Below, one piece after another: positions 1 through 64,000 of a stretch of 64,000 nucleotides of DNA. The stretch's first letter is position 1. Each line of letters begins with the position of its first letter. The stretch spans positions 5,836 through 69,835 of the forward strand of contig CALRHD010000004.1 in the NCBI GenBank assembly GCA_943359325.1, in the 5' to 3' direction. A program made the position numbers and the translations under genes. The notes under the pieces were generated by a model. The model saw nothing but the letters and a program-made list of their open reading frames with translations, was not told the DNA's origin and did not search any database. The stretch comes from Candidatus Uhrbacteria bacterium (GTDB lineage: Bacteria > Patescibacteriota > Patescibacteriia > UBA9934).

Positions 1-607
1 GTCGCAGGATTGAGCGTCAGTGTTCCCTGGCCAACGCTAGAGCCCTGTGGGCTTCCCGTTAATGTAAGATTTCCGCTTGAATCAAGCGCAACAACCGCCG
101 CGCTGGTGCCGCCTGTTTGTGTGGTATCGAGGCCGTCGTGAAGGCTCGAGTTTATTGCGTAAGGTGCAGCGGTGATGGCCTTACGTGGTGTAAGCGTTTC
201 TCCGTTAATAATTACTTCAAGAAAAACTGATGCGTCGTCACCAAACATCGCGTCAGAAATAGCCGCATATGGCGTTGCTGCGCCCGTGTCACCGAGATTT
301 TCGCTGAAAAGTCCATCGGTCAGTGTGACGGTTCGCGCCGTGGTCGAAGCACATGTTGCCGAGCTGTTCGACCAACCGCATGTCCCACCTGTCAATGCAC
401 TATAAAGCGCGAACGTAATGCTTGCCGTTGCATCGGCAACAGGAACGCCATTACTGTTGAGTAGTCGACCTTCATAGGTAAAAATGTTCGACGGAGCTAC
501 AGCTGCAGATGCACGAGAAAGCAAAGTAAAAAACGCTCCATACAACACAAACGACGCCAACATCATGCTGGCGAGCACTCGGAAAAGTACCGCTGTTCTA
601 CGCTGCA

Positions 608-3175
608 TCATACCTCCTCGTGTTGTGCGTCAATCGGAATATCGAACGCAAGCGCGGTTGCTTCTTGCTTCGCGCGATAGTCAACGGGCCGCACAATTTT
701 TTCGTCGTACCCTGGCTTGCTATACGTCACATAATACTCATTGGGGCCAACAAGAAATGCGTAACGACCAAGACGATCGGTAAGAACCGTCTCGATGAGT
801 TTATTATACGTCGGTTCGAACAATCTGACGATAGCGTTGCCCACAGGATTCTTCGACACACCGTCGTACACAATGCCCCAACCTTTTGGTTTACTCGTTC
901 GCACCAATCGCCGCACCAAAACATACACAAAAATCTGCACAAGCAGCATGCATGCAGTAAAAATACTTGGTGCAAGTACGAGCGTCACGAGTCCGAGCAG
1001 AACGCCAACAATTGCAACGCCGTGTTGCAGCACACGGAAAAATCGTTTGAATGCAATGCTCCGTGGCGTGTGAAGTTCAGGCGTATTCGCAGGGTCGAGC
1101 GGAATATTTGCCGAAATTGTCGCTTCTTTTTCGCTGACGGTAATTTCTTGCCCTGTATACACATCTAAAAATGTTCCGTCGTCTTTTTTGCCCTGCAAAA
1201 TTTGACTAGGGAATGCAAATCCGACTTTTTGAGCAATGATCGCGTATATTCCAGGAGCTGCACTCAGCAAATATTTACCTTGTGCATCCGTCACGACGGT
1301 ACGAAGCAAGCGGCGCTCAGGCAAAGAGAAAAGTCGTACCGTTGCCAAATCAACAGGCAATTTTGTTGCAGCGTTGTATACAGTGCCGAACGCTTTTCTG
1401 CGACGTCGGGCAAAAAAGAGAATGGGCGAGGTAAAGAGATACTGCAAAAATGGCAATAGACTAAAGGACGATGCAAGAATAATCGTAGACGCAGCCGCGA
1501 GCACAACAGTCGTGGGAATTGCGATGTCCGTACCGACCTGAATTTCTGGCAGCATACGAAGCGACGCGATGACGTTCGCAATTTTTGCAACAACAGTTGT
1601 TGACGTTAACGACGCTGGTTCTTCGGTATCTGTGATCGCTACTGGCTCCATGCGCACCATTTCAATGCTTGGACTCAGGATGTGATCCGTAACGGTGATT
1701 GTTTTAGAGGCATCATCGAACCCTGATTTTCCCGCAATCACGACGTACGTTCCATTTGGGACATACCACGCAATCAAACCATCTGCTCCTGCGACAATAG
1801 GGTTACTCTCGCCGTAATCGCTCGCGTTCCATGCGATTCGTGTACCGCCGATAATGCTGTAGACCGTCACAACTGCACCGGAAATAGGTACACGCCGACC
1901 GTCAATAATTTCGTACACCAAACCCGAACCACGCGCGTCAACAAAGTACGTTTCCTGTGTCGTTCCTGCTGCAGTCGTCACTTCAACGCTTATCGACGCA
2001 TCCGACGTAGGCACAGTAATAGTGCCCGTATATGTGCCATCATTTGACTCGGTAAGAACGTGGGCGACACCATCAACAAGTACCGAAACACCCTCGACAC
2101 GTTCGTCGCTCTCAACGTCCACGACAATCGTCGCTTCCGTGCCACCAATTGCGCCGAATGTGCTCCCGCTCGGTGCTAATACCAACCCTCCGTCCGCGAT
2201 AATTGAAACGTCGACGCTCACTTCCGCAGATGTGCTGCCACTTCCCGACGATGACGACGTATCCGACGTCCCACTATCGCCACTCGACGTTCCTGTGTCA
2301 GAGCTACTTCCCGACGCTCCTCCACTCGACGTCTCACCACTGCTCGAGTCAGTGCCAGATGTGTCACTACTCGACCCATCCGACGCATCGGTCGCGTCCG
2401 CCGTTGTTTCGCCGTCGGTCGATGTCGTATCCGTTGTTTCTGTAGTGTCCGCTGTATCACTCGTATCGGTCGTGTCTGGCGTCGTGTCTGTGCTGTCGGT
2501 CGTATCTGTTGTATCAGACGTATCTCCAGAGTCTGTAGAACCACTGTCGCTTCCTGCACCGCCACCCGACGACCCACCGCCACCGCCGCCACTCACACCC
2601 GATGGAAGAACATTTGCCGTAACATTTCCGCCGCTGTTCGTAGTAATGGCAAGTGGGATCGAACCTGACCCAGAAAATGTGCCTGCAATATTTACAAAAT
2701 AGGTTCCTACGCTACTCGGATTCGTAATACGATTTGCACCTGTCCCAGACGCCGTTGCGTTCAGGCCGATTTCAATAATCACCTGGCTGCCACTCGCAAT
2801 CGCACCGCCATCACCGCTACAAATGGTAAACGTAATGATCTGTCCTGAAATACCCGCCGACGCCTGATCGGTTCCCGAGCAATTTGCTGCGGTCGTAAGG
2901 TCGACGCCGTCGTCAGCAATGTCGATGTCGTCCTCGGTAATCGATGTCATGGTAAACCCTGTCGCAAACGTCACTGTCATTGTAGATCCTTCGCTTATTG
3001 CATTCGCAATAGTCATCACAATTTTATGGTTGCTCGCCGTCGCGATAACACTCGTTGACGGCTGGTCGTATGCATCCGTAACTGTTGTTGCATGTAAAGT
3101 GCCGAAAAAAACAAACGAGCACGCAACGAAAAGCGCGCATAGTATGCGGTTCTGCATCCCCCGACCGTTCACCAT
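608..3175 (-). CDS. large cell-surface protein: signal peptide, Gly/Ser/Thr/Asp-rich low-complexity linker, three carboxypeptidase-regulatory-like beta-sandwich repeats alternating with predicted TM segments
   Basis: 855-aa ORF. N-terminal hydrophobic leader MQNRILCALFVACSFVFFGTLHA. About 150 aa of GGGGGSSGGGAGSDSGSTDSGDTSDTTD... low complexity. Repeated units such as YVVIAGKSGFDDASKTITV, IYAIIAQKVGFAFPSQ and YYVTYSKPGYDEK resemble CarboxypepD_reg folds, each followed by a hydrophobic helix. Confidence 0.6.
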   Translation of the reverse strand: MVNGRGMQNRILCALFVACSFVFFGTLHATTVTDAYDQPSTSVIATASNHKIVMTIANAISEGSTMTVTFATGFTMTSITEDDIDIADDGVDLTTAANCSGTDQASAGISGQIITFTICSGDGGAIASGSQVIIEIGLNATASGTGANRITNPSSVGTYFVNIAGTFSGSGSIPLAITTNSGGNVTANVLPSGVSGGGGGGSSGGGAGSDSGSTDSGDTSDTTDTTDSTDTTPDTTDTSDTADTTETTDTTSTDGETTADATDASDGSSSDTSGTDSSSGETSSGGASGSSSDTGTSSGDSGTSDTSSSSGSGSTSAEVSVDVSIIADGGLVLAPSGSTFGAIGGTEATIVVDVESDERVEGVSVLVDGVAHVLTESNDGTYTGTITVPTSDASISVEVTTAAGTTQETYFVDARGSGLVYEIIDGRRVPISGAVVTVYSIIGGTRIAWNASDYGESNPIVAGADGLIAWYVPNGTYVVIAGKSGFDDASKTITVTDHILSPSIEMVRMEPVAITDTEEPASLTSTTVVAKIANVIASLRMLPEIQVGTDIAIPTTVVLAAASTIILASSFSLLPFLQYLFTSPILFFARRRRKAFGTVYNAATKLPVDLATVRLFSLPERRLLRTVVTDAQGKYLLSAAPGIYAIIAQKVGFAFPSQILQGKKDDGTFLDVYTGQEITVSEKEATISANIPLDPANTPELHTPRSIAFKRFFRVLQHGVAIVGVLLGLVTLVLAPSIFTACMLLVQIFVYVLVRRLVRTSKPKGWGIVYDGVSKNPVGNAIVRLFEPTYNKLIETVLTDRLGRYAFLVGPNEYYVTYSKPGYDEKIVRPVDYRAKQEATALAFDIPIDAQHEEV

Positions 3176-3178
3176 ACA

Positions 3179-4090
3179 CTAGGAAGCTCGACGCTTTCGC
3201 ATTGCAACGATACCCGCAATAATCAATAAGCAAAAGCTCATTGAGCGCCATGGAACAACCACCATGCGTGTCGTTCCAGACAACGTCGGCGCTACCCCAG
3301 GGTACGGTGCGGCCACCAACGTTGCCGTGAAAATGCCGAAACGATGTTCGGTAATCTCACGCCAAAGTTCGTGAAAAAAATTTTGTTGCGTTACGTCGCC
3401 AAGAAGAGACGTAAATAGGCGACGATGCCTGCTCGGCACACGATGCAACGCGGGATTCATGTCGATTTGCGCAATCGACTTTCCCCATGTGTTTTTTACG
3501 TCGATAAATCCGTATGGCTGCAATGTGCGTTCGCCGCCATTTTCAATTGTTACGACAAACTCTGTCGCAAGGTGTGACGTAAACACGGGTGCCGCAGAAA
3601 ACATGTTGAGTGTAGCTGCAACCGCTGGATCGCCAATGGTTACAAATACCAGGCTACTCACACCTGTTGCAACGGTAACTGCATTATCTCCTGCAACCTC
3701 ACGAACGACAAGCCCAACCGCAAAAGAATCTGGCTGTGACTGCATCGGTGCACTCACCGTGAGGAGCACAACGCGCGCAGCGTTCGGTGCTAGAGTGAAT
3801 TTCGAAGTATTCAGAGAAAGTATTGCCGCATGTTCAGAGGAAATAGCGGAAAATTGTGGGCTAGATCCATCGGGACTGAGTGTAACGTCATAAAGAGTTG
3901 CGATATACGTCAATGATTGTAACGTATCATTTTGAACGCTAAAATCCTGTGTCGCTACGGTACCAACTTCAACCGCAATATCGGTTGTTGTTGGCGTAAA
4001 CACCATTGCCTGTGCCTCATTGACGTGTAAAAACCATGCAAGAATCCATGCACAAAAAAGCATATACGAGGTACTAGTAATCTCCCACAA
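3179..4090 (-). CDS. secreted or anchored hypothetical protein (signal peptide, C-terminal hydrophobic segment plus basic tail)
   Basis: 303-aa ORF. Leader MLFCAWILAWFLHVNEAQA. C-terminus FCLLIIAGIVAMRKRRAS. An alternative internal ATG at 4063 would remove the 17-nt overlap with the next gene. Confidence 0.5.
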   Translation of the reverse strand: MWEITSTSYMLFCAWILAWFLHVNEAQAMVFTPTTTDIAVEVGTVATQDFSVQNDTLQSLTYIATLYDVTLSPDGSSPQFSAISSEHAAILSLNTSKFTLAPNAARVVLLTVSAPMQSQPDSFAVGLVVREVAGDNAVTVATGVSSLVFVTIGDPAVAATLNMFSAAPVFTSHLATEFVVTIENGGERTLQPYGFIDVKNTWGKSIAQIDMNPALHRVPSRHRRLFTSLLGDVTQQNFFHELWREITEHRFGIFTATLVAAPYPGVAPTLSGTTRMVVVPWRSMSFCLLIIAGIVAMRKRRAS

Positions 4091-5009
4091 AAATAACCGT
4101 CAGTGCCTGCGTATACATCGCCGACGTTGCACCTGTCGCAATCGAAGCCTTCAGCGTAAGAAAATCTCGCGTATACAAACTGTTGTCTCCGCGGCTTCCA
4201 ACTTGTTGTGGAGTTGTGGTAATCGCAGTGTCTGCTGTATCGAATGTCGATGACGCAAGTGAGGTGTCTGAAGATCGCGCGCCATATTCCGTTGCCCCAG
4301 GCGATACAGTTCCATCGCTCACGTCAGTAAGCACGTTACCCGAACTACCGGATGCCGTAATGTCTCTGTCTTCCATGACATAAATATTGTAACCCTGCGA
4401 CACATCTGCGCTCGCTTCCCAACCAACAATGAGTGTAGAGACCGCATCCGTTACCAGAGTACCAAAATCGAGGGCAGTCACTGCGCTCAACAAATACACA
4501 ACATCGTTTACCCCATCGATTGTCGGCGTTGTTCCTCCTGTGTTCAGCGCATCCACCGTCATTGTTGTCGCGGTAAGCGATGCAACCTTTCCCATTGCAG
4601 TAATCTGTGAAACACCCTCATTTTGGACAATCGCAATATAGCTACCAACCGAATATGAGGACGTTGTTGTTACTGTCACCGTTGTTCCCGAAAGTAATGT
4701 TGCGCCAACCTGATAGCTCCTTGATTCTGAGAGCACGTTAAAATTGACCGTTCGATCGTATATTCCCCCTCGATATCCTTCCTTCAGGCTATAACTCGCA
4801 CTTGTTCCCGCACCTGCAATGTTTTCGATTGAATCGTGAAGTTTATAGGACGCGGAAGATGAATCGTTCGAACCCCCCGCATCAACCGAATCCCACAAAA
4901 TCTGGTAGTTTGTCGACGTCATTGCCGCAACCGCAAAATTTGGTGAGAATCCCGAAAGAAACAACATCGATACCAAAACAAGAGATAGCGTCTTCTTCAC
5001 GCTCGCCAT
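4074..5009 (-). CDS. secreted Thr/Ser-rich hypothetical protein
   Basis: 311-aa ORF. Signal peptide MASVKKTLSLVLVSMLFLSGFSPNFAVAA. Ordinary amino-acid composition, no stops. Co-oriented with the two preceding surface-protein genes. Confidence 0.5.
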   Translation of the reverse strand: MASVKKTLSLVLVSMLFLSGFSPNFAVAAMTSTNYQILWDSVDAGGSNDSSSASYKLHDSIENIAGAGTSASYSLKEGYRGGIYDRTVNFNVLSESRSYQVGATLLSGTTVTVTTTSSYSVGSYIAIVQNEGVSQITAMGKVASLTATTMTVDALNTGGTTPTIDGVNDVVYLLSAVTALDFGTLVTDAVSTLIVGWEASADVSQGYNIYVMEDRDITASGSSGNVLTDVSDGTVSPGATEYGARSSDTSLASSTFDTADTAITTTPQQVGSRGDNSLYTRDFLTLKASIATGATSAMYTQALTVIFVGDY

Positions 5010-5207
5010 ACCTCTCTATTTTACACTATCGCGCCAACGCTGAACACAAAAATAAATGATTTTTAACAATCTTACTGAACAAGTTTGTTGTTCATCTTTA
5101 AATCAGCTATGTTTGTCCTGTCTATCGTTGACTTTTATATACATTTAAGCCTCTTTCTGGCAGTTTTTTTCCTGGAAAAATACTCCTTTTCCCCTCTTTT
5201 TTTGCAC

Positions 5208-5249
5208 TTATCCACAGTGTAAGATTCTTAAAATCACTACTTATCCACA
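5208..5249 (+). promoter_or_regulatory. two perfect DnaA-box 9-mers (TTATCCACA) 24 nt apart in the upstream region of the surface-protein operon
   Basis: ttatccaca at 5208-5216 and at 5241-5249, read directly from the sequence. Confidence 0.5.
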
Positions 5250-5279
5250 CCTCTCCTCTCAAAACTTACCCCGGTTTTC

Positions 5280-5299
5280 ATCCCCATGAAAATGGGGAT
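5280..5299. terminator. perfect hairpin atcccca-tgaaaa-tggggat
   Basis: 7-bp inverted repeat with a 6-nt loop. A similar tcccca/tgggga hairpin recurs at 34513-34536. Confidence 0.4.
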
Positions 5300-5316
5300 C
5301 CATGTTCATTCGCTCT

Positions 5317-5511
5317 GGATTCCCGCCTACGCGGGAATGACAAACCTGTGTGTTGAGGCGTCCATAAGAGCCTGTTTATAATCTCACACGTTTCCCATAA
5401 ATGCATCGCTAACGCTGTCATCCTCACGAATGTAGGGAACCGGTGTATTTCTTTGGATTTTCGCTTACGTGGGAATGACATGTCCGTCTGTTGAGGCATT
5501 TATAAGACTGC
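5317..5511. repeat. two copies of a roughly 57-nt direct repeat (5317-5374 and 5455-5511, about 75% identical), each with an internal hairpin, lying downstream of the minus-strand tRNA-Ala
   Basis: ggattcccgcctacgcgggaatgaca...gttgaggc...taaga aligns with ggattttcgcttacgtgggaatgaca...gttgaggc...taaga. Copy 1 contains the palindrome tcccgc-ctac-gcggga. Confidence 0.55.
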
Positions 5512-5593
5512 AAGGACCAAAATAACAAACACCCCTGTATTGCAGGAGTGTTTGTCTTGATTCTGCCGAGCGGATTTGAGCCGTTCAGCGGCA

Positions 5594-5669
5594 TGGTGGA
5601 CCTGAGCGGATTCGAACCGCTGACCTCTGCAATGCGAATGCAGCGCTCTACCAACTGAGCCACAGGCCC
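5594..5669 (-). tRNA. tRNA-Ala (anticodon CGC)
   Basis: Full cloverleaf read on the minus strand: GGGCCTG acceptor with a G3:U70 wobble, D-arm GCTCAGTTGGTAGAGC, anticodon loop TTCGCAT, T-loop TTCGAAT, encoded CCA. Confidence 0.85.
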
Positions 5670-5782
5670 TTATTCGTGTCTACTTTATTCTGAAAAGTGC
5701 CCATTTTAGGCCTGTTACATATGCAACAGGCTTGCCATAAGCAGTGAGCGTAGTCTCGTCCAATCGCTACATTCGCACCCCG

Positions 5783-5859
5783 TGGTGACCCCGGAGGGAG
5801 TTGAACCCCCAACCTTGTCCTTAGGACGGACCTGCTCTATCCAGTTGAGCTACGAGGTC
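5783..5859 (-). tRNA. tRNA-Arg (anticodon CCU)
   Basis: Acceptor GACCTCG/CGGGGTC, D-arm GCTCAACTGGATAGAGC, anticodon loop GTCCTAA, T-arm GGGGG-TTCAACT-CCCTC, encoded CCA. The anticodon stem has a G27-A43 mismatch. Confidence 0.7.
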
Positions 5860-5998
5860 ATGTTGTTAAACCTCAAGTGTCGTAAAATGCATTTACTGCC
5901 CACTGTGCTATACTGGAGCTTCAACAATTACCTACTACGAAATTTTGTTCACAACGAACACCGCGAAAAGTATAACGGCGCAATGCCAGAAGGTCAAT

Positions 5999-7114
5999 AT
6001 GGATAGTCAGTTTGTTGTCGTCATTTTCGCACTTCTTGCGATCGGTGTAATAATTATCCTCACATTACGTCATAATACAAAGGCCTCCTCGCGACAATTT
6101 TCAGAGGGCGTTGCAGAGCTTGTTGAAAAGGTGAGAGAAGACATGCTCAAAATGAGCGATCGTGACCGCTCAGAGATGCAGTCGCAGCTCAATCGCGTCA
6201 ACGATCAACTCTCAAGGGGCCTTAGCGACTCCAGAACGGCACTTATCCAACAGTTTGAGCAAACGTCGAAGATAGTGCAGGACGTCACCCAGAAGCTCAC
6301 AACGCTCGACAGTACAAACAAGCAAGTGCTCGATTTCTCATCACAGCTACAGAATCTACAAAATATTTTGAAAAGCCCAAAGCAACGTGGTGTTGTGGGT
6401 GAATTTTATCTTGCACAACTTCTCAGCAACGTCCTTACAAAGGAAAGCTTTGCGCTCCAGCACCATCTCGGCGTCGACGAATCAACAGGGAAGGAGCTGA
6501 TTGCCGATGCCGCAATTTTTGTTGGTGACCTCACTATTCCTATCGATGCGAAGTTCAGTCTGGAGAATTACAACCGTATAATGGAGGAATTTGATCCAGA
6601 GCGACGTGAAAAACTGGAAAAGGATTTTAAAAACGACATCAAACTCCGCATCGATGAGACTGCAAAATATATTCAACCGAATTTCAACACCATGAACTTC
6701 GCATTCATGTTTATTCCTGCGGAGGGCGTGTATTACAATCTCATGAACGCTGAGGTGGGGAGTGGCATTAACAGCCGCAGCCTTACAGAATATGCGTTTA
6801 CCAAAGGTGTTATGATTGTTTCTCCAACGTCATTTTACGCCTATCTCCAAACTGTTTTACTCGGCCTCAAACATTTACAAATCGAAAAAGGAGCGCAGGA
6901 AATCATTAAACGCGTCGCAGAACTCGGCAATCACTTCCGGAAATTCGCCGATTATCACGACAGACTTGGCAAAAATCTCGGGACGGTCGTCGGGCAATAC
7001 AATGCGTCGAACGAAGAGCTGCGAAAGGTGAGCAAAGACGTTATCCGCATCACCTCGGGTGCCTCAACCGAGCTTATCGAGCTCGACGAGGTCACGAAGC
7101 CTGCAATCGAGTAG
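5999..7114 (+). CDS. rmuC: DNA recombination protein RmuC
   Basis: N-terminal TM helix, then a coiled-coil, then a C-terminal RmuC nuclease-like domain. The internal ATG at 5999 (MDSQFVVVIFALLAIG) was chosen because the ORF's 5-prime extension overlaps the tRNA. Confidence 0.8.
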   Translation: MDSQFVVVIFALLAIGVIIILTLRHNTKASSRQFSEGVAELVEKVREDMLKMSDRDRSEMQSQLNRVNDQLSRGLSDSRTALIQQFEQTSKIVQDVTQKLTTLDSTNKQVLDFSSQLQNLQNILKSPKQRGVVGEFYLAQLLSNVLTKESFALQHHLGVDESTGKELIADAAIFVGDLTIPIDAKFSLENYNRIMEEFDPERREKLEKDFKNDIKLRIDETAKYIQPNFNTMNFAFMFIPAEGVYYNLMNAEVGSGINSRSLTEYAFTKGVMIVSPTSFYAYLQTVLLGLKHLQIEKGAQEIIKRVAELGNHFRKFADYHDRLGKNLGTVVGQYNASNEELRKVSKDVIRITSGASTELIELDEVTKPAIE

Positions 7115-7146
7115 ATAAAAAAACGGGCTCGAAGCCCGTTTTGTTC
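7115..7146. terminator. bidirectional rho-independent terminator between rmuC and rpsT
   Basis: aaaaaaa-ACGGGC-tcgaa-GCCCGT-ttttgtt, a GC stem flanked by an A-run and a T-run. Confidence 0.7.
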
Positions 7147-7416
7147 TTATTTCTTTCCTACTTTGTTGAGCTTCGTCGCCATTCGTGACTTTGTGCGCGC
7201 TGCCGTGTTCTTTTTTACTGCCTTTTTGCTCACCGCCTTGTCGAGCTGTTTGTACAGAGCGGTAATAAGCTTCTTTGCTTCGGCGACATTGCCCGCCTCG
7301 AGGGCCTTGCGGAAATTGCGGCTCAAATTGTTGATTTCGCTCGTATGTTTCTTGTTGCGGCTTGCACGCTTCACACTTTGACGAAGCGCTTTCTTAGCAT
7401 TATCGAGATTTGGCAT
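7147..7416 (-). CDS. rpsT: 30S ribosomal protein S20
   Basis: 89-aa basic protein (KKALRQSVKRASRNKKHTSEIN...) with the typical bS20 pattern. Confidence 0.85.
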   Translation of the reverse strand: MPNLDNAKKALRQSVKRASRNKKHTSEINNLSRNFRKALEAGNVAEAKKLITALYKQLDKAVSKKAVKKNTAARTKSRMATKLNKVGKK

Positions 7417-7476
7417 AAATAGTGTGGGACGAATGTAATAAGAATGAGCGAACTTTAGCGAAAAGGGGGGAATGCG

Positions 7477-8454
7477 TCAAGCCAATAGCATATCCGTGAC
7501 AATACGATCAACGGCAAGCGCGCTATCAACTCTGCCACGTTTCGCATCTCTATCCATCTGCGTAATAAGGCCGTGAAGCCTAAAAATTTGAACGAACGTG
7601 TAGCATTTTGCCTGCGCCAACGTCTTCTGCGCGACGAATGGGTGCATGGAAAGTTTTTTTGCTACCGTCCCTTTGTCTACGCTAGCGTAGCCATCCGTCA
7701 GCGTTTTAACCTGAGCGAGTAAACGAACCTGCCGCGCAATCATGGCGAGAATGTAGAGATCGGCCGAGCCTGCCGCACGTTCATCGGCAAGCATACGGAG
7801 TGCCGTTTTTGCATCGTTCCCCGCAAGCGCATCAACGAGCGCAAAAATATTCGATGCGCTATCTCGCATAACAAGCATGTCGATCGCTACTCTTGTTATA
7901 GACTCTTTTCCTGCATATGCCGCCAATTTGGCAATTTCTTGCCTCAGGCGCCACACATCATCACCAACTCGCGCCGCCAACTCAGCAGCAACGTCACGCG
8001 ATATTGTTGCACCATGCTCTTTTGCTCGTTCCACAACCCACCGCACAAGCACATCTCCTTCTAATTTTTCCTGTGCATAATGGTGTGTTTCCGCCATGTC
8101 TTTGCACCCCACGAATACCGCATGCTTCTCGATAGCCTTCGCATCCTCACAATCTGCAAGTACTACAATACTCGAAGACGGCGTACGGCGAAGGGCATCA
8201 ATCCACACATCTGATTGAGCTTTCTTGAGCGTCATGAGTAAACCCCGCACAATCACCATGCGTTTTTCACTCAAAAACGGCGCGCTTTGCACCGCCTGCA
8301 CAATGTCCCCAAATGGCAATTCTGAAGAACCTGTCGTAGGGAACTCCGCCAAATTCATGCCCGACGCATCAAATTTCTGCAAAAATCGTTTCCGCATTTC
8401 TTCAACTTTCTCGGAAACGCGTACACCGTCCGAACCGTACACAAAAATCAACAT
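7477..8454 (-). CDS. holA: DNA polymerase III delta subunit
   Basis: 325 aa. N-terminal MLIFVYGSDGVRVSEK..., AAA-lid-like middle region and delta C-terminal domain, consistent with HolA. Confidence 0.7.
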   Translation of the reverse strand: MLIFVYGSDGVRVSEKVEEMRKRFLQKFDASGMNLAEFPTTGSSELPFGDIVQAVQSAPFLSEKRMVIVRGLLMTLKKAQSDVWIDALRRTPSSSIVVLADCEDAKAIEKHAVFVGCKDMAETHHYAQEKLEGDVLVRWVVERAKEHGATISRDVAAELAARVGDDVWRLRQEIAKLAAYAGKESITRVAIDMLVMRDSASNIFALVDALAGNDAKTALRMLADERAAGSADLYILAMIARQVRLLAQVKTLTDGYASVDKGTVAKKLSMHPFVAQKTLAQAKCYTFVQIFRLHGLITQMDRDAKRGRVDSALAVDRIVTDMLLA

Positions 8455-8469
8455 AGCAGGACCATCCTA

Positions 8470-11040
8470 TCACAGGTCGCCCCAATTTTTGCCCACGGCG
8501 ACGTCAACAATAAGGGGGATCTCGAGTGCGACAACATCTGACATCAACCCTGGAATTTCTGCTTGCGCATTTTTTACATCATCTTCATGTACCTCAAACA
8601 CCAATTCATCGTGTACCTGAAGGAGCATCGTGATTCGTAGACTACTTTTTGCAATCCATGTATCAACCCGTTCCATGGCCATTTTAATAATATCGGCCTG
8701 CGCACCCTGAATTGGCATGTTTATCGCCATGCGCTCCGCAGCGGCAACAAGTTGCGGCACACCGCTATTCACGTCGGGTAAATACCTCCGACGCCCAAAC
8801 ATCGTTTGCACAAATTCATCACGATGTGCAGCGATTTTCGTTTCATCGAGATACTCTTGCACGCCATGATGCACAGAAAAATAGCGATCAATGTACTCAC
8901 GCGCTTCGTCAAAACTGACTCCTGCACTTCTTCCGAGCGACCGTGGGCCAATGCCGTACAAAATACCAAAGTTAATCGCTTTCGCCGCAAAGCGCTGGTC
9001 CTTCGTGACTCTTTCTTCGTCAATATCCCACATTTCCGCCGCAGTTCGCCTGTGAATGTCTGCACCGTCCTTAAATGCGCTGAGAAACGCTTCATCTTTC
9101 GCGACAATAGCCGCAAGCCTCAATTCGATTTGTGAATAGTCTGCTGAAAGCAGCACATGGTGTGGCTTCGCAACAAACGCCTTGCGAATTTCTCGCCCAA
9201 GTTCGGTACGGACAGGAATATTCTGCAAATTTGGGTTCGACGACGACAATCGCCCTGTCGCAGCAACACATTGATTAAACTGCGCATGAATTCTTCCATC
9301 CGCCGCAACCAATTTTGGTAATGCATCCGCATAGGTACTTTTCAACTTCGCCAACTCACGATATTCCAAAATCAAAGGAATAATCGCATGACACTCTACA
9401 AGCTTTTCAAGCTCTGGCGCAGCAGTAGAAAAACCTGTTTGTGTTTTTTTTATGCCTTTAGTTGGTATCTTTAAGTCATCAAATAATACCTCTGCAAATT
9501 GCGACGGGGAGTTGATATTAAATTCCTTGCCTGCAAGTTTATGAATCTCTTTCGTTAATTGCTCCAATCGTTCGTCAAATGTTTTTGAAAGCGACGTAAG
9601 CTTTTTGACGTCAACATGAATACCCGCATATTCCATACGGAACAAAATAGGCACAAGCGGCATTTCAATGTCGCTCGCGAGTTTTTCCATACCATCTTTT
9701 TTGAGTCGTACGTGCAGTGCGTCGGAAAGATCAAAAAGGGAAGTGAGCTGTGTTAGGGGCGACACCGCCTCATACCTCAATTCTTGCCGTACAATGTCGG
9801 TAAATGCCACTTCGCGGTCACCTGAAGAAAGGAGATACGCCGCAACCATGACGTCGAAGCATGCTTTCACACTCGGCATGCCTTTTGTTGCATGAGCCAG
9901 GGCGTGCAGCACGCCCTTCACATCGTAGCCAATAATTTCTTCTGTGACTGCAATCTTTTCTGTAATCTCTTTCAGTACACTTTCCGACGGATGCTCGGCA
10001 CAAAACATACGCTCACCATCAAAAATCCCCACCCATTCGACAGACCCACCGAACAAATCTGCTGCCTTCGGCACAAGCACAACTGCAATTCGCCTACCAG
10101 AAATTTCACCTAGAGGAGTTTTACGCACCGCACTTTTCATTCCCTTCTTTTCTCCTTCCTCTGACCCGCCCTCATACTTCTTCAATAACACCTTAAACTC
10201 TAAATCCCTCAACAACGGCAAAAGCAGAACAAGATTCGGCGTACCAACCGCTGCTTTCGATACATCAAAATCCATCAGGTCAACATCGCGAACGATTGTC
10301 ACCAGTCGACGCATCTGCTCTGCCAATTTTTCCTGCCCCTCAAGCTTCTTTGTAAACTTGGCGGGCACGTCACCCTTTTTCAGTGCGGCAAAAATTTTTT
10401 CAACGCTCCCAAACTGTTGCATTAAACTTGTCGCTGACTTTTCACCGAGGCCGCGAATCCCAGGAATGTTGTCGGATGTGTCACCGAGCATGGTCTTTAG
10501 GTCAATAAGTTGCGGAGGCAGCAGCCCATACTTCTTTTGCACCGCATCAACGTCGTACGTTGCGGTCTCTGAAAGTCCTTTCACGAAAAACACCACCTTC
10601 GTGTGGTCGTCGACCAACTGCAGCAAGTCTCTATCGCCTGTCACAATCAACGTCTCGTAGTCTTTTTTTGCGTTGTGGCTCGCAAGCGTACCAATAACGT
10701 CGTCGGCCTCAAACCCCTCAGCCGAAAGCGATGGAATACCGTATGCACGCAGAACCTCCTGAATAATCGGGATCTGGTCGTACAGCTCCTGTGCCTTTTT
10801 TTCGCGATGCGCCTTATACGGGGTAAATTCGTTGTGGCGAAACGTCGGCCCTTCCAAATCCCATGCGACTGCCATGAAGTCAGGAGAAAACATGCGCAAC
10901 ATTTTGTCGACGACATTCGTAAAGCCATAAGCGGCATTCACCATACGTCCGTCTTTTGTGGTGAGCGGCGGAACAGCATGCCACGCACGGTGCAAAAGGG
11001 CATTACCGTCGAGGATAAGGAATGTTTTTCGGTCAGTCAT
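8470..11040 (-). CDS. polA: DNA polymerase I
   Basis: 5-prime-to-3-prime exonuclease N-terminus (MTDRKTFLILDGNALLHRAWHA...), polymerase motifs (DYSQIELR, QVHDELVFE). Start moved to the internal ATG at 11040 because the upstream 46 codons look like a non-coding read-through. Confidence 0.9.
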   Translation of the reverse strand: MTDRKTFLILDGNALLHRAWHAVPPLTTKDGRMVNAAYGFTNVVDKMLRMFSPDFMAVAWDLEGPTFRHNEFTPYKAHREKKAQELYDQIPIIQEVLRAYGIPSLSAEGFEADDVIGTLASHNAKKDYETLIVTGDRDLLQLVDDHTKVVFFVKGLSETATYDVDAVQKKYGLLPPQLIDLKTMLGDTSDNIPGIRGLGEKSATSLMQQFGSVEKIFAALKKGDVPAKFTKKLEGQEKLAEQMRRLVTIVRDVDLMDFDVSKAAVGTPNLVLLLPLLRDLEFKVLLKKYEGGSEEGEKKGMKSAVRKTPLGEISGRRIAVVLVPKAADLFGGSVEWVGIFDGERMFCAEHPSESVLKEITEKIAVTEEIIGYDVKGVLHALAHATKGMPSVKACFDVMVAAYLLSSGDREVAFTDIVRQELRYEAVSPLTQLTSLFDLSDALHVRLKKDGMEKLASDIEMPLVPILFRMEYAGIHVDVKKLTSLSKTFDERLEQLTKEIHKLAGKEFNINSPSQFAEVLFDDLKIPTKGIKKTQTGFSTAAPELEKLVECHAIIPLILEYRELAKLKSTYADALPKLVAADGRIHAQFNQCVAATGRLSSSNPNLQNIPVRTELGREIRKAFVAKPHHVLLSADYSQIELRLAAIVAKDEAFLSAFKDGADIHRRTAAEMWDIDEERVTKDQRFAAKAINFGILYGIGPRSLGRSAGVSFDEAREYIDRYFSVHHGVQEYLDETKIAAHRDEFVQTMFGRRRYLPDVNSGVPQLVAAAERMAINMPIQGAQADIIKMAMERVDTWIAKSSLRITMLLQVHDELVFEVHEDDVKNAQAEIPGLMSDVVALEIPLIVDVAVGKNWGDL

Positions 11041-11119
11041 ACGGAAACATTGTAGCAGATAAAACAAGACGCCCGCCCAACCCCGAAGGATTGAGCGAGC
11101 GAGTTTTGTAGCGCGAGAG

Positions 11120-12022
11120 CTACTTGGCGGTAGCGCCGGTCGACGGGCTGTCTTGGACACGAAGGGCGAAGACGTCACGCCAGGCCAAGCCGGTCTGGAG
11201 CGTCGTCTTGCCGCTGCTCGTGTCGAAGCCGATCAGGCCGATCTTCTTCGTGACGCGTCCATCCGAGCCGAGGCTCGCGAAGGGGAGTGCATCACCGACG
11301 ACATCGTCCTGATGAGCACTGGCGTTGACGAGAAGCTTGTCACCGCTCTGCTCGGCGGTCACAGTCGTCTTCGTGTTCAGGTCGACGTAGCCCATGATGA
11401 GCTCGGCGTTCTGATTCGCGAAGCGCGGCGCGAGGATCGCGTTCTTCGGCACGTCGAGCGTGTCGGTCGAAAACTCGATCTGTCGATTGTCGACGATCGT
11501 CTGCATGACAACCCCGATTTCCATCTGCCCGAGCGTATCGGCGTAGCGGATGGCCATCTTGCCATTCTCGAGCGGCTGGAAGCCTTCAACGCCGGAACGC
11601 GCCGTCGCGTCGTAGGCGGTCCACGTCTTACCGTGAACATTCACGAACATCGTGATCGTCTTTCGGTAGGTCTGGTCCATCACGCCGGCAGTGGCGAAAT
11701 GGAAGCCCGTCGTGTGGAGCTGCGTGAGAACGCGGGCGAAATCGTTGATCTCGTCCTCATTCATTTGCAGTGCGTCGATGACGTTCTGGTTCTGCACGAA
11801 CAGCACCTTTCGATGGCCGTCGTCGATTGCCATGTAGGACACATCTACTTCCTTGAAGCCGTCCTTGACCGGACCCGAGTTGTCCTCGAGCTTGTAGAGG
11901 ATGGTGCCCGTCTGCTGGTCGCGACCGACCGCAACACGCATCTTTTTCTGCGCGGTGAAGATGTTGCTGTTGTCGTTCTCGAGGAAGCCGATGAGGGCGA
12001 TGGCGGTGAGAATGAGTTTCAT
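11120..12022 (-). CDS. hypothetical secreted protein or lipoprotein
   Basis: 300 aa. Signal peptide MKLILTAIALIGFLEN. AGGAG RBS 6 nt upstream of the ATG at 12022. The opposite-strand 291-aa ORF is Arg-rich antisense-like. Confidence 0.6.
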   Translation of the reverse strand: MKLILTAIALIGFLENDNSNIFTAQKKMRVAVGRDQQTGTILYKLEDNSGPVKDGFKEVDVSYMAIDDGHRKVLFVQNQNVIDALQMNEDEINDFARVLTQLHTTGFHFATAGVMDQTYRKTITMFVNVHGKTWTAYDATARSGVEGFQPLENGKMAIRYADTLGQMEIGVVMQTIVDNRQIEFSTDTLDVPKNAILAPRFANQNAELIMGYVDLNTKTTVTAEQSGDKLLVNASAHQDDVVGDALPFASLGSDGRVTKKIGLIGFDTSSGKTTLQTGLAWRDVFALRVQDSPSTGATAK

Positions 12023-12156
12023 GATTGACTCCTGTAAAGCACCAACCTGAGTGGCTGGCTGTCGTACACGCTGGTACGAACGAGCGAAATTATGCCTGAG
12101 GAACAAAATCGTGTCAAACTCTCCATCCCCAACTCAATAAAAAACATAGCGAATAC

Positions 12157-12185
12157 TTGCGAAAAAACACCAAAAATGCTACAAT
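12157..12185 (+). promoter_or_regulatory. sigma70-like promoter TTGCGA-17-TACAAT upstream of the tRNA-Arg/tRNA-His pair
   Basis: Hexamers read directly. 17-nt spacer. The -10 ends about 26 nt before the tRNA 5-prime end. Confidence 0.55.
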
Positions 12186-12211
12186 CGGCAAGCAAAAATC
12201 CTCTTTCTCGT

Positions 12212-12288
12212 GCCCTGATAGCTCAGTTGGATAGAGCAGGGGACTTCTAAGCCCAAGGTCGATGGTTCGATCCCATCTCAGGGCACCA
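12212..12288 (+). tRNA. tRNA-Arg (anticodon UCU)
   Basis: Acceptor GCCCTGA/TCAGGGC, D-arm GCTCAGTTGGATAGAGC, anticodon loop CTTCTAA, T-arm GATGG-TTCGATC-CCATC, CCA encoded. The anticodon stem has only 3 G-C pairs flanked by mismatches. Confidence 0.65.
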
Positions 12289-12345
12289 GAAAGGGGATTC
12301 ATTTGCCAACACTCATTTTTTTGCTACTATTGCGGCTGCAAACAT

Positions 12346-12421
12346 GGCGGTCATGGTGTAACGGTTAGCACTGAAGATTGTGGATCTTCCGGCGTGGGTT
12401 CAACTCCCACTGGTCGCCCCA
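12346..12421 (+). tRNA. tRNA-His (anticodon GUG) with encoded G-1
   Basis: The extra 5-prime G pairs with the discriminator C73, giving the 8-bp acceptor characteristic of tRNA-His. Anticodon stem GAAGA/TCTTC, loop TTGTGGA, T-arm GTGGG-TTCAACT-CCCAC, CCA encoded. Confidence 0.85.
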
Positions 12422-12426
12422 AAAAA

Positions 12427-12453
12427 GAACCTCCCGAGTGGAGGTTCTTTTTT
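12427..12453 (+). terminator. rho-independent terminator after tRNA-His
   Basis: GAACCTCC-cgagt-GGAGGTTC followed by TTTTTT. Confidence 0.8.
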
Positions 12454-12467
12454 ATGCCGAGACTGGT

Positions 12468-13385
12468 TTATTCTCCCTTTCCATGAAACTCCTTGTACAC
12501 CCGCTTGAGTTCTTTGTCGGTAATGTGGGTATAGACCTGCGTCGTCGTAATAGATGAGTGACCAAGGAGCGATTGGACACTGCGAATGTCGGCGCCGTTG
12601 CGAAGGAGATCGGTGGCGTAGGTGTGGCGAAGGGTATGAGGAGTGACGCGCTTGGTGATGCCTGCGCCGCGAGAATAGTGATCGACGAGACGTTGAATAG
12701 AGCGCGAGGTGAGTGGTGCAGCGGCAACGCCCATCTGCGCTCTGTCGTGACGCACAAACAAGTACGGTGATACATCAACACGCTTGGCAAGATATGACTT
12801 TATTGCCTGGCGTGCAGGCTCCGACAAAAATACAATCCGATGTTTACTGCCCTTACCCTTTACCGTAAATTCATCTTGTTTTAAATTCACCTGCTCAATT
12901 GGCAAGTTCGCCAACTCCGACACACGTAAGCCTGTCGAAAATAAGAGTTCAAGAATTGCACTATCGCGAAGCCCAACAATGCTCATGTCTTTTGCAGGCA
13001 GTGCGAGCATTCTCTTCAACTCGTCGGATTCAAGAAAACTTACGTGTCGCGATTCTTGTTTCGCAAGCTCAATCTTTTCCGCTGACAATGACTCAACGTC
13101 ACGCTTCGCTAAGTATTTTAAAAATGCACGAAGCGCGATAAGGTGATAATTCTGCGTATTCTTTTGCAACGTCGCTTCCTCGCGACCAGTAATGCTGCGA
13201 TTAAGGTAGAGTCGAAATCGTCGTACCTGTTCCTCGGTAATTCCTTTTGGCGACACGATTCCCGCCCACGAAAGAAATCGGTGAATATAAAAATGATAAT
13301 TTCGTACTGTTTGCGGCGTTCGACCGCGCTCTATTTCAAGGTAGTCGAGAAACTGTTGAAGATAACGGTCGATCGAAGACGCCAT
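12468..13385 (-). CDS. tyrosine site-specific recombinase, XerC/XerD family
   Basis: 305 aa. N-terminal SAM-like core-binding domain (YLQQFLDYLEIERGRTPQTVRNYHFYI). C-terminal catalytic motifs (HTLRHTYAT...LLGHSSITTTQVYTH). Confidence 0.85.
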   Translation of the reverse strand: MASSIDRYLQQFLDYLEIERGRTPQTVRNYHFYIHRFLSWAGIVSPKGITEEQVRRFRLYLNRSITGREEATLQKNTQNYHLIALRAFLKYLAKRDVESLSAEKIELAKQESRHVSFLESDELKRMLALPAKDMSIVGLRDSAILELLFSTGLRVSELANLPIEQVNLKQDEFTVKGKGSKHRIVFLSEPARQAIKSYLAKRVDVSPYLFVRHDRAQMGVAAAPLTSRSIQRLVDHYSRGAGITKRVTPHTLRHTYATDLLRNGADIRSVQSLLGHSSITTTQVYTHITDKELKRVYKEFHGKGE

Positions 13386-13442
13386 ACGCGAACAGTATAC
13401 TCTTGATTTTACATCAGCTCACTATATGTTACAGTAACATAT

Positions 13443-13729
13443 ATGAAATCAACCATCTCATATTCGCTTCCTGTCACAATTTTCCGCGAGGGGGGGCATT
13501 TGTTGCATATACTCCTTCGCTCGATTTATCATCCACAGGAAAAACTGAAAAGGCAGCAAGGCGAATGTTTGCAGAAGCCGTTGAAGCATTTTTTGAAGAG
13601 CTGGAAGCGATGGGTACCATGGACGCGGTATTAAAAAGTTTAGGTTGGACGAAGTCGAAGGGAAAGTTTGTGCCGCCACAGGTTGTTGAGCAATCGCTTA
13701 TGAATATTATGGTCCCCGCTTTCGCATAG
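13443..13729 (+). pseudogene. HicB-like (UPF0150) antitoxin gene interrupted by a frameshift at a G7 homopolymer (13490-13496)
   Basis: ATG at 13443 encodes MKSTISYSLPVTIFREGG. After the G-tract the -1 frame continues AFVAYTPSLDLSSTGKTEKAARRMFAEAVEAFFEELEAMGTMDAVLKSLGW...PAFA to 13729. The joined roughly 96-aa product matches the HicB/UPF0150 pattern (Y.v..e.eeGG.y.a.vP.l.g....G.T.eEA...a.eAie..le). One extra G would restore the frame. Confidence 0.6.
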
Positions 13730-13824
13730 TATTTATGGGAGATTTCGGATCAGAGTGATAATAATAAACAGAGCCTGTGCAAATCTCCGTTGACCCAAAC
13801 TGTACTCCTGCTATGATAGCTCGC

Positions 13825-13890
13825 GTTACATCGACTCACATCTGAGTCGGCCAATAGATCGTGGTCACCATGCTTGACCACGATCTTTTG
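13825..13890 (+). ncRNA. candidate small RNA: promoter-like TTGACC-16-TATGAT (13790-13817), then two stem-loops ending in a T-run
   Basis: Hairpins cgactca-catc-tgagtcg and gatcgtggtc-accatgctt-gaccacgatc followed by TTTTGTT. May simply be the terminator of the upstream HicB-like gene. Confidence 0.25.
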
Positions 13891-14038
13891 TTAAACAGAA
13901 CTTCCCCAGTTGGCCTATTTTCGACTCACGACATCACAAACTTCCTCACCGTACCGATTACAGTACGCCTCGGAAGCTTTGCTCGTCATTCATCGAAACT
14001 AGTCTCAACTGAAAAAGTTCTGATAGCTCGTGAGAAAG

Positions 14039-14067
14039 TTGACGAAAACGCAAGCGTTCGCTATAGT
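14039..14067 (+). promoter_or_regulatory. sigma70-like promoter TTGACG-17-TATAGT for rpsO
   Basis: Hexamers read directly. About 80-nt leader to the rpsO ATG at 14153. Confidence 0.55.
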
Positions 14068-14152
14068 CCGACCGTAATTCATACGGCTGTTCGTGGGGGC
14101 TGAGGGAGTTCAGCAACCCATACCTCCTGCGAGACAGATGATTTGTCAGACT

Positions 14153-14443
14153 ATGCTGAGCAAGAAACAAAAAGAGGGTATTATCAAAAAGTACGGCACA
14201 CATGCGTCCGACACTGGTTCGCCACAAGTACAAATCGCCATTCTCACCAAAGAAGTCGAAGAATTGACGAAGCACTTGAAGGGTCACCGTAAGGACTTCA
14301 GCTCACGCCGCGGACTCATTAAAAAAGTTTCGGAACGTCGCCGCTTGCTCAAATATTTGGAGCGCGAAGATGAAAAAGCGTTTGCAAGCATTGTCGCCGA
14401 CCTCGGCCTCAAAGCACAACAAGCAAGCGCAAAAATCGTATAA
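14153..14443 (+). CDS. rpsO: 30S ribosomal protein S15
   Basis: MLSKKQKEGIIKKYGTHASDTGSPQVQIAILTKEVEELTKHLKGHRKDFSSRRGLIKKVSERRRLLKYL... is the classic uS15 pattern. The internal ATG was chosen because the ORF 5-prime extension is non-coding leader. Confidence 0.9.
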   Translation: MLSKKQKEGIIKKYGTHASDTGSPQVQIAILTKEVEELTKHLKGHRKDFSSRRGLIKKVSERRRLLKYLEREDEKAFASIVADLGLKAQQASAKIV

Positions 14444-14511
14444 GTTTTTCCACACACCTCGCTCCGTGCGAGGTGTTGCGGTATACTGTCCTCAACATTT
14501 TTTTTTACGAT

Positions 14512-15189
14512 ATGCTCAACACTTCACAACGCCGCATTGGCGTGTTTATCGACATACAGAACATGTACTACAGCGCTCGAAACATTTACGGGCAGAAGGT
14601 CAATTTTCTGAACATCGTCAAAGCTGCAGCAGGCGACCAGCAACTTATTCGCGCTATTGCATACTGCGTTTCCACGAAAGGTGGCGACGAGCTCGCGTTT
14701 TTTGAAGCACTCCATTCCGTCGGCATTGAAGTCATGACGAAGGAACTGCTCGAATACGATTCAGGACACAAAAAAGGGGATTGGGATGTAGGGATCGCTA
14801 TCGACGTTGTACGCATGTGCGACATGTTTGACGTCGTTGTGCTCGTGTCGGGCGACGGCGACTATGTCCCTGTCGGCGAATATGTGAAGAGTCGCGGCCG
14901 TATTTTCCAAGTTATGTCGTTCCGTGAGTCAACATCCACAAGGCTCGTCGATTTTGCTGATGTGTACACAAACCTTTCCGACGACAAGGGTCGTTACCTC
15001 ATGGCAGCCTCCGGTCGCTCCCGTCCTGCAAAACATGGCGAAGCAAGCATTGACTTGACCGCAGTCGAAGACGAAGCAGGCGCTGCAGCACCAAAAAAGC
15101 CTGTTGTCGCCAAGAAAGCAACCGCTCCAGACGAAAAAGAAAAGGTCGACCAAGCACGCAAGCCACGCCGCTACAATCGTCATAAATAG
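14512..15189 (+). CDS. NYN-domain (LabA/YacP-like PIN-fold) protein with Lys/Ala/Pro-rich basic C-terminal tail
   Basis: RRIGVFIDIQNMYYSAR...NFLNIVKAAAG...AIAYCVS...VVVLVSGDGDYVP... matches the NYN/LabA family. The tail AAPKKPVVAKKATAPDEKEKVDQARKPRRYNRHK is histone-H1-like. Confidence 0.75.
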   Translation: MLNTSQRRIGVFIDIQNMYYSARNIYGQKVNFLNIVKAAAGDQQLIRAIAYCVSTKGGDELAFFEALHSVGIEVMTKELLEYDSGHKKGDWDVGIAIDVVRMCDMFDVVVLVSGDGDYVPVGEYVKSRGRIFQVMSFRESTSTRLVDFADVYTNLSDDKGRYLMAASGRSRPAKHGEASIDLTAVEDEAGAAAPKKPVVAKKATAPDEKEKVDQARKPRRYNRHK

Positions 15190-15198
15190 TTGACATAT

Positions 15199-15222
15199 CA
15201 TCATCGAACCTGTTCGATGATG
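15199..15222 (+). promoter_or_regulatory. 9-bp perfect hairpin (catcatcga-acctgt-tcgatgatg) in the pnp leader
   Basis: Inverted repeat read directly, located between the NYN gene stop and the pnp start. Confidence 0.4.
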
Positions 15223-15307
15223 CTTGTTACTTATTTATAACCTCGGCCCGGGACATCGAGATCTTCGCAATATAGCGAGAGCTCTTGTGCCTCGGGCGGA
15301 AAAAACT

Positions 15308-17476
15308 ATGCAAACACAGCGTTTTGCAATCGATTTTGGCGGAAAACCGCTTACGATTGAAGTTGGCAAATTCGCCAGCGCCGCCAACGGAAGCTGCACA
15401 GTGCAGTACGGAAACACCGTCGTGCTCGCCACGGCAGTGATTTCGAAAGACATTCGCCCTGGCATGGGATTCTTCCCGCTCATGGTCGATTTTGAAGAAA
15501 AACTCTACGCCGCAGGCCGTATTAAGGGTTCACGGTTTATTAAACGCGAAGGCCGACCGACAGACGAAGCCGTGCTCAACGCTCGCTTCATCGACCGCGC
15601 CATTCGCCCGCTTTTCGACCAACATATTCAAAATGACGTGCAAGTCATCGTCACCGTCCTCGCATTCGATGGCGAAAATGACGCCGACATTCCTGGCCTC
15701 ATTGGTGCGTCGTGTGCGCTCCACATGTCCGACATTCCGTGGAATGGCCCGATTGCCGCAGTGCGTGTGAACAACGTCGACGAAAAGCTGATCGTCAACG
15801 GAACGTATGCACAGCGTGATGCGAGCACATTCGACGTCGACGTTGCGGGAACGGCCGAGAAAGTCATCATGATGGAAGCAAGCGCAAAGGAAGCACCAGA
15901 GTCTGTGGTACTCGACGCAATTGTTTTCGGGCGCAGTCAGTTGCAGCCCGTGATTGATCTTATCGAAACCGTTCGTAAAACAGTCGGCAAAGAAAAACGT
16001 GATCTTCTCACACCGAAAACCGATGCAGAACGTGCGACCGCAGTACATCGTGCAGAAATTATCACAAAAGCGGAGAGCAAGATCACGCTGCTTGTTGACG
16101 AGCTCATGTTTGGCGCGCCAAAAGCAAGTAAAACAGAACGTGCAGTTGCAAAGGACGAAATGAAGAAACGACTTGTCGACGCACTGAAGGCAGAAGAAAT
16201 GTCCGATGACGATATCAAAATCGCAACAGGACGCATTGGTGACGTCATTGACCGCGAAGTGACGCGAATGATTTTGGACAAGGGTACGCGCGTTGACGGT
16301 CGCGGCATCGACGAAGTGCGGCCGCTTTCTGCAGAGGTTGGCGTGTTGCCATGCGTGCATGGTTCTGGGCTATTTATGCGCGGCGAAACGCAGGTGCTCT
16401 CTGTGGTGACACTCGGCGCGCCGGGCGACAAGCAGACACTCGACGGCATGGAAATTGTCGGAGAAAAACGCTACATGCACCACTACAATTTTCCACCATT
16501 CTCGGTTGGTGAGGCAAAACCACTTCGCGGTGCGGGACGCCGCGAAATTGGCCATGGTGCACTTGCAGAAAAGGCACTGGGCAACATGATTCCCCCGAAA
16601 GAGTCATTTCCATACGCAATTCGCGTTGTTTCTGAGGTATTCGGCAGCAATGGATCAAGTTCGATGGGTGCAACGTGTGGGAGTAGCTTGGCGCTCATGG
16701 ATGCAGGTGTGCAGATTGCAAACCCCGTTGCAGGCATTGCAATGGGTCTTGCGAGCGACGGAACACGTTATAAAGTCATTACCGACCTGCAGGATTTGGA
16801 AGACGGCGAGGGTGGCATGGACTTCAAAATTACGGGTACAGAAAATGGCATCACCGCTATTCAGCTCGACACGAAAACCGATGGACTTCCGCACGACGTT
16901 GTTGTTGAGACTATTACAAAAGGTCGCGTTGCACGCCTCACCGTGCTCGACGTTATGAAAAAAGCGATCGCTGCACCACGGCCAGAGCTGTCGCCAAACG
17001 CGCCACGGATTATTACCATCATGATCCACCCTGACAAAATTCGCGAAGTTATCGGCCCGGGTGGTAAAATGATTAACGAAATTATCGCAAAGACTGGTGT
17101 CACCACAATCGACATCGAGCAGGACGGACTCGTGATGATTACATCCAAAGATGGTGTGTCCGCAGAAGCGGCGAAGCAATGGGTCGCCAATCTCACACAC
17201 GACGTTGCTGCAGGCGATGTGTACGAAGGCGAGGTAGTGCGACTCATGGAGTTCGGTGCATTCGTGAACATTTTGCCCGGTAAAGACGGCCTTGTACATG
17301 TTTCCGAACTTGCACCATGGCGTGTCGAGAAAGTCACCGACATCGTGAAGCTCGGCGATAAAGTCAAAGTGAAGGTTATTGAAATCGACGACAAAGGTCG
17401 CACGAATCTTTCCATGAAACAGGCAGAGGGCAATGTGTATCCTGAACGCACGGGAAAACCAGCACCAAAAGCATAG
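15308..17476 (+). CDS. pnp: polyribonucleotide nucleotidyltransferase (PNPase)
   Basis: Two RNase PH-like domains, KH (IREVIGPGGKMINEI) and S1 (GDVYEGEVVRLMEFGAFVNIL) C-terminal domains. Start at the internal ATG (MQTQRFAIDFGGKPL). Confidence 0.95.
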   Translation: MQTQRFAIDFGGKPLTIEVGKFASAANGSCTVQYGNTVVLATAVISKDIRPGMGFFPLMVDFEEKLYAAGRIKGSRFIKREGRPTDEAVLNARFIDRAIRPLFDQHIQNDVQVIVTVLAFDGENDADIPGLIGASCALHMSDIPWNGPIAAVRVNNVDEKLIVNGTYAQRDASTFDVDVAGTAEKVIMMEASAKEAPESVVLDAIVFGRSQLQPVIDLIETVRKTVGKEKRDLLTPKTDAERATAVHRAEIITKAESKITLLVDELMFGAPKASKTERAVAKDEMKKRLVDALKAEEMSDDDIKIATGRIGDVIDREVTRMILDKGTRVDGRGIDEVRPLSAEVGVLPCVHGSGLFMRGETQVLSVVTLGAPGDKQTLDGMEIVGEKRYMHHYNFPPFSVGEAKPLRGAGRREIGHGALAEKALGNMIPPKESFPYAIRVVSEVFGSNGSSSMGATCGSSLALMDAGVQIANPVAGIAMGLASDGTRYKVITDLQDLEDGEGGMDFKITGTENGITAIQLDTKTDGLPHDVVVETITKGRVARLTVLDVMKKAIAAPRPELSPNAPRIITIMIHPDKIREVIGPGGKMINEIIAKTGVTTIDIEQDGLVMITSKDGVSAEAAKQWVANLTHDVAAGDVYEGEVVRLMEFGAFVNILPGKDGLVHVSELAPWRVEKVTDIVKLGDKVKVKVIEIDDKGRTNLSMKQAEGNVYPERTGKPAPKA

Positions 17477-17480
17477 GCAC

Positions 17481-18707
17481 ATGAACACGCCGCTCAACAT
17501 TCCACTGAACGCCGCCCCCGCAACCCGTCGTGATACACGTCGGGTTGTTTCGGTTGTGTGTGGCGTTATTATTGGCGTATTGCTCGGCGTATTGATCTTC
17601 CGTGCGCCGTTTGCCACAAGCACAACGCTTTCGCTTGCTCCACTTCACACCATCGCAACACTGCGTATCCTCAAAACGCACGCAACAGAACGTATCATCT
17701 CCACACATCTCGGCATTCAACCACTGTTCCCAGGAAGTGTGTTGACGTGGGCCGATGCAATGAGCGCTGCAAAGAGTGAAATTGCTGTCTATGTACTCGA
17801 AGATGGTTCTTTTGCCTTTGGTGTCGACGCACTATTACCGCAGGCTATCGCATCAAAAGCATCGGAATATGATCTTCACGTCCGAGAAATCGGAAATACG
17901 AGTCTCATCGGTTCAAAAAAAACCATATTCCCCACAACACCAAATGCAACACTCGTCGTTTCTTCACTCCTCCCGTGGCATCAGGGTGAAGTCGTCGAGA
18001 ATGGCCGTCGGCACAGTATTGCCGTCACCCGCAAAGGAATCACACTTCGTGGCAGTGGATTCGTTGCGGAGAAGGGCCGTGCAACTGTTCCGACTGGCTC
18101 ACATGTACGCGCTCACCTTTCGCTCCCTGCCGATGCAAACAGCATTCCCGAAGAACTCATACCCCTTGCCATTGCTCCACTCGGCAGTTTTCTCGATCAT
18201 TTTATCGAAAACGGTGGTGAGATCACTCTTTTTGACGATGCGAACAGCGAAGGGTTCTCTCTTACCACAAAAACAGGCGACATGACACAGGAAGACCTTG
18301 CCGCAGCAGGCAAAGATATTATAAACAGGCGACGTTTGTCTACGCGTGTGTTGACAAACGTCGACGGAACACGTTACTCGGAGATCTATAGCGACAGCAC
18401 AAACATTATCGTTGACATACGCGCAGAAGAAAACTTTAGCCTCATAACACTCACAGATGACACGGGGGCTACAATCCGCATGACACGGACACCGAGCACT
18501 ATTACCATCGCAAATAGTAAAATTAGCATTGAAAAAGGCGAGCAAATCTACTCTTCTTGCCTACGAAGTGCACACACATGGATGCAAACTTCACTCCTCA
18601 ACGACACACCGCTCGTTACCAACGAAAGCAGCGATGCACTTCTTGTGTTCACAAAAATGTTCTCCGAGGTCGCATTCAATGACCGCAACGCGCGCTTCTG
18701 TTGGTAA
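17481..18707 (+). CDS. hypothetical membrane-anchored protein
   Basis: 408 aa. N-terminal TM (VVSVVCGVIIGVLLGVLIF). No recognisable domain. Starts 5 nt after the pnp stop. Confidence 0.55.
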   Translation: MNTPLNIPLNAAPATRRDTRRVVSVVCGVIIGVLLGVLIFRAPFATSTTLSLAPLHTIATLRILKTHATERIISTHLGIQPLFPGSVLTWADAMSAAKSEIAVYVLEDGSFAFGVDALLPQAIASKASEYDLHVREIGNTSLIGSKKTIFPTTPNATLVVSSLLPWHQGEVVENGRRHSIAVTRKGITLRGSGFVAEKGRATVPTGSHVRAHLSLPADANSIPEELIPLAIAPLGSFLDHFIENGGEITLFDDANSEGFSLTTKTGDMTQEDLAAAGKDIINRRRLSTRVLTNVDGTRYSEIYSDSTNIIVDIRAEENFSLITLTDDTGATIRMTRTPSTITIANSKISIEKGEQIYSSCLRSAHTWMQTSLLNDTPLVTNESSDALLVFTKMFSEVAFNDRNARFCW

Positions 18708-18790
18708 CTATGTGGATAACATGAGTTTTCCACACAAGTTATCCACAGGCATACACCAAATTTATGCCAATATTTATCCACAGTTGAACA
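18708..18790. promoter_or_regulatory. cluster of four DnaA-box-like 9-mers (two perfect TTATCCACA, one perfect reverse TGTGGATAA, one TTTTCCACA), about 8.5 kb from dnaA
   Basis: tgtggataa...ttttccaca...ttatccaca...ttatccaca within 83 bp, read directly. Confidence 0.55.
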
Positions 18791-18831
18791 TCTACTCAAT
18801 GTTTGCAGGGCTTGCGTGCTGTTTACAATAG

Positions 18832-19200
18832 TTGTTCAGCAAACTATACTTATTACGTGATTCACTTCACACCTGTTCATTCCACAAATCCTACGAATCC
18901 CAAGAAGCAATTGGGACTGACATAGGGGAGGTTTCCGAAGCCCCCACGCACTGTGCTTCGGAGAACACCTCACTGCTGTACTCTTCAAGTGCACGGCGCC
19001 AGGGGGAACTCGGCTGAGCCGAAGCTGCACCACGCACGCGAGGAAACCCAAGTAAGGGTAGAGCAGGTCGTCAACGCAGTCGCTGTTGACGCCGAAGGGA
19101 CGTTGCGTCGCCTTGTTATGCACCGCATGACACGGCAACCCAACGCCCCAAACCGGTGTCCAAACACTGCCCATCTCGGGCGCAGACCATTCCGATCGAG
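18832..19200. ncRNA. GC-rich (about 60%) roughly 370-nt non-coding region with multiple hairpins; candidate structured RNA of unknown class
   Basis: No credible ORF on either strand (only W/C/R-rich short frames). Local GC is well above the flanks. Three GCCGAAG motifs and several inverted repeats (tccgaagc...gcttcgga, cggctgagccg, gtcaac...gttgac). Sits between the DnaA-box cluster and the dksA-like gene. Confidence 0.3.
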
Positions 19201-19329
19201 GAAAGGGATATATTCTATCCATCTTTCATTCTGGCTTCATTGCCTTACTCCTCCATCGCACGTCGGTTTGCGCCTTTTCTTTTTCCCACGATTTGCTATA
19301 GTGCGAAGACGATACATCTTTTTCCATAT

Positions 19330-19701
19330 ATGAACGCAAAACTTCTCAGGGAACTTCGCGCCATGCTGGACTCGGAACGCCTCAAACTCCAAAATGAGCT
19401 CGACAATATTGCACGCCGCGGAAAGTCTTCCGACGGTACTTTTGCGACAGACTTTCCGTCACACGGCGATAAAGAAGACGAAAATGCCGCGGAAGTAGCT
19501 GAGTTCAGCGACAACCTCTCATTGAGCAGCGAACTTGAGTCTGCCATGAAAGACATCGTTTCCGCCATAAAAGCAATGGAGAACGGCACTTACGGCAAAT
19601 GTAAATATTGCCAGCAGGTTATTGATGTACAACGCCTCATGGCACGCCCAACATCAACGTCGTGTATTGCATGTAAAAAGACCCTCACTCAGGAAGTATA
19701 G
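19330..19701 (+). CDS. DksA/TraR-family C4-type zinc-finger protein
   Basis: 123 aa. Coiled-coil N-terminus and C-terminal CKYCQQVI...17 aa...CIAC zinc finger. Confidence 0.7.
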   Translation: MNAKLLRELRAMLDSERLKLQNELDNIARRGKSSDGTFATDFPSHGDKEDENAAEVAEFSDNLSLSSELESAMKDIVSAIKAMENGTYGKCKYCQQVIDVQRLMARPTSTSCIACKKTLTQEV

Positions 19702-19702
19702 T

Positions 19703-20164
19703 GTGAAATTTTCATACGCCGTCTTCATATGTGTCACCGCGTTGGTCGTGGCGCTTGTCGACGGCGTTTTGAAATTCGCTGCTATCCGCACATTCCCAAG
19801 TGATAATACACCGCTCAATCCTATTTTTGATCTCGCGCTCCACAAAAACCCTGGCATTGTCTTTGATCTCAATATTCCGCTCTCAATCATCCTTCCTATC
19901 ACCGCCGTACTCTGCATTGCGCTCTTACACCAAGCCTGGACGCTTCAAAAAACCTCACCGCTCTCTGCTGCGTCGCTCGTCGTCATTGTCATTGGCGCAC
20001 TCGGCAATGCTGTCGACCGTATGGTCAATGGATTTACCACAGATTACCTCATATTTTTTCGCCTCACCGCAATCAACCTGTCAGATATCCTCATCCTCGC
20101 TGGTATCGTTTTATATTTCATCTATAATAAGGGGAGACTCCCCACGATAGGCGCAAATTTTTAA
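19703..20164 (+). CDS. lspA: lipoprotein signal peptidase (signal peptidase II)
   Basis: Four TM segments with conserved GNAVDR and DYLIFF motifs. GTG at 19703 was chosen, directly after the dksA stop. An alternative ATG at 19622 would overlap dksA by 80 nt. Confidence 0.75.
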   Translation: MKFSYAVFICVTALVVALVDGVLKFAAIRTFPSDNTPLNPIFDLALHKNPGIVFDLNIPLSIILPITAVLCIALLHQAWTLQKTSPLSAASLVVIVIGALGNAVDRMVNGFTTDYLIFFRLTAINLSDILILAGIVLYFIYNKGRLPTIGANF

Positions 20165-20182
20165 ATCACTCCCCGTACTAAT

Positions 20183-21715
20183 TTGTGTATGGGATCATTT
20201 TGCGTTTCCGCAGCAGCCGTTCTTGGGCTTTCTGCAAAAACTGTTACTGTAGAAGCAGACATTACATCGGGCTTGCCCAAATTCCTCGTTGTCGGACTCC
20301 CCGACACGGCGATTAATGAATCACGGGAGCGCGTGCGCGCGGCAATAAAAAACAGTGGGCTACCGTTTCCACGAACGCACATCACCGTAAACCTCGCGCC
20401 TGCAGACATTCGCAAACAAGGCCCTGCGTACGATCTTGCAATTGCCATAGCACTCTTGGCGTCGCACGGACACTTCGAAAATAGCGTACCACTCACACGT
20501 TACGTCTTTTTCGGCGAGCTTTCCCTCGACGGGAGGCTGCGCCCTGTGCGAGGCGCGCTCCTCGCCGCAATGATGGCGAAACGAGAAGGGTTTGCAGGAA
20601 TCATTGTCGCCGAAGAGAATGCAAACGAAGCCTCACTTGTCGAAGGTCTCGCGGTGTTCCACGCAAAAACATTACTTGAGGTGGTTACAGCATTTGTTGA
20701 CGGTACGGAACCCGCGCAATACATCCGCAAAGAAAAAGAGGACTCGGTACAGAGCTATGAACACGACTTTGCACACATCAGGGGTCAAGAAAATGTGAAG
20801 CGAGCGGTAGAAATTGCGGCAGCGGGCGGTCACAACATTCTTCTCTCGGGCTCACCGGGGTCAGGAAAAACAATGCTTGCACGTGCATTGCCATCTATCC
20901 TACCTGACCTTTCGTTCGAAGAGGCGCTCGAAGTCACCATGATTCACTCCGTAGCAGGCATTGTCGACACGCATGATGCGCTCGTGCACACCCGACCGTT
21001 CCGTTCACCGCATCATACAAGTTCTGGTATTGCGCTTGTGGGTGGCGGCACGTGGCCGCGCCCAGGAGAAATTTCGCTTGCACATCGCGGTGTGTTATTC
21101 CTTGATGAATTCCCCGAGTTCTCACGCAACGTCCTTGAAAATCTCCGTCAGCCCCTTGAAGACGGTGTAATAACCGTTGCGCGCGCTGCAGGGAGCTTGG
21201 AATTTCCCGCACGCTTCATGCTCATTGCTGCGATGAATCCATGCCCCTGCGGCTACCTTCACGACACCATTCGTCCCTGCGTCTGCACACCAAACCAGAT
21301 CATGAAGTACCAACAACGTATCTCCGGACCGCTCCTCGACCGCATTGACTTGGCGTGTGACGTTCCGCGTGTAGAATTTGAAAAACTCACCGGCACAACA
21401 GCAAGTGAGATGTCATGCGACATTCGCCTTCGCGTGCAGCAAGCGCGCGATCGCCAGCTTGCACGCAGCGGCGTCACAAAAACAAAAACAAATGCAGAAC
21501 TTCGTCCACCGCACCTTCTCACCGCGTGTCAGCTGAACGAAGAGTGTATGGCGCTGCTCCGCCAAGCCGTTGACCGCCTCGGCCTTTCCGCTCGCGCCTA
21601 CACGCGCGTCTTACGTGTTGCCCGAACAATCGCCGACTTGGCCGCAAGCAACGTCGTTCTCCTCGCTCACGTCGCCGAAGCGCTCCAATATCGCCCCCGT
21701 GTTGCCGCAGCGTAG
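20183..21715 (+). CDS. comM: YifB/ComM-family Mg-chelatase-like AAA+ ATPase
   Basis: Lon-like N-terminal domain, Walker A GSPGSGKTMLA, Mg-chelatase C-terminal region. 510 aa. Confidence 0.85.
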   Translation: MCMGSFCVSAAAVLGLSAKTVTVEADITSGLPKFLVVGLPDTAINESRERVRAAIKNSGLPFPRTHITVNLAPADIRKQGPAYDLAIAIALLASHGHFENSVPLTRYVFFGELSLDGRLRPVRGALLAAMMAKREGFAGIIVAEENANEASLVEGLAVFHAKTLLEVVTAFVDGTEPAQYIRKEKEDSVQSYEHDFAHIRGQENVKRAVEIAAAGGHNILLSGSPGSGKTMLARALPSILPDLSFEEALEVTMIHSVAGIVDTHDALVHTRPFRSPHHTSSGIALVGGGTWPRPGEISLAHRGVLFLDEFPEFSRNVLENLRQPLEDGVITVARAAGSLEFPARFMLIAAMNPCPCGYLHDTIRPCVCTPNQIMKYQQRISGPLLDRIDLACDVPRVEFEKLTGTTASEMSCDIRLRVQQARDRQLARSGVTKTKTNAELRPPHLLTACQLNEECMALLRQAVDRLGLSARAYTRVLRVARTIADLAASNVVLLAHVAEALQYRPRVAAA

Positions 21716-21727
21716 CAACAAAAATTC

Positions 21728-23059
21728 CTACCGAATATACTCAAGCGGATTTGAAAATTTTCCGTTCGCAATAACTTCGAAGTGGATGTGGGTGCCCGTT
21801 GATGTCCCTGTAGAACCACAACGGCCGATAGGTGTGCCTGCAGTAATTTGCTGGCCAGTTTGCACGTAGAGCGAATAGTGATGGCCGTAACGCGTCACCA
21901 AACCGTTTCCGTGATTGATTTCGACGACGTTGCCGTAACCGCGCTTCACCCCCGAAAACTGCACAATACCGTCGGCTGCGGCATAGTTATCGTTTGTGGA
22001 CGTGCCGTTGGCGTGACCGTTGCAGTCAATGTCCACACCCGTATGATACCAGCTCAAACCACGCACGATGTACGTCAAATCGGTCGGCCATACCATTTTG
22101 GTGCCGTTTGCGAGTTTTGGTGTTGATGTCGACGGCGTACCGCTAAAAATGCTCCCCACTGCACTCTTCCGGCTCACAGGTATTGGTGCCTTTATTTCGC
22201 CGCCCGGCACAATAACGCTCTGACTGACCTGCAGACCCTGCGCGTCGTCGATGTTGTTGTACGCAAGAATTTGATCCTCGGTGACACTATACTTTTTCGC
22301 GATCGCCGCAACGGTATCGCCGCGTTTGACGCTATGCACGACGCCAGAAACGGGAAGAATCTTCAACGACTGACCCGGTTTCACAATGGAACGCACAGAA
22401 AGACTGTTCGCCCAGAGAAGCGTATTCAAACTAATCCCATAGGACCCTGCGATCGTCGACAACGTATCGCCGTCTTTTACCGCATACTCCACAATCGCGT
22501 CACGCGGCGCAACACTCGCTCCGCTTTCGGAGATTGCAAGCGACGACAAACTCCCACCAACAACCGTCGCAGAAGATGCGTCAACGTCCTCGCCGCCTGC
22601 CGCAAGCGGAGCAGAAAGCACTCCTGCAGAAATGTACTTCACCGGCGTCGACTGCGTCACAACGTCGATATCAGCATATTCGTCGATAAGCTGCTCGGCA
22701 TTATTTGTGACCAAACCATACATAAGCGTCCGCTGGCCATATGTTTCCGCACGAACGTCAGCAAGCTGTAGATTGACCACACCTGCCGTCACCGCAATGC
22801 CAATAGCAACAACATGCAACATGTGGCGATTCGCCACCAGATACATAAGGCGGTTCTTCGCAGGGCGATACCAGTGCGAAAACCTACGGCGCACAGTGTA
22901 AAGAATGTGGTACGCGGGAATGACGATACGCGGCAGTGAAAAGCGCCAAACACCAAAAATCGGGCGAACGACCACACGGCCAACCACACGGCCGATCGCT
23001 TTTAGCCCCACGAGAGCACGAATGCCATGTAAACCTACGCGAACAAGGAGAGTTTTCAT
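21728..23059 (-). CDS. M23-family peptidase with two LysM domains
   Basis: LysM repeats (DGDTLSTIAGSYGISLNTLLWAN and KRGDTVAAIAKKYSVTEDQILAYNNI). M23 motifs (HTGVDID...HIHFEV). TM anchor MLHVVAIGIAVTAGVV. Start uncertain: ATG at 23059 (MKTLL) was used; an internal ATG at 22846 is possible. Confidence 0.75.
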   Translation of the reverse strand: MKTLLVRVGLHGIRALVGLKAIGRVVGRVVVRPIFGVWRFSLPRIVIPAYHILYTVRRRFSHWYRPAKNRLMYLVANRHMLHVVAIGIAVTAGVVNLQLADVRAETYGQRTLMYGLVTNNAEQLIDEYADIDVVTQSTPVKYISAGVLSAPLAAGGEDVDASSATVVGGSLSSLAISESGASVAPRDAIVEYAVKDGDTLSTIAGSYGISLNTLLWANSLSVRSIVKPGQSLKILPVSGVVHSVKRGDTVAAIAKKYSVTEDQILAYNNIDDAQGLQVSQSVIVPGGEIKAPIPVSRKSAVGSIFSGTPSTSTPKLANGTKMVWPTDLTYIVRGLSWYHTGVDIDCNGHANGTSTNDNYAAADGIVQFSGVKRGYGNVVEINHGNGLVTRYGHHYSLYVQTGQQITAGTPIGRCGSTGTSTGTHIHFEVIANGKFSNPLEYIR

Positions 23060-23125
23060 GCATCTCGCATTGTACGCCCAACGAGCGGCGTGGTCAAAAG
23101 AATTCTGGGCACAGAAAAATTTAAT

Positions 23126-23143
23126 TTGGCTAAAAATAGCCAA
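23126..23143. promoter_or_regulatory. palindromic motif TTGGCTA-aaaa-TAGCCAA in the divergent region between the M23 peptidase and tig genes
   Basis: Read directly. The same half-sites recur at 33032-33048 and 54717-54743. Confidence 0.45.
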
Positions 23144-23147
23144 AGAA

Positions 23148-23176
23148 TTGACATCAATTGTCAAGCTGCCTATACT
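23148..23176 (+). promoter_or_regulatory. consensus sigma70-like promoter TTGACA-17-TATACT for tig
   Basis: Perfect -35 and near-perfect -10 with a 17-nt spacer. ATG of tig at 23200. Confidence 0.65.
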
Positions 23177-23199
23177 CCTGCCATCACTTTTTTCCTCTT

Positions 23200-24489
23200 A
23201 TGTCCCATACTTTTGAAAAATTGTCCGAGAACAAAGTAAAAATCACCGTCACCATTCCTGCGGCGGCTGTTACCGACGCGTGCATCGAGGCAGCTGAACA
23301 CATGAGTAAGGAGATGTCGTTTCCGGGATTTCGTCCGGGACATGCGCCATACGACGTCGTCAAGCAAAAAGTCGGCGAGATGGCTATTTTAGAACACGCA
23401 GTCGAAGAACTCGTACGCGAAACGTTTGTCGAGGCAATGCTTGCCGAAGATTTAGAGACTGTTGGCCAGCCATATTTCACCATGAGCAAACTTGCTCCTG
23501 GGAATGACGTTGTGTACACCGCGGAAATTTCCCTCATGCCTGACATCACAAAACTCGCGGACTACACAACACTTTCTGTGTCACGAAAAGACATTGAACC
23601 AAAAGAGGAGCTTGTTGCGCAGGCCGCAAAAGATTTACTCCGCATGCAAACGCGTGAAATTCGTGCAACAAAAGACTACACGCTTGCAAAAGGCGATAAG
23701 GCGGTCGTGCATTTGCACATGAAAAAAGACGGCGTGACGCTCGAAGGCGGCGAAAGTCAAAATCATGGTGTCTACACAAACGAGGCGCACTATATTCCGG
23801 GGTTTGTCGACGAGATTGTTGGCATGAAAGAGGGCGAGGAACGCACATTCACACTGAAATTTCCAGACGAACATTACCAAAAACACATTGCAGGGCAGAG
23901 CGTTGACTTTGTCGTAAAACTCAATGAGATTTTCACGCTTGAGTCGCCAGTTATTGACGATGCGTTCGCGAAGTCGCTTGGGCTTGCCTCGGCAAGCGAT
24001 GTCAATATCAAACTCCGCGAAAATCTTCGTACGGAAAATGCAGCCGAAGAAGAACGACGCCTCGAAAAAGCGGTACTCGACGCCATTGCGGACAAATCGA
24101 CGTTCGACACCATTCCCGATCTGCTTGTAAATCAAGAAATAGAAAAGATGTTGCGCGAGCTCGAATACCACATTGAGCAGCAAGGTGGAGAATTCAAGCA
24201 ATACCTCACACACATCGGCAAAACTTTGCCTGAACTCAAGCTCGACTTTGCCGCACCTGCATTGCAACGCGTAAAAATCGGGCTCGTACTGCGCAAAATT
24301 CAACACGAACAAAAGATTACCGTCGACGCCGCAGCAGTAGATGCAGAACTCGACAAAATGGCGGCAACATTCAAGGAAACCGACGACGCCCGCAAGGAAA
24401 TCTACGAACCACAATATCGTGACTACATTGAACGCCAGCTCGTGAACCGGAAAACGATTGAGATGCTAAAAATGGCGATGGTGAAATAA
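23200..24489 (+). CDS. tig: trigger factor
   Basis: 430 aa. N-terminal ribosome-binding domain (MSHTFEKLSENKVKITVTIPAAAV), central PPIase region and C-terminal domain. Confidence 0.9.
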   Translation: MSHTFEKLSENKVKITVTIPAAAVTDACIEAAEHMSKEMSFPGFRPGHAPYDVVKQKVGEMAILEHAVEELVRETFVEAMLAEDLETVGQPYFTMSKLAPGNDVVYTAEISLMPDITKLADYTTLSVSRKDIEPKEELVAQAAKDLLRMQTREIRATKDYTLAKGDKAVVHLHMKKDGVTLEGGESQNHGVYTNEAHYIPGFVDEIVGMKEGEERTFTLKFPDEHYQKHIAGQSVDFVVKLNEIFTLESPVIDDAFAKSLGLASASDVNIKLRENLRTENAAEEERRLEKAVLDAIADKSTFDTIPDLLVNQEIEKMLRELEYHIEQQGGEFKQYLTHIGKTLPELKLDFAAPALQRVKIGLVLRKIQHEQKITVDAAAVDAELDKMAATFKETDDARKEIYEPQYRDYIERQLVNRKTIEMLKMAMVK

Positions 24490-24496
24490 CGACATG

Positions 24497-24533
24497 AAAA
24501 TCGGAGGTCACAAATTGTGACCTCCGATTTTTT
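24497..24533. terminator. rho-independent terminator: 14-bp perfect inverted repeat ATCGGAGGTCACAA/TTGTGACCTCCGAT followed by TTTTTT
   Basis: Read directly after the tig stop. Confidence 0.8.
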
Positions 24534-24552
24534 AGTGGTAAACTTGCGCTAT

Positions 24553-25065
24553 ATGAAGTCCGTCATCCCACACGAACGTATCGAGAGCCGAATTTACATC
24601 ATTCGTGGGGTAAAAGTGATGCTCGACCGCGATCTTGCAGGTCTTTATGGCGTAAAAACCATGGTGCTCAACCAGGCGGTACGAAGAAACATTGAAAGGT
24701 TTCCTGATGATTTCATGTTTCAACTTACTAAAGAAGAATTCATAAATTGGAAATCACAAATTGTGATATCCAAATCCGACCGTAAAGGCTTACGAAAGAC
24801 ACCTCTCGTCTTTACTGAACAAGGAGTCGCCATGCTTTCAAGTGTGCTAAAGAGTAGGCAAGCTGTTGCGATCAATGTTCAGATCATGCGCACATTTATG
24901 AGAATCCGTGACATGGTTCGGAGCGACGAGCAGCTTCTGCGCCGCCTCGACTACATGGAGCAGCATTACGATCAACAGTTTAAAATTGTTTTCGACGCAC
25001 TCCGCAGTATGTACACGAGTAAGGACGAGCCTTCAGAGATTGGTTTTAAGGCGAAAAAATCTTAA
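24553..25065 (+). CDS. ORF6N-domain DNA-binding protein (phage antirepressor-like)
   Basis: IYIIRGVKVMLDRDLAGLYGVKTMVLNQAVRRNIERFPDDFMFQLTKEE matches the ORF6N domain signature. C-terminal coiled-coil region. The palindrome TCACAAATTGTGA occurs upstream (24507-24519) and inside the gene (24759-24771). Confidence 0.7.
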   Translation: MKSVIPHERIESRIYIIRGVKVMLDRDLAGLYGVKTMVLNQAVRRNIERFPDDFMFQLTKEEFINWKSQIVISKSDRKGLRKTPLVFTEQGVAMLSSVLKSRQAVAINVQIMRTFMRIRDMVRSDEQLLRRLDYMEQHYDQQFKIVFDALRSMYTSKDEPSEIGFKAKKS

Positions 25066-25076
25066 ATTAGGGCTCT

Positions 25077-25934
25077 ATGCGTTTTGGTGCACACGTGTCA
25101 GCGGCGGGAGGGCTTTGGAAGGCCGGACCAGCAGGGAAGGAACTGGGATGTGAAGTCATCCAAATATTTTCGCGTTCGCCACAAATGTTCCATGCAAAGC
25201 CCATTAGCAATGAAGACGCAGAAAAGTTTAAGGAGTCGATGAAAGAAAACGGCATCGAAGACGCCTATATTCATGCACCGTACATCGTGAACCTTGCGTC
25301 GGCGAAAAACACGACGCGTTTTGGTTCCGTAAAGATTCTCCGTGACGAATTGGAGCGCGGAACACAGCTTGGTGCAAAAGCGATCATGTTTCACCCCGGA
25401 TCAGCGAAGGAAGTCGGACAGGAAGCGGGTATTGAGGCCGTTATCAAAGGTCTCGATCGAATTCTCGATGGGTACGAGGGTTCATGCCAGCTCCTCATCG
25501 AAATCTCTGCTGGTGCTGGTGCGGTGATGGGAGATGCATTCGAAGAGATCGCTGCTTTCATCAACGGCGCAAAACGTGGAAAGGAAATCGGAGTCTGTTT
25601 TGATACCCAGCATGCGTTTGCCTCTGGATACGATCTTCGAACCAAAAAAGATGTCGACCAAACATTCGAAGACTTTGATCGCATAATCGGCCTCAAGAAG
25701 CTCGTCGCGTCACACTGCAACGATTCAAAGATAGAATTCGACGGCCACAAAGACCGCCACCAACACCTTGGGCACGGCTTCATTGGCGCGGACGCTTTCA
25801 AATTCATCGTCCACCACCCCAAACTCCAACACATCGACCTCATACTTGAAACACCGTTCGACGGCGAAGAAGAAAAGGGAAGTCGTGAAGAAGATATCGC
25901 GCTCTTAAAGAAATTTCGCAATGAAATGAAGTAA
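25077..25934 (+). CDS. nfo: deoxyribonuclease IV (endonuclease IV, AP endonuclease family 2)
   Basis: 285 aa. TIM-barrel xylose-isomerase-like fold signatures (MRFGAHVSAAGGL...HAPYIVNLAS...HCNDSK). Confidence 0.85.
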   Translation: MRFGAHVSAAGGLWKAGPAGKELGCEVIQIFSRSPQMFHAKPISNEDAEKFKESMKENGIEDAYIHAPYIVNLASAKNTTRFGSVKILRDELERGTQLGAKAIMFHPGSAKEVGQEAGIEAVIKGLDRILDGYEGSCQLLIEISAGAGAVMGDAFEEIAAFINGAKRGKEIGVCFDTQHAFASGYDLRTKKDVDQTFEDFDRIIGLKKLVASHCNDSKIEFDGHKDRHQHLGHGFIGADAFKFIVHHPKLQHIDLILETPFDGEEEKGSREEDIALLKKFRNEMK

Positions 25935-25935
25935 T

Positions 25936-26187
25936 GTGATTATCACGATTCACGTCAAACCCAACGCAAAAGTCACTAGGGTCGTCGGTGTGCTCGATGT
26001 CCGAACGTTTATTATTGCGCTTCATGCCCCTGCAACAGAAGGTAAAGCGAATGATGCGCTTATCACGTTTTTAAGTGAAGCGCTCGATATTGCAAAAACG
26101 TTTATCGTCATAAAACGCGGCCACGGCAGTCGCATAAAACAGATCGAAATCCCCGACGATACAAGCCTCGCCGCACTTCGTGGATAA
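25936..26187 (+). CDS. DUF167/YggU-family small protein
   Basis: 83 aa: IHVKPNAKVTRVVGV...EGKANDALITFLSEALDIAKTFIVIKRGHGSRIKQIEI matches UPF0235. Confidence 0.8.
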   Translation: MIITIHVKPNAKVTRVVGVLDVRTFIIALHAPATEGKANDALITFLSEALDIAKTFIVIKRGHGSRIKQIEIPDDTSLAALRG

Positions 26188-26229
26188 CACTCTTGACGTG
26201 CGAGACGAAAGGGCTATCATGAAGATGAA

Positions 26230-26280
26230 GAGACTCCTCATCCTAGCGCCGTGGGATGAGGAGTCGTCTATTTTTTCGTC
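26230..26280. terminator. bidirectional terminator between yggU-like (+) and yidD (-)
   Basis: 12-bp inverted repeat AGACTCCTCATCC/GGATGAGGAGTC followed by T-runs on the plus strand. Confidence 0.7.
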
Positions 26281-26285
26281 TTTTT

Positions 26286-26549
26286 TTACGGCAAATCTAC
26301 ACCACCTTTTGTAAACGGATGGCAACGGAGAATTCGATATACACCCTTTGAAGAACCGACGACAATACCGTTTTTCATGACCGCCTGTCGCGTAAATTCC
26401 GAACACGATGGATAAAATGGACAAAATCCGTGAGGGAACATTCCCTTCATGGGTCCGTGATCAAACGACAATGTTTTTTGGTACAGCTGAATCGGGGCGC
26501 AGTAACTTCGCCTTAGTAAGGACGCGCAAAAGTCTCGACTCTTTTTCAT
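26286..26549 (-). CDS. yidD: membrane protein insertion efficiency factor YidD
   Basis: LYQKTLSF...CPFYPSCSEFTRQAVMKNGIVVGSSKGVYRILRCHPFTKGGVDLP matches the YidD signature. The start at 26549 overlaps the rnpA 3-prime end by about 89 nt, so the true start may be further downstream. Confidence 0.7.
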   Translation of the reverse strand: MKKSRDFCASLLRRSYCAPIQLYQKTLSFDHGPMKGMFPHGFCPFYPSCSEFTRQAVMKNGIVVGSSKGVYRILRCHPFTKGGVDLP

Positions 26550-26835
26550 GATAGTCGAGATCGATCGCAAGTTTTGACGTGAGAAGAAGGACGTCATAGC
26601 CGGGAAGGATACGTGGGAGAAAAAGGCGAATGATTTCTCGATATTGTCGCCGAACGCGGTTGCGGACAACTGCGCTTTTACTCACTTTTGTTCCCACGAC
26701 AACTGCAAAGCGCGAATGCTTTTGTTTGTTCGGCGTAACCTTCGCACCACACGCGTCGTCGAACACACTCAACTTTGCTCGAAGGGTGCGAGCAATATCC
26801 TGATCATGGCGAAGCCGGTGCTGCATGGTCAACAT
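26461..26835 (-). CDS. rnpA: ribonuclease P protein component
   Basis: 124 aa: MLTMQHRLRHDQDIARTLR...FAVVVGTKVSKSAVVRNRVRRQYREIIRL... matches RnpA. Only the C-terminal third of the 323-aa ORF is real. Confidence 0.85.
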   Translation of the reverse strand: MLTMQHRLRHDQDIARTLRAKLSVFDDACGAKVTPNKQKHSRFAVVVGTKVSKSAVVRNRVRRQYREIIRLFLPRILPGYDVLLLTSKLAIDLDYHEKESRLLRVLTKAKLLRPDSAVPKNIVV

Positions 26836-26878
26836 AGAGGGAGTATACACAAAACCGCGCAAACGCGCGGCAGTGTGA

Positions 26879-27031
26879 TTATCGTGGGCGTGCAACAACT
26901 GTAAGACGCTTTCGACCCTTTGCGCGACGGCGCTTGAGTGTGGCGCGACCATCCTTTGTGAGCATCCGCTTTCGGAAGCCGTGCACCCTCGCACGAGCTC
27001 GCTTTTTTGGTTGATAGGTTCGCTTAGGCAT
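26879..27031 (-). CDS. rpmH: 50S ribosomal protein L34
   Basis: 50 aa: [50 protein letters not shown]. Confidence 0.9.
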
Positions 27032-27103
27032 AAAAGTAGAGTGAGTATAGGTCGCCCGCAAATAAATGTCAAAGTTTCTGCGTGTTGTGTACAAGTTCCG
27101 ACT

Positions 27104-27182
27104 TTATCCACATATTTTACCGAGTTATCCACAGTTACAATGATTTTAAGCAAAATTCTGTGGGGTTGAGGGGTGTGGATAT
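27104..27182. promoter_or_regulatory. DnaA boxes upstream of dnaA (two perfect TTATCCACA at 27104-27112 and 27125-27133, a near-perfect reverse box at 27174-27182); candidate -10 TACAAT at 27135-27140 overlapped by a box
   Basis: Read directly. Typical autoregulated dnaA promoter architecture. Confidence 0.6.
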
Positions 27183-27258
27183 GTAGGCTATGATGTGCCC
27201 AGTCGTTGGAATGAGGTCGCTTTTTTTCGCGACCTAGCCATCGCGTACTCCGCCAATT

Positions 27259-28644
27259 ATGAACACCCATGAACTCTGGCAGGCCGTACTCGGAGACCTT
27301 GAGCTGAAGACAAGCAAGGCAAATTTCTCTGCGTGGTTTCATAACACGTTTGTCAGTGAGTATTGTGCCGGCGAAGTGATCATTGGCGTTCCCAACACCA
27401 TTTGTAAGGATTGGATGGAAAAGCGTCACCATCGCGACATTATCGAAGCGATACAGAATGCAACAAACATCGCCGTGCGTAGCCTCGTCTACCGCGTTGA
27501 AACAAAAAACTCCCTCCCCACACCTATTATTCTCCGCGTTGAAACGCCCGTGGCAAAACAGGAGGACTATGGTTTTGTCACCACGCAGGGTGGTGTTGTC
27601 GATGCACCGCCCACAAGCAACATTTCGCTCAACAGCACATACTCATTCAGCAATTTCGTTGTTGGTAAGCAAAACGAGCTCGCGCATGCTGCGGCTCAGG
27701 CCGTTGCCGCACAACCCGGAGGCACCTACAATCCGCTTTTTGTGTATGGCGGTGTCGGACTGGGTAAAACCCATCTTCTTCACGCGATTGCGAATGAAAT
27801 GCGCCGTAAAAACCCGAATGTCCGCGTTGTGTATGTCACCTGCGAGCATTTTACAAACGACTTCATTCACTCCGTCCGTATTGGAAAGGGCAAGGAGTTC
27901 AAAGATCGCTATCGTGGTGCTGATCTGCTCTTAATCGACGATATTCAATTTATTACCGGCAAAGAGGGAACGCAGGAAGAATTTTTTCACACGTTTAACA
28001 CCCTCCACCAAGAAAACAAACAAATCGTCATTTCGTCAGACCGTCCTCCGAAAGCAATCCCGTCACTCGAAAAACGCCTCCAATCGCGCCTTGAGTGGGG
28101 AATGCTCGTCGACGTTGGCACGCCCGACCTTGAAACACGCATCGCGATTCTCCAAAAAAAGTGTATGGAGAAAGGGGTGGCACTCGACCATGAAATTCTG
28201 CACTACGCCGCATCCACAATCTATTCAAACATTCGTGAGCTCGAGGGCGCACTCAATAAAATTATCGCATACCACCAGTTCAAAAACATATTGCCAACGC
28301 TCGAGAGCGTCAAACCCATTCTTGCGAGCTTCGAGTCCGAGAATACAAAAAAAACGGTCACACCACGTCAGCTCATTCACATCGTTTCGGAATATTTCGA
28401 CCTTGCAATAGAAGAAATTCTCGGAAAAAGTCGCGAAAAACGTCTTGCCTTCCCACGACAAATCATCATGTATCTCCTTCGTGAAGAAATGAAGAGTTCG
28501 TATCCGTCGATTGGCAGCGAGCTTGGTGGTCGCGACCATACCACCGCAATGCACGCCTACACAAAAATCTCTGGCCTCATGCATAAGGACGATCGCCTGC
28601 AAAAAGATATGGAGCTAATTAAACAGCGCCTCTACACATCATGA
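27259..28644 (+). CDS. dnaA: chromosomal replication initiator protein DnaA
   Basis: 461 aa. Domain I (MNTHELWQAVLGDLELK), AAA+ Walker A GGVGLGKTHLL, domain IV HTH (MYLLREEMKSSYPSIGSELGGRDHTTAMHA). Confidence 0.95.
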   Translation: MNTHELWQAVLGDLELKTSKANFSAWFHNTFVSEYCAGEVIIGVPNTICKDWMEKRHHRDIIEAIQNATNIAVRSLVYRVETKNSLPTPIILRVETPVAKQEDYGFVTTQGGVVDAPPTSNISLNSTYSFSNFVVGKQNELAHAAAQAVAAQPGGTYNPLFVYGGVGLGKTHLLHAIANEMRRKNPNVRVVYVTCEHFTNDFIHSVRIGKGKEFKDRYRGADLLLIDDIQFITGKEGTQEEFFHTFNTLHQENKQIVISSDRPPKAIPSLEKRLQSRLEWGMLVDVGTPDLETRIAILQKKCMEKGVALDHEILHYAASTIYSNIRELEGALNKIIAYHQFKNILPTLESVKPILASFESENTKKTVTPRQLIHIVSEYFDLAIEEILGKSREKRLAFPRQIIMYLLREEMKSSYPSIGSELGGRDHTTAMHAYTKISGLMHKDDRLQKDMELIKQRLYTS

Positions 28645-28902
28645 CCTATCCACAGAATTTGTGGATAATGCTGTGGGCAACACCGTGTACAACTATGTGT
28701 GTTCGCCTGTGACAGAAAAGCACATAACGTGCGTCGCAAAACATCTCAAGAGTTATCCCTTCCCTCACCACCACATTCATCGCCGCTTACACACAGTCGC
28801 CTACGCCATTTTCAAAAAGCAGAGTAGGCCGGAATCCACTTATGAGACTTATCCCCCTCCTTACAAGTTACTGTTACTAAAAAGTTTTAAAATATCACTC
28901 AC
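28645..28902. other. putative oriC between dnaA and dnaN: DnaA boxes (TATCCACA at 28647, perfect reverse TGTGGATAA at 28660-28668, weaker boxes) plus an AT-rich stretch before dnaN
   Basis: Boxes and the AT-rich tract ttactgttactaaaaagttttaaaatatcac read directly. Position is conserved in many bacteria. Confidence 0.55.
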
Positions 28903-30039
28903 ATGAAATTTTCCTGTACGAGAGAGAACCTTTATCAGGGTCTCGCTATCACAAGTCACCTAGGAGCGAGGGCAGTAAACCTTCCCATTCTTAATAATGT
29001 TCTTTTAAAGGCAGATAACGTCGGACTTAAACTTACTGCAACAACAATAGACCTTACGGTTACCTGTCTTGTTCGCGGAAAAGTCGACCAGCAAGGGGAA
29101 TATACTGTTCCTGCGAAACTTTTTTATGATTACGTGAATCTTTTGCCGAGTGAGCGTGTGGACCTTGATTTGCTCGACAAGGCGATTTCCGTTGTGTGCA
29201 CAGGGTCGAAAACGAAAATCGTTGGTATGCCCGCTGCAGACTTTCCGTTTGTGCCGCAGGTGACGGGAGGAGCGATCTTTCACGTTCCTGTTGCGGCGTT
29301 CGATGTGGCGCTCTCACAGGTGTTATTTGCGATTGCGACAAACGAATCACGACCCGACATTACGGGCGTGTGCATGAAATTTTCGACAGAGGGTGGTATA
29401 CGGACGCTGACGCTTGCGGCGACAGATAGTTATAGGCTCGCAGAGCGTGTTGTGCCTGTTGCGGATGGCGCCGACGACACGCGGCAGATTATCATGCTCG
29501 GGAGAGCGCTCGCTGAGCTTCGTGTGATTTTCAGTGTCCTTCGTGACAGTGTCGACGCACCAGAAAACATAGAACTTGAAGTGACCGACAGTCAGGTTGC
29601 GTTCCGCTTTGGGAACGTTGAACTTATTTCCCGTACTATCGACGGAAAGTATCCTGACTACAAACAGATTATTCCAACAAAATCACAAACTGAGATTATT
29701 TTGTCGCGCCAAGCACTCGTGCAGGCGGTGAAACGGGCAAGCCTCTTCTCGAAAATTGGGCTTTTTGATGTTCGTCTCGAGATTCAGCCCGACGTAAGGG
29801 GTATTGTGCTTTCTGCAACCGATGCAGATAGAGGAGAAAACACCGTGACACTCGAAGGCGACGTGACCGGCCCTGTAAATGTCATGGTTTTGAACTATCG
29901 CTATCTCCTCGACGGCCTGAACGCCATTTCAACCGAAAAAGTTGCCGTTCGCATGGTCGACGGCTTCAGCCCGTGCGTTCTTGTCCCACAGGGCTCAACA
30001 GACGCCTACCTCTACATCATCATGCCGATTCGGCAGTAG
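28903..30039 (+). CDS. dnaN: DNA polymerase III beta sliding clamp
   Basis: 378 aa. Three-domain beta-clamp pattern (MKFSCTRENLYQGLAITSHLGARAVNLPILNNVLLKA...). Confidence 0.9.
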   Translation: MKFSCTRENLYQGLAITSHLGARAVNLPILNNVLLKADNVGLKLTATTIDLTVTCLVRGKVDQQGEYTVPAKLFYDYVNLLPSERVDLDLLDKAISVVCTGSKTKIVGMPAADFPFVPQVTGGAIFHVPVAAFDVALSQVLFAIATNESRPDITGVCMKFSTEGGIRTLTLAATDSYRLAERVVPVADGADDTRQIIMLGRALAELRVIFSVLRDSVDAPENIELEVTDSQVAFRFGNVELISRTIDGKYPDYKQIIPTKSQTEIILSRQALVQAVKRASLFSKIGLFDVRLEIQPDVRGIVLSATDADRGENTVTLEGDVTGPVNVMVLNYRYLLDGLNAISTEKVAVRMVDGFSPCVLVPQGSTDAYLYIIMPIRQ

Positions 30040-30045
30040 GGAAGG

Positions 30046-32946
30046 TTACGGCACTACGGTTTCAACGATCGACGTCACTGTACCTGAGATGGATTCCCTT
30101 ACGAACACACGGACAGGTGTAGCGTCGGCAGTTGTGGTGTCGTTGTAGGTGGCAGTTGCGCTTATGACATACTCCGCCTCGCTGGGTAGCGACCACGACA
30201 CCGCATTAATCGACGACGGGCTCACAACGATTGCAATCTCTGATATCGCGCCCGTCCAGAGGTTTTTTGCGCTCACCGTTAGCGCCGTCGCATTCGCTGC
30301 ATTCGCGAGCTCTACGGAAATCGTGTAGGTCGCCGATGTTTTCTCGATGGTTTGATTGCTGAACGGATTTGTTATCAGTGGTCCTTCGATACCATTGCCC
30401 GCCTCAGTAACGGTCACTGTAACATCGTCGCTCGCATTGTTATCAACATCATCGTATACGGTTGCGGAAAGCGTGTGGTTGCCTTGTGCGACCCACGACG
30501 GAAGCGTCACGATGTCGCCATCCATGTTTGTGCTGCTCCCCACATACGTTCCGTCGACGTTGAATTCGATACGCGAAAACTCTCTGTGCAACTCAACGCG
30601 ATATTCGACGCCAAACGAGCGGCCAACATCGCTATGGTTGTTCGGATTTTTTATGGTGATTTCAGGAGTATTTCGCGGGGTATGGATATCATCTTCTTCG
30701 GTCGGCACCGTGCAACTTTCATACGGCACCTCGCCGTCCTTCAGCGTCGCATTGTGGCGCGTAATAAAGTCGGCAATGGCTGCTTCCCACGTTGCGTAGT
30801 ACGGATCGCGGCTTGGGTCGAGCGGCGCCATGCCACGCGGATCGTCCTTGTTGATGTAGTGAAGAATGCTGTGGTACTCGCCGCACGCCACGGTTTTGCG
30901 GAATCGTTCAGGCGTGTGTTCTGTTGCTAATTTGCCAGAAACGGTGTCGATCGTGACGGTTTGCGTAGGCATAACGCCGTCAAGGACGGGTTTTCCTGTC
31001 ATGGGGATTTCTGCAGCGGGGAATGACTCTACGGCCGTTCCTGCAAGCGCTTTTTGCATGTACTGGTGCCAAATTGGTGCAGCGACAATACTGCCGTCGG
31101 CGCGGTTATTCATCTGTGTGCCGTCGGTGTTCCCAACCCAAACGCCCGCAACGAGAGACGGTGTGTAGCCCATTGTCCACGCGTCGTTGTAATCGTTTGT
31201 TGTACCCGTTTTTGCGGCAATAGGGCGGTCGGAAAGGTAGAGGAGATTACTTGCACCGAAAACATATTCGCGACTCGCTTCGTCGGAAAGCACATTCGAG
31301 GTGATGGCGGTAATCGCACTATCAAGCACGCGTTCGCCTTCATGTTCCTCGGGCTTGAATTCGTCGATTACATTGCCGTCCGAATCTTCGACCTTGAGAA
31401 TCCCGACGATGTCACGTTTTGTGCCGTTGTTCGCAAGCGTTGCGTAAGCGCGTGCATGCTCGATGAGCTCGACTTCACCGCCACCGAGCACAAGCGAGAG
31501 ACCGTAGTTTGAACGGTCGGTAAGCGTGGTGTAACCCATGCGGTTGAGGAAATCGAGCGCGCGATTTACGCCGACCAAATACAGTGTCTGAACCGCGGGG
31601 AGGTTGAGAGAGCCTTGGAGCGCTTTTCGCATGGTAAGCGGCCCGCGCTCGCCACCGTCATAATTATGTGGCGCATACGGACCAGTTGCAGTGGGGTATG
31701 TGGTGTTTACATCCCATAAAATGGTGTTTGGCGTGTACCCCTTTTCAAACGCAGCGGTATAAATAAGCGGTTTCATGCTTGAACCAGGCTGGAGTGGACG
31801 CAAGGTGACGTTCACTTGCCCCTGTATATCGTCGTTAAAATAGTCCGCACTTCCCACCATCGCAAGGACTTCTCCGGTTTTCGGGTCGAGCGATACAAGT
31901 CCCGCGTTGTTGAAGCCGTATCGTTCGCTGTTGAGTCCCATGCCGTATGCAACCGCGTCCTGTGCGATGGTTTGTTTGTTATAGTCGAGTGTTGTCGTGA
32001 CACGCAGCCCGCCTGTTTCAATATTACGGTCAGGGTACGTTTCTTCAAGAAGCTGTTTGACCCACATGACGAAGTGTGGCGCAGTTTTAAGACCAGCTTC
32101 TTTGGGAATAATCGTTGTATCTTCCGTTTTTGCAACGTCAACATCGGCTTGTGATGCGTAACCAAGTTCGGCCATGCCGTCGAGCACCCAGTCGCGACGT
32201 GCGGTGAGCATGTCGGGGTTGTTCAGATAACGCGTGGGTTGGCGAACGATCGCGGAAAGTGTCGCACACTCGGCGAGATCGAGGTCCTTCGCGCTTTTAT
32301 CAAAATACGCATTCGATGCAGCCTCAATTCCGTAGTTAGTGGAACCGTATCCGATTTCGTTAAAATACATCTGAAGAATCTGCTCCTTTGAAAAATTACG
32401 CTCAATCGCAAGAGATAAAATAATTTCCTTGAATTTGCGAGTAAACGTGCGTTCGTTGGTGAGAATGGCATTTTTGACGAGCTGCTGCGTGATTGTTGAT
32501 GCACCTTGTGCGCGGTTGAGGTGAACGATGTCGCTAAAAATTGCACGGGCAATACCTCGGAGATCGATGCCGTTGTGCGTGAGAAAGCTGCGATCCTCGG
32601 CGGTAATAGTTGCGTCAATGAGGTTGGCGGGAAGCTCGTCGTATGTGATAAGCGTGCGTTTTTCGTCGCCCGAAACTTCGTAGAGCAAATGCTCGCCCGT
32701 GCGATCGTAGATTTTGGTAGTCTGGGAGACGTCCTGGAAAAGGAGTGAATTAGGGTCAGGAAGGGTGTGTGAAATCCATGCGTAGGCAAGGAGAAAGAGA
32801 ATAGCAAAGCCGAAAAACGCGACAAAAGCTGTAAGGATGACGTTTTTTATGAGTGTTTTTTTGTCGACTTTGATAAATGCCGCCTTGAAGAGTCGCCCGA
32901 AGCGGGATTTGGAAAGATGGGAACGGTATTGCGAATATCGCTGCAT
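30046..32946 (-). CDS. class A penicillin-binding protein (PBP1A: transglycosylase plus transpeptidase) with a roughly 250-aa C-terminal Ig-like extension
   Basis: GT51 motifs (EDRSFLTHNGIDL, GASTITQQLVKN). Transpeptidase SSMKP motif. N-terminal TM. ATG at 32946 was preferred over the TTG at 33027 given by the ORF track. Confidence 0.85.
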   Translation of the reverse strand: MQRYSQYRSHLSKSRFGRLFKAAFIKVDKKTLIKNVILTAFVAFFGFAILFLLAYAWISHTLPDPNSLLFQDVSQTTKIYDRTGEHLLYEVSGDEKRTLITYDELPANLIDATITAEDRSFLTHNGIDLRGIARAIFSDIVHLNRAQGASTITQQLVKNAILTNERTFTRKFKEIILSLAIERNFSKEQILQMYFNEIGYGSTNYGIEAASNAYFDKSAKDLDLAECATLSAIVRQPTRYLNNPDMLTARRDWVLDGMAELGYASQADVDVAKTEDTTIIPKEAGLKTAPHFVMWVKQLLEETYPDRNIETGGLRVTTTLDYNKQTIAQDAVAYGMGLNSERYGFNNAGLVSLDPKTGEVLAMVGSADYFNDDIQGQVNVTLRPLQPGSSMKPLIYTAAFEKGYTPNTILWDVNTTYPTATGPYAPHNYDGGERGPLTMRKALQGSLNLPAVQTLYLVGVNRALDFLNRMGYTTLTDRSNYGLSLVLGGGEVELIEHARAYATLANNGTKRDIVGILKVEDSDGNVIDEFKPEEHEGERVLDSAITAITSNVLSDEASREYVFGASNLLYLSDRPIAAKTGTTNDYNDAWTMGYTPSLVAGVWVGNTDGTQMNNRADGSIVAAPIWHQYMQKALAGTAVESFPAAEIPMTGKPVLDGVMPTQTVTIDTVSGKLATEHTPERFRKTVACGEYHSILHYINKDDPRGMAPLDPSRDPYYATWEAAIADFITRHNATLKDGEVPYESCTVPTEEDDIHTPRNTPEITIKNPNNHSDVGRSFGVEYRVELHREFSRIEFNVDGTYVGSSTNMDGDIVTLPSWVAQGNHTLSATVYDDVDNNASDDVTVTVTEAGNGIEGPLITNPFSNQTIEKTSATYTISVELANAANATALTVSAKNLWTGAISEIAIVVSPSSINAVSWSLPSEAEYVISATATYNDTTTADATPVRVFVRESISGTVTSIVETVVP

Positions 32947-33010
32947 AAAGCGGAAGTCCCGATCTACGGGAAGGATACGTTTGACTCGTGGATGGAGTAT
33001 AGAAAATTTT

Positions 33011-33058
33011 TTGCGAAAATGCAACAAAAGATAGCCAAAATTTGGCTAATATTCGCAA
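33011..33058. promoter_or_regulatory. nested palindrome TTGCGAA...TAGCCAA-aat-TTGGCTA...TTCGCAA between the PBP1A and 3D-domain genes
   Basis: Inner 17-bp perfect palindrome at 33032-33048 flanked by outer inverted repeats TTGCGAA/TTCGCAA. Shares half-sites with the motif at 23126. Confidence 0.45.
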
Positions 33059-33076
33059 AGTCAAGCCCTGTTTTGA

Positions 33077-33105
33077 TTGACGATTAGGGGTTAAAATGCT
33101 AGAAT
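33077..33105 (+). promoter_or_regulatory. sigma70-like promoter TTGACG-17-TAGAAT for the 3D-domain gene
   Basis: Hexamers read directly. A GGAGG RBS 8 nt before the GTG at 33134. Confidence 0.5.
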
Positions 33106-33133
33106 GACAAAGTCATCTCGGAGGAGTTCTGAG

Positions 33134-33682
33134 GTGTTTTTGTTTCAGTCTATGAAAAATCTTCGCATACAGTCATTCGTCCATACCGCAAAGCAGTCTC
33201 CTATCGAGATTGCTATTGTGGCGGTCATGGTATTCGCACTGTTTGTCGGCATTATGCCGAACATAGTAGAGGCAGACGAACGTCCTGCGGAGTTTGCTTT
33301 TATCGATAAATTGACGTCGCTCCGCATTGCGTCCATGCAGAACCAGGTCAAACAATACGGTGTATTTCCGAAGTCTGATCTTCGTGGTCCGTCGTATACA
33401 ATGACTGTTCCTGCAACGGCGTATAATAGTGAGATTGGCCAAACGGACAGCACGCCATTTATTACGGCGTCTGGGACACATGTTCGCCCAGGAGTGATTG
33501 CGGCAAACTTTTTGCCTATCGGTACGCGTGTGAAGATCCCCGATCTTTACGGCGATCAGGTGTTCGTTGTTGAAGACCGTATGAACGCCCGTTACCACAA
33601 ACGTGTCGACATTTGGATGGAACATCATGCGGACGCCATTGCATTTGGTGTGAAAAACATTGCCATCGAGGTTTACAACTAA
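33134..33682 (+). CDS. 3D-domain (MltA/RlpA-like double-psi barrel) protein, membrane-anchored
   Basis: TAYNSEIGQTDSTPFITASGTHVRPGVIAANFLPIGTRVKIPDLYGDQVFVVEDRMNARYHKRVDIWM is a typical 3D domain. The ORF-track ATG at 33104 lies inside the -10 element, so GTG 33134 or ATG 33152 is the likely start. Confidence 0.75.
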   Translation: MFLFQSMKNLRIQSFVHTAKQSPIEIAIVAVMVFALFVGIMPNIVEADERPAEFAFIDKLTSLRIASMQNQVKQYGVFPKSDLRGPSYTMTVPATAYNSEIGQTDSTPFITASGTHVRPGVIAANFLPIGTRVKIPDLYGDQVFVVEDRMNARYHKRVDIWMEHHADAIAFGVKNIAIEVYN

Positions 33683-33782
33683 CAACAAAGCAGGCGCTTC
33701 GGCGCCTGTTTTGTTTTACGCGTCTCGGACGCGAATACTCGACTCTTGTAGGGTTATTTGTTGTCGGGTATCATTTCTATAT

Positions 33783-34343
33783 ATGAAAAATCTATTGTTT
33801 GCAGCAGCGGTGGTGTTGGTCTTAGGAGGATTTGGGTGCAAAACAGTAGAACCTGCAGCTGTCCCGGACACGAGTGCGAATGGTACGTCGTTAAAGGCGG
33901 AAGAGAAGGTTGAGGGCGTGTGGCATTTGACGTTTAATTTGCCAAAGGACTGGGTCATGGTTCCGCAATACGCAGAAGATTTTGAGAAACCCATCACGAG
34001 CCGCCCCATCAACTCTCAGCTGACCGACGTTGTGGTGCAGAGCACGAATAAGGTTATTGCATTAACCGGACACTCTGATTTGCCCGAGGGAACGTTTATC
34101 ACAGACGACTACACGTATATTCGTGCGTTCAGGATGGATAAAGCGAGCATCGTGCCTGCGGAAGCCGAAGATATTGGCAATGGTTTTTCTCGTCTCGTGC
34201 AAGGAGTGAACGCGACATTTTACATGAAGGGGCAGTATGCGAACTACAAATTTGTTGTATACCGCGACAATGCCGACCTTTCTGTTGCCGAGAATGTTGT
34301 GAAAAGTGCAAAAGAAGTAACTGACTTTGTTGCCACACCGTAA
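33783..34343 (+). CDS. hypothetical lipoprotein
   Basis: Signal peptide MKNLLFAAAVVLVLGGFGC with a lipobox (LGGFGC). 186 aa. Confidence 0.6.
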   Translation: MKNLLFAAAVVLVLGGFGCKTVEPAAVPDTSANGTSLKAEEKVEGVWHLTFNLPKDWVMVPQYAEDFEKPITSRPINSQLTDVVVQSTNKVIALTGHSDLPEGTFITDDYTYIRAFRMDKASIVPAEAEDIGNGFSRLVQGVNATFYMKGQYANYKFVVYRDNADLSVAENVVKSAKEVTDFVATP

Positions 34344-34390
34344 GTTTTTTGATAGCCTTGAGCGGCTGACGGCACTGCCACCAGCACCAC

Positions 34391-34466
34391 GGCCGCATGG
34401 CGAAGTGGTTAACGCGGCGGTCTGCAAAACCGCTATGCGCCGGTCCGACTCCGGCTGCGGCCTCCA
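34391..34466 (+). tRNA. tRNA-Cys (anticodon GCA)
   Basis: Acceptor GGCCGCA/TGCGGCC, discriminator U73, anticodon stem GCGGT/ACCGC with loop CTGCAAA, encoded CCA. T-loop reads TCCGACT (C at position 55), which is unusual. Confidence 0.7.
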
Positions 34467-34512
34467 TCCCCCTTTGCCCAATATGAATTGGGCTACGGAG
34501 GGATGTAAAATG

Positions 34513-34540
34513 AAATCCCCAATAAAGTGGGGATTTTATT
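34513..34540 (+). terminator. rho-independent terminator after tRNA-Cys
   Basis: AAATCCCCA-ataaag-TGGGGATTT followed by a T-rich stretch. Confidence 0.6.
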
Positions 34541-34707
34541 GTTTCAGGAGGGAGCGAATCGGCACAGATAGCACGCGTTGCCCACCGGTTGCCCAAACTT
34601 CTGATTTTGCCCTCGGATTTTCGAGAACCATGACTGCGTCACGGAGGCAGGAGGGCCGCTTTTTTATTTGCCACATCGTAGTATAATCAACCTTGGAGGA
34701 AGATAAC

Positions 34708-35163
34708 ATGACCATCGATTTGCTCAAGTTCGCCGCTCCGTGGGAGCGCCCGGACCATCAGCCTGATTTCCGTTTCGGAGGAGCCGCAACGCCAGCGACC
34801 ATGGACTTACCGGTGCCCGAGTGGGCACTGCGGCACATAGTAACCGCGGTTTCATCGTTCCCAATGGCGGAAGCCCGAATCCCTGATCGCGCAATTACTT
34901 CCAATAAACTCTCAACTGCCGACGGCCAGATCATCGAATTTCCGTTCGAAGGTCCCGCCTGGGTGTTCTTCCTGGACCTCGCTCCTGGTGCGCCGTGGGC
35001 ACATGAATGCAGGTATATCGCTGTCGTGAAGGGCCGCGATCCTTACCTCATCGAGGCTTGGAGCATGCCAGATCGGCGCGCGGACGGAATCCGCTTCATA
35101 CACCAGCGTGCTCTCCCGCACATCATGCACAGGCGGACGCCCAGCGCTGCAAGTCGTGGGTAA
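34708..35163 (+). CDS. hypothetical protein; GC-rich (about 60%) gene with strong SD (GGAGGA 8 nt upstream)
   Basis: 151 aa (MTIDLLKFAAPWERPDHQPDF...). Composition and RBS differ from neighbouring genes. Immediately downstream of tRNA-Cys. Confidence 0.55.
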   Translation: MTIDLLKFAAPWERPDHQPDFRFGGAATPATMDLPVPEWALRHIVTAVSSFPMAEARIPDRAITSNKLSTADGQIIEFPFEGPAWVFFLDLAPGAPWAHECRYIAVVKGRDPYLIEAWSMPDRRADGIRFIHQRALPHIMHRRTPSAASRG

Positions 35164-35262
35164 GAGGCTTCGCGGTACGTAGACGGGGCGGACAACTAGC
35201 GCTTCGTCGAGTGTCCCCATGGGCACTCATTTGTTTTTGCAAGGTACAAAACAAAAGGCAAA

Positions 35263-35682
35263 TTACGTCTCAAACAAAATCCGCATGACTTGCGGCAGCT
35301 CCATGGAGGCAAGATTTTTGGGGATAGTAGAAATAATATGCTTCACGACGTCGGTGTGAAGCGCATCGACAAGTTCGTTTTTGTTGGCTTCTGGAACGCA
35401 AAGAATGATGTCGACAAATTCATCTCGTGTGAGCTCTTGCAGTGCATTGGAAAGTGCATGGTATAGCTCGAGGCGGCGGTGTTGCTTTGCGGCGTCGAGG
35501 TCGGGCATTCCCGTGCCATTCGGTCGCGTTTCACGTTCGACGGGCTCTAATTCCGACGTTTCAATGACGCTATGCGCGATGATTTCGCGGTCATCAAGTG
35601 CAAAAAGTTTTGCGAGTTCGTTGTTCGTGAGAACGAGTAGCGTCTTTTGTGCAAAAGCAGGGTAGTGCTCCGAAATGTGCAT
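35263..35682 (-). CDS. hypothetical protein (about 139 aa)
   Basis: Only the C-terminal 139 codons (MHISEHYPAFAQKTLLVLTNNELAKLF...) look coding. The upstream part of the 267-aa ORF is Pro/Arg-rich antisense of the VIT gene. AAGGG immediately precedes the ATG. Confidence 0.5.
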   Translation of the reverse strand: MHISEHYPAFAQKTLLVLTNNELAKLFALDDREIIAHSVIETSELEPVERETRPNGTGMPDLDAAKQHRRLELYHALSNALQELTRDEFVDIILCVPEANKNELVDALHTDVVKHIISTIPKNLASMELPQVMRILFET

Positions 35683-35744
35683 ACCCTTATAGTATAAAGC
35701 CGAAAGCCGAAAGAGGAAAGCAAAACGTGATACAATGTGTGCGT

Positions 35745-36446
35745 ATGAGGCAACGGAGGCGCCGAGATTTTCTTGGCGGTGCAGTGAGGGAGGTTGTGTT
35801 TGGACTGGAGGACAGTCTGGTTTCCACGCTCGGCGCGGTGGCGGGGGTTTCGATTGGCAGCGGCGATCGCGGCGTGGTGATACTTGCGGGGCTTGTGCTC
35901 GTGACTGTAGAAGCGATTTCCATGGCAGCAGGAAGTTTTTTGTCGACGGAATCCGCACAACAAGTGTCAAAGGAGCGTCATGCGCAAGACTCTGCACGTA
36001 TTTTGCAGGAACGAGTGAGCGACGATGAGTCGATTGAAGCATTATTCCAGCGGAAAGGGTTTTCAAAAAACGAAATCACCTCTGCGCTTGATGCGCTGAA
36101 GCGAGAACGTCATATTTGGTTGAAAGAGATTACACGAGTTGAGCGTCGACTCTTTACCGCAGGTATTCACCCCACGTTTGCCGCCCTTGTGATGGGTATC
36201 ACATACTTTTTTGGCGGCGCCGTTACTCTTTTACCATATTTCTTTCTGCCCGTTGGTGCGGCAACACTCGTCGCCTTTTTCATCGCAATCTGCCTTCTGT
36301 TTTTCGTCGGCGTTTGGAAGGCGCGTATTGCGGGCCTTTCGCAGCTACGAAGTGGTGCCGAAATGGTTGCCGTTTCGCTCTTTGCTGCAGCGATAGGTAT
36401 GGCAGTCGGAAGAATCGCCGCAATGTCGCTTGGCGTCCAAACATAG
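35745..36446 (+). CDS. VIT1/CCC1-family (DUF125) membrane protein, putative iron/manganese transporter
   Basis: REVVFGLEDSLVSTLGAVAGVSIGSGDRGVVILAGLVLVTVEAISMAAGSFLSTES plus C-terminal TM helices, typical of the VIT family. Confidence 0.75.
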   Translation: MRQRRRRDFLGGAVREVVFGLEDSLVSTLGAVAGVSIGSGDRGVVILAGLVLVTVEAISMAAGSFLSTESAQQVSKERHAQDSARILQERVSDDESIEALFQRKGFSKNEITSALDALKRERHIWLKEITRVERRLFTAGIHPTFAALVMGITYFFGGAVTLLPYFFLPVGAATLVAFFIAICLLFFVGVWKARIAGLSQLRSGAEMVAVSLFAAAIGMAVGRIAAMSLGVQT

Positions 36447-36449
36447 CCT

Positions 36450-37442
36450 ATGTTGCTGCACCGTTTTACAAAAATACACGCGCCAGAATTTCCCACAGGC
36501 ATGGAGTGGCTTGGCGGCGCACCTTTGACGATGCAGCACTTGCGCGGCAAGCCTGTGCTCATCGATTTTTGGACATTCTCGTGTGTGAATTGCCTTCGTA
36601 CGCAACCTCACCTCACGTCGTGGCACGAAAAGTATGCGAAGCTCGGCCTGCAGATTATCGGCGTTCACACGCCCGAATTTGCGTTTGAGAAAGACGTTAC
36701 GAATGTGAAAAAAGCTATTGCACAGCTTGGTGTGCCGTACCCTGTGGTGCTTGATAATGACTATGCCATTTGGAACCTGTATGCAAACCGCTGGTGGCCG
36801 AGAAAATTCCTCATCGACAAGAACGGTACGATTGTGTACGACCATGTCGGTGAAGGCGGCTACGGCGAAACCGAAATGGCTATTCAAAAGGCGCTCATGG
36901 ATGCAGGCGTCAAAAAGCTGCCGCGTATCGACGCAGACACGTCTGGCGATGGCGGAGTGTGCTACAAAACAACGGCCGAAACGTATCTGGGCTATCTCCG
37001 CGGGAAGATTGGCAACGCAGAGGCCTTTTTGCCTGACGCCGAAGAAGCATTTACTGACCGCGGCATGCACGATGATGATGCGGTATATCTCCACGGTCAT
37101 TGGCGACTCGCAGGCGAATTTGTGGAGCACACGCGGCGTGTTGCTACGGCGTCGGAGTATTTACTTCTCACATACAGCGCATTTGGTGTGAACCTCGTCA
37201 TGGAGACTGCAGACGGGAAAGCGGCAACTATTGACGTTGAGCTCGACGGCTTACCCATTGCGCCCGACATGGCTGGCGAGGACGTCACATTCGTAAAAGG
37301 TCGCGCCATTGTTACGGTCAAAGAAGCAAGAATGTATCGCCTTGTGAAGGCAGACGTTTACCACCGGGGCGCTCTTAAACTTTCAACCGGCTCTTCAGGG
37401 TTGCGAATGTATGCGTTTACGTTTGATGGGTGTGCGCAGTGA
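36450..37442 (+). CDS. thioredoxin-like (redoxin/DipZ C-terminal-like) protein
   Basis: LRGKPVLIDFWTFSCVNCLRTQPHLTSWHEKYAKLGLQIIGVHTPEF (CxxC redoxin fold) followed by a roughly 180-aa beta-rich C-terminal domain. Confidence 0.7.
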   Translation: MLLHRFTKIHAPEFPTGMEWLGGAPLTMQHLRGKPVLIDFWTFSCVNCLRTQPHLTSWHEKYAKLGLQIIGVHTPEFAFEKDVTNVKKAIAQLGVPYPVVLDNDYAIWNLYANRWWPRKFLIDKNGTIVYDHVGEGGYGETEMAIQKALMDAGVKKLPRIDADTSGDGGVCYKTTAETYLGYLRGKIGNAEAFLPDAEEAFTDRGMHDDDAVYLHGHWRLAGEFVEHTRRVATASEYLLLTYSAFGVNLVMETADGKAATIDVELDGLPIAPDMAGEDVTFVKGRAIVTVKEARMYRLVKADVYHRGALKLSTGSSGLRMYAFTFDGCAQ

Positions 37443-37472
37443 CAAAATATTCGCAATACACTACACTCGGCG

Positions 37473-38633
37473 GTGATTATGCCTGCACGCCGAATATATT
37501 TGGACTATGCTGCGGCGACGCCTATGGACGCGCGGGTTTTGGCGGCGATGACACCGTTTTTTGCAGAGTTGTTTGGAAATCCGTCGTCGGTGTACGCCGA
37601 AGGTCGAGTAGCACGAAAGGCGATGAACGATGCAAGAAAAAGCGTTGCAGTGGCGCTCAATGCTCGTTCTGACGAGATTATTTTTACGAATGGCGTGACT
37701 GAGGCGATAAACATTGCGTTGCAAGGAGTTTTACGCGCCGCATCAGAGAAAAAGCATGTTGTGACGATTGCGACAGAGCATAAAGCAACCCTCAATGCAC
37801 TCGAAAGAGAGGACATTGACGTGACGTTTGTTTCGGTCGCCTCGATTGGCAGTGTTGCAGTGAACGATATCGTTGCCGCAATCCGTCCTGACACTGCGCT
37901 CGTCACCATGATGTATGCAAACAATGAGATCGGCACCATTGCGCCGATTGCAGAAATTGGAAAGGCAATTGCGAAGCATCGCCGCACCACAAAGTCGGCG
38001 TACCCACTTTTTCATATTGACGCTGCACAGGCAGGAAATTATCTCGATCTCGATGTTGAGGGTCTTCATGTTGACATGATGAGTCTTTCGGCAGGAAAAA
38101 TGGGTGGTCCAAAAGCGAGCGGTGTGCTGTATATAAAAAAAGGTACGGCAATTTCGCCAATTTTGTTTGGGGGCAATCAAGAGCACGGGTTACGTCCAGG
38201 AACAGAAAATGTTGCAGGCATTGTAGGCTTCGCGATTGCACTGACGACTGCCATTTCAGAGCGTGAAAAAAATACGGCTCATGTTGCGATATTACGCGAT
38301 GCGCTGAAAAACGGCATTCTTTCTCTTGCACCGAATGCGACCGTGAACGGTGGCATGGAAAACCGTTTACCGAATAATGTGAACATCGCATTTCATGGCG
38401 TCGACGGCGAGGCGCTTGTGATGTACCTTGATGAGCGTGGCATTGCTGCGTCGACCGCGTCGTCGTGTGCAGGAGCGCAGTCAATGAGTCATGTGCTGAT
38501 TGCGCTTGGTATGGGCATTGACGCCGTAAAAAGCAGTGTGCGTTTTACACTCGGTGCCGCGACAACACAGGCTGACGTCGACGAAACCCTTGCCGCACTT
38601 GCAGATATTTTGACTATCCTTCCCCGTATATGA
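37473..38633 (+). CDS. iscS: cysteine desulfurase (class V aminotransferase, IscS/NifS family)
   Basis: IYLDYAAATPMD...NPSSVYAEGR..., PLP-lysine region SLSAGKMGGPKASGVLYIKKG, active-site Cys region ASTASSCAGA. Confidence 0.9.
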   Translation: MIMPARRIYLDYAAATPMDARVLAAMTPFFAELFGNPSSVYAEGRVARKAMNDARKSVAVALNARSDEIIFTNGVTEAINIALQGVLRAASEKKHVVTIATEHKATLNALEREDIDVTFVSVASIGSVAVNDIVAAIRPDTALVTMMYANNEIGTIAPIAEIGKAIAKHRRTTKSAYPLFHIDAAQAGNYLDLDVEGLHVDMMSLSAGKMGGPKASGVLYIKKGTAISPILFGGNQEHGLRPGTENVAGIVGFAIALTTAISEREKNTAHVAILRDALKNGILSLAPNATVNGGMENRLPNNVNIAFHGVDGEALVMYLDERGIAASTASSCAGAQSMSHVLIALGMGIDAVKSSVRFTLGAATTQADVDETLAALADILTILPRI

Positions 38634-38896
38634 AACTTCGCATCGTTGTCGACCCTGACCTGTGCATTGGCGCTGCAAGCTGCGTCACTATTGCGCCCGA
38701 AACATTTCAGTTGAACGTTGAAAACAAGGCAGAAGTGCTTGACCACGGCGTACAAGAAGGTGAGCCGTCGTACGAACGGACAATCGAATGTACCGAGTCA
38801 GAAAAAGACGCCATCATCCTCGGTGCCCAGTCTTGCCCTACGCTTGCCATTACTATTTTTGATGAAGCAGGAGCACAGCTCTATCCAGAAGTTTAG
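38630..38896 (+). CDS. small ferredoxin (single [4Fe-4S]/[3Fe-4S] type)
   Basis: 88 aa: VDPDLCIGAASCVTIAPETF...AQSCPTLAI. ATGA overlap with iscS. Confidence 0.7.
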   Translation: MKLRIVVDPDLCIGAASCVTIAPETFQLNVENKAEVLDHGVQEGEPSYERTIECTESEKDAIILGAQSCPTLAITIFDEAGAQLYPEV

Positions 38897-38903
38897 TAAA
38901 GAT

Positions 38904-40082
38904 ATGCGTTATCTCATTATCGGCGGAGGTATTGCAGGAACGACCGCAGCAGAGGAGCTGCGGAAGATTGACGCTGCTGCCGAGATTACGATTATTGATC
39001 ACGAGGATAACGTCTGCTATTCGCGCGTGCTGTTGCCGCACTATGTGAAAGGCGTCGTGCCGCGCGAGAAAGTTTTTTTGCGAAAGCCTGAGTGGTATGG
39101 TGCGCAACGGATCGAGGCGTTTTTCGGCACGATCGTCATGTCGATTGATACAAAAAATAAACATGTTGTCGTCGATAGTGGGCGCGAAATTCCCTACGAC
39201 GTGTTGCTGATTACAACAGGCGGCGAAGTAAACACCGCGCCAGAAGACATGCGCGGCGTTTCATATCTGCACACACTTGGTGACGCCGACCATTTCTTGG
39301 AACTTTTGCGTGAAGTGACACAACTTCCAAAAGAGGAGCAATGCGCGACGGTATTGGGTGGGGGATTTATCGCCCTTGAGTACATCAATATTTTTTCACA
39401 CTTCGGCATTCCGACGACGGTGATAAAACGGAGCAGCGGCTTTTGGTCACGGACGCTTTCGGAACACGCGCAAGCGGTGCTGGCGAATCATGCAACATCT
39501 CATGGCGTTACTTTGCTCACGAACGAGTTGAACCCGAAACTTGAGGGTAAAAAAACGCTCGAGTCGGTTGTAACGGCGAGTGGCAAGCGCATTCCCACAC
39601 GTATTCTTGGGGTCGGCATAGGCATTCACGCCGATACCGCGCTTTTTATTGACGCAGGAATTTTTTGTGGTGAGGGTATTCTCGCGTCCTCAACGCTCGA
39701 AACCAATGTGGATGGCGTGTATACTGCAGGAGACGTTGCAGAGCCGGAACACCCGCTCTATGGCCGTCCTGTGCAGATCGGCAATTGGCAAAGCGCGCAA
39801 ATGCAGGGCAGGGCAGTGGCGAAAACAATGTCAGGGGCTTCTACGGTGTTTGAGGCGGTGACGTCGTATGCGACAAATCTGCTTGGTATGCACGTCGTGT
39901 TTGTTGGCGACACGAGTAGGGCTCATGCCGAACGTGTGGAGTCACATAAGGCAACGCCAACGTCGTCGGTCGACCTCTTTTTCCGCGACAACCGCATTGT
40001 TGGCGCAACACTCGTTGGCGATGTGAGCGACCGTGCAGCAATTACGAAGGCGATTCAAGAGAAATATGCTCGACTCGCATAA
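38904..40082 (+). CDS. FAD-dependent pyridine-nucleotide-disulfide oxidoreductase (ferredoxin/rubredoxin-reductase-like)
   Basis: MRYLIIGGGIAGTTAAEELRK (FAD GxGxxG), second NAD(P) fold VLGGGFIALE, motif TAGDVA. Start at the internal ATG 8 nt after the ferredoxin stop. Confidence 0.8.
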   Translation: MRYLIIGGGIAGTTAAEELRKIDAAAEITIIDHEDNVCYSRVLLPHYVKGVVPREKVFLRKPEWYGAQRIEAFFGTIVMSIDTKNKHVVVDSGREIPYDVLLITTGGEVNTAPEDMRGVSYLHTLGDADHFLELLREVTQLPKEEQCATVLGGGFIALEYINIFSHFGIPTTVIKRSSGFWSRTLSEHAQAVLANHATSHGVTLLTNELNPKLEGKKTLESVVTASGKRIPTRILGVGIGIHADTALFIDAGIFCGEGILASSTLETNVDGVYTAGDVAEPEHPLYGRPVQIGNWQSAQMQGRAVAKTMSGASTVFEAVTSYATNLLGMHVVFVGDTSRAHAERVESHKATPTSSVDLFFRDNRIVGATLVGDVSDRAAITKAIQEKYARLA

Positions 40083-41115
40083 AACCTACGCGGCCTACGA
40101 CCCCGATGGGGTTGGTTTTCAGATTGAGCATTTGGCGGAGCAAGTGCGCATGGCGTGGCGGGATAGTCGTGGTGTTGCGTTGCCAAGCCGCTACAAGAAA
40201 GTGTCGCGTGTACTTGTTGTCGCGCTCGGAAGTTCGGCATTGAGTGCGGAGTTGCTTGCGTCGGCATTTACAAAAAAACTTTCAGTTCCTGTCGACATTC
40301 TTCGCAGCTATGCACTGCCGTTGTGGGTTGGAAAGGACACACTTATCGTGCTTTTGAGCTTTTCGGGTAGCACTGAAGAAGTTTTATCTGTGGCGCACGA
40401 GGCACGGCGACGTCGGTTGACTGTTGCAGTGTGTACGACAGGTGGTGCGCTTGCGGAAATTGCTGCGGACGCAAAATGGCCGATTATCCATTTTACGTCC
40501 AATGAATTTGCAGGTGAGGCGCGATATGGACAGGGGTTTTCGTCCATGAGTGTACTCGGCATTCTTCGCGCAGCAGGGTTATGCAGTGTTCAGGATGACG
40601 ACGTACGGCGAATGCGCCAAGCAATGGGCGATGTGCTCGATACGTGTGCCGTTGACGTACCAACGAAGGATAATCCTGCGAAAACTGTCGCCGAGGCGCT
40701 CGTTGGTCGCACCGTATTTGTCGTCGGTACAGAACATCTCACTGGCAATACGCGTATTTTCCAAGATCAGATTCACACGAGCGCGAAACAGTTTGCGTTT
40801 TCGCTTCCTGAGTTAAACAACCATTTTCTTGAAGCGTTTACGTTCCCAAAGAATTTTGTGAAAAATATTACGATCGTCATGTTGCGTTCTGCGCACTATG
40901 ATGCCCGTATCCAAAAGCGTTTCGACGTTATCGCGGAAGTATTCGAGACGATGGGCATGGAAGTTGTTGACTATGTCGCAGGAGGCAAAGACGCCATTGA
41001 AGAATGTGCGGAAGTGCTTCAGTTTAGCAGTTTTGTTTCGTACTATCTCGCGATGTGTAATAAAATAAATCCTCGCAATTTGCCTGTTGTCACCGCGTTC
41101 AAAAAACGTTTATAG
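40066..41115 (+). CDS. bifunctional phosphoglucose/phosphomannose isomerase (SIS domain)
   Basis: MLDSHKTYAAYDPDG...VVALGSSALSAELLAS...LLSFSGSTEEVL... is the archaeal-type PGI/PMI pattern. Overlaps the upstream gene by 17 nt. Confidence 0.7.
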   Translation: MLDSHKTYAAYDPDGVGFQIEHLAEQVRMAWRDSRGVALPSRYKKVSRVLVVALGSSALSAELLASAFTKKLSVPVDILRSYALPLWVGKDTLIVLLSFSGSTEEVLSVAHEARRRRLTVAVCTTGGALAEIAADAKWPIIHFTSNEFAGEARYGQGFSSMSVLGILRAAGLCSVQDDDVRRMRQAMGDVLDTCAVDVPTKDNPAKTVAEALVGRTVFVVGTEHLTGNTRIFQDQIHTSAKQFAFSLPELNNHFLEAFTFPKNFVKNITIVMLRSAHYDARIQKRFDVIAEVFETMGMEVVDYVAGGKDAIEECAEVLQFSSFVSYYLAMCNKINPRNLPVVTAFKKRL

Positions 41116-41273
41116 AGCCTGTTTATTATCTTTCTTCCGACTCCCTTTGGCGCTGTTTTGGCTGCAAAATTTTCAGATCTCCTCAACGTAGCTATGGCTA
41201 TGTTTCGTCGATCTTCAAATTTTTCGCTCAAAACATCATCCAAATGTCTCTGGAAGCAAGATTATAAATAGGC

Positions 41274-41319
41274 TCTAAAAGAAGAGGCGCGGCGACTGTA
41301 TTGCTACAGCCACCGCGCC
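41274..41319 (-). terminator. terminator of the 745-aa membrane-protein gene
   Basis: On the minus strand: GGCGCGGTGG-ctgtagcaatacag-TCGCCGCGCC followed by TCTTCTTTT. Confidence 0.5.
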
Positions 41320-41326
41320 ACGATTG

Positions 41327-43561
41327 TCACCCCTTGAACCACCAGCCGCACTCCGCCTTTTTCGTGGCGCACTGCTTGGCGATCTCGACGAACGGGTACT
41401 TGCCATCTTCTGCTGGCATCGTGAGGAGTTCACGGTGTTGTTCAACCTCTTTGCAGAGGTCGATTACATTGCCGTCTGACCTCGGGTCGCTGTACAGGAT
41501 TGGCCCGTATAACGCCTGAGTTTCTGCGAGCTTCCGTGTTGCCACGTTGCACGCGTCGCCGACAGGTTCCTTTTTCTCCGCCAATACAGAGACCGATCGG
41601 TCGCGCAAGGCTTCCCACCGTACCGTATTGTCGACGTAAGTGGCAAAACCACCAGCGGCAACGTTACACTCTGCTGTTTCCTCGTATCCACGACACACCT
41701 TGTACCACCCGTAGCCATTGTGCGCTACAGATACCACGAGACTGGATGCGTAGATCATTATGCCGATTACTCCGATGAGTGGCGCCAGCTTCTTCAGCAT
41801 GGAGACACGTTGTCCTGCGAGGGTCTTTTTCAAGTCCCCCGGAGCATCTTCGGAATCGCCCGCAAGCATACGACTTGCGAGAATCACTGCCAGCCCGAGA
41901 GCCAGCGAAGTGAGTGCCATGGTCGTGAGTGTCCAGAACTTTGGTGCGACCATCGTCAGGATCGCGTACAGAAACGGCGTTGCAAGCACGACGATCATGA
42001 GCGTCCCCGTGATTCGGTGCACACGCGTCGGTACTCCGACCGTTGCTGCATGTCCGACTGCCGCCAGACGGTTGTTGCCCCCTGCCAGACGGAGGAATAA
42101 CCCTGCAAAGTCGTCCGCAGGCCAGAGCAGATGCCCGGCGATGACGGTGACAACCACCGTTTCGACGAGCGTCAGCCACTGAAACTGCCACGCCATTGCC
42201 ACAAGACCGAAGACGAAGATGATCACAGGCAGCACCGAGGTGCTCCATGCAATCACTGCGACTCGTTTCACAATGTCGACGAGGTAACGCCGCCGCCATG
42301 CATCAAACTCCTTGGCGTTGTCGCCCTCGTCCTTGCCACTGGGTGGGGAAGGACGACTGCGTGCCACGTAGATGGCACTCGTGAGATAGGATGCTCCCAC
42401 GAAGAACCAAAACATGATGTTCGCGCCGAGGCCGCTCCATCGCATGAAGTACTCAGCCGGCGAAAGCGCTGCTTTGGACAGCACGCTCTCCGAGGTGAGC
42501 CAGACCCATCGTACTTGCGCCACGGCCAGCACCAAGAGCACAAGGCTCATGAAGCCGACGGGCACACTGTACGTTGCACGACCAGCAGCCAAGACGCTGG
42601 GGTAGACGACGTTCTCCACGTCATCAACTATGGTTTCGATGCCTCCTGGACTGAGAACCTTCTTCAAAGGTCCACGTAGCGCTTCTGGCACGCCCGCTCC
42701 ATTGAAGAAGGCGTCGAACCGATCGACGACTGCAACAGGGATCGATGAACCGTGGCGCCCGTAGTGATCGTTGATGAGGTCGCCGATGAGCGCAACGGTC
42801 TTCGGGTCCTTGAGGAAGTCGACTGGCGTCAGGTGAACAAGATCACCGAGGCGATCGAGTTCACCATTTCCCCAGAACGAGATGAGCTCGTTCATCGATT
42901 CGGCTGCGTTGTGCTGCACGGCTTCAACAGTCGCCTTGCGCAGCTCTGCGGCGATGCCGACAATTGCATACTTGTCGACGCCCGCCCGCTGTTCTTCATC
43001 TGCAAGTTCGGCAAGCCGCTTGTAGATGCTGCGTTGCGGTTTTGCGATGAGCGTGAGCGCATCGATAAATTCCGGTAGGTTCTTCACCGGCGGGGTTGTG
43101 CCGCCTCCGGTTTGGGTTGTGGTGTCCACATTGCCTCCTGAGAGAATGGTGGTGAGTGTTTGTTGGAATGTCGGCTTCATGCCGTCCTCCAGGTTCTTCT
43201 GGTTTGTTGCCGCATTTTGCAGCATCGTGCCAATTGTGATTCTTGCGGCGGGAAACGCCACAACCGCCGTGTTGCGGAGTGCACTGCCTTCGGGCAGCCA
43301 CCGAATTATTGCATCTTCGACAGCCTCGTGAAGTATGAATCGCACCGGAAACGGAACTGCCATATAGGCAGCCGCCGCGATCGCGACCAATTCTTCTGCA
43401 CCTCGGACGAACTCAGGCTTGTAGAAACGGTTCAGTGCCGATGTTGTTGCATCTTCAACAACCTTCGCTCTATTGATCGCTCCTGCAGCGCTGAAGGCCT
43501 TTAGGCCCATGTCTACTGCAAATTTTGTCAGTCGTTCGGCCGGGGTCATTTTTCCAGCCAT
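41327..43561 (-). CDS. large polytopic membrane protein: roughly 340-aa cytoplasmic N-domain, at least 7 TM helices, Cys-rich extracytoplasmic C-terminal domain; GC-rich; possibly T4SS-associated (VirB6/TrbL-like is speculative)
   Basis: 745 aa from ATG 43561 (MAGKMTPAERL...), with AGGAG 7 nt upstream. TM runs include LVLLVLAVAQVRWVWL, IMFWFFVGASYLTSAIYVA, VIIFVFGLVAMAWQF, LMIVVLATPFLYAILTMVA and LIGVIGIMIYASSLVVSVA. C-terminus has 6 Cys (CRGYEETAECN...CNVATRK...CKEV...CATKKAECGWWFKG). Confidence 0.65.
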   Translation of the reverse strand: MAGKMTPAERLTKFAVDMGLKAFSAAGAINRAKVVEDATTSALNRFYKPEFVRGAEELVAIAAAAYMAVPFPVRFILHEAVEDAIIRWLPEGSALRNTAVVAFPAARITIGTMLQNAATNQKNLEDGMKPTFQQTLTTILSGGNVDTTTQTGGGTTPPVKNLPEFIDALTLIAKPQRSIYKRLAELADEEQRAGVDKYAIVGIAAELRKATVEAVQHNAAESMNELISFWGNGELDRLGDLVHLTPVDFLKDPKTVALIGDLINDHYGRHGSSIPVAVVDRFDAFFNGAGVPEALRGPLKKVLSPGGIETIVDDVENVVYPSVLAAGRATYSVPVGFMSLVLLVLAVAQVRWVWLTSESVLSKAALSPAEYFMRWSGLGANIMFWFFVGASYLTSAIYVARSRPSPPSGKDEGDNAKEFDAWRRRYLVDIVKRVAVIAWSTSVLPVIIFVFGLVAMAWQFQWLTLVETVVVTVIAGHLLWPADDFAGLFLRLAGGNNRLAAVGHAATVGVPTRVHRITGTLMIVVLATPFLYAILTMVAPKFWTLTTMALTSLALGLAVILASRMLAGDSEDAPGDLKKTLAGQRVSMLKKLAPLIGVIGIMIYASSLVVSVAHNGYGWYKVCRGYEETAECNVAAGGFATYVDNTVRWEALRDRSVSVLAEKKEPVGDACNVATRKLAETQALYGPILYSDPRSDGNVIDLCKEVEQHRELLTMPAEDGKYPFVEIAKQCATKKAECGWWFKG

Positions 43562-43694
43562 GTTGGCTCCTGTTGTTTGTTTCAAGGGGTGAAAACAGCA
43601 TTCAGCATCGCTGCTGGCTGTCGTTGTGAGGGAACAGAGTCGCCCATGCATTTTACACCAAAAATGGTGAAAAATGTGCATAAAGTGACTGGCA

Positions 43695-43723
43695 AATATA
43701 GCAAAAAAGTGGCTTTTTGTCAA
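43695..43723 (-). promoter_or_regulatory. consensus promoter TTGACA-17-TATATT (minus strand) for the 745-aa membrane-protein gene
   Basis: Read on the reverse complement: ttgacaaaaagccacttttttgctatatt. Confidence 0.6.
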
Positions 43724-43757
43724 TGGGAATAGTGGAGAAATGGAGAAGAGGGAGAGA

Positions 43758-43786
43758 TTGACAAAACCGTCATTTTATGCTATAGT
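43758..43786 (+). promoter_or_regulatory. consensus promoter TTGACA-17-TATAGT (plus strand) for the secreted-protein genes
   Basis: ttgacaaaaccgtcattttatgctatagt. Divergent from the previous promoter. Confidence 0.6.
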
Positions 43787-43876
43787 AAGACGTTGCGAAA
43801 ATGGCTGAAATAGGCCAAAATACAGGCTTTGGGGCCTGTTTCGCAATCCACCCACCCCAAGACCTTAGGAGGCAAC

Positions 43877-44509
43877 ATGTTCGCGATTCTTGTTCTCATT
43901 ACTGGCGCTTTCGCCGAAGACTACGGCACGGGCAATCTGCCGTGCGCCAATGTCGATGCGCCTGCCCCCGTGGTGCTGGTGGCAAAGACCCGCTGGCCAT
44001 TCCGCGCCATCACGGCGCAGATCAACGAGCGGCACGAAAGGCTCGCTTATCAGCACATCGAGGAATGCAGCCGCATTGCGGCGGCGAGTCTCGACAATCA
44101 GGCTGTGCACAATTCGGCCTATCGCATCGCGAATGTCGCGGTGCAGAAGGGGCAGCCTGTCGTTCTCGACGTTGAGAACGGGCGCGTGGTGACGGCCGAC
44201 GCTGCCGTCGCGCACGAATTGCCGGCCAGTGCATTCGGCGGCTACGGATATGGTGGCGGCTACTACGACTCTGAGCCGGGTAGCACGATCGGTCGAGACA
44301 TGGCGTTCATCAACAGCCAATTCGGCGTGGACGTGAGCAATGTTCGCGGCATGAGCGGCCACGGCGGAGGATCGTCCAAGGCAAAAAAGGCTGCGGACGA
44401 AAAAGCCAAGGCTGACGCTGAAGCCGCGGCTGCCAAAACGGCTGCGGACGCAAACGCGGCAAAGGTCGACGCCGCGAACAAGTCGATGGCGCCGATCGAA
44501 GGGAGCTAG
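43877..44509 (+). CDS. secreted hypothetical protein with Gly/Tyr-rich segment and Ala/Lys-rich C-terminus
   Basis: Signal peptide MFAILVLITGAFA. AGGAGG SD 5 nt upstream. 210 aa. GC-rich. Confidence 0.65.
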   Translation: MFAILVLITGAFAEDYGTGNLPCANVDAPAPVVLVAKTRWPFRAITAQINERHERLAYQHIEECSRIAAASLDNQAVHNSAYRIANVAVQKGQPVVLDVENGRVVTADAAVAHELPASAFGGYGYGGGYYDSEPGSTIGRDMAFINSQFGVDVSNVRGMSGHGGGSSKAKKAADEKAKADAEAAAAKTAADANAAKVDAANKSMAPIEGS

Positions 44510-44633
44510 TCACTCCCAACTCTTCCTCCTGCAGTCATCCGAAAGGGTGTACTGCAGGAGGCAGCTCACTCTGCAGAAAAATGTTCTGCATGGCGAGCTG
44601 CCAATCACGGTAGCAACATCTCACGAGGTCAAC

Positions 44634-45179
44634 ATGATTCTTTCACTCCTTTTCTCGCTCATGATACCGGTCGCACCTGCAGCCGACGAAGCGAAGCAAC
44701 CCTGCTATATGAGCGTCTCGATGCCAACGGGGTGCGAAGGCAACGGTGACTGCATGGTCATCGAAAATGCGCACAGCAGCATCGCCATCGCGCCGATCAT
44801 TGAGGGGCTGTGTCCTGTCACTGTCGTGAAAGCGAGTGCGAGCGGTCCGATTCAGGCGATCATCAGCCCGACGAGGGGGAGGAATGGTGCGACCTTCATT
44901 CCCGTCATTCCGCCCCATGGCATCGCGTACATGTTCTTCCCTGCGGGTACGACGCAGTTTCGGATTTCCGGTGTGGCGTATAGTGGCAGCTTTGGTGCTA
45001 CCATGCCCATGAATCAGGGTGGAGTGGCGATCAGCGTCTTCGACGACGACGAAGCGGTCGACATCTCTGATCATCAGCGGGTAGGCAGGTGTCTTTGGCA
45101 GACGATACAGCGTGGCACCAAGAAGGTGCAGTACGGCGCGGTGTGCTCTGGTCCCGAGCTCGAGAAGAGCAGGCGGTAG
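44634..45179 (+). CDS. secreted Cys-containing hypothetical protein
   Basis: Signal peptide MILSLLFSLMIPVAPAADEA. GAGGT SD. 181 aa. Confidence 0.6.
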   Translation: MILSLLFSLMIPVAPAADEAKQPCYMSVSMPTGCEGNGDCMVIENAHSSIAIAPIIEGLCPVTVVKASASGPIQAIISPTRGRNGATFIPVIPPHGIAYMFFPAGTTQFRISGVAYSGSFGATMPMNQGGVAISVFDDDEAVDISDHQRVGRCLWQTIQRGTKKVQYGAVCSGPELEKSRR

Positions 45180-45209
45180 GAGCGAATCGCCATTCTCGGC
45201 GAAACAAAC

Positions 45210-45265
45210 AAGCGGCAGTTGCGTTCTCGGGTCTCCGAGACGCACCTGCCGCTGTTTTCTTTTTT
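45210..45265. terminator. bidirectional terminator between the secreted-protein genes (+) and the pilin array (-)
   Basis: GCGGCAG...(loop)...CTGCCGC followed by TTTTCTTTTTTTT. Confidence 0.6.
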
Positions 45266-45270
45266 TTGGG

Positions 45271-45657
45271 TTAGCCTGTTGACGTTGCCGTACCGAGCTG
45301 GTCGATAACGAACGACGAAATGGCGTAAGCCGAGAGCAAGATGATGAGACCAATGACCGAGTTGAGCAAAATGCCGCGTGCCTTTTTGACGTTGTCTTCG
45401 TTTCCTCCCGCAGTCATCCAGAGGAGTCCTGCGTAGATGATGAGAATGAGGAAGATAACACCGAGGAAGCCGAGCAGTACGCTAATGAGCGAACCGATCG
45501 TCGTTGTGAGACTTCCTGCGTCACCACCAAGACCGGCGGAGTCGTTGACTTCATCGAGCTGGCCTGAGAGGTCAACGGCGTGTGCACTTTGCAGTGCGAT
45601 GGGTGCGAGTGGCAAGGCAGCCATTGCTGCCGCCATGAGTGCGTGTTTGAGCTTCAT
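45271..45657 (-). CDS. TrbC/VirB2-like pilin family protein (paralog 6 of 6)
   Basis: Signal peptide ending AHA. Conserved core LISVLLGFLGVIFLILIIYAGLLWMTAGGNEDNVKKARGILLNSVIGLIILLSAYAISSFVI (two TM helices around the WMTAGGN motif). Confidence 0.7.
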   Translation of the reverse strand: MKLKHALMAAAMAALPLAPIALQSAHAVDLSGQLDEVNDSAGLGGDAGSLTTTIGSLISVLLGFLGVIFLILIIYAGLLWMTAGGNEDNVKKARGILLNSVIGLIILLSAYAISSFVIDQLGTATSTG

Positions 45658-45666
45658 AGCAAAAAA

Positions 45667-46041
45667 TTAATATGTGTTAGTACCTACATAGCGTATCACG
45701 GTTGCCGAAATCGCATAAGAGGATAACACGATTACGAGTCCAATAACCGCGTTGAGCAAAATGCCGCGTGCCTTTTTTACTTGATCGGCGTTCCCTGCAG
45801 CCGTCATCCACAAGAGTCCTGCGTAAATCGTAAGAAAGAGAAAAATAACACCAAGAAATCCGAGCAGTACGCTAATGAGTGTACCGATCATTGGCAGCAA
45901 TCCTTCAGACGAAAATGCGGCGTCTTGCGTTGCACCCGCAGCAACTGTTGCACTGTCGTAACTTATTGCATGCACCAAAAGAGGAGTTGCTGCAACGAAC
46001 AGACAGGCATATAACGTTGCGGTGAGAAGGGGGCGACGCAT
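45667..46041 (-). CDS. TrbC/VirB2-like pilin family protein (paralog 5)
   Basis: Internal ATG (MRRPLLTATLYACLFVAATPLLVHA) chosen to avoid overlap with the upstream paralog. Same conserved core LISVLLGFLGVIFLFLTIYAGLLWMTAAGNADQVKKARGILLNAVIGLVIVLSSYAISA. Confidence 0.7.
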   Translation of the reverse strand: MRRPLLTATLYACLFVAATPLLVHAISYDSATVAAGATQDAAFSSEGLLPMIGTLISVLLGFLGVIFLFLTIYAGLLWMTAAGNADQVKKARGILLNAVIGLVIVLSSYAISATVIRYVGTNTY

Positions 46042-46042
46042 A

Positions 46043-46435
46043 TTACGGTGATCCGTTAATATCTCCAACGGTGAGCGCATTGAAAATCGCCGCAGTGAGC
46101 GCGTACGCTGCAGTAACGATCACAAGACCAATTACAGAATTGACCATTATTTCTCGAGCTTTTTTGACCTGGTCGCTGTTACCTGCCGCAGTCATCCACA
46201 AGAGTCCGGCGTAGAGCATGAGGAGAAGGAATATGACGCCGATCAGCGCAAGAATGGGGGCAATGATGTATGTGCCGATAAAGACGGTAATGCCACCCGT
46301 CGCATTGTTTGTGTCGTAGTTTGCAACCTCTCCAGTGCTAATGAGCCCCGTGTCGCTGAGTGCGATTCTCGCTGAAGCAAGCGCCGGCAGAGAAAGCGTG
46401 AACACGAACAGAAGGGTGACGAGGAGTTTTCGCAT
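46043..46435 (-). CDS. TrbC/VirB2-like pilin family protein (paralog 4)
   Basis: Signal peptide MRKLLVTLLFVFTLSLPALASA. Core ILALIGVIFLLLMLYAGLLWMTAAGNSDQVKKAREIMVNSVIGLVIVTAAYA. Confidence 0.7.
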   Translation of the reverse strand: MRKLLVTLLFVFTLSLPALASARIALSDTGLISTGEVANYDTNNATGGITVFIGTYIIAPILALIGVIFLLLMLYAGLLWMTAAGNSDQVKKAREIMVNSVIGLVIVTAAYALTAAIFNALTVGDINGSP

Positions 46436-46436
46436 A

Positions 46437-46847
46437 CTAGCTTTGTGTCGACGTGATAATGGAGCTAATAACGAAGCTCGCGATGGCGTACGCCGAGAGA
46501 ATAATCGCCAAACCGATGATACCTGCGATAATGAGGTTCTTTGCTTCGGTGACTTTTTCGTCGTTGCCTCCTGCAGTCATCCATTTAAAACCGCCGAGAA
46601 GAATAATGACGACCGCAATAACGCCGAGGAATCCGAGGAGTACACGAATAAGTTGGCCGATGGTCGTTTTGATGTCTGCTTGGCCGAGGCCTGCAGTGTC
46701 GCCGAAGTCGGACGGCAAAATGTCTTCTGCTTCAAGCTGTTGTGCATGTGCAGGAACTGCCTGCATGAGCATTGCACCGCCAAACGGCAGGGCAAGGAGT
46801 GCCGCAACGCTTGCGCCGACCAAGAACCGTGTAAAGGTTTGTGTCAT
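46437..46847 (-). CDS. TrbC/VirB2-like pilin family protein (paralog 3)
   Basis: Signal peptide ending AHA. Core LIRVLLGFLGVIAVVIILLGGFKWMTAGGNDEKVTEAKNLIIAGIIGLAIILSAYAIASFVI. Confidence 0.7.
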   Translation of the reverse strand: MTQTFTRFLVGASVAALLALPFGGAMLMQAVPAHAQQLEAEDILPSDFGDTAGLGQADIKTTIGQLIRVLLGFLGVIAVVIILLGGFKWMTAGGNDEKVTEAKNLIIAGIIGLAIILSAYAIASFVISSIITSTQS

Positions 46848-46890
46848 ACGAAAAAAATAATGAATGGATGTATAAAGTATAGCACATTAA

Positions 46891-47268
46891 CTATAGAGCA
46901 GTCGCACTGCCTGTTGTAAGCGCGTTTATGAGTGCGCTGACAATTGCGTATGCAGCAAACACAACGACAAGTCCGAGTGTTGCCCACACAATAATTTCAC
47001 GACCTTTTTTAATGCGGTCGGGATTTCCGGCACTCGTGAGCCAAAACATGCCACCATAAATAAACATGACAAGTGCGAGCGAACCGATAATAGACAAAAA
47101 GCCTTTGATAACCGTACCGAGAATAATACGCACATCGGTTTCGCCGAGCGGATTGTAGAGTGTGACGTCGGCGGCGTGGACAGGGGAGGCGAAAAGAGAT
47201 CCTGCAAGGCCGGAAACGAGAAAAGAGAAAAGGAGAACGAGGAGTGATGCGGAGAGAAACTTTTTCAT
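46891..47268 (-). CDS. TrbC/VirB2-like pilin family protein (paralog 2, more divergent)
   Basis: Signal peptide MKKFLSASLLVLLFSFLVSGLAGSLFASPVHA. Core FLSIIGSLALVMFIYGGMFWLTSAGNPDRIKKGREIIVWATLGLVVVFAAYAIVSALI. Confidence 0.65.
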   Translation of the reverse strand: MKKFLSASLLVLLFSFLVSGLAGSLFASPVHAADVTLYNPLGETDVRIILGTVIKGFLSIIGSLALVMFIYGGMFWLTSAGNPDRIKKGREIIVWATLGLVVVFAAYAIVSALINALTTGSATAL

Positions 47269-47275
47269 ATCAAAA

Positions 47276-47797
47276 TTATTCTGTCTGTATAATGTCGCTC
47301 GCTTCGGTGCCGATGGTATCTTCTATATTTGTTGTTGCAGGTTCGCCAGTTTTGAGGATGGAAATGACGAGGTTAATGAATGCGTATGCACCAAAGACAA
47401 TGACGAGTCCGATTGCGGCGCCAGTGATAGCATCTTTGCCGCGTTGTACCCGTTCAGGGTAGCCAGCGGAAAGAATCCATTCAAACCCGCCGTATACAAA
47501 TGCGATCAACGCTGCGCTGCCCGAAAGTGCGAGAATAAGATAGCTAATGTTCACCGCTACCTGTAGCGCCTGTTCGACTGTGCACCTTCCTGAATCTTTG
47601 CATGCACAGTGGGCGGTGTCGGCGTCGGTTTCGAATGGCGCGGAACAGATGTTTGCGAAAATAATGCCGTCGCGGCGAATGTCGCTGTATTCGGTGCTGA
47701 TGGTGAGAGCGTGAGCAGAGAATGGAGAAACAAAAAAACCGACGGAGAGAACAAGCCCGAACATGATAGGCGCAAACAAGCGACGGATTGCGTGCAT
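47276..47797 (-). CDS. TrbC/VirB2-like pilin family protein (paralog 1, longest, with Cys-rich insert)
   Basis: Signal peptide ending SAHA. Insert ANICSAPFETDADTAHCACKDSGRCTV. Core LILALSGSAALIAFVYGGFEWILSAGYPERVQRGKDAITGAAIGLVIVFGAYAFINLVISIL. Confidence 0.65.
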   Translation of the reverse strand: MHAIRRLFAPIMFGLVLSVGFFVSPFSAHALTISTEYSDIRRDGIIFANICSAPFETDADTAHCACKDSGRCTVEQALQVAVNISYLILALSGSAALIAFVYGGFEWILSAGYPERVQRGKDAITGAAIGLVIVFGAYAFINLVISILKTGEPATTNIEDTIGTEASDIIQTE

Positions 47798-47839
47798 AAC
47801 TATAAAGAGTATAGCACATCTCTGCTCGCTTCACTGATC

Positions 47840-47970
47840 ACCGAAGTGTGGGGTAGTCCGCTCCTCGCTGCGACCCTCCGAGCCGCAGTCCCTGCAGCAG
47901 GGCCTCGGCGTTACTCGGCCATGGACTGACGGGTCGGGTCTCGCTCGATCGCGAACCACCCCACACTTTT
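47840..47970. repeat. structured GC-rich palindromic element, copy A (roughly 125 nt, closed by agtgtggggt/accccacact), immediately upstream of the pilin operon
   Basis: The core ccgagccgcagtccctgcagcagggcctcggcgttactcggccatggactgacgggtcg is about 80% identical to the reverse complement of 50330-50410. A -10-like TATACT (minus strand) sits about 12 nt upstream of the paralog-1 ATG. Confidence 0.55.
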
Positions 47971-48003
47971 GGTGAGCCTACTCGATACTCGGTTACTTGT
48001 TAC

Positions 48004-49389
48004 TTATTTGTACGTCTGCGCGACAATTCTCGCCGTTGTTTCAATGTCATTTGCAGGGTCTTCTGCACCGCCCAAAATAGTATCGATCAAACTCATCATC
48101 GCATTTTCCATCGCAGCGACGTCGTTTCCGTGGTACCACGTTCGTGCGGTCAAAAGTTGCTCGGCAAAAATGCCCGTGTCTTCGTTATCGAGCGTGTTGT
48201 TAATAAGGCCGCGAAGGGCGGGCGGCTTTCCTGCCTTATCCAAATATGTCTGCACATTTTCCTCTTTTGCTTGGTACTGTAAAAAGTCCCACGCCCAATC
48301 TGCAAATTCGGTGTCTTTTGAAACGCCCTCAACCCAATAATTGGCGATGTTCACCTCGCGGCCGCCGTCGATTTGCGGGAGTTTAGAAATGCCGAAGTTG
48401 AGTTTTGGTGACATGGTACGCAAAAGCGGAATGTCGTAGCTATAGCCGAAGAAAATTGCCGTTTGCCCGTTTGCAAATGCTTGGAGTGAGTTCGGGAACG
48501 AATCATTCCATGTGTAGACTTCTTTTGTGGGATTTGCGAAGTCAGTGAAGAAATTTACGGCGTCAAGACCAGGAAATATGTTGTCGGGCGTGCCGTCGGG
48601 AATGGTGTGGAACGCAACGCGGCCACGGCTGTCCGTCATGTTTGTGCCGTTTTGCATCATGAGGACAGAGAGAATGTCAGTGACACGTTCGACGTTGTCC
48701 GATGTGCCGATTGCGGCGCCCGACTGCGCAATATCGCCCTTGCTGTTGATGTCGGTGAGCTTTATGATGTCGGCCTGAAAGTCTTGCCATGTTGTGGGTG
48801 ACGTTGCTATGCCCGCAGCATTGAACAAATCTTTGTTGACGAACATCGCGAGCGTATCGACCGAAAGCGGAAGGCCGAAAATGCGTTGCTCGGCGTCTAC
48901 ACTCGGGTCGGGTTGATAGTCGCGAACGACGTCTTCAGCGACCACGTCAACAAAGTCATTCTTAAGCGTTTTTTGGCTCATGCCTGGAGTTTCTTTGTTG
49001 ACGATCACCGTTTGCTTGCGAATTGCGCCTTGCGTTTGAAGGAAGCTCACTGTTGTCGATGCGGGCATTGGCATGAGCAGGTTTTTGAATTGCTCGACTT
49101 CGTCGTTATGCACTGCAAAAATATCAGGACCTTCGCCTTCGGCTAATGCGCGCACCAATTCATCTTCGTATTCATCCCCGCGGAGTTTTTTGTAGTTTAT
49201 TTTGACGTTTGGGTGGAGCGCGGTGTAGCTCTTTATGACGTCGCGGAATGCGTCGTCGTTGTCAAAAACGCGCCAGTAAGAAAGCGTAACGTCTTCCAAA
49301 CTACTCTTGTCGGCGGCAGCACCGCAGCCCGACGTAATGAGCAGCGTTCCCAAAAGTGCAAGCGCGGTAAAACGGGCGGAGTAGGTCAT
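48004..49389 (-). CDS. ABC transporter extracellular solute-binding lipoprotein (carbohydrate type, family 1)
   Basis: Lipoprotein signal MTYSARFTALALLGTLLITSGC. 461 aa with a periplasmic-binding-protein fold pattern. Confidence 0.75.
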   Translation of the reverse strand: MTYSARFTALALLGTLLITSGCGAAADKSSLEDVTLSYWRVFDNDDAFRDVIKSYTALHPNVKINYKKLRGDEYEDELVRALAEGEGPDIFAVHNDEVEQFKNLLMPMPASTTVSFLQTQGAIRKQTVIVNKETPGMSQKTLKNDFVDVVAEDVVRDYQPDPSVDAEQRIFGLPLSVDTLAMFVNKDLFNAAGIATSPTTWQDFQADIIKLTDINSKGDIAQSGAAIGTSDNVERVTDILSVLMMQNGTNMTDSRGRVAFHTIPDGTPDNIFPGLDAVNFFTDFANPTKEVYTWNDSFPNSLQAFANGQTAIFFGYSYDIPLLRTMSPKLNFGISKLPQIDGGREVNIANYWVEGVSKDTEFADWAWDFLQYQAKEENVQTYLDKAGKPPALRGLINNTLDNEDTGIFAEQLLTARTWYHGNDVAAMENAMMSLIDTILGGAEDPANDIETTARIVAQTYK

Positions 49390-49394
49390 ACGGG

Positions 49395-50264
49395 TTATTT
49401 CAATGACTGCAAATAGTGCTGCAAATCGTTTTTGACTTCAGGGTGGGTGAGGCCGAGTTCGATCTGCGCGATGATAAATTGGACTTTATTGCCGCAATCG
49501 TAGCGGCGACCGTCGAACTTGCAGCCGTAGAGCGGCTTGCCGTTTTCGAGGTGCGTGGCGAATGCGTCGGCGAGGCGAATTTCTTCATCTTTTCCGGGTT
49601 GCTGTTCGGCGAGAATGCGCAAAATTTCTGGTGTAATGACGTAACGACCGACGACTGCGAGGTTCGACGGCGCGTCGTCAACAGCAGGTTTTTCTACGAA
49701 CTTTTTAATTTCCCATGTGTTTTTGCCCGTTTCAATGCCGCCAATGACGCCATAGCGCGATACTTCTGCGTGCGGTACTTCTTGGATGGCGATCACAGGG
49801 TCGCCGTACTTTTCGAATGTCTTGATAAGCTGGCCAATCGCAGGAACCTTTCCCGTAATAATATCGTCGCCAAAAAGAATTGCAACAGATTCGTCGGCAC
49901 CAATGAACGGTGCGGCGGCGAGCACGGCGTGGCCGTCTCCAAGCGGTTTTTGTTGGCGAACGAATGCAAATTTTGCGAGTTTTCCGACCTCGCGGATTGC
50001 CTCAAGCTCCTTCATTTTATTTTTTTGCTCAAGTCGGTACTCGAGCTCGAAGTTTCGGTCGAAATGGTCCTCAATGGCGCGTTTGCCCATTGCGGTAACG
50101 AAGATAATTTCTTCAATGCCTGCTGCAACAGCTTCCTCTACAATATATTGAATGACGGGTTTGTCGACGACGGGCAACATTTCTTTTGGTTGCGCTTTTG
50201 TGGCAGGGAGAAACCGCGTTCCCATGCCTGCGACGGGAATAATCGCTTTGCGAATTTTTATCAT
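49395..50264 (-). CDS. galU: UTP--glucose-1-phosphate uridylyltransferase
   Basis: MIKIRKAIIPVAGMGTRFLPATKAQPKEMLPVVDKPVIQYIVEEA is the classic GalU N-terminus. Start at the internal ATG at 50264. Confidence 0.9.
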   Translation of the reverse strand: MIKIRKAIIPVAGMGTRFLPATKAQPKEMLPVVDKPVIQYIVEEAVAAGIEEIIFVTAMGKRAIEDHFDRNFELEYRLEQKNKMKELEAIREVGKLAKFAFVRQQKPLGDGHAVLAAAPFIGADESVAILFGDDIITGKVPAIGQLIKTFEKYGDPVIAIQEVPHAEVSRYGVIGGIETGKNTWEIKKFVEKPAVDDAPSNLAVVGRYVITPEILRILAEQQPGKDEEIRLADAFATHLENGKPLYGCKFDGRRYDCGNKVQFIIAQIELGLTHPEVKNDLQHYLQSLK

Positions 50265-50286
50265 ACTTTTTTCAGTATAACGCAAA

Positions 50287-50447
50287 AACTGTACCCGCAC
50301 CATATGTCCTGCGACGTCGTTCGGCACCGCCCGTCGCGCTGAGCGCGACCCGTCAGTCCCTGGCCGGCGTAAGCCGAGGCCTTGCTGTACGGACTGCGGC
50401 TGCGGGGCTGAACAAGGAGCGGGATATGTGGTGCGGGTACAGTTTTA
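50287..50447. repeat. structured GC-rich palindromic element, copy B (roughly 160 nt, closed by a 19-bp inverted repeat aaaactgtacccgcaccatat/atatgtggtgcgggtacagtttt), immediately upstream of galU
   Basis: Core homologous to copy A in inverted orientation. A TATACT on the minus strand about 10 nt upstream of the galU ATG. Confidence 0.55.
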
Positions 50448-51314
50448 TTAAAAACTTCCGCTACTTCCACCACCACCAAAACTGCCTCCTCCAAAACCAC
50501 CAAAGCTGCTGCCTCCGCCCGATGAACCACCCCGACCGCCACCGAGCCACCAGAATCCGGGACTATTAAAATTTTTGCCATGTAAAAGTTTCGACAATAT
50601 AAAGTCGATGAGCAGGCCCGCAGCAACACCGATTCCGAGCCCCAAAAGTCCTGCAACAAGTACACCGACTCCTGCGCCGAGCACGCCGCCCAGCCACCAC
50701 GACTTTGTGCTGCCAAGCCAGCGGCCAATGAGAAAGAGAAAAATGAGTGCGAATGGGCCAAACGTATTGAGCAGCGCGGGGAGCACGTTGTTGCCTTTCT
50801 CTATTTGCGCAAATGTTTCGCCACGAGCAAGGCTGTTGAGCGCCACAACGCCGTTTAAGACCGCTGCGTCATAGTTGTTCGCGTGCAAAGATGGCGTCAT
50901 CACGTCGTCAATAATTCTCCATGCTTCGGCGTCGGGAATAACACCTTCCAATCCATACCCTACTTCAATACGCACCTTTCGTTCGGTTGGGGCAATGAGA
51001 AGCAAAACGCCGTTGTCGCTCCCTTGCTGGCCAATGCCCCAGCTTCGCGCAAGCGCAATCGCATAATCTTCAATGGCGTAGTCCTGCAAACTCGACACGG
51101 TCACAACCGCGATTTGCGTCGATGTTTCTTGGTTGAGGAGTGCAATTTCTTGCTGAATTGCCGATTCTGTTTCGGGTGACAAGACGTTTGCTTGGTCGAG
51201 AATGTAACTTTGCGGGGCAAGAGGCAGTGAAAGGGCTGCAAAACACAACTCCGCGTTCGCAAAAAAAGCAAACGCTGCGAGTGCTACGATGCCATTGCGT
51301 ACAAAATTACTCAT
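50448..51314 (-). CDS. TPM-domain (YgcG/TLP18.3-like) membrane protein with Gly/Ser-rich C-terminus
   Basis: Signal peptide. TPM domain pattern (VLSPETESAIQQEIALLNQETSTQIAVVTV...). TM segment. C-terminal GGGSSGGGSSFGGFGGGSFGGGGSS. Confidence 0.75.
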   Translation of the reverse strand: MSNFVRNGIVALAAFAFFANAELCFAALSLPLAPQSYILDQANVLSPETESAIQQEIALLNQETSTQIAVVTVSSLQDYAIEDYAIALARSWGIGQQGSDNGVLLLIAPTERKVRIEVGYGLEGVIPDAEAWRIIDDVMTPSLHANNYDAAVLNGVVALNSLARGETFAQIEKGNNVLPALLNTFGPFALIFLFLIGRWLGSTKSWWLGGVLGAGVGVLVAGLLGLGIGVAAGLLIDFILSKLLHGKNFNSPGFWWLGGGRGGSSGGGSSFGGFGGGSFGGGGSSGSF

Positions 51315-51891
51315 TGCTGAAGTCGATCACTGGGGCTGTTGCACTCCCTTCAATCGACGTAAAGAGTGGGAAGACGTCAAAGCCAAATAAGTTCGCAATA
51401 ATGTTGCCGGGGAAACGTTGTACTTTGACGTTATATGTTGTTGCGGCGTCATTAAAGTCTTTTCGTGCAACAGCGATGCGATTTTCCGTTCCCTCGATTT
51501 GCGCTTGGAGCGTTTGGAAGCTCGCGGTCGCCGTCAAATTTGGGTATGCCTCAACGCTCACAAGGAGTCGCGACATTGCAGAGTCGAACGTTTGGCTTGC
51601 GGCAATTTGGTCGCCAATCGTCGCGCTGGCGTTTTGCGTTGTGTTCAGCCAGTTTGTTCGTGCTTCCGTGACTGCCGTTAACGTCGACTGTTCGAAATTC
51701 GCTGCACCTTTTACGGTCGCAACAAGCTGTGGCACGACATCTGCACGACGTTGGTACTGCACCTCGACATTGCCCCACGCGTTGTCGACGCTCGCTTTTC
51801 CGCTCACGAGGCCGTTGTATGACCCCATGACCCACAACGCAATAACGACGACAACACCGAGTACAATTGCCCACACGGGAATTTTTTTCAT
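51307..51891 (-). CDS. LemA-family protein
   Basis: N-terminal TM, then NGLVSGKASVDNAWGNVEVQYQRRADVVPQLV... matches the LemA pattern. 8-nt overlap with the TPM gene (the usual LemA-TPM pair). Confidence 0.8.
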   Translation of the reverse strand: MKKIPVWAIVLGVVVVIALWVMGSYNGLVSGKASVDNAWGNVEVQYQRRADVVPQLVATVKGAANFEQSTLTAVTEARTNWLNTTQNASATIGDQIAASQTFDSAMSRLLVSVEAYPNLTATASFQTLQAQIEGTENRIAVARKDFNDAATTYNVKVQRFPGNIIANLFGFDVFPLFTSIEGSATAPVIDFSNE

Positions 51892-52040
51892 ATCAAGAAA
51901 TGGTTAAGACTGATGATAGGGTAGCATGCCCGAGTTGAAAATTCTAATGTTAGCAAAGTCGTTTCCAGCTTACTCACCTTGACTTGCTGGAACTTTGTTA
52001 ATCGTATATAATCTCCCATAGTCATAGTATAAGATTACCT

Positions 52041-53114
52041 ATGAATCTACGAACCAACAATATCCCCGAATCCGTTTGGTCGCTGATTAATCAAATCGAC
52101 CATCTGAAGGGGCGATGGATTGGAGGAGCAAAACTCAACCCGCAGGCGCTTGGGCGCTTGAAGCGGTCGGTTTTGGTGACATCGACCGGCGCGTCAACGC
52201 GTATCGAAGGATCGAAGCTGTCCGACGAAGACGTGGAGAAGTTCATGCGAGGTTTGTCGCTACAAAAATTTACCGATCGCGACAAACAGGAAGTACAAGG
52301 GTATTTTGAGCTGCTAGAAAATGTCTTTACTTCGTGGAAGCACATCCCATTTACAGAAGGCGTTATCAAACAGCTGCATCGAGAGCTGTTACAGTACACA
52401 AAGAAGGACGAACGGCATCGTGGCGAGTATAAAAAGATGGAGAATTCGGTGGAGGTGTTCGACGAATCGGGTAAATCTGTGAGCGTAATTTTTGAGACTA
52501 CTCCCGCCTATCTTACGCCAAAACGGATGGAGGAGCTCGTTGAACGGACAGCGGGCGCGCTATCCGGCAAAGTCGGATCCGGCTCCGCCGGAAAGCGAAA
52601 AGAGGTTCATTCGCTTATCGTCATTGGAAACTTCCTCGTCGAATTTCTCGCGATCCATCCGTTCCAAGATGGCAATGGGCGTCTTTCACGCATCCTCACG
52701 AATTTATTTTTGTTAAAAGCAGGGTACGAATATGTACCGTACGTCTCCCACGAAAAGCTCATCGAGGACAACAAGACGGATTACTACGTCGCGCTCCGCA
52801 AGAGTCAGTCATCGCTAAGAACCGAGCGCGAGAATGTCACGCCTTGGTTGGAATTCTTCCTAACCGTTTCGCTTGAACAGGCGCGACAGGCTATTGAGTT
52901 ACTTTCGCATGAGAATATTGAAAAGATTCTCTCACCAAAACAGCTTGCGGTGTGGCGGTATCTTGAAACAGTCGACGAAGCAACGGCGGGAGATGTCGCC
53001 AAGGCAGCTGGCGTTGCCCGCCCGACTGTCTCGCAGGCAATTGACGTATTGTTGCGATTGAAGAAGATCGAACGTATTGGGCAGGGACGAACGACGAGAT
53101 ATCGGAAAATTTAG
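52041..53114 (+). CDS. Fic-family protein (Fic/DOC AMPylation fold) with C-terminal winged-HTH
   Basis: Fic motif HPFQDGNGRLSR present. 357 aa. Confidence 0.85.
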   Translation: MNLRTNNIPESVWSLINQIDHLKGRWIGGAKLNPQALGRLKRSVLVTSTGASTRIEGSKLSDEDVEKFMRGLSLQKFTDRDKQEVQGYFELLENVFTSWKHIPFTEGVIKQLHRELLQYTKKDERHRGEYKKMENSVEVFDESGKSVSVIFETTPAYLTPKRMEELVERTAGALSGKVGSGSAGKRKEVHSLIVIGNFLVEFLAIHPFQDGNGRLSRILTNLFLLKAGYEYVPYVSHEKLIEDNKTDYYVALRKSQSSLRTERENVTPWLEFFLTVSLEQARQAIELLSHENIEKILSPKQLAVWRYLETVDEATAGDVAKAAGVARPTVSQAIDVLLRLKKIERIGQGRTTRYRKI

Positions 53115-53216
53115 AAAGCAAAATGACTCCAATATGGAGTCATTTTGTTATGGGACACATCCCTATTGGTCGCCTCGCTTATATGAGTAAGCGCATTGCA
53201 CGATAAGAAATTGTCC

Positions 53217-53306
53217 TGGCGGAGAGGGTGGGATTCGAACCCACGTTACCCTTTCGAGTAAACCACATTTCGAGTGTGGCGCGTTCGACCACTCTGCCAC
53301 CTCTCC
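53217..53306 (-). tRNA. tRNA-Ser (anticodon CGA), long variable arm
   Basis: GGAGAGG acceptor, D-arm GCAGAGTGGTCGAACGC, anticodon stem CCACA/TGTGG with loop CTCGAAA, variable arm TTTACTCGAAAGGGTAACG, T-arm GTGGG-TTCGAAT-CCCAC, discriminator G, CCA encoded. Confidence 0.85.
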
Positions 53307-53316
53307 GTATTTATTC

Positions 53317-53586
53317 TCATTTTTCTGTTCGGTTGCCATGAGCGATCGTATCCCTATATTGCTGGTTAAGCAATCTTCTCCCCTCCGTTGTTTTGAGAAA
53401 TTGCTCCCTTCTTATTGCGTCACTTTCACATTGATAGGCTTCGTAGCCTACGAGAACGGTGGGTCGATATGGTTTCGTTGATTGCACGAGTCCTCTGGAA
53501 TGTTCGTCGAGGCGACGTCGTAAATCTCTTGTCATTCCCTTGTAAAGATCCCCATTTTTCAGTTTGAGAATGTAGACGTACCACAT
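53317..53586 (-). CDS. GIY-YIG-domain nuclease family protein
   Basis: MWYVYILKLKNGDLYKGMTRDLRRRLDEHSRG carries the GIY...YIG/R/E signature. 89 aa. Confidence 0.75.
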   Translation of the reverse strand: MWYVYILKLKNGDLYKGMTRDLRRRLDEHSRGLVQSTKPYRPTVLVGYEAYQCESDAIRREQFLKTTEGRRLLNQQYRDTIAHGNRTEK

Positions 53587-53638
53587 ATAAGAAAGATTCG
53601 TCCGGTCATTCGACCGGACGCCCCGTCGGATGACGGGG

Positions 53639-53729
53639 CGAACCCACGTTACCCTTTCGAGTAAACCACATTTCGAGTGTGGCGCGTTCGACCCCTGCCT
53701 GCCGGCAGGCAGGACTCTGCCACCTCTCC
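53639..53729 (-). pseudogene. disrupted second copy of tRNA-Ser(CGA): 5-prime two-thirds identical to the intact gene, a 20-nt perfect palindrome (CCTGCCTGCCGGCAGGCAGG, 53694-53713) inserted in the D-loop, and 3-prime end truncated within the T-loop
   Basis: Identity to 53233-53290 read directly. Divergence begins after GTGGGTTCG. No acceptor 3-prime strand or CCA. Confidence 0.7.
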
Positions 53730-53802
53730 GGGTTTGCTTGTTGGTCGTTCCAACTTTTGAAGCAGTGAAATGGTAACAAAATCAACAGGAAATGCAAATG
53801 TA

Positions 53803-54066
53803 TCATTCGTATATTTCATGATCACCAACGGCAATGAGGGTTATGCGTCTTGGTTTTCCCTTTGGATAAAAAAAGATCATACGAATTTTATAGTTTACTG
53901 AGGCGCTGTAGGCATCGCGAAGCTTTCCTTGTAGTTTATGGACTCCAATGGATTTGTGGTTGGTTTCGTCCTTGAGCTTGTCGACAGCGATAAAGATCTC
54001 GTTTTGTAGGATTTTTGGCAGCGCACGAAGTTGTCGAAGAAAGCGACGTTCGTATTCAATCTGCAT
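53803..54066 (-). CDS. RelE/ParE-family type II toxin
   Basis: 87 aa (MQIEYERRFLRQLRALPKILQNEIFIAVDKL...ITLIAVGDHEIYE), typical RelE/StbE fold pattern. Overlaps the upstream antitoxin gene by 11 nt. Confidence 0.75.
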   Translation of the reverse strand: MQIEYERRFLRQLRALPKILQNEIFIAVDKLKDETNHKSIGVHKLQGKLRDAYSASVNYKIRMIFFYPKGKPRRITLIAVGDHEIYE

Positions 54067-54292
54067 ACTCTTTTGCCATTCGTTTCACGATAGTGCGGAG
54101 ATCGCCCCTCACTACGTCACCTTCGCTGGCATTCCGCATAGATCGGAGGAGTTCTTCGGTTTCCTGTTCTTCCGAGTACCACGATAAGGCCTGCCGAACT
54201 ACCTCAGCTTTTGTTGATGCGCGACCACGTTTGACCATGGTGTTGATAAAACTCTCTAGTCGTGCGGGAAGGGGAACAGAAAGTGTTGCCAT
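54056..54292 (-). CDS. ribbon-helix-helix (CopG/ParD-like) antitoxin
   Basis: 78 aa. N-terminal RHH (MATLSVPLPARLESFINTMVKRGRASTKAEVVRQALSWY). Confidence 0.7.
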   Translation of the reverse strand: MATLSVPLPARLESFINTMVKRGRASTKAEVVRQALSWYSEEQETEELLRSMRNASEGDVVRGDLRTIVKRMAKEYAD

Positions 54293-54415
54293 ATGAGATT
54301 ATAATATGATGATCTCTTTTGTTCGTCAATCGAAGTGATATAGGGGCGAATGTAAAAAACAAAAAGTCCATCGTAAGGAGCCGATAGCGACTCGCGATGG
54401 ACAGTGGAGTGATCA

Positions 54416-54697
54416 TTATCGACGGAGCGTGGTAATGCGACGAGACTCGATGACGTTGACGCGGACATGGATCTGCATGGGGTTTGGGTCATCGGGCTCT
54501 TGTGTGAGCGAGAAGTGTGCTGAACGGACTGTTTGCGTGAAAACGACTTGTGGTTGGTCGAGAAACCGCACGCCTGTCGGCAAGTGAACACCGTGCATGA
54601 TGTTTAGTTGTGTTCGTGCTGACTCTTTTGTTTCAGCGCGGTTGAGAATGTTGCGAACCGCGGTTTCTACTGCTTCACGTTCATACGGTATGGCCAT
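54416..54697 (-). CDS. hypothetical protein (93 aa)
   Basis: ATG with GAGGAG SD 6 nt upstream. No recognisable domain. Confidence 0.5.
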   Translation of the reverse strand: MAIPYEREAVETAVRNILNRAETKESARTQLNIMHGVHLPTGVRFLDQPQVVFTQTVRSAHFSLTQEPDDPNPMQIHVRVNVIESRRITTLRR

Positions 54698-54716
54698 GAT
54701 TTACTCCTCGGTTGAG

Positions 54717-54743
54717 TAGCCAAAACTTACGGGTTATTGGCTA
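54717..54743. promoter_or_regulatory. third occurrence of the TAGCCAA...TTGGCTA inverted-repeat motif (13-nt spacer), in the divergent region between the 93-aa gene and the DnaA-C-like gene
   Basis: Read directly: TAGCCAAAActtacgggttaTTGGCTAAAAA. Confidence 0.4.
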
Positions 54744-54784
54744 AAAAAGCAAGTTTCTGCTACCGTCCCTGCACCTCTGGAGGA

Positions 54785-55111
54785 ATGATGACGTTGGAAG
54801 GGAAAGCTCGTGTGGTTATTGTATTGGTTTCAGAATGTTATGACGTGCCCGTGGAAGATATCTTAAGCATTCAGAAGACGGCGCGAGTTTTTCGGCCGCG
54901 GCACGTTGCGATGTACTTGTGTCGGAATGACGTGCTCATGTCGTTTCCCGCCATCGGGAGGCTCTTTGTTCGAGACAACTCGACCGTGCAGAATGGATGT
55001 GGGCAGATACGGCGGGCTTTGAAGAAGGAGCCGAAACTCGTGGGGGTCATTGCCGCGTTGCGCAGTCGATATGCCGAATGCATGCAGGAAGGGGCACTGG
55101 CTGTCGCATAA
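54785..55111 (+). CDS. stand-alone DnaA domain-IV-like (DnaA C-terminal HTH) protein
   Basis: 108 aa. VPVEDILSIQKTARVFRPRHVAMYLCRNDVLMSFPAIGRLFVRDNSTVQNGCGQIRRAL aligns with the DnaA DNA-binding domain IV signature (RQ.AMYL...S...IG..FG.RDH.TV). ATG-ATG with TGGAGG SD. The ORF-track TTG start at 54737 lies inside the palindromic motif. Confidence 0.7.
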   Translation: MMTLEGKARVVIVLVSECYDVPVEDILSIQKTARVFRPRHVAMYLCRNDVLMSFPAIGRLFVRDNSTVQNGCGQIRRALKKEPKLVGVIAALRSRYAECMQEGALAVA

Positions 55112-55165
55112 CCCTCGAAAGAAGTATCATCGGCGCACAGCTCCTTGTGCGCCGAAAATGTTTTT

Positions 55166-55744
55166 ATGATGACTGCAAAATTTATCACAAGCGCAACGAA
55201 CGGAGCCGGTTTGCCTGTTTCGGATAAGCCACAGATTGCACTTGTGGGGCGGTCGAATGTGGGGAAGTCGTCACTCATTAATCATCTCACTCAACAAAAA
55301 AGCCTCGCCCGTGTCAGTTCGGCTCCCGGAAGAACACAAACGATGAATGTGTACGAAATCGACAGGCGCTATTTTCTTGTCGACCTTCCCGGCTATGGCT
55401 ATGCGAAAACGTCGAAAGAAAAACGCGCAGGTTTCGCAGAAATGATTGAGCGATATCTCACGGACACGCCGCAACTGGCACTTGTGCTTGTGGTGATTGA
55501 CGCTTTCGTTGGGCCGACGGATTTAGATCACGATATGCTCGAGCTCCTTCATTCGCTTGGAAGGCCTGTGATTATTGTTGTGAATAAAATTGATAAACTT
55601 TCAAAAAGTGAATCTGTCTTACTCATGCAGAAACTTTCTGCTGAATATGTGGATGCAAAATTTATTCCGCATTCCGTCGAAACAGACAAGCATCGTGGAG
55701 AAATTTTAGAGTCGATTGATGTTGCTATTCGTGCAGCGCGATAG
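55166..55744 (+). CDS. engB: ribosome-biogenesis GTPase YihA/YsxC (EngB)
   Basis: G1 motif GRSNVGKSS, G3 DLPGYG, G4 NKID. 3-prime end overlaps the convergent ligase gene by about 20 nt. Confidence 0.85.
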   Translation: MMTAKFITSATNGAGLPVSDKPQIALVGRSNVGKSSLINHLTQQKSLARVSSAPGRTQTMNVYEIDRRYFLVDLPGYGYAKTSKEKRAGFAEMIERYLTDTPQLALVLVVIDAFVGPTDLDHDMLELLHSLGRPVIIVVNKIDKLSKSESVLLMQKLSAEYVDAKFIPHSVETDKHRGEILESIDVAIRAAR

Positions 55745-56987
55745 CGTCGTCGCTACGGGAACGAATGATGAGGAGCGCAAGAAGCCCGGCGGTGAAGATT
55801 GCGAGGTCGTTTTTGAAAAATGGTACGTCGACAAGGCCGTGGATGAGCATGGTGAGGAACGCGGCGCAGACAGCGAGTACGACAGAGTCTTCACGGTGCC
55901 TCCAGACTGTTTTTGCAACCTGCATTGTGAGAAGAATGGTGGCTAAAACGCCGAGAAGCCCGAGTTCAACCCAAATGTTGAGGAGAACGCTGTGCGGGTA
56001 CTGAAAAATTTCGAAATACGTTGCATCGTGGTAGGGCGCAATCGCGGCGGGGAAGCCGGAAAGCCCAGCGCCAAGGAGCCAATGGTCGTTGAGATATGTG
56101 GCGGTTTCGTGCCATATTGCAATGCGGGCATGGCCGGAAACGTCGGCAAGGAGCAGTTTTTCGCGTACGGTCGATGAGAGCCCAAATGCGGCAGTGCTAA
56201 ATACGATGGCAAGAAGAATAACGAGTATTTTTGTTCGTCGCGGTGTATGAGAAATGCAGAGAGTGATGAGCAGCGCAGCAGGAATCGCAACGAGAGCCGC
56301 TTCGGTTTTTGAAAGTATGATTGCGGTGAGCATGAGTGTAAGAGAGGAAAGAGGAAAGAGGAAAGAGGAAAGTTTCTGGTTGTGCTTTGTCCACAAAAAT
56401 ACGACGAGCATGGCGACGATCGGCGCAAGAAAGAGCCCTACCGCATTCGGAAAGTCGAAGATGGATGTGATGCGACCTTCGACGTCCCATGGTGCAGGAA
56501 TGCCGAGTTTGGTGATGTATTGCAAAATACCAAGCACCGCGACGAGAACACCGCTTGTCGCGAGCGGCCAAATGTAATTTTGTTGTACCTGTCGCTTCGT
56601 GTCATTTGTAAGTGCTCCGTAACAAAGAAGAAGCACGAGCAGTGGTTCGACATAATAGGCTTTGAGAATGCCGAGGGCTGCGAAAATGTCGGGGGCATGG
56701 GCTGCGGAAAAACATGCAGCAGCAAACATGAGTAACATTGGTACGCGCCATGGTTTCAACATTCGCCAGCTGACAGGGTAAATAGTAGGTTGGCGCACGA
56801 GTTTTATTGCGACGAGAGTCAAGATGAAAATTTCGAGCGCGGTTGTAGGGACGGGGCCAATGGAGAAGCGCAAAAGATATGTGGGAAGCAGACCAAAGAG
56901 CAGTGTGAGCGCAAAGCGAAAGTCTCGCCACGCAACGACTGCGAACGTCACGAATATGATGACGAGAAGGAGCATGTACATCGTCAT
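55725..56987 (-). CDS. O-antigen ligase/polymerase-like (Wzy_C family) polytopic membrane protein
   Basis: About 10 TM helices with a large periplasmic loop. The start MTMYMLLLV overlaps the wzx stop in an ATGA arrangement. Confidence 0.65.
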   Translation of the reverse strand: MTMYMLLLVIIFVTFAVVAWRDFRFALTLLFGLLPTYLLRFSIGPVPTTALEIFILTLVAIKLVRQPTIYPVSWRMLKPWRVPMLLMFAAACFSAAHAPDIFAALGILKAYYVEPLLVLLLCYGALTNDTKRQVQQNYIWPLATSGVLVAVLGILQYITKLGIPAPWDVEGRITSIFDFPNAVGLFLAPIVAMLVVFLWTKHNQKLSSFLFPLSSLTLMLTAIILSKTEAALVAIPAALLITLCISHTPRRTKILVILLAIVFSTAAFGLSSTVREKLLLADVSGHARIAIWHETATYLNDHWLLGAGLSGFPAAIAPYHDATYFEIFQYPHSVLLNIWVELGLLGVLATILLTMQVAKTVWRHREDSVVLAVCAAFLTMLIHGLVDVPFFKNDLAIFTAGLLALLIIRSRSDDAIALHE

Positions 56988-58411
56988 AATCGTGATGGCA
57001 TCGCGAGCAGCATGAGTTTTTTGGGGCTTGGGCCGCCGCATGCCCAGAGAGTGAGGAGGTATATGGTGATGCCGAGGACGACGGAAATGACGACGCTTGA
57101 GAATGTGATAAAGACGATTGCTACAAACATGACGACGCTCGCAAGTGTTGCGCGCAAAAACATTGCGAAGTTGAGCTGTGTATTACTAACGCGTAGCACC
57201 ACAACAGCGGTGATGAGTGTGATAAGCATTTCTGAAAATAGCGTTACCCATGCCGCAGCAAGAATACCCGACATGGGGATGAAGACGACATATCCTATCG
57301 TCGAAAGGACGGCGACGACGAAATAGCCCCACAGCATTGGCCGTTGTTTTTGTACGGCGACAATCGCGTGGCCAAACAGGCTACCGAAGAATACGACCGA
57401 CGTTGCCGTGCCGAGAATGGCCATAATCGTCCCTGCGGCAGCAAGTTCGGGTTTGATGAGCGAGAGCACGCGACCGCCTTCTACGATAGCGCCAAATGCA
57501 AATGGAATCGCGAGTAAGGAAAATGCATCAAACCCCTGTTGCAAATGATTTTTGAATGAGGATGCGTCATTTTTCGCCCATGCGTGAGCCAAAAGTGGCA
57601 GTAAAAGTCCCATGAACATTATGGGTACTGTTGTCATAACGTCAACAACCTTGTACGACGCGCCGTACAGGCCGATTGCGGCATCGGGAACATGAAAGAT
57701 CGACATAAAGAAAATGTCTCCCTTCAAATATATGAGGTTGAATGCGATAGAAACGCCAATGGGCCAGCTCTTTCCAATGATACGTTGCCACACCGACCAT
57801 GAAATTTGCGGACGAATGGTGACGTGGCGACGCACGAACAGAAGTGTGATGACGAGTTGTACGAATGCGCCAACGGCAAAAATGCTTGCGGCAAGAATAA
57901 TTGACGGCGCAACGATCGTGACGAGCACGGCAAGAAGCGTCACGGCGCCGCGGTTGAGGTTTTCGGCGAGAACGGCACGGCCAAGGGCGAGGCGTTTTTG
58001 GAATACGCCAATGCACATCGTTGCAACGCTTCCGAAAAAGAAAGAAAGGCAGGTGATTGCAGCTGCGATTTTTACGTCATTTTGATAAGGAAGTGCAAAA
58101 GCGATCGCGGCGCCTGTCGAGAGAAACGTGAATGCAGAAATAGCGCGAAGCGTGAGGAGATTGCCAAGAAGTTTTTCTTCGTCTGCTCCGGGTTCCGAAA
58201 TCATCTGTGTTGTTGTCAGCGTGAGTCCAAAGTCGACAAGAACGGCAAAAATTGCTGCGAAATTGAGCGCAATCGTGAGTGCGCCAAACCGCTCGATGTC
58301 GAGGTGGTTCACGAGAATTGCGAATGTCGCGAGGCTCAATGCCGTCCCTATACCTTTGCCCATGATTTGTATTGCCGTATTTTGGGCAAGTTTTTGTGTG
58401 ATGTGGGACAT
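56984..58411 (-). CDS. polysaccharide biosynthesis flippase (MOP/Wzx family)
   Basis: 475 aa, about 12 TM helices. N-terminal MSHITQKLAQNTAIQIMGKGIGTALSLATFAILVN is typical of Wzx-like proteins. Confidence 0.75.
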   Translation of the reverse strand: MSHITQKLAQNTAIQIMGKGIGTALSLATFAILVNHLDIERFGALTIALNFAAIFAVLVDFGLTLTTTQMISEPGADEEKLLGNLLTLRAISAFTFLSTGAAIAFALPYQNDVKIAAAITCLSFFFGSVATMCIGVFQKRLALGRAVLAENLNRGAVTLLAVLVTIVAPSIILAASIFAVGAFVQLVITLLFVRRHVTIRPQISWSVWQRIIGKSWPIGVSIAFNLIYLKGDIFFMSIFHVPDAAIGLYGASYKVVDVMTTVPIMFMGLLLPLLAHAWAKNDASSFKNHLQQGFDAFSLLAIPFAFGAIVEGGRVLSLIKPELAAAGTIMAILGTATSVVFFGSLFGHAIVAVQKQRPMLWGYFVVAVLSTIGYVVFIPMSGILAAAWVTLFSEMLITLITAVVVLRVSNTQLNFAMFLRATLASVVMFVAIVFITFSSVVISVVLGITIYLLTLWACGGPSPKKLMLLAMPSRL

Positions 58412-58449
58412 AAGAAGATTGTAGCGAGTATGCTATACTCTATCCATCT

Positions 58450-60258
58450 ATGCAATTTCGCCTTTTGCGACACGTTGCCCTGTGTTTTGTACTGCTTTTT
58501 GGCGTGCTCTTTGGTGCTTCTCGTGTCGACGCTGCGTCGCAATTGGCCGCATTGCGCGTCACTACAACAGGGAGTGGTGTACTTGTTCTGCAACCAGGAG
58601 AAGTAAAAGAGGTGACTGTGTCGTTTCAGAATATTGGGACGTCGACATGGAAAAATGATGGTGTGGGCTATATTTCTGTTTACACATACGGCCCGAAGTA
58701 TCGAAAGAGCAGTTTTGACCCCGGAACATGGCTTTCGCCGACACAGGTGAAGCGCATTCGCGAAGTGAGTGTTGTGCCAAGCGCAACGGCAACAATCGCG
58801 TTTCAGCTCCACGCTCCCACAACTGAAGGCACGTACACCGAAACATTTGCATTAGCTTCTGAAGGCATTGCGTGGGTCGACGGCGGTGAATTTTCGTTCG
58901 TGATTAACGTGAAGAAATCTGCCGCGGTAAATCCTGAGCCTGTCGAAGGGGTTGATGATAAAGGACTTTCTGCTGCGCTTGCCATGCAGTCGGCAAAGGC
59001 GATCAAGCTTGTTGCAGGCCGTTCGGCCATGGTGACGGCGGGGTTCACGAACACGGGAACAAAGGCGTGGAATAGTTTTGGCCTACGTACGCCAAGCGTG
59101 AATATGGCAACAACGACATCGGCGATCGAATTCGCACATTCCTCTTGGAGTGGATCGCAGCTCGCCTATAACGACGAAACAACAATTGCTCCAGGAAAAA
59201 CGGCGTATGTGACGTTTTCGATTACTGCACCAAAAATGAACGGAACGCATACTGCGCAATTTCAGTTTGCTGCGAATGACATTGCCATTGATGACGCATT
59301 TGTGGAGCTTCCTATTGAGGTAACGGGCGGTGCGGCGGAAGCAGTTTTTGCAGAAAGAATCGTTGACACGACGCATTTTATCGACGAACCGATTATCCGT
59401 GTTGGCGTCATTACTGTCGATGAAGAAACGCAAAATGAAGTTGTTATTACGTCGACAGAAAGCGATTTCGACCTCCGTGATGTGAACGGCAACCTGCTTG
59501 CCGAACTCACGAAGGGAAGTAGTGTCACGGCGTCCTTTGATGGCAGCAGATATGTGTACGACCGTGGTCGCGGCGCAGAATTTTCGTCGTATGCGCTTCG
59601 ATTTGTGCCAAAGGTCGACTATGCGGTCATGAAGATTGCGAATTTCGACCGCAGAGTGACGCGCGGTTCGGCAAACGCCGACAACACATTTCGTGGCGTG
59701 CTCGAATTCCGCTACAACGACACGCATGAACGAGCGTGGATTATCGATGAGCTGCCCATGGAGTATTACTTGCGCGGTTTAGCGGAGACGTCGAACATTT
59801 CGCACATGGAATTTCAGAAATCGTTGATGACGGCGGCACGGACGTATGCATTTTATCACTGGACGCGTGCAACGAAGCACGCAAAAGAGTTTTATCATGT
59901 CGACGCATATTTTGATCAAGTTTATAAGGGTTACGGGCAAGAAGAGCGCACGCCAAGGGTGACACAGGCCATTCAAGAAACGCGAGGGAAAGTGGTGACG
60001 TATGCGGGCGACATTGCCATTACGCCGTACTTTTCGCGCAGTGATGGCCAAACACGTAATTGGAGCGATGTGTGGGGTGGCGATATTCCATGGGCAATCG
60101 CAGTTGCGGTTCCATGCGACGACGGTAAAGTGTTGTGGGGTCACGGCGTGGGTATGTCGGCGTCGGGCGCACTTTGCATGGCAAATAACGGCATGTTGTG
60201 GGAGGAAATTGTGAAATATTTCTACACCGGCGTTGCAATTGAACAGCGATGGGAGTGA
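58450..60258 (+). CDS. SpoIID/LytB-domain protein with N-terminal Ig-like repeats
   Basis: Signal peptide. C-terminal SpoIID domain (EYYLRGLAETSNISHMEFQKSLMTAARTYAFYHW...YFSRSDGQTRNWSDVWGG). Confidence 0.8.
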   Translation: MQFRLLRHVALCFVLLFGVLFGASRVDAASQLAALRVTTTGSGVLVLQPGEVKEVTVSFQNIGTSTWKNDGVGYISVYTYGPKYRKSSFDPGTWLSPTQVKRIREVSVVPSATATIAFQLHAPTTEGTYTETFALASEGIAWVDGGEFSFVINVKKSAAVNPEPVEGVDDKGLSAALAMQSAKAIKLVAGRSAMVTAGFTNTGTKAWNSFGLRTPSVNMATTTSAIEFAHSSWSGSQLAYNDETTIAPGKTAYVTFSITAPKMNGTHTAQFQFAANDIAIDDAFVELPIEVTGGAAEAVFAERIVDTTHFIDEPIIRVGVITVDEETQNEVVITSTESDFDLRDVNGNLLAELTKGSSVTASFDGSRYVYDRGRGAEFSSYALRFVPKVDYAVMKIANFDRRVTRGSANADNTFRGVLEFRYNDTHERAWIIDELPMEYYLRGLAETSNISHMEFQKSLMTAARTYAFYHWTRATKHAKEFYHVDAYFDQVYKGYGQEERTPRVTQAIQETRGKVVTYAGDIAITPYFSRSDGQTRNWSDVWGGDIPWAIAVAVPCDDGKVLWGHGVGMSASGALCMANNGMLWEEIVKYFYTGVAIEQRWE

Positions 60259-60261
60259 TAT

Positions 60262-61317
60262 ATGATTTACAAAAAACTACTCATATTCAGCTTTTTCATC
60301 GCATCTCTTCCTACGCAGGTTTTTGCAACGAACGACGCCGATCCATTGCAAACTGTTTACGAATCTCGGGGCGATTTGCAGTCTGCATTTAACGTAGACG
60401 GAACACCCGTTGGCAATGCTGCGGGATTCTTGATGAACCTTAAGGACTGGGCACGGCAATACGGTTGGCAGGAATATCCTGAACTCATTTCTTATGCTCC
60501 TCTTACAGTGCCACCTTCCCGTTTACAACCTACAAGCTACCAGCTACAACCTCCCACATCATCCATGTACATCGTCATCGACAATGCTTCAGGCGCAATT
60601 CTTGCCGCTGAACATGCAGAAGAACCGTGGCCGATAGCGTCGATAACAAAGTTGATGACGGCGAGCGTTGCGCTCGATAGTGGCATTGACGCGGGTGGCA
60701 CGGGGAGCATTGTTGCCGCAGATGACGTAGGTGGTGCACGGCTTAATGTGTTTTCGGGGACGACGTTTACGACGCGTGACTTGCTTGCGGCTACACTCGT
60801 CGGTAGTGCCAATAACGCCGCGAATGCCATTGCTCGCATGACGGGTTTTTCTCGAGAGAGTTTTGTCGAAAAGATGAATGCGTATGCTGCATTACTTGGC
60901 ATGACACGTGCACACTTTGTCGACCCTACAGGTATTGAACTTGGAAACACGGCAAATGCTCGCGAAGTTGCTGCACTTGCACGTTCGGCATTCGGCCGCG
61001 AAAATATTCGTAAATTTGCAGGATCATCAACAACGCACATCGCGGCGTTGAGCGACGCTGCGTATATTCGCGACATTAAAAGTACGAATTGGCTTCTGTA
61101 CGACCATGCCTACGATGACCTTTATGTGACGGCAGGAAAGACGGGTTTTTTGAATGAGTCAGGCTGGAACTTGGTTGTGGAGCTTCACCCCATGCATGAC
61201 GACGACACGCACCGTTCTCTTACTATCGTTACCCTTGGTGCTGCAGGCCGCCGCGAAAGTTTCGACGACGCCGCCGCATTAGCACGGTGGACGTGGGGGA
61301 ATTTTGAATGGAGATAG
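60262..61317 (+). CDS. D-alanyl-D-alanine carboxypeptidase (peptidase S11, PBP5-like)
   Basis: Signal peptide. SxxK motif SITKLMTASVAL. SGT and KTG-like (AGKTGF) motifs. Confidence 0.8.
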   Translation: MIYKKLLIFSFFIASLPTQVFATNDADPLQTVYESRGDLQSAFNVDGTPVGNAAGFLMNLKDWARQYGWQEYPELISYAPLTVPPSRLQPTSYQLQPPTSSMYIVIDNASGAILAAEHAEEPWPIASITKLMTASVALDSGIDAGGTGSIVAADDVGGARLNVFSGTTFTTRDLLAATLVGSANNAANAIARMTGFSRESFVEKMNAYAALLGMTRAHFVDPTGIELGNTANAREVAALARSAFGRENIRKFAGSSTTHIAALSDAAYIRDIKSTNWLLYDHAYDDLYVTAGKTGFLNESGWNLVVELHPMHDDDTHRSLTIVTLGAAGRRESFDDAAALARWTWGNFEWR

Positions 61318-61322
61318 GAATC

Positions 61323-61670
61323 TTAACTTTTTGTGTCCATAATCCATTTTCCGTCAATGAAATCTGCGACGTTTTTCCCTCCGACGGGCATGCCGTCCTC
61401 AAAATTCGTGATGGTGATGCCGTTATAGTTGGTTTTCCCCTGAAGATCACGGCGATACGCGTATTCAGTCGTTTCACCAGATAGCTTTCCAGGAATTTCA
61501 ACTTCCCAGAGATATAAACCTTTCTCATCTGCAATTTTTCTTCGTTCTACGAACGCGCCATCGATGAGTTTATTGAAAATTTCGCGTACCTCGGCCTCAT
61601 TTGGTAGGTGTTCGGCAGCAGTCTCAATATTTTTTTGCTTTTCTTCATGCCCAGGTCCTTTCTCACCCAT
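61323..61670 (-). CDS. hypothetical protein (115 aa)
   Basis: Ordinary composition. No recognisable domain. Confidence 0.45.
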   Translation of the reverse strand: MGEKGPGHEEKQKNIETAAEHLPNEAEVREIFNKLIDGAFVERRKIADEKGLYLWEVEIPGKLSGETTEYAYRRDLQGKTNYNGITITNFEDGMPVGGKNVADFIDGKWIMDTKS

Positions 61671-61713
61671 ATAATAAAATTATATTTCTTTCACTGTTCA
61701 ATGCGTTTAAAGT

Positions 61714-62289
61714 TCATGTGTCGCCCTGCTGCACCTCTTGCCCAAGTACGCCATCGCCGTGGCGTTTTTTACATTCAGTGACGAGTCGTGCAATGCGGAG
61801 TTTTACTTCGTCGGGATTGTCGATGTTTTTGAAATGAAATTCCACTTTTTCGCCTGCAGTTTGAATAATGACGTCACCGTAGGTCAAAAACGTTTCTAAA
61901 AATCCTTTCATTTCGCTCGTGATGTCTTGCACTTGGTTGAGTCGCATCTCGGAAATTTTTCTACTGAAGAGCCCCATTTGTTCTATGTTGATAATGCGTT
62001 CGTTCGTCACAATCCACGAGTCCAAATAGTAGTCGGAAATTTGCGCCATGGTAATAACGGCAACAACAAGCAGGTATGTCGACAAGATGAGTGTGCCGAC
62101 AGGTCCCCAAAATGCATTGTCGAAAATGTTTGCGCCTGACTTCGTGAGTGCAAAGATAATTGCGACAGGAACACACAAGAGTACGGCGCTAAAGAGAAAC
62201 GCCGTTGCCAAGTCAATCCAATATCGACGCATGAACAAAATAGTTTGCTCGTTGCGTTCTTGGTTAGGAAGATTTGCGAGGCTCATCAT
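61714..62289 (-). CDS. bacterial PH-domain (YdbT/DUF304-like) membrane protein
   Basis: Two TM helices, then a roughly 100-aa PH-like domain (IINIEQMGLFSRKISEMRLNQVQDITSEMKGFLETFLTYGDVIIQTAG). Confidence 0.65.
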   Translation of the reverse strand: MMSLANLPNQERNEQTILFMRRYWIDLATAFLFSAVLLCVPVAIIFALTKSGANIFDNAFWGPVGTLILSTYLLVVAVITMAQISDYYLDSWIVTNERIINIEQMGLFSRKISEMRLNQVQDITSEMKGFLETFLTYGDVIIQTAGEKVEFHFKNIDNPDEVKLRIARLVTECKKRHGDGVLGQEVQQGDT

Positions 62290-62552
62290 AGGCCGAGGTG
62301 GACGTTAGTGCCGACGAACGGGAGGACATCGGAGAGTGCAATGGTTGCCGACCAGTTGTAAGCACCGATGAGGGCTGCCGAGAAGACGAGCACGCCGAGG
62401 TACATGAGGACGTAGAAGAGAAGAACGACAGTTGTGGTAAATGACTCAATGCCGAATTTTGCAATGTGATAGACGTTAAAAAACATGAATATGCCCGTAC
62501 CAAGGAGGACAACGGCGTAGGGGATGAGAAAATACCAGAGGGGGAAGGTCAT
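62286..62552 (-). CDS. small integral membrane protein (88 aa, 3 TM)
   Basis: ATGA overlap with ruvB stop. Hydrophobic throughout. Confidence 0.5.
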
Positions 62553-63574
62553 AGATGCAGATGGTCGTATGCTCGTTTTGTGACAACGCGGCCGCGGGGC
62601 GTGCGCTCCAAAAAGCCGAGCTGGAGTAAAAACGGCTCGTAGATTTCTTCTATTGTAGCAGTTTCTTCCTGTGTTGCGGCGGCGAGTGTCGTGATACCCA
62701 CAGGGCCACCACTAAATTTTTCGATAATTGTTCTAAGGAGTCGGCGGTCGACGTGATCGAGGCCGAGAGGATCGATGGCGAGCATGTCGAGCGCGGCGTC
62801 GGCGATTGCAGTGTTCACGGAGCCATCGTGAACGATTTCGGCGTAATCGCGAACGCGCTTTAATAAGCGGTTTGCAATACGCGGTGTTCGGCGGGCACGA
62901 GTTGCAATGCGCATTGCGGCATCGTCGTCTACCGGGATGCCGAGAATGCTTGCACTGCGTATGAGGATTTTTGCAATGTCGGCGTCTTCGTAAAAATTGA
63001 GGTGATACGTGACGCCAAAGCGGTCACGGAGTGGCGCCGAGAGGAGCGAGAGGCGTGTAGTGGCGCCGATAATGGTGAATGGAGCAAGGTCGAGGCGGAG
63101 TGTGCGTGCGCTTGGTCCTTTGCCGACGACGAGGTCGAGCGCAAAGTCTTCCATTGCGGGGTAAAGGACTTCTTCGATTGCATGATTCATGCGGTGAATT
63201 TCGTCGATAAACAAGACGTCGCCTGCCTCGAGGTTACTCAAAATCGCCGCCAAGTCGCCGACGCGCTCTAACGCAGGGCCGCTTGTCACCTTCACGTTCG
63301 CACCCATTTCCTTGCCAATAATGTGCGCAAGTGTTGTTTTACCAAGCCCCGGATTGCCATACAATAAAACGTGCTCAAGTGAACGTTCGCGTTTTTTTGC
63401 TGCAGAAAGAAAAATGCTCAAGCTATTTTTAAGCTCTTCTTGCCCCACGAAGTCGTTCAACGCCGTTGGTCGCAGTCCTGCCTCGAAACGCTGTTCTTCA
63501 ACATTTGCAGCAGGTGCTGTCGCTCGTTCTGCTTCAGGAGCGTCGTCTGCTATTTGTTCATCTTCCACAATCAT
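62549..63574 (-). CDS. ruvB: Holliday junction branch migration ATPase RuvB
   Basis: Walker [19 protein letters not shown], Walker B LFIDEIHR, sensor and winged-helix C-terminus. 341 aa. Confidence 0.95.
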
Positions 63575-63631
63575 ACCAAGGTCATTATACGGCCTTGTAT
63601 GCCTTTTTGACTATGTTACACTTTGGCACGT

Positions 63632-63718
63632 GCCGGGATGGCGAAGCTGGTATACGCGGAAGACTTAAGATCTTCTTCCCGAAAGGGATCGTGGGTTCGA
63701 GTCCCACTCCCGGCACCA
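63632..63718 (+). tRNA. tRNA-Leu (anticodon UAA), long variable arm
   Basis: Acceptor GCCGGGA/TCCCGGC, anticodon stem GAAGA/TCTTC with loop CTTAAGA, variable arm TTCCCGAAAGGGATC, T-arm GTGGG-TTCGAGT-CCCAC, CCA encoded. Confidence 0.85.
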
Positions 63719-63726
63719 CTCACACT

Positions 63727-64000
63727 ATGCCTATTTCGCGACCACTTATCATTGGCCTTGCGGGTCCGAGCGGCGCGGGGAAGTCGACGTTATGTGCGGC
63801 GATTGCTGCAGAACGAAGTGATGTCGGCCATTTTAAGCTCGACGATTTTTTTAAGGATGCGACGGAATTTTCTTACTATAAACACTGGCTCAATCGTGAA
63901 GTGCCGACGAATTTAAAATTTGATGATTTTATTTCTGCTCTTTCTCAACTGCGTAATGGTTATTCTGTCGATGTCCCCGACTACTCAATGAAGGCCGATA
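63727..64000 (+). CDS. P-loop nucleoside/nucleotide kinase (uridine-kinase-like), 5-prime partial at window end
   Basis: MPISRPLIIGLAGPSGAGKSTLCAAIAAE... has a Walker A. Continues past the end of the window. Confidence 0.6.
   Translation, partial: MPISRPLIIGLAGPSGAGKSTLCAAIAAERSDVGHFKLDDFFKDATEFSYYKHWLNREVPTNLKFDDFISALSQLRNGYSVDVPDYSMKAD

Follow-up and report, generated by a model that had tools for sequence, protein, structure and literature searches.

What is a protein that consists of DnaA's DNA-binding domain, and of nothing else, doing on a bacterial chromosome some distance away from the dnaA gene itself? The question is raised by a 108-aa open reading frame (ORF) in the 64-kb stretch of DNA analysed here (hereafter the window), which a first-pass annotation had read as a stand-alone DnaA domain IV encoded about 26 kb from the real dnaA. 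That annotation had further proposed that a protein of this sort could compete with DnaA at its boxes, that such proteins are cargo of phages and plasmids, and that the promoter region of the gene carries a recurring TAGCCAA/TTGGCTA palindrome. We refer to the product of the ORF as DnaA-C. The source names of the nearest EngB/YsxC homologues place the genome in the Patescibacteria, near Candidatus Uhrbacteria. Six consecutive small genes with Pfam T4SS_pilin (PF18895) matches lie at about 45271-47797 of the window, and the presence on this contig of such T4SS-pilin-like gene arrays may fit a member of the Patescibacteria.

A complete DnaA domain IV

The ORF begins with two consecutive ATG codons and ends with TAA. 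A Shine-Dalgarno sequence, GGAGG, precedes the ATG at 54785 by 1 nt and the ATG at 54788 by 4 nt, and either of the two could be the start codon. In a profile search the encoded protein matched the Pfam family Bac_DnaA_C (PF08299) with 65 bits (E = 6.5e-18; gathering cutoff 31.5 bits), with ORF residues 11-75 aligned to model positions 4-69 of 69, that is, across the whole domain; no other domain was assigned. The NCBIfam model of full-length DnaA (TIGR00362) reached 63 bits against a cutoff of 343.9, and its match was limited to the last 85 model positions (351-435). Neither domain I nor the AAA+ domain III was found in the ORF by Pfam, and the protein falls outside the TIGR00362 DnaA equivalog.

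Structure points the same way. All PDB sequence matches of the ORF were DnaA proteins, and an AlphaFold2 (AF2) model built on a 45-sequence alignment (pLDDT 94.3, pTM 0.87) superposed in Foldseek on two DnaA DNA-binding domains crystallised with DNA, namely 3pvp_A (TM 0.82/0.92, rmsd 1.0 A) and 1j1v_A (TM 0.77/0.87). The model displays the all-helical fold of the DnaA DNA-binding domain (DBD), with helix-turn-helix (HTH) and basic loop, its predicted helices spanning residues 4-19, 23-26, 33-48, 54-61, 65-81 (the recognition helix) and 83-107, and the protein is basic (pI 9.5). Moreover, tblastn with the resident DnaA found no remnant of domains I-III flanking the ORF, which rules out a pseudogene or fragment of a larger dnaA, and no second DnaA-like AAA+ gene in the 64-kb window. 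The ORF is a complete DnaA domain IV and nothing more. The profile search and the structure prediction bear out the first-pass annotation in this respect, and its estimate of the distance to dnaA is likewise correct (Table 1).

DnaA-C shares with the DnaA domain IV of known structure (1J1V, 3PVP) the same fold, the same Pfam family, the basic loop and a recognition helix starting R-D, and it keeps the equivalents of P423, R432, D433 and T436. It differs from DnaA in the absence of domains I-III, and hence of ATP binding, oligomerisation and helicase loading, and it differs from DnaA domain IV by R399K, H434N, L438Q and H439N and by an identity of only 32% to the resident domain.

Table 1. Features of the window around the DnaA-C gene, the resident dnaA and the palindrome sites.
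Feature	Position	Strand	Basis or setting
Inverted pair TTGGCTA-N4-TAGCCAA	23126-23143		between M23/LysM peptidase gene (-) and trigger factor gene (+); speculative target
Resident dnaA (DnaA_N, AAA+, DnaA_C)	27259-28644		gene calls; 26 kb upstream of the DnaA-C gene
dnaN	28903-30039		gene calls
Inverted pair TAGCCAA-N3-TTGGCTA	33032-33048		between class A PBP gene (-) and 192-aa gene (+); speculative target
SoFic-type Fic with C-terminal wHTH	52041-53114	+	PADLOC SoFic, 143 bits
tRNA-Ser(cga)	53217-53306	-	tRNA call
GIY-YIG protein, 89 aa	53317-53586	-	family match
Degenerate second tRNA-Ser body	about 53600-53730		sequence similarity
RelE-like toxin and ParD-like antitoxin	53803-54292	-	family matches
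93-aa ORF (orf93), strong Shine-Dalgarno GAGGAG	54416-54697	-	divergent neighbour of the DnaA-C gene; matches no family or structure
Inverted pair TAGCCAA-N13-TTGGCTA	54717-54743		87-bp divergent intergenic region orf93/DnaA-C; candidate operator
Shine-Dalgarno GGAGG	54779-54783	+	read directly from the sequence
DnaA-C gene, 108-aa free-standing DnaA domain IV	54785-55111	+	profile, structure and flank searches
Terminator-like GC-rich hairpin, then AAATGTTTTT	55130-55155	+	MFE -22.2 kcal/mol, z = -3.6
engB	55166-55744	+	gene call
O-antigen ligase and flippase genes	beyond engB	-	family matches

Genomic setting

The surroundings of the gene are a small accessory islet adjoining a tRNA gene, and not a prophage. 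Among the genes called within 10 kb on either side of the DnaA-C gene there is no Pfam match to phage-structural, integrase, transposase or replication genes, and the gene lies outside any phage, prophage or plasmid replication or early region. Its hairpin, with a weak T-tract, starts 19 nt past the stop codon, between the gene and engB. The divergent neighbour, orf93, matched nothing in Pfam, NCBIfam, PHROGs, PADLOC or PDB and nothing among the loci and proteins that were fetched, and the structure modelled by AF2 from its sequence alone (pLDDT 45) was unusable; it may be a partner of DnaA-C or a co-regulated gene. The GC skew of the sequence switches near the distant dnaA.

Several observations concern the islet itself. 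The Fic protein matches the PADLOC model of SoFic anti-phage defence and adjoins the tRNA-Ser gene and the RelE/ParD-like pair. DnaA-C itself had no PADLOC match, and a role as a component of a defence system is not supported. The second tRNA-Ser(cga) copy stands some 400 bp from the intact gene, and its segment 53639-53699 is about 97% identical to 53236-53298. It carries a 20-nt palindromic insertion (CCTGCCTGCCGGCAGGCAGG), has two hairpins in place of the T-arm and 3' end, and is not called as a tRNA by ARAGORN or Rfam. The two copies bracket the GIY-YIG gene, and the second may have arisen as an att-like duplication or through an insertion associated with GIY-YIG.

Origin and distribution of the gene

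An identity of 32% to the resident domain IV rules out a recent duplicate of the resident dnaA. Close relatives are hard to find elsewhere. When 1.84 billion cluster representatives were searched exhaustively with HMMER, 5,938 matched at E <= 1e-3, none above 47% identity; a word-indexed search, covering 5.8 billion proteins, yielded nothing but the ORF; and a scan of genome contigs found only DnaA genes of full-length size in unrelated taxa (reading frames of 551-574 and 460 aa). The gene was found on five contigs, and the two that were fetched are both 100% identical to the window, so that there is no polymorphism between them.

With the adjacent engB as an anchor, synteny was examined in 80 loci from metagenomes, whose EngB proteins are no more than 51% identical, and in three closer relatives, for which the EngB identities are 74%, 74% and 64%. 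A DnaA_C ORF was found within the engB flanks of none of the 80 and beside engB in none of the three, whose upstream engB neighbours are unrelated to those of the window; gene order is not conserved. Furthermore, when the DnaA-C gene is ranked by synonymous codon usage against windows of 108 codons taken from core genes, it comes within the lowest 2.6%. Codon usage is similarly atypical in the Fic, GIY-YIG and toxin-antitoxin (TA) genes, and orf93 looks native. Because of the low identity to the resident domain, the lack of close relatives, the absence from other engB flanks and the atypical codons, we regard the gene as lineage-specific and probably horizontally acquired.

Short DnaA_C proteins as a class

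Short DnaA_C proteins are a known and widespread kind, as viral-locus counts together with the pelagiphage and HdaB literature make evident. Many of the best database matches of DnaA-C are themselves short (90-230 aa) with N-termini unlike those of DnaA, and NCBI names such proteins 'helix-turn-helix domain-containing protein'. One short homologue (P0141) lies on a long contig among small phage-like genes with SSB, and another (P0312) belongs to a Mu-like prophage, where it is flanked by the transposase/MuB genes on one side and by Gam/GemA on the other. In IMG/VR, a single-pattern scan for relatives of DnaA-C gave 243 viral loci at 30-48% identity to it; the best 80 of these 243 loci held 80 complete DnaA_C-carrying ORFs, 62 of them no longer than 350 aa, 37 no longer than 200 aa and 5 no longer than 130 aa, the size of DnaA-C. 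Most HTVC010P-type pelagiphages, moreover, carry genes for a DnaA DNA-binding domain (PF08299) whose function is unknown (PMC8477408). PHROGs gave the ORF a weak match to 'replication initiation protein' (E = 7e-5), and curated phage and plasmid records held no close relative of it, only a few weak matches of at most 40% identity. The idea that such proteins are mobile cargo thus holds for phages, on the strength of the IMG/VR loci, the two placed homologues and the pelagiphages, and draws little from curated plasmid and phage records. In architecture the phage and prophage proteins are similar to DnaA-C, and their identity to it is as high as any in the global database; none of them has a characterised function.

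Some database matches carry two to five tandem DnaA_C domains: P0002 (673 aa), P0007 (1100 aa), P0003, P0004 and P0010. Several of the repeats have non-canonical contact residues, and no AAA+ domain is recognisable by eye in P0002, the only repeat protein whose sequence was read. We know of no description of a tandem domain IV architecture.

HdaB of the Alphaproteobacteria is a domain-IV-only protein that binds HdaA and blocks RIDA; it lacks the equivalent of Arg399 and has that of Leu422 (PMC7049699). DnaA-C might by analogy stay off DNA and titrate a protein that contacts domain IV, as HdaB titrates HdaA, and thereby modulate initiation. The two proteins are indeed alike in being short homologues of domain IV alone (DnaA-C with its 108 aa and single Bac_DnaA_C match), about 32% identical to the domain IV of their host and without Arg at position 399 (PMC7049699). 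The alignment places K31 and F54 of DnaA-C at the positions of Arg399 and Leu422. However, DnaA-C, with Lys for R399 and a basic surface, keeps the basic loop, the R63-D64 start of the recognition helix and a pI of 9.5, as expected of a DNA binder; titration of a protein is not indicated. HdaB is also described from Alphaproteobacteria with HdaA, whereas the present genome is that of a Patescibacterium, judging by its EngB-homologue names, and no Hda-like AAA+ gene was found in the 64-kb window. The three NCBIfam PRK06030 models of short DnaA-C-like proteins, which may be equivalent to HdaB, have cutoffs of 181, 136 and 148 bits, and DnaA-C scored only 20, 17.1 and 12.7 bits with them; its nearest short relatives also fall below the cutoffs. 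An HdaB-like decoy is consequently very improbable. DnaA-C is a new, orphan-like member of a known, abundant and almost uncharacterised class, and what is unusual in it is only the lack of close relatives and the altered DNA-reading residues.

Base-reading residues and DnaA boxes

The base-specific contacts of E. coli DnaA are listed, in two papers that cite Fujikawa 2003, as R399, P423, D433, H434, T435 and H439 (PMC2533591, PMC7561715). R399 reads the 5' TTA via the minor groove, residues 434-451 form the helix that recognises the box towards its 3' end (TnCACA), and E. coli DnaA no longer binds the box when it carries R399A or T435M (PMC5742627). By alignment, the resident DnaA has all six of these residues (RPDHTH), and DnaA-C has, in the same order, K31, P55, D64, N65, S66 and N70 (KPDNSN), with Q69 at the position of L438. 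Likeness to DnaA at the box-reading positions, a comparison that the first-pass annotation had raised, therefore extends to P and D, and three of the six residues are changed non-conservatively or weakened (R399K, H434N, H439N); DnaA-C lacks the full set of a canonical TTATCCACA binder, which the resident protein has.

How exceptional this is can be judged from about 260 homologous domains, made up of 179 domains of the 150 best database matches and 83 viral ORFs with a DnaA_C match, among which DnaA-C alone has the KPDNSN signature. The great majority of the 179 domains have RPDHTH or a conservative variant of it, and Asn at 434 recurs among them only in P0006 and in P0080, which is of DnaA size; 49 of the 83 viral ORFs have RPDHTH, and none has Asn at 434. 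Short phage proteins differ from DnaA-C in setting as well as in signature, lying in phage early or replication regions and mostly having RPDHTH, whereas DnaA-C lies in a chromosomal islet and has KPDNSN. The scaffold and phosphate-contact residues R39, P55, R63, D64 and T67 are kept in DnaA-C. From these residues we infer that DnaA-C probably still binds DNA and that its specificity for the canonical DnaA box is doubtful; the example of P0080 suggests that Asn at 434 may still allow canonical binding, and the unusual residues could equally reflect decay of specific binding.

Perfect TTATCCACA boxes stand at 5208, 5241, 18711, 18739 and 18774, confirming the first-pass annotation on boxes outside oriC at 5.2 and 18.7 kb, and boxes with up to one mismatch number 28 in the 64-kb window, against 11.4 expected. 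Perfect boxes also occur around dnaA, in agreement with the canonical signature of the resident DnaA. The stretch 5208-5249 holds two perfect boxes 33 bp apart, and 18711-18782 holds three perfect boxes and one with a single mismatch within 72 bp, between a 424-aa gene and a DksA/TraR zinc-finger gene. Such distant clusters may be DnaA-regulated promoters or datA/DARS-like sites.

DnaA-C might then bind TTATCCACA at oriC, at the dnaA promoter and at the 5.2- and 18.7-kb clusters, antagonising or buffering DnaA, much as the first-pass annotation had envisaged. The intact fold, the retention of P55, R63, D64, S66 and T67, a Lys for Arg exchange that keeps the charge of the basic loop, the many perfect boxes in the window outside the dnaA region and the Asn at 434 of P0080 all speak for such a role, and the wider class probably does compete with DnaA, since RPDHTH is retained by almost all of its viral and other short members. 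Nevertheless, R399K, H434N and H439N, together with L438Q, alter half of the base-specific contacts, at one of which (R399), as at T435, a single substitution abolishes box binding in E. coli (PMC5742627); the signature is unique, and no canonical DnaA box lies in the promoter of the DnaA-C gene. Since three of the six box-reading residues differ in a combination found nowhere else in the comparison, simple competition at TTATCCACA boxes is not supported, and we hold it to be rather unlikely for this protein.

Decay, in turn, would be at home in a neutral relic, the leftover of a decayed replication module from a phage or other mobile element that is open by chance and has no role in the host. 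A singleton gene with no close relatives, atypical codon usage and aberrant recognition residues, whose variable islet also contains a TA pair, a Fic of the defence type and a degenerate copy of tRNA-Ser, is what such a history could leave behind. Against this, the ORF covers exactly the domain and is untruncated; the AF2 model is very confident throughout; the residues that are invariant in the core of the family (R39, A42, L45, G58, R63, D64 and T67) are all kept; a strong Shine-Dalgarno sequence and a downstream hairpin frame the gene; and phage genes and dnaA fragments are absent nearby. We regard the completeness of the protein, its DnaA-DBD-like fold, its basicity, its own ribosome-binding site and the hairpin as established, and consider a relic unlikely.

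A recurring palindrome

The palindrome reported for the promoter region of the DnaA-C gene is real, with arms at 54717 and 54737, and it recurs at 23126/23137 and 33032/33042. The window holds seven copies of the 7-mer TAGCCAA/TTGGCTA where 4.5 are expected, and six of the seven copies form three perfect inverted pairs, compared with a mean of 0.4 pairs in shuffles even with one mismatch allowed. All three pairs lie in divergent intergenic regions, and none was found in about 630 kb of other fetched loci, comprising Patescibacteria engB loci, four unrelated dnaA loci and two phage-like loci. The palindrome is a genome-specific, operator-like element.

Written in DnaA-box orientation, the half-sites read TTAGCCAAA, ATAGCCAAA, ATAGCCAAA, TTAGCCAAA, GTAGCCAAA and TTAGCCAAT. 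Their motif, TAGCCAAA / wTAGCCAAA, resembles TTATCCACA with T4 changed to G and C8 to A, both changes falling within the part of the box that is read by the altered helix, and position 9 (A) is conserved outside the 7-mer core. The 8-mer with one mismatch allowed is not enriched (45 found, 44.6 expected). Spacing and orientation of the arms vary across the three sites, which suits a monomeric binder of the DnaA type better than a dimeric repressor. As consistent -35 elements the TTGGCTA arms were rejected, their positions being inconsistent at the three sites; the right arm of the pair at 54717-54743 could double as a weak -35 (TTGGCT). The resemblance of the motif to a DnaA box makes TAGCCAAA a speculative target of DnaA-C, proposed post hoc, and some other lineage-specific regulator, the orf93 product included, could own it.

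Interpretation and significance

The reading that we favour, with a probability of about one half, is that an intact, acquired gene encodes a domain-IV-only protein that would act as a monomeric DNA binder by site occupancy, with a specificity shifted off the canonical box, and that may regulate its own expression. The gene would most likely have been acquired horizontally from phages and other mobile elements, which between them carry a large pool of short DnaA_C proteins. In analogy to isolated DnaA domain IV, DnaA-C would bind duplex DNA as a monomer through its HTH and basic loop; it would act by occupying sites, repressing or shielding them, because it has no AAA+ domain with which to oligomerise or open DNA. 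The site would be a DnaA-box-like 9-mer that differs from TTATCCACA in its 3' half, the half of the recognition helix, as expected from changes at K31, N65, N70 and Q69 in a conserved scaffold. The best candidate in the window is wTAGCCAAA in its three inverted pairs, one of which stands at the gene's own promoter, so that DnaA-C would be autoregulated.

A bolder form of this proposal, for which the odds appear decidedly low, is that DnaA-C derives from a captured DnaA domain IV that K31, N65, Q69 and N70 have re-tuned, so that it would serve as a transcription factor reading wTAGCCAAA as a monomer and acting on its own promoter and on two divergent promoters adjoining cell-wall genes, one at the M23/LysM peptidase gene with that of trigger factor and the other at the class A PBP gene. 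If true, it would be a natural example of re-programmed DnaA-box specificity.

The practical value of the finding is modest, and DnaA-C alone overturns nothing. Phages, prophages and some bacteria encode very many DnaA DNA-binding domains that stand alone, and the only group of them studied, HdaB, acts on a protein and not on DNA. DnaA-C shows that such a gene is also present in the chromosome of a reduced-genome Patescibacterium, in a group in which regulators of replication initiation are essentially unknown, and with recognition residues altered in this way it lends itself conveniently as a natural test case for the encoding of DnaA-box specificity.
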